In this document: positions 1-10,717 of the stretch, piece after piece
Layout: every line of letters begins with the position of its first letter
Numbering within the stretch: the stretch's first letter is position 1
DNA from: Candidatus Hermodarchaeota archaeon
GTDB lineage: Archaea; Asgardarchaeota; Hermodarchaeia; Hermodarchaeales; Hermodarchaeaceae
Length of the DNA stretch: 10,717 nt
Assembly: GCA_016839365.1 (NCBI GenBank)
Contig: JAEOUH010000051.1
Location: forward strand, 1-10,717
Reading direction: 5' to 3'
The notes under the pieces: generated by a model
The model's input: the letters and a program-made list of their open reading frames with translations, nothing else
The model's database searches: none
Told to the model about the DNA's origin: nothing
Program-made: the position numbers and the translations under genes

Positions 1-472
1 CTAATAAACGAAGGGTGTGGCCTGTCGGTGCAGTATCGAAGACAACCAAATCGTAGTCACACTCATGGATAAATTCCAGCACCTTGGAGAACGCAAGGGC
101 TTCATCAGATCCAGGAGCAGACATGTCCGTCAAATCTTCAAGGCCCATCATGTCTCCCATTGTCCCCATATCACTAGTATCCACTTGTTGAGCTGTTTGT
201 TTGTATTGTTCATACGCTTTTTGCGGGTTAATTTCCATTCCAAAAAGATTCTTCACACCCTTAATAGGAACGACATCTCCCCCGCTGATATCTTGAGCAA
301 AGCAGTCTCCGAGGCTGTGAGCTGGGTCTGTACTAATAACGATTGTCTCACGACCATGCTCTGCAGCCCATAGTGCTGAAGCCGCTGCACTGCTGGTTTT
401 TCCTACTCCGCCCTTACCACCAAAGAGAAGAAATCGAATAGTCGCCTTATCAAGCAATTCGATAATGGTCAT
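1..472 (-). CDS. get3: Get3/TRC40/ArsA-family SIMIBI ATPase, N-terminal 157 aa, truncated by the window edge (not in ORF track)
   Basis: Hand translation from ATG at 472: MTIIELLDKATIRFLLFGGKGGVGKTSSAAASALWAAEHGRETIVISTDPAHSLGDCF...GMEINP...DMGTMGDMMGLEDLTDMSAPGSDEALAFSKVLEFIHECDYDLVVFDTAPTGHTLRLL. It has the deviant Walker A GKGGVGKT, switch I STDPAHSL, PGxDEA and switch II DTAPTGH. GGAG SD-like motif at 483-486. No stop before the edge. The family is secure; the get3 versus arsA name is less so. Confidence 0.95.
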   Translation of the reverse strand, partial: MTIIELLDKATIRFLLFGGKGGVGKTSSAAASALWAAEHGRETIVISTDPAHSLGDCFAQDISGGDVVPIKGVKNLFGMEINPQKAYEQYKQTAQQVDTSDMGTMGDMMGLEDLTDMSAPGSDEALAFSKVLEFIHECDYDLVVFDTAPTGHTLRLL

Positions 473-537
473 AACTAAGTATCTCCAAAGGTTAGATTCG
501 AATAGCTTCTTTTACTTATAGACTTATCCCGTCCCTA

Positions 538-894
538 TCAGGGTGGTAGCGGACTGATAAGTTGGCTGACCGCCAGCATGGCATAGAATAAGATCACGAA
601 GATGGCAATCAGCGACACAGCCGCAACTAAATAAATTGAATAGCGCATCCGTATGAGTCCTCCTATCAGACCCACAAACATGATGATGAGTAGGGCCACG
701 AAGGTGATCACCGCTTCCCAGGTTGGGAGTAGGGATTGAATCGGATCAATAACAACAAAGGGGTATAGTCCATAGCCGTAAGCAATTATCAAATACCCTA
801 AGGCGCCGCCAAATATGAGGAACAGTATAGTGGCGATTTGATCCAAAGGCTCTCTTGGTTCCTCTTCTGATTTGGTATCGTTCTCGGTATCCAT
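538..894 (-). CDS. Small hypothetical membrane protein, acidic N-terminus plus about 3 TM helices
   Basis: 118 aa; hydrophobic stretches at about aa 21-47, 62-81 and 87-110. ATG lies 6 nt after the upstream stop, with GGAG supplied by the last codons of the upstream gene. Tandem stops TGA TAG. Confidence 0.85.
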   Translation of the reverse strand: MDTENDTKSEEEPREPLDQIATILFLIFGGALGYLIIAYGYGLYPFVVIDPIQSLLPTWEAVITFVALLIIMFVGLIGGLIRMRYSIYLVAAVSLIAIFVILFYAMLAVSQLISPLPP

Positions 895-900
895 TTTTAG

Positions 901-1614
901 CTATTCTCCAGTCGGTTTGTATATGACAAGGCAGATGGGCACATTTGCGGCGACCCAGCTTTGATATTTGCCCTCATATTTCAAACCATAATCACGCTGA
1001 CCCTGATTACCGAGGATAAGAAAAAGTGTATTGGCTCGGGCCTGTTTGTAAAATCCGAGTAGCCATCGGTCTGTTCGGTGCAATAGTTTTTGGGCTAATT
1101 CTACTGGTGGACGGTTGGTGTGTTCTCTATAGAGGGTGTCAAAGTCAAGGAAATGGATGTAAAGGAAATCTGAACGGTTCAGTCGCTTCGCTGTTTCAAT
1201 GTAAGTCCTCATGTCAGTATCGGCTGAATGGAATATCGCCTGACCTGCATTCTCTCGCTGATCTTCGCGGTCTACACAAACTGCGGACTTTCCTTGGTGA
1301 ATGAGAAATGAGAATAGGTTGAAACCATCGGGACGATTTCCATGGATGAGCTCTCTGATGACATTGGTGGCATACCCATTTTCTGTATCAAGTGTCAAGA
1401 GCAGGTTAGCTTCTTTGAGTAAAAACTGAGGCTTGTGAAGGACAACTTCCAGTAACCCGAAGTTGTCCAAGTTGACTAAGACAACTCGTTCTGTGGGCGT
1501 AAAGGTTGATAAATTGAAACCTGGGGTTAAAACCGAAGGAGCTACTAAGCCGAGTTGGTGAAGAATGGTGGCGGGCATTTGAACCATTTGTCCTTCCATA
1601 TTTTCAAATGACAC
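901..1614 (-). CDS. Alkaline phosphatase superfamily (NPP/phosphodiesterase-like) core-fold protein with degenerate active site
   Basis: AlkP-core motifs in order: MPATILHQLG, RVVLVNLDNFG (cf. VVLIxxDGxG), DFLYIHFLDFD (cf. DFxFVHxxxxDxxGH), TDRWL, TLFLILGNQG (cf. TLxIVTxDHG), NVPICLV. GTG start with GGTGG SD-like motif upstream. Confidence 0.72.
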   Translation of the reverse strand: MSFENMEGQMVQMPATILHQLGLVAPSVLTPGFNLSTFTPTERVVLVNLDNFGLLEVVLHKPQFLLKEANLLLTLDTENGYATNVIRELIHGNRPDGFNLFSFLIHQGKSAVCVDREDQRENAGQAIFHSADTDMRTYIETAKRLNRSDFLYIHFLDFDTLYREHTNRPPVELAQKLLHRTDRWLLGFYKQARANTLFLILGNQGQRDYGLKYEGKYQSWVAANVPICLVIYKPTGE

Positions 1615-1634
1615 GGCTTTCCACCAGATTTCAG

Positions 1635-1673
1635 CTTAGAGCTAATCTAAGACCTTTTGTTGATTACCTAAAA
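1635..1673 (-). promoter_or_regulatory. Candidate promoter of the AlkP-like gene with a palindromic operator-like site
   Basis: TATA-like TTTTAGG at 1667-1673 (minus strand); CTTAGA-N5-TCTAAG at 1635-1651, near the expected start site. Confidence 0.35.
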
Positions 1674-1680
1674 GAGTTTG

Positions 1681-1722
1681 TTGGGATAACCGAGATGTGG
1701 GTTGAATCTGCGGTTATCTCAA
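1681..1722. repeat. Inverted repeat / hairpin at the 3' end of the CaCA exchanger gene
   Basis: TTGGGATAACCG-AGAT (1681-1696) pairs with ATCT-G-CGGTTATCTCAA (1706-1722): 8 bp perfect core GATAACCG/CGGTTATC, one bulge, one outer mismatch, 9-nt loop. Confidence 0.7.
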
Positions 1723-2900
1723 ATGGGCATCAATACGAGGATGAAGACGAATATTTGCATCAGTAATATCATCGCTCCCTCGTAAATGTCTACTTTCTGA
1801 TCATCTGTGAGTGCTCGTTTCAGGAACCATAACGATCCTGCGGCAGTAGCAAATTGAAGAAGGACAGCTACATCGAGTGGAAGGGGAAGAAATATTGCCA
1901 CTCCACCTACGATTAGGAGTAGTACCTGTGTGGTTCCACCCAATGTATTGCCAATCGCTATGTCGGCTTTGCTTTTGACAGCAGCGATTACAGCAATACC
2001 ATGTTCGGGGAGCGCGCCCACTGCGCCAATAATCAAGGCCATAATGGCAATGCGCTGGGTTTCAACAAAACCAAGTCCGGTCCATGGGACAAACTCGAAG
2101 CTCAATTCCACAACAGATGCTAACAAATAACCTGCAATGAAGATGCCTACGAAACCTACAATGGCTACCATTGCTGACGTTCGTTTTGTATGACGGGCTT
2201 TCGGACGAGCTTTATCCACCCTTTGTGGCTTTTTCACAGCATAGATTGCGTACAATATGTAGGATAAAACCATTAGAAGAGCTAGCACTGGTGGGAGGTA
2301 TACAAGCCCTGGAATCACTCCGTGAATGAGATGATCGATATAGAATAGAATGGCAAAAGCGAAAAGCAGTGCCATAACAACGATGGTCCATCTAATCAAA
2401 TCTGCATCGTCTTCAGCAACTTCACGTGGAACCTTTACAACTCCTGTTTTTCGTGTCGATATGACTACTACAATACCAAGGAGTAGGATGTTAAATCCTG
2501 CCGCCATTACAACGCTTAATACCGCAATTTCGACTAACTCAGGATTTCCTTGAGTGTAACCAGACCAGGCTGTAAGGGCACTAACCACGGCTTCAGGTGT
2601 ATTGGATGCGAGCGATGAGAGCACTCCAATGAAATAAGCGGTTAGACCGGCAATGGCTCCTAATGATTCTAATCCATCAATGGCAAGATGTGAGGCGCGA
2701 AATGTTAGCCAGACAGCAAAGGCCATGGTCCCAATGATAAGAATCAAAACGTTTTGGAACACGAAAAGCGAGAGGAGGAAAAAGATGAAAAGAACGAGTG
2801 CCAAGATTCCTTCCCGACGGGAGATATGAAAGGCTTTGTGAACCGTTGGTTCACTCGATAAAATATGGGAATCCCCATCATTATTGTCGGTGTCTGTCAA
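1719..2900 (-). CDS. CaCA superfamily cation exchanger (Ca2+/H+ or Na+/Ca2+ antiporter-like)
   Basis: About 11-12 hydrophobic segments and two alpha-repeats: GVLSSLASNTPEAVVS...AAGFNILL and GAVGALPEHGIAVIAAVKSKADIAIGNTLGGTTQ. C-terminal YEGAMILL resembles the CAX xxEGxxLL. TTG start is uncertain. Confidence 0.88.
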   Translation of the reverse strand: MTDTDNNDGDSHILSSEPTVHKAFHISRREGILALVLFIFFLLSLFVFQNVLILIIGTMAFAVWLTFRASHLAIDGLESLGAIAGLTAYFIGVLSSLASNTPEAVVSALTAWSGYTQGNPELVEIAVLSVVMAAGFNILLLGIVVVISTRKTGVVKVPREVAEDDADLIRWTIVVMALLFAFAILFYIDHLIHGVIPGLVYLPPVLALLMVLSYILYAIYAVKKPQRVDKARPKARHTKRTSAMVAIVGFVGIFIAGYLLASVVELSFEFVPWTGLGFVETQRIAIMALIIGAVGALPEHGIAVIAAVKSKADIAIGNTLGGTTQVLLLIVGGVAIFLPLPLDVAVLLQFATAAGSLWFLKRALTDDQKVDIYEGAMILLMQIFVFILVLMPI

Positions 2901-2910
2901 CGGAACCAGC

Positions 2911-4434
2911 TCAATGGGAGTATTGTTCTGTATCAGTCATTGTGCGGAGTAACATTCCCTCTACGGTGAAAGGCATTAAGCTTTTGGCAACATCAACAGC
3001 ATCCCTAAGTTTCCCACTAGTTTCCGAATAGATTGTTATAACTGGGTCTCCCTCTTTCACACGGGAGCCTACCTTGGCATGTAAATAGAGACCTGCGCCA
3101 TGAAACTTGGGTGTGCCTGCTGCTCTAGCGAGTCGCACCAAAGCTCGGTTTTGAAGAGTAGCGACGTATCCATCTGAGGGCGCTCGAAGAATAGAAGTGT
3201 GAGTTCCTATAGGAATCTCTGATGGTAGGATACTCGCCTTCCCATTTTGAGCTTCAATGATTTGGCGCATTTTCTCAAGGGCTTTGCCCGAAGCTAGAAT
3301 ATCTTTGGCTAATTTTCGACCAACTCCTCGTGGAGCCAGACCTCCCATTTCAAGAAGAATTCCGGCTAATCCTGTGGATTTTTCGATTAAGCTAGTTGGC
3401 CCTCCACCCATGAGGGTTTCTAAAGCTTCCTTAGCCTCAAGTGCTGGACCAATAGCATGTCCGACAGGTTGACTGCCATAGGTCATAGCGCAATGGACAT
3501 TAATTCCCAGCTCAGTTCCTACGGTAATGAAATCACGACTTAGTTTTCTAGCTTCTTCCATGGTGGTCACTTTGCACCCTTCACCAGTTGGAATGTCCAA
3601 CACCAAGTGCTGGATTCCAGTGGAGAGTTTCTTTGCCATGATCGAAGCAATCATTTGAGGACGAGGATCAATTTGCAGTGGGTGCTCGACTTGAATAAAG
3701 AGATCATCAGCAGGCGCTAGATTTAAGGAACCACCCCACACAATGGCGGCTTTTGTGTTTTTTACAATTCTCTGTAATTCTTCGACACTAAACTCAACAT
3801 CAGCAAGCACCTCCATGGTGTCAGCCGTTCCACTGGGGCTAGTTATTGCCCGGCTACTTGTTTTGGGAATTAAGAGCCCAGCGGCTGCGACAATAGGTAC
3901 GATAATCAATGACACCTTATTTCCTGGAACCCCACCGATGCTGTGTTTGTCAAACACATTTGTCCCAAAGTCGAGTTGTTCACCCTCTTCTGCAATAGCA
4001 CGAGTCAAATGGACCGTTTCCTCCAAAGTCAATCCGCGGATGTGTTCAGAAACTAAAAATGCCGAAATATCGATATCTGACAGACGACCTGCTACAAGGT
4101 CCTCTACGATGGCGTGAATTTCTTCTCCTGATAAAGCCAATCCATCCATCTTTTTTCGAATAGCCTTGATGGAAGTGGGTTTAACATCACTACTAACCTC
4201 TACTAAATCTCCATCCTTAACATGTAATTCTCGTTGAACCTCATTTAAGATTCCGACCTGTCCTGAATCAACGAGCGAAGTAGACTCGGCGATGGCGACT
4301 GTTTCTGACTTTCTGTATTTGAGCAGGACGCGTTCGCCTGCGAACATCGCCAAATGAGTAATATCAACGGGGTTGAGTAAGATTTTGTGGACACTACCTG
4401 TATCCACGTCAACAATTTGTGCTTTCAACTTCAA
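2911..4434 (-). CDS. deoA: AMP phosphorylase (archaeal thymidine phosphorylase-like, nucleoside monophosphate phosphorylase)
   Basis: 507 aa with the ~85 aa N-terminal extension typical of AMP phosphorylases. Motifs DKHSIGGVPGNK, IPKTSSRAITSPSGTADTMEVLA, WGGSLNLAPADD, QPVGHAIGPALEA. GGAG upstream of the TTG start. Confidence 0.95.
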   Translation of the reverse strand: MKLKAQIVDVDTGSVHKILLNPVDITHLAMFAGERVLLKYRKSETVAIAESTSLVDSGQVGILNEVQRELHVKDGDLVEVSSDVKPTSIKAIRKKMDGLALSGEEIHAIVEDLVAGRLSDIDISAFLVSEHIRGLTLEETVHLTRAIAEEGEQLDFGTNVFDKHSIGGVPGNKVSLIIVPIVAAAGLLIPKTSSRAITSPSGTADTMEVLADVEFSVEELQRIVKNTKAAIVWGGSLNLAPADDLFIQVEHPLQIDPRPQMIASIMAKKLSTGIQHLVLDIPTGEGCKVTTMEEARKLSRDFITVGTELGINVHCAMTYGSQPVGHAIGPALEAKEALETLMGGGPTSLIEKSTGLAGILLEMGGLAPRGVGRKLAKDILASGKALEKMRQIIEAQNGKASILPSEIPIGTHTSILRAPSDGYVATLQNRALVRLARAAGTPKFHGAGLYLHAKVGSRVKEGDPVITIYSETSGKLRDAVDVAKSLMPFTVEGMLLRTMTDTEQYSH

Positions 4435-4519
4435 AGGCTATCTTCTCCATCTTGTATTGGCATCACATCAATGAAAATCTTAAGGTAAAGACTCGTTCTA
4501 CTACATTTGAGATCATGTT

Positions 4520-5005
4520 TCAGTGAAGTGCAATGGCCATAAATTGCGCATCTTCACCATTTCGATAATAGGTTCGCAAAATCCGGATCCGCTTAAAACC
4601 GAGCTTATCGTACAATTCAATTGCAGGATGGTTGGTTATTCGAACTTCCAGGATGACTTCTTTTGCGCCATAAACAGTGTCTAAGGCTTTCATAGACTGT
4701 TTTATGAGTTCTGATGCGAGTTTTTGACGTCGATATTCTCGCTGAACGGCAACACTCACAATATGACCTCGACGAACCCAGCGCATTCCGAAAGTGGAGA
4801 CGCCTCCTTCCATTCTGCACATGATATACCCGACAACTTTTCCCTCGGTTTCTGCAACATAAAATGCTTCAGGATATCGCTCCTGAATTTGGCGGAAGAA
4901 ATACTCAGGATAATTCTCAGGGAGAGTATCCAAGTTTATCCGCATGACTGCTGGGATATCCTTTGGTTCTGCCTTCCGTACCGCAAATCCTTGGAGCTCA
5001 GTCAA
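4520..5005 (-). CDS. ard1: Ard1/Naa10-like N-alpha-acetyltransferase (GNAT; often annotated RimI)
   Basis: LPENY, VGYIMCR, GHIVSVAV..YRRQKLA (AcCoA motif), LEVRITNHPAIELYDKLGF, YYRNGEDA. Confidence 0.93.
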   Translation of the reverse strand: MTELQGFAVRKAEPKDIPAVMRINLDTLPENYPEYFFRQIQERYPEAFYVAETEGKVVGYIMCRMEGGVSTFGMRWVRRGHIVSVAVQREYRRQKLASELIKQSMKALDTVYGAKEVILEVRITNHPAIELYDKLGFKRIRILRTYYRNGEDAQFMAIALH

Positions 5006-5034
5006 TGAAATCAGCTATTACAGTCCTTACTAAT

Positions 5035-5077
5035 GGTGATTAAAAATTCACCGCCTAACCATTTGGAAAGCTTTTTG
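5035..5077. promoter_or_regulatory. Divergent promoter region between ard1 and the site-2 protease
   Basis: Minus-strand TTTTTAA (5040-5046) lies inside GGTGA-N8-TCACC (5035-5052); plus-strand GAAAG-CTTTTTG (5066-5077) is BRE/TATA-like, about 45-55 nt before the protease start. Confidence 0.45.
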
Positions 5078-5121
5078 TGTACTGGTTCTCTGGCGTGCTT
5101 AGATTTTTGCGGTGACTGTCT

Positions 5122-6348
5122 TTGTCTGATGAAGAAAAACCTACACCTGAAGAATCGAGAACCGAAACCGTTTTCTCGGACTCCCAGGGACAGCCATCCA
5201 TTGCTGATTCTTATCTTTTGAGACTTCGAGATATTGTCAAGGAAGAGTTCGTTGTTAATTACGCATACATTGATGCTAGTGACAATTTACCAATTTTTGT
5301 TGTTGAAGTTGATTCAAAAATGAAAGAAAGGTCTCATCGCCTTACTAAACGACTTCAACCTCACAATCTACTAGCCGTAATCCGCACAGTCGAGCTCTTC
5401 GAAGGCACTGGTGAAAAAAGCACCGTAATTAAACTCATTCCAGCACCACCATCTCGAAAAGCAAGCAGTTATACAATGAACATCATCTTGTTTGTTGCCA
5501 CCGTAATTACTGTTCTTTTCGCTGGTTGGTTTTTTGCTACAAATCCGGCGTTCGTGTACATCTATGTCAACATTTTCGGAATCCCTTATAATCCGTATCT
5601 TGTCATGGTTGCGTATACCATTGCCCTTCTCGCAATCATAGGGCTACATGAGTTTGGGCACGTTGGTGCAAGCCGTTACCACAATGTGGAAGCATCGCTA
5701 CCGTACTTCATCCCCGGATTCTACTACGGAACCTTTGGAGCCCTGATTGTTCAACGCTCACCACCGCCCACCCGTGATAGCCTGTTCGATCTCGGAATCA
5801 GCGGTCCGGTCGTTGGATTTGTCATTTCAGTAGTTGTCGTGGTGGTCGGGCTACTTATGAGTCCTATACTCAGTCCAGCAGAATTTGCCCAGCTGTCTGC
5901 TTTTTTGAGCTCAATCGGACTTACTTCCAGCCCTCTTCCTACTCCTCTCTTATTCGATTTGATTTGGGGAGTAATCACCTTTGGAATTCCTTCAGGTTAT
6001 ACCGCCTATATTCATCCCGTTGCTTTTGCCGGATGGGTTGGTTTCCTAATAACCGCCCTGAATTACTTTCCCATCGGTCAACTTGACGGAGGACATGTTT
6101 CTCGGGCCTTAGTCGGTCCAAGATATCACCGACTGGTCTCCTTCGTCGGCATCTTCCTTCTCTTCATCTTCGGCTATTGGTTCATGGCAATGATTGCCTT
6201 CTTTCTCTTCGCAGGGCAACATCCTGGACCCGTAGATGATGTCTCACCAGTAAGTAAATGGCGAATGATTCTTGGTCCCTTGTCCTATGTAATGGTGGTC
6301 TTGCTCCTCCCACCACTAACTATAGGATTCCTTCTCCCCTTCCCGTAA
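5122..6348 (+). CDS. Site-2 protease (peptidase M50), EGY1-like membrane zinc metalloprotease
   Basis: HEFGH zinc motif, LPYFIP..GTFGA, LFDLGISGPVVG, HPVAFAGWVG, LNYFPIGQLDGGH (NxxPxxxLDG); multiple TMs; GGTGA SD before the TTG start. Confidence 0.95.
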   Translation: MSDEEKPTPEESRTETVFSDSQGQPSIADSYLLRLRDIVKEEFVVNYAYIDASDNLPIFVVEVDSKMKERSHRLTKRLQPHNLLAVIRTVELFEGTGEKSTVIKLIPAPPSRKASSYTMNIILFVATVITVLFAGWFFATNPAFVYIYVNIFGIPYNPYLVMVAYTIALLAIIGLHEFGHVGASRYHNVEASLPYFIPGFYYGTFGALIVQRSPPPTRDSLFDLGISGPVVGFVISVVVVVVGLLMSPILSPAEFAQLSAFLSSIGLTSSPLPTPLLFDLIWGVITFGIPSGYTAYIHPVAFAGWVGFLITALNYFPIGQLDGGHVSRALVGPRYHRLVSFVGIFLLFIFGYWFMAMIAFFLFAGQHPGPVDDVSPVSKWRMILGPLSYVMVVLLLPPLTIGFLLPFP

Positions 6349-6382
6349 CTTCCACCCATTCGTGATAGGCAAATTTGTGCCA

Positions 6383-7636
6383 TTAAGTAGATGGGAGAAC
6401 ATCTGTACCATGGGGCATAGCCCAAACGGTGGAATCGTGCCCAACTTGCCTAAAAGCTGCTTTGAGCGCTTCCTCGACGGTCTTGAATGGAGTTACGTAA
6501 TAATGCTTTTCTAGCATCTTAGGGTCAAGCCTGGAGATCAAATACTGATGAACGCGTTCTGCTCCTTGTGCCATATAGAAGATTTTGTGACCGCCCATAA
6601 CGAAATTTGTCTGAATCTGATGGCTGAGGGCATCAAAAGAGGGATATTTGTGGGCCCAGTCCTCAAAGACTTGGTTTCCAATCCCTTCGCGGCATTCGAG
6701 GAGGGCAATGAGAACCCCTCCATCCTTTACGGCGCCAAGCGCATGTACCATCGCCTTTGTGCCTTGATATAGATTGATGTCTTTGGGGAATCCGCAACTA
6801 GTGATCACGATGTCGGCTTTCTCTTTGATTGGCACACGGCCCATCGAATCAGCAAACTGGGCTCCTTTTAGAAATGCCTGTTCAAGATCACCAGCATAGG
6901 CTGCGATGATTTCCTTTTTCGTATTTCGTACAAAATTCACGATGAAATCTGTTCGAGCAAGTTTAGCAGCCTCAGTCATATCGAGGTGGATGGGGTTGCC
7001 CTCAAGCTTTCCTGTTGATGCCAATCCATGGGTGAGCATTCCGTGATTTTTGTTAATCGTTGCCCGTCCACTTATTGCAGGCAACACACTTTTTCGTCCA
7101 CCACCAAATCCGGCATAATAATGATAGCCAATGTCACCGGTGAGTAAGTGAAGATCCGCCTCATGGAATATTCGGTTTATTTCAACTTCTGTGCCATAGG
7201 ATGTCGTCCCAACACGAACTAAATCATCAGCATCACAACTGTGAACCGCAACCTTATGGCTTTGGCATGCAACATCACAGAGGAGGCTCTCTTGTTCTTC
7301 AGGTGTTGTCGCTCTGTGTGTTCCTGTCCCAAAAATAATTGTTACATCGTTCTCTTTGATGCCTGCTGTTCGCAGTTGCTCCAGAAGGGGGTTAATCAGG
7401 ATATGACATGGAAGCCCCCGGGTATGATCATCAACTACAATAGCCACCGACTGTCCAGGCTGAGCAATATCCACGAGTTGGGGGGAATCAATTGGATTCA
7501 GAATGGCTTCTTTCACCGTCTTATTCGGATCCGAGACGCCTTCAACTGGTTTTGCATCTAATAACCCAAGATAATTCCTATCCGGTATTGCGAGACGAAC
7601 TTGATTTGATCCATAAGGGAAAATGACTTCTGTCAC
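6383..7636 (-). CDS. larA: LarA-family nickel-pincer-dependent alpha-hydroxy acid racemase/epimerase
   Basis: DDHTR, GTGTHR, HYYAGFGGGRKSVLP (NPN-binding Lys), NHG, GNPIHLDM, DINLYQGTKA, ECREGIG, MPHG. GAGGT SD before the GTG start. Substrate cannot be read from the sequence. Confidence 0.92.
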   Translation of the reverse strand: MTEVIFPYGSNQVRLAIPDRNYLGLLDAKPVEGVSDPNKTVKEAILNPIDSPQLVDIAQPGQSVAIVVDDHTRGLPCHILINPLLEQLRTAGIKENDVTIIFGTGTHRATTPEEQESLLCDVACQSHKVAVHSCDADDLVRVGTTSYGTEVEINRIFHEADLHLLTGDIGYHYYAGFGGGRKSVLPAISGRATINKNHGMLTHGLASTGKLEGNPIHLDMTEAAKLARTDFIVNFVRNTKKEIIAAYAGDLEQAFLKGAQFADSMGRVPIKEKADIVITSCGFPKDINLYQGTKAMVHALGAVKDGGVLIALLECREGIGNQVFEDWAHKYPSFDALSHQIQTNFVMGGHKIFYMAQGAERVHQYLISRLDPKMLEKHYYVTPFKTVEEALKAAFRQVGHDSTVWAMPHGTDVLPST

Positions 7637-7643
7637 CGCGATT

Positions 7644-7725
7644 ACCTCTAAAGGTCTTCGACTTTAGAATGGATTCATCACTCTAAATAAGAATTCTGCC
7701 TCAACAATCAGAATCCATTGAAGTC
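7644..7725 (-). promoter_or_regulatory. larA upstream region: TATA-like box, inverted repeats and SD
   Basis: Minus-strand TTATTTAG at 7683-7690; AATGGATTC (7668-7676) / GAATCCATT (7711-7719) inverted repeat; hairpin 7647-7668; SD GAGGT at 7644-7648. Confidence 0.45.
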
Positions 7726-7734
7726 CTTGGGGGC

Positions 7735-9066
7735 CTAGATGAGGCCTTGGCTTTGGAGCTTTTCGATTTCCTTGAATTTCTGTGGTAGGTACTCCTCGGT
7801 GACGTAGCTTAAGCCATACCGACTAAATGCCTGTTGTTCAGCTTTTCTTTCATTCTTCAGGAATAGTTTCAATTCCCTTTGCCAAAACTTTGTTTGATAG
7901 CGGGGGTCTTTCAACAGATCCTGCGTGCGTTTCTTATCGGTGTCAGTGAACGCGTCACTAGGCAGATCGTATCGCTGGATATCTGAAGCCCATACGCCCA
8001 TCCAAACGGCATCCGGGGTCGCTAACCCACGTAAGTGGGCTGCTGAAGCACTTCCGGAGATGATGACCATAGCAATGTGAGCACCCCAAGGATCTGCGTC
8101 AACAAAAAGAAACGTAGGGAGATTCAACTCATACCGTAGGCGTCGAATCGTTCGTCGAACACTTCGGGGTGCCTGGCCTGCTGTGTGAATTAGAAGGGCA
8201 TTTTGTGTTTCGTGTACGCCATCTTCGACAAATCGGGTAAACATCCCACCCGATTCGATTGCAATAACTTTCTTGGCTTTGCATCCGATGAATTTTGCAG
8301 AAGTTAGGTAGGGACCAATCATGAGCCCGTCAGGATGATCTGTACAATTGACCCGTTTACCTGCATATTTAGGAGGAGCGGTATACTCGATGGTAAGATC
8401 TCCGTAAATGGCCGCTCGTTCTTCGGGAAAAACTCGAAAGGATTCTCGAGGCGTTTTTAATTTTGCTTCGACATCGGTAATGGTGGTATCGCTTTCACTC
8501 TGTTGACCAAATTTCACGCCATATCCAAATGATTGATAGTAGATGTCTCGAAGCGTGCTTGATTTCCCTTCCGATAAGAGTTCTTTTAGAAATCGCATCA
8601 CCCAAACGAGTTGACTAAAACTACGAATTTGACCAACGTTCCTAGTTGACCGAGTAACCGTTTTCCCTGCCAACACATATTGACCTAACTCTTGATCAAA
8701 TCGGATATTCCCTGTACTGCGACTTGGTAGCTCAATCTCTGGAAATTCTCCCTTTGAGAGAGTTCGGTATAAGTTTTGACCAAGACCCTGCATATCTACA
8801 CGTATTTGGTCTGGAGTTTTTTGTTCTTCTTTGAACGCTTTAGGCTCCTTTCTGATTTGGCTGATTCGTTTTGCTTCTCCCTTAACCAATCGCCACTCAA
8901 GCTGTCCTCCAACCTTGCGAGCCTCAATTAATCCTTCTTCTTCCATCTTCTTCAGGAGTCGCCGAAGCTGCCCTGAATCGATTTTCAGTGCTTTTGTAAG
9001 GCGCCTTGTAGCCTTCCAACGCCGTGTAAGCTGTTTGAGAATTAAGTCAGGTGTTACTTCAGACAT
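7735..9066 (-). CDS. top6A: DNA topoisomerase VI subunit A (Spo11 family) with N-terminal extension
   Basis: LPSRSTGNI, STLRDIYY (catalytic Tyr region), QSESD, TOPRIM IAIESGGMF and FVDADPWG, TAGQAPR, KAEQQAF; directly downstream of top6B. Confidence 0.97.
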   Translation of the reverse strand: MSEVTPDLILKQLTRRWKATRRLTKALKIDSGQLRRLLKKMEEEGLIEARKVGGQLEWRLVKGEAKRISQIRKEPKAFKEEQKTPDQIRVDMQGLGQNLYRTLSKGEFPEIELPSRSTGNIRFDQELGQYVLAGKTVTRSTRNVGQIRSFSQLVWVMRFLKELLSEGKSSTLRDIYYQSFGYGVKFGQQSESDTTITDVEAKLKTPRESFRVFPEERAAIYGDLTIEYTAPPKYAGKRVNCTDHPDGLMIGPYLTSAKFIGCKAKKVIAIESGGMFTRFVEDGVHETQNALLIHTAGQAPRSVRRTIRRLRYELNLPTFLFVDADPWGAHIAMVIISGSASAAHLRGLATPDAVWMGVWASDIQRYDLPSDAFTDTDKKRTQDLLKDPRYQTKFWQRELKLFLKNERKAEQQAFSRYGLSYVTEEYLPQKFKEIEKLQSQGLI

Positions 9067-9083
9067 TTTCCTTCTCTCCGTGT

Positions 9084-10700
9084 CTAATAATCCTCCTCGC
9101 CCTCGAAATCATCGGGGTTTTCTACATTCGGCGGAGCTTCCTCTAAAAGCCCCTCTTCTACAGGCAGCTCTTCTTCAACTTCCTCCTCTGCTTCAAGTTT
9201 TATCGTTAAAGCACTCTCAACCAATGCTTTCGTGTCAGGAACTTTTCGTTTACCTGCTAAGGCGGCAATATCACGAGCGATTATGGGGAGATATTTTTCA
9301 TAGACGCTAGCTCGTACGCGCTCACGCTGAACCCGTTCTTTTTGGCGCAAATGCCCTTTTAGACTCCGGGCACATTCCATTAATCCCATACGAATATCGT
9401 GCTCTAACTCGGTAAGATCTGCGATGAATTCTTTTCCAGCCGTTTTGAAAGGAATTTTGGTGCTCACAACGGCGACAAAGGCCGCAATAGGCATTCCTGG
9501 TCTTATCCGATACCGCGACCAAGGAATAGCACGGATAACTTTGGCAGCCACATCCTTGTATTCATCAAAAATCAAAGGAATCCGATTTGCAAATCGATAG
9601 ATGATTATCGATTCCTTTGGGGGGACATCACCGCCATAAGCCAGACCGCATTCAACGATGAACGGGTGACCTCCGTAACTATTTGGCGGGCGTTGGGTTA
9701 CTTGGACAAATTCGGGGTTGAGTGTTGAATGAATGCCCGTTTCAAGAAGTTTCGTGCCTAGGGGTGAAAGAACTCGCGCATCTGGTGGCAACCATTTTTC
9801 AAAAGTCTCGAATCCCCGAGCGATCTTGACTAAGTCATTGGGCTTGAGCCCTCGGGGATCTTGTGAAAATGGCATGTTAATGGTTTTTAGAAATGCTTTA
9901 GCGGTTTTCGGTCCTACTCGGTGGAAATGGGTTCGTAGAAACGTCACCATATCTCTAGTCTTGGTTTCTTCGACCACACGTGAAAGTTGTTCGATATCCA
10001 TTCCCTTTGGATGGGGATTAACCGACTGTGGGGGTGCGGGTAATGACTTCACTGTTCGTTTGTATTTATGCACCGTTCCATCGGGTTCTGTGAAGGTTAA
10101 GTTGGCATAAGGTGTTATGAGGGCGGTCTGTTCGATGTAATCCAGTATATACCGTTTGGCTGTGCGCCAGTTCCCCTCTAGGGTAAATTCAAGCGTACAC
10201 CCATGCTCATCGTTTCGATTCTTACGGCGTTCCCATTTCATGAGTTCTGGTTTGTTTTCTTCAATATCTTGTCGGAGTAGGACTTCGAAGACATGGTCGC
10301 CACCCACGGGAGCAGAAGTCACATGCAATGGTTCGCTTGTGGTGATTTGTCCAAAGAGAAAGGCCATCTTTCCTCCCAGGCCAAACCGTCCTCGCGCTTG
10401 TTTGTGTTCATATTTTGACCCGTATAGGATTTGACCAAAGGCGGGAAGAATATGGTCTCGGGGAACGCCAATCCCGTTATCCTCTACGCGTAAATTATAC
10501 CAATCGGGTGCGACTTCCTTCAGTTTGACATCAATTGTTGGGAGAAATCCTCCATCCTCGCAGGCGTCGAGGGAATTCTCAACGAGTTCGCGGACTGCCG
10601 TGTACAGGGCTCGCATAGTATTATCAAACCCAGCGATTGACCGGTTGCGATAGAAGAAATCGGCTGGGGATATTGACTCAAACGTCACAGTTGTGGTCAT
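9084..10700 (-). CDS. top6B: DNA topoisomerase VI subunit B
   Basis: ISPADFFYRNR, GHKL motifs ELVENSLDA / VEDNGIG / GSKY..QARGRFGLG, PHPKG, H2TH RVGPKTA, RFANRIPL, WSRY (WKxY-like), STKIPFKTAGKE; acidic C-terminal tail. Confidence 0.98.
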   Translation of the reverse strand: MTTTVTFESISPADFFYRNRSIAGFDNTMRALYTAVRELVENSLDACEDGGFLPTIDVKLKEVAPDWYNLRVEDNGIGVPRDHILPAFGQILYGSKYEHKQARGRFGLGGKMAFLFGQITTSEPLHVTSAPVGGDHVFEVLLRQDIEENKPELMKWERRKNRNDEHGCTLEFTLEGNWRTAKRYILDYIEQTALITPYANLTFTEPDGTVHKYKRTVKSLPAPPQSVNPHPKGMDIEQLSRVVEETKTRDMVTFLRTHFHRVGPKTAKAFLKTINMPFSQDPRGLKPNDLVKIARGFETFEKWLPPDARVLSPLGTKLLETGIHSTLNPEFVQVTQRPPNSYGGHPFIVECGLAYGGDVPPKESIIIYRFANRIPLIFDEYKDVAAKVIRAIPWSRYRIRPGMPIAAFVAVVSTKIPFKTAGKEFIADLTELEHDIRMGLMECARSLKGHLRQKERVQRERVRASVYEKYLPIIARDIAALAGKRKVPDTKALVESALTIKLEAEEEVEEELPVEEGLLEEAPPNVENPDDFEGEEDY

Positions 10701-10717
10701 TTTTACCGCCTACACGC

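Follow-up and report, generated by a model that had tools for sequence, protein, structure and literature searches.

An additional winged-helix domain at the N-terminus of a topoisomerase VI A subunit in a Hermodarchaeal genome

The top6B-top6A gene pair and its translation start

The window analysed here, a stretch of 10,717 nucleotides from a Candidatus Hermodarchaeota archaeon, carries on its minus strand the genes for both subunits of a topoisomerase VI (Topo VI), with top6A directly after top6B (Table 1). The top6A reading frame, 7735..9066 (-), encodes 443 residues, the length given in the original prediction. Its ATG (9064-9066) lies 17 nt from the top6B stop codon (9084-9086), and the purine-rich stretch that had been noted ahead of it is seen in the spacer. 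In translation, Top6B ends in an acidic C-terminal tail of 36 residues (9087-9194). The order top6B then top6A recurs at every orthologous locus for which upstream sequence was available, and the two genes are predicted to be co-transcribed. A TTG-started open reading frame of 159 aa on the opposite strand, 8831..9310 (+), spans the top6B/top6A junction and most likely only shadows these two genes.

Table 1. Features of the top6B-top6A locus in window coordinates.
Feature	Position	Strand	Basis
top6B, 538 aa	9084..10700	-	GHKL ATPase and transducer; Pfam HATPase_c, Topo-VIb_trans E 1.7e-53
Spacer, 17 nt, holding putative ribosome-binding site GGAGAGAAGG (9070-9079)	9067..9083	-	Sequence
Predicted extra winged helix-turn-helix, Top6A aa 5-61	8884..9054	-	AlphaFold2; Foldseek/VIA; sub-threshold Pfam wHTH matches; dN/dS about 0.11
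Charged linker, predicted helical, aa 62-89	8800..8883	-	Alignment A2; predicted helices
Canonical Top6A body, aa 90-443 and stop codon	7735..8799	-	phmmer to 2q2e_A aa 18-366, E 7.8e-63; NCBIfam Top6A profiles
5Y-CAP catalytic winged helix (TP6A_N), aa 148-212	8431..8625	-	Pfam PF04406 E 1.8e-17
Toprim domain, aa 267-430	7777..8268	-	Pfam PF21180 E 5.5e-52; E271, D323, D325 invariant

The features that define a Top6A are all present: a 5Y-CAP domain with its tyrosine, a Toprim domain with the glutamate and DxD motif, and a Top6B partner. The Tyr176/Tyr177 pair, encoded at 8536-8541 (-), is invariant in 24 orthologues, and the surrounding STLRDIYY aligns with STLRELYY of 2q2e. Judged by its sequence, the protein is a bona fide, catalytically intact topoisomerase VI A subunit. 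Alignment to Top6A profiles and to Methanosarcina mazei Top6A begins only at aa 83-101, which agrees with the original placement of the canonical sequence from about aa 85, and because aa 90 aligns with aa 18 of the M. mazei protein the window's Top6A has some 72 additional residues at its N-terminus. Solved full-length archaeal Top6A chains have 369-389 residues against the 443 here, as expected if characterised archaeal Top6A proteins are shorter.

Several observations bear on whether this extension is made. In 19 orthologous genes a start codon is aligned with Met1, the frame is open across the 85-codon region with no stop, and a purine-rich GGAGG-type site, together with the top6B stop codon, stands ahead of the long start. 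The dN/dS ratios (Nei-Gojobori, three lineages) are 0.11-0.15 for the N-terminal domain, 0.03-0.09 for the linker and about 0.02 for the catalytic core; with dS close to saturation (1.1-2.2) and values taken from unsaturated pairs only, they are rough estimates. On this basis the N-terminal segment appears to be a protein-coding domain under purifying selection, evolving about five times faster than the core. It could be argued that translation starts instead at Met92, with the upstream frame an annotation artefact, given that an in-frame ATG is present at codon 92 of the window's gene and that the N-terminal region is broken in one relative (G110). However, Met92 is replaced by leucine in the closest relative (L003) and is missing from the Jordarchaeial and f20 genes, while the 91 upstream codons are open and conserved at the protein level with dN/dS about 0.1 in three lineages, in 19 genomes the long start has a ribosome-binding site ahead of it, and the segment is predicted to fold with confidence. 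We therefore rejected the Met92 start, on its lack of conservation, the retention of the long start with its ribosome-binding site and the purifying selection upstream, and consider it extremely improbable.

The relative with the broken N-terminus, which is of the same genus as the window's archaeon (G110; L014 / L051, on G110:C2, CAYFXY010000002.1), lacks the wing owing to a deletion or frameshift of about 59 nt at about L051:2500-2700; its frame breaks off behind KKLEK and picks up again at SEAKRIQ, and the catalytic body is intact. Either the assembly is wrong here or the domain has been lost naturally. A separate frameshift splits the f18 orthologue (L023, G028:C297) near aa 330, into pieces of aa 4-332 and 329-443.

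Fold and distribution of the N-terminal domain

An AlphaFold2 model built from a 25-sequence alignment of the N-termini has helices at residues 6-12, 20-27 and 31-43 followed by strands at 47-52 and 55-60, with pLDDT >90 for residues 11-60. The original reading of residues ~5-61 as a helix-turn-helix of three helices and a wing is thus upheld, and the extension is not predicted to be disordered. After the wing, helices are predicted at 62-80 and 85-93 with pLDDT about 58; the charged linker that had been noted behind the domain would accordingly be helical, and its conserved positions are E64, A65, I71, E74, E81 and I88. The full-length Top6A model, computed with a shallow alignment of 24 sequences, gave pLDDT of only 30-45 for the body.

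Foldseek searches of the PDB with the N-terminal model, the structural check suggested at the outset, returned winged-helix regulators of the ArsR/SmtB, HlyU, NolR and MarR types with probability 1.00, TM about 0.6 and rmsd of 1.4-2 Å across about 65 residues. VIA, which is independent of Foldseek, matched SmtB with Z 11.3 and rmsd 2.2 Å over 76 residues, including the post-wing helix; the HlyU match has rmsd 1.4-2.2 Å over 65-74 residues. In comparison with SmtB (1R1T), HlyU (4K2E) and MarR (5H3R), the model shares all three helices, the beta-hairpin wing and the next helix (Z 10-11, rmsd about 2.2 Å, 74-76 aa). The window's domain differs from the ArsR/SmtB and MarR regulators in its low identity to them (14-23%), its fusion to an enzyme and the lack of an evident metal or effector site; unlike SmtB, it has no N-terminal helix preceding the aligned region.

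Residues 1-90 alone gave no Pfam match above the gathering score. The sub-threshold matches were all to winged helix-turn-helix families (MarR_2, HTH_24, HTH_5, HTH_27, TrmB and PadR, E about 1e-3), with 19.2 bits for MarR_2 (cut-off 27), 17.6 for HTH_24 (21.9) and 17.8 for HTH_5 (22). These scores make the domain a remote relative of the winged-helix clan that falls within no single Pfam family. The orthologue P0094 has precomputed matches to PF01022 (HTH_5) and PF12840 (HTH_20). A feature search of the ESM Atlas with aa 1-72 gave matches of 0.85-0.86 throughout, under the meaningful level.

The domain is conserved in more than 20 orthologues, with identities within it down to 24-43%; this conservation, together with the purifying selection, indicates that the N-terminal segment is not a chance extension. 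Residues conserved in all lineages belong mostly to the fold core (W17, L38, G45, E48, G54, W58 and L60), with L56, W58 and L60 alternating as core-facing residues; two exposed arginines, R15 and R59, are conserved throughout as well.

A survey of Top6A N-termini, which had been proposed together with the original prediction, placed the domain in a single Asgard Top6A clade. Full-length matches among 201 Asgard genomes were restricted to the window's own genus (82-94% identity, in family f1), f20 (62-63%), f7 (59-60%) and one f18 genome. The carriers are labelled Hermodarchaeota/Hermodarchaeum yapensis and Jordarchaeia/Jordarchaeales, with some bins named Odin, Thor, Hod or Frey. The extended clade spans Hermodarchaeia, Jordarchaeia/Freyarchaeia and a further two or three groups of Asgard archaea. 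In f6, f11, f26 and f27 the orthologues have the canonical start, as do the second copies found in f7 and f20. The nearest relatives outside the Asgard archaea are Bathyarchaeia Top6A proteins (55-59% identity), in which the domain is never present: in 64 non-Asgard loci, mostly Bathyarchaeia, the open frame leaves room for only 34-56 residues ahead of the conserved PSR motif, whereas the extended forms have 111-114 there. Within a database of 5.8 billion proteins there were 22 clusters with at least 64% identity, of 434-449 aa, and among the matches listed all those at or below 61% identity were of 339-374 aa. When 1.84 billion representatives were searched with a profile of the N-terminus, no more than four clusters were fused to Top6A, one of which (P0018) is a fifth, divergent lineage; the rest of the matches were to proteins with several wHTH domains or to small winged-helix proteins that stand alone.

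In a maximum-likelihood tree built from aa 90-443 only, the extended proteins are monophyletic (SH-aLRT 99) and group with Bathyarchaeia (support 86). Because the extended forms make up one clade and have a restricted distribution, the domain was gained once, in the ancestor of that Top6A clade. Fusions of this kind, which might have proved common, are rare on the evidence of these searches. The database name of the extended proteins is 'DNA topoisomerase IV/VI subunit A' only, and a literature search found no paper on the Top6A winged-helix domain.

The window's own genome holds no close paralogue of the domain (best other match 18.5 bits). The domain's nearest free-standing relatives are winged-helix proteins of 59-105 aa on short contigs of small unannotated open reading frames. 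Those at L032:201-419 and L123:1929-2132, of 67-72 aa, have the LSxxW, EG.VE and WRL motifs in common with the Top6A domain, and the many small unannotated frames on their contigs have a virus- or mobile-element-like appearance. It is possible that these proteins are relatives of the domain's source.

Asgard archaea have a conserved, eukaryote-like Top6A, and some lineages have extra Top6A/Top6B pairs related to those of other archaea (PMC12680538), probably acquired by transfer (PMC12680538, Nat Ecol Evol 2025). From its sequence relationships, the window's Topo VI belongs to these extra, Bathyarchaeia-like and probably transferred pairs. It is a second pair beside the conserved one, which lies in the same genome at L002 (G000:C17:44090-48163). 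There the Top6B-like gene has 25% identity to the window's Top6B, and the Top6A (L002:1354-2589, 411 aa) has 31% identity to the window's; the first ~55 residues of the latter are rich in serine and arginine, contain no winged helix and are probably disordered. In Jordarchaeial and f20 genomes there are two operons of Bathyarchaeia-like type, each with a top6B of its own, and only one of the two encodes the winged helix. In the second operons (L033-L038, from G053, G017, G082, G076, G056 and G006) the Top6A has 49-60% identity and no winged helix. Among the extra copies, a single sub-clade carries the domain. Neither a winged helix nor an extended N-terminus came up in a text search of the main text of PMC12680538. 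The extended enzyme co-occurs with another Topo VI in nearly all genomes searched, the two exceptions being incomplete genomes (83-86% complete), and this co-occurrence points to specialisation.

A same-genus orthologue of the window's Top6A (L124, G106:C122:8800-11891; ORF 531..3092 (-)) contains an intein of roughly 490 aa, with splicing-domain, LAGLIDADG and HTH_3 matches, at the start of the Toprim domain near IAIESGG; this contig ends before the Top6A N-terminus. Conserved-type Asgard Top6A matches often lie within open frames of 700-1589 aa (for example G104:C41, G182:C91, G200:C47 and G027:C14), which may represent inteins or large fusions.

Surface charge, Top6B tails and candidate functions

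The original prediction described the extension as an extra DNA-binding module. The domain and its linker do appear to be translated, and a recount agrees with the 15 Lys/Arg against 8 Asp/Glu stated for aa 1-61, but the proposed function is only partly supported, because the domain is neutral and its helix 3, the recognition helix, acidic in the Jordarchaeia; a basic charge is specific to some lineages. Net charge ranges from +7 to +14 in the Hermodarchaeal domains and from +11 to +13 in f20, against -1 to +1 in Jordarchaeia and f18, where helix 3 is acidic. The Hermodarchaeal basic segments are LRRLLKK in helix 3, RKRGG at the wing tip (in most species) and RRWKATRR across helices 1 and 2, and a strongly basic helix 3 and wing (LRRxLKK, RKRGG) are found in Hermodarchaeia, f20 and P0018. 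The Top6B tails vary as well: besides the acidic 36-residue tail of the Hermodarchaeal proteins, there is a short, mildly basic and non-acidic tail in f20, and one of about 150 residues in Jordarchaeia and f18 (L017-L020, L023), in which a long acidic tract is followed by a lysine-rich one. Either DNA binding was not ancestral to the domain, or it has passed to the lysine-rich Top6B tails in the lineages with neutral domains.

The repressor fold of the ArsR/MarR type, and the HTH_5 and HTH_20 matches of P0094, might suggest a sequence-specific DNA-binding domain that targets the enzyme to sites or autoregulates the top6BA operon. The exposed helix-3 positions 32, 33 and 37, however, vary within the genus, the charge of this helix changes sign between lineages, and dN/dS is five times that of the core; in addition, the model aligns to SmtB residues 45-121 only, and the extra N-terminal dimerisation helix of SmtB is absent. 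We consider a sequence-specific role improbable. The variation in helix 3, combined with the basic surfaces, fits nonspecific DNA binding and not operator recognition.

A sensor of left-handed or otherwise unusual DNA, similar to the Z-alpha domain, would be a sensible addition to a topoisomerase, and the domain has an invariant tryptophan (W58) in a wing strand. The hallmarks of ADAR1 Z-alpha are an asparagine and a tyrosine in helix 3 and a Pro-Pro-x-Trp motif in the wing. Against this, helix 3 of the window's domain (SGQLRRLLKKMEE) has neither Asn nor Tyr, its wing reads GGQLEW, no lineage has the Asn, the Tyr or the Pro-Pro, and the alternation of L56, W58 and L60 turns this tryptophan towards the core. 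Pfam z-alpha gave no match at E up to 1, and no Z-alpha chain was found among the Foldseek and VIA matches listed. This reading was rejected, since the helix-3 and wing residues that it requires are absent, and is in our view highly improbable.

A different possibility is that the winged helix is a protein-protein module and not a DNA-binding one, docking on Top6B (for example its C-terminal tail or its hairpin) as a latch or regulator, or, as a variant, recruiting the enzyme to another factor such as chromatin proteins, SMC or the replisome. It is the fold and the linker that are conserved across orthologues and not the charge, the linker has conserved amphipathic positions, and the N-terminal extension of Spo11 binds Rec102/Rec104 at the same junction (PMC11746154). 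The adjoining Top6B tails are moreover lineage-varying appendages, acidic in Hermodarchaeia and both acidic and lysine-rich in Jordarchaeia and f18. In f20, however, a basic winged helix accompanies a short non-acidic tail, so that charge pairing is not general, and the closest structural matches are all DNA-binding repressors. A complex prediction for full Top6B (alignment A3) with Top6A aa 1-72 gave a score of 0.00, which speaks neither for nor against binding. We regard such a protein-docking or regulatory role as a serious rival, although a somewhat unlikely one.

The reading that we favour is that the winged helix is an accessory element for binding the DNA arms. In M. mazei Topo VI, the winged-helix region of Top6A engages the small helical hairpin in which the Top6B stalk ends, and in the cryo-EM structure the DNA arms that flank the gate segment touch the whole stalk, as far as K471/K475 near the A-B junction (PMC13040014). 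The canonical N-terminus of the window's Top6A would be located where Top6A meets the stalk and its hairpin, with the DNA on either side of the gate segment running along the stalk; it is because of this arrangement that we propose an arm-binding role. Tethered about 28 residues before the junction, the winged helix could reach the arms. There it may act as a sequence-nonspecific binder that raises the affinity for DNA or tunes the recognition of bends or crossovers, and the second Topo VI would in this way become specialised relative to the other Topo VI of the cell.

We put the probability of the arm-binding role at about 50%. The nonspecific-binding pattern favours it, and it is made plausible by the basic helix 3 and wing in Hermodarchaeia, f20 and P0018 and by the similarity of the model to DNA-binding repressors. 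Against it, all the invariant residues but R15 and R59 are typical of the fold core, the basic character is lost in some lineages, as judged from the neutral Jordarchaeial and f18 domains with their acidic helix 3, and the wing deletion in G110, in which the core is intact, is either an assembly error or a sign of dispensability. That the winged helix gives this second, horizontally acquired Topo VI a DNA-geometry preference different from that of the conserved Asgard Topo VI in the same cell, for instance for particular crossings, bends or chromatinised DNA, is a more doubtful proposal, which we regard as unlikely.

Comparison with known topoisomerases

In type IIB topoisomerases, the reading of DNA bends and crossings is attributed chiefly to elements of Top6B. 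If the arm-binding reading is true, an accessory winged helix on the A subunit, next to its junction with Top6B, would add a new means of tuning substrate choice, and a preference for particular DNA geometries would make this a type IIB topoisomerase sub-functionalised through a DNA sensor on its A subunit, in parallel to the C-terminal domains that distinguish gyrase from topo IV. The enzyme itself is catalytically ordinary and its clade is small, and DNA-binding additions to topoisomerases are a familiar theme. The domain nevertheless sets one clade apart among the extra Topo VI pairs kept beside the eukaryote-like enzyme, and so bears on why Asgard archaea maintain two or three Topo VI enzymes.

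The window's Top6A shares the 5Y-CAP tyrosine and the Toprim glutamate and DxD motif with the proteins of M. mazei (2Q2E/9O8P), S. shibatae (2ZBK) and M. jannaschii (1D3Y). As in these archaea, its gene stands directly after top6B and its Top6B-binding segment follows from aa ~90; the difference lies in the ~72 extra residues, which would form a second, non-catalytic winged helix and a linker helix. Among such additions, the plant Topo VI partners RHL1 and BIN4 are accessory DNA-binding appendages, and M. mazei Top6B, at 621 aa, is longer than the window's Top6B, which lacks the Ig-like C-terminal domain of the M. mazei subunit. By analogy with that domain and with the C-terminal domains of GyrA and ParC, the winged helix is also a non-catalytic addition that could engage flanking DNA; it differs from them in fold, in subunit and in terminus. 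The N-terminal extension of Spo11 is found at the same terminus of a Top6A-family protein, at the junction with a B-like subunit (PMC11746154), but is a short helical segment for protein contacts, whereas that of the window's Top6A is predicted to be a folded winged helix.
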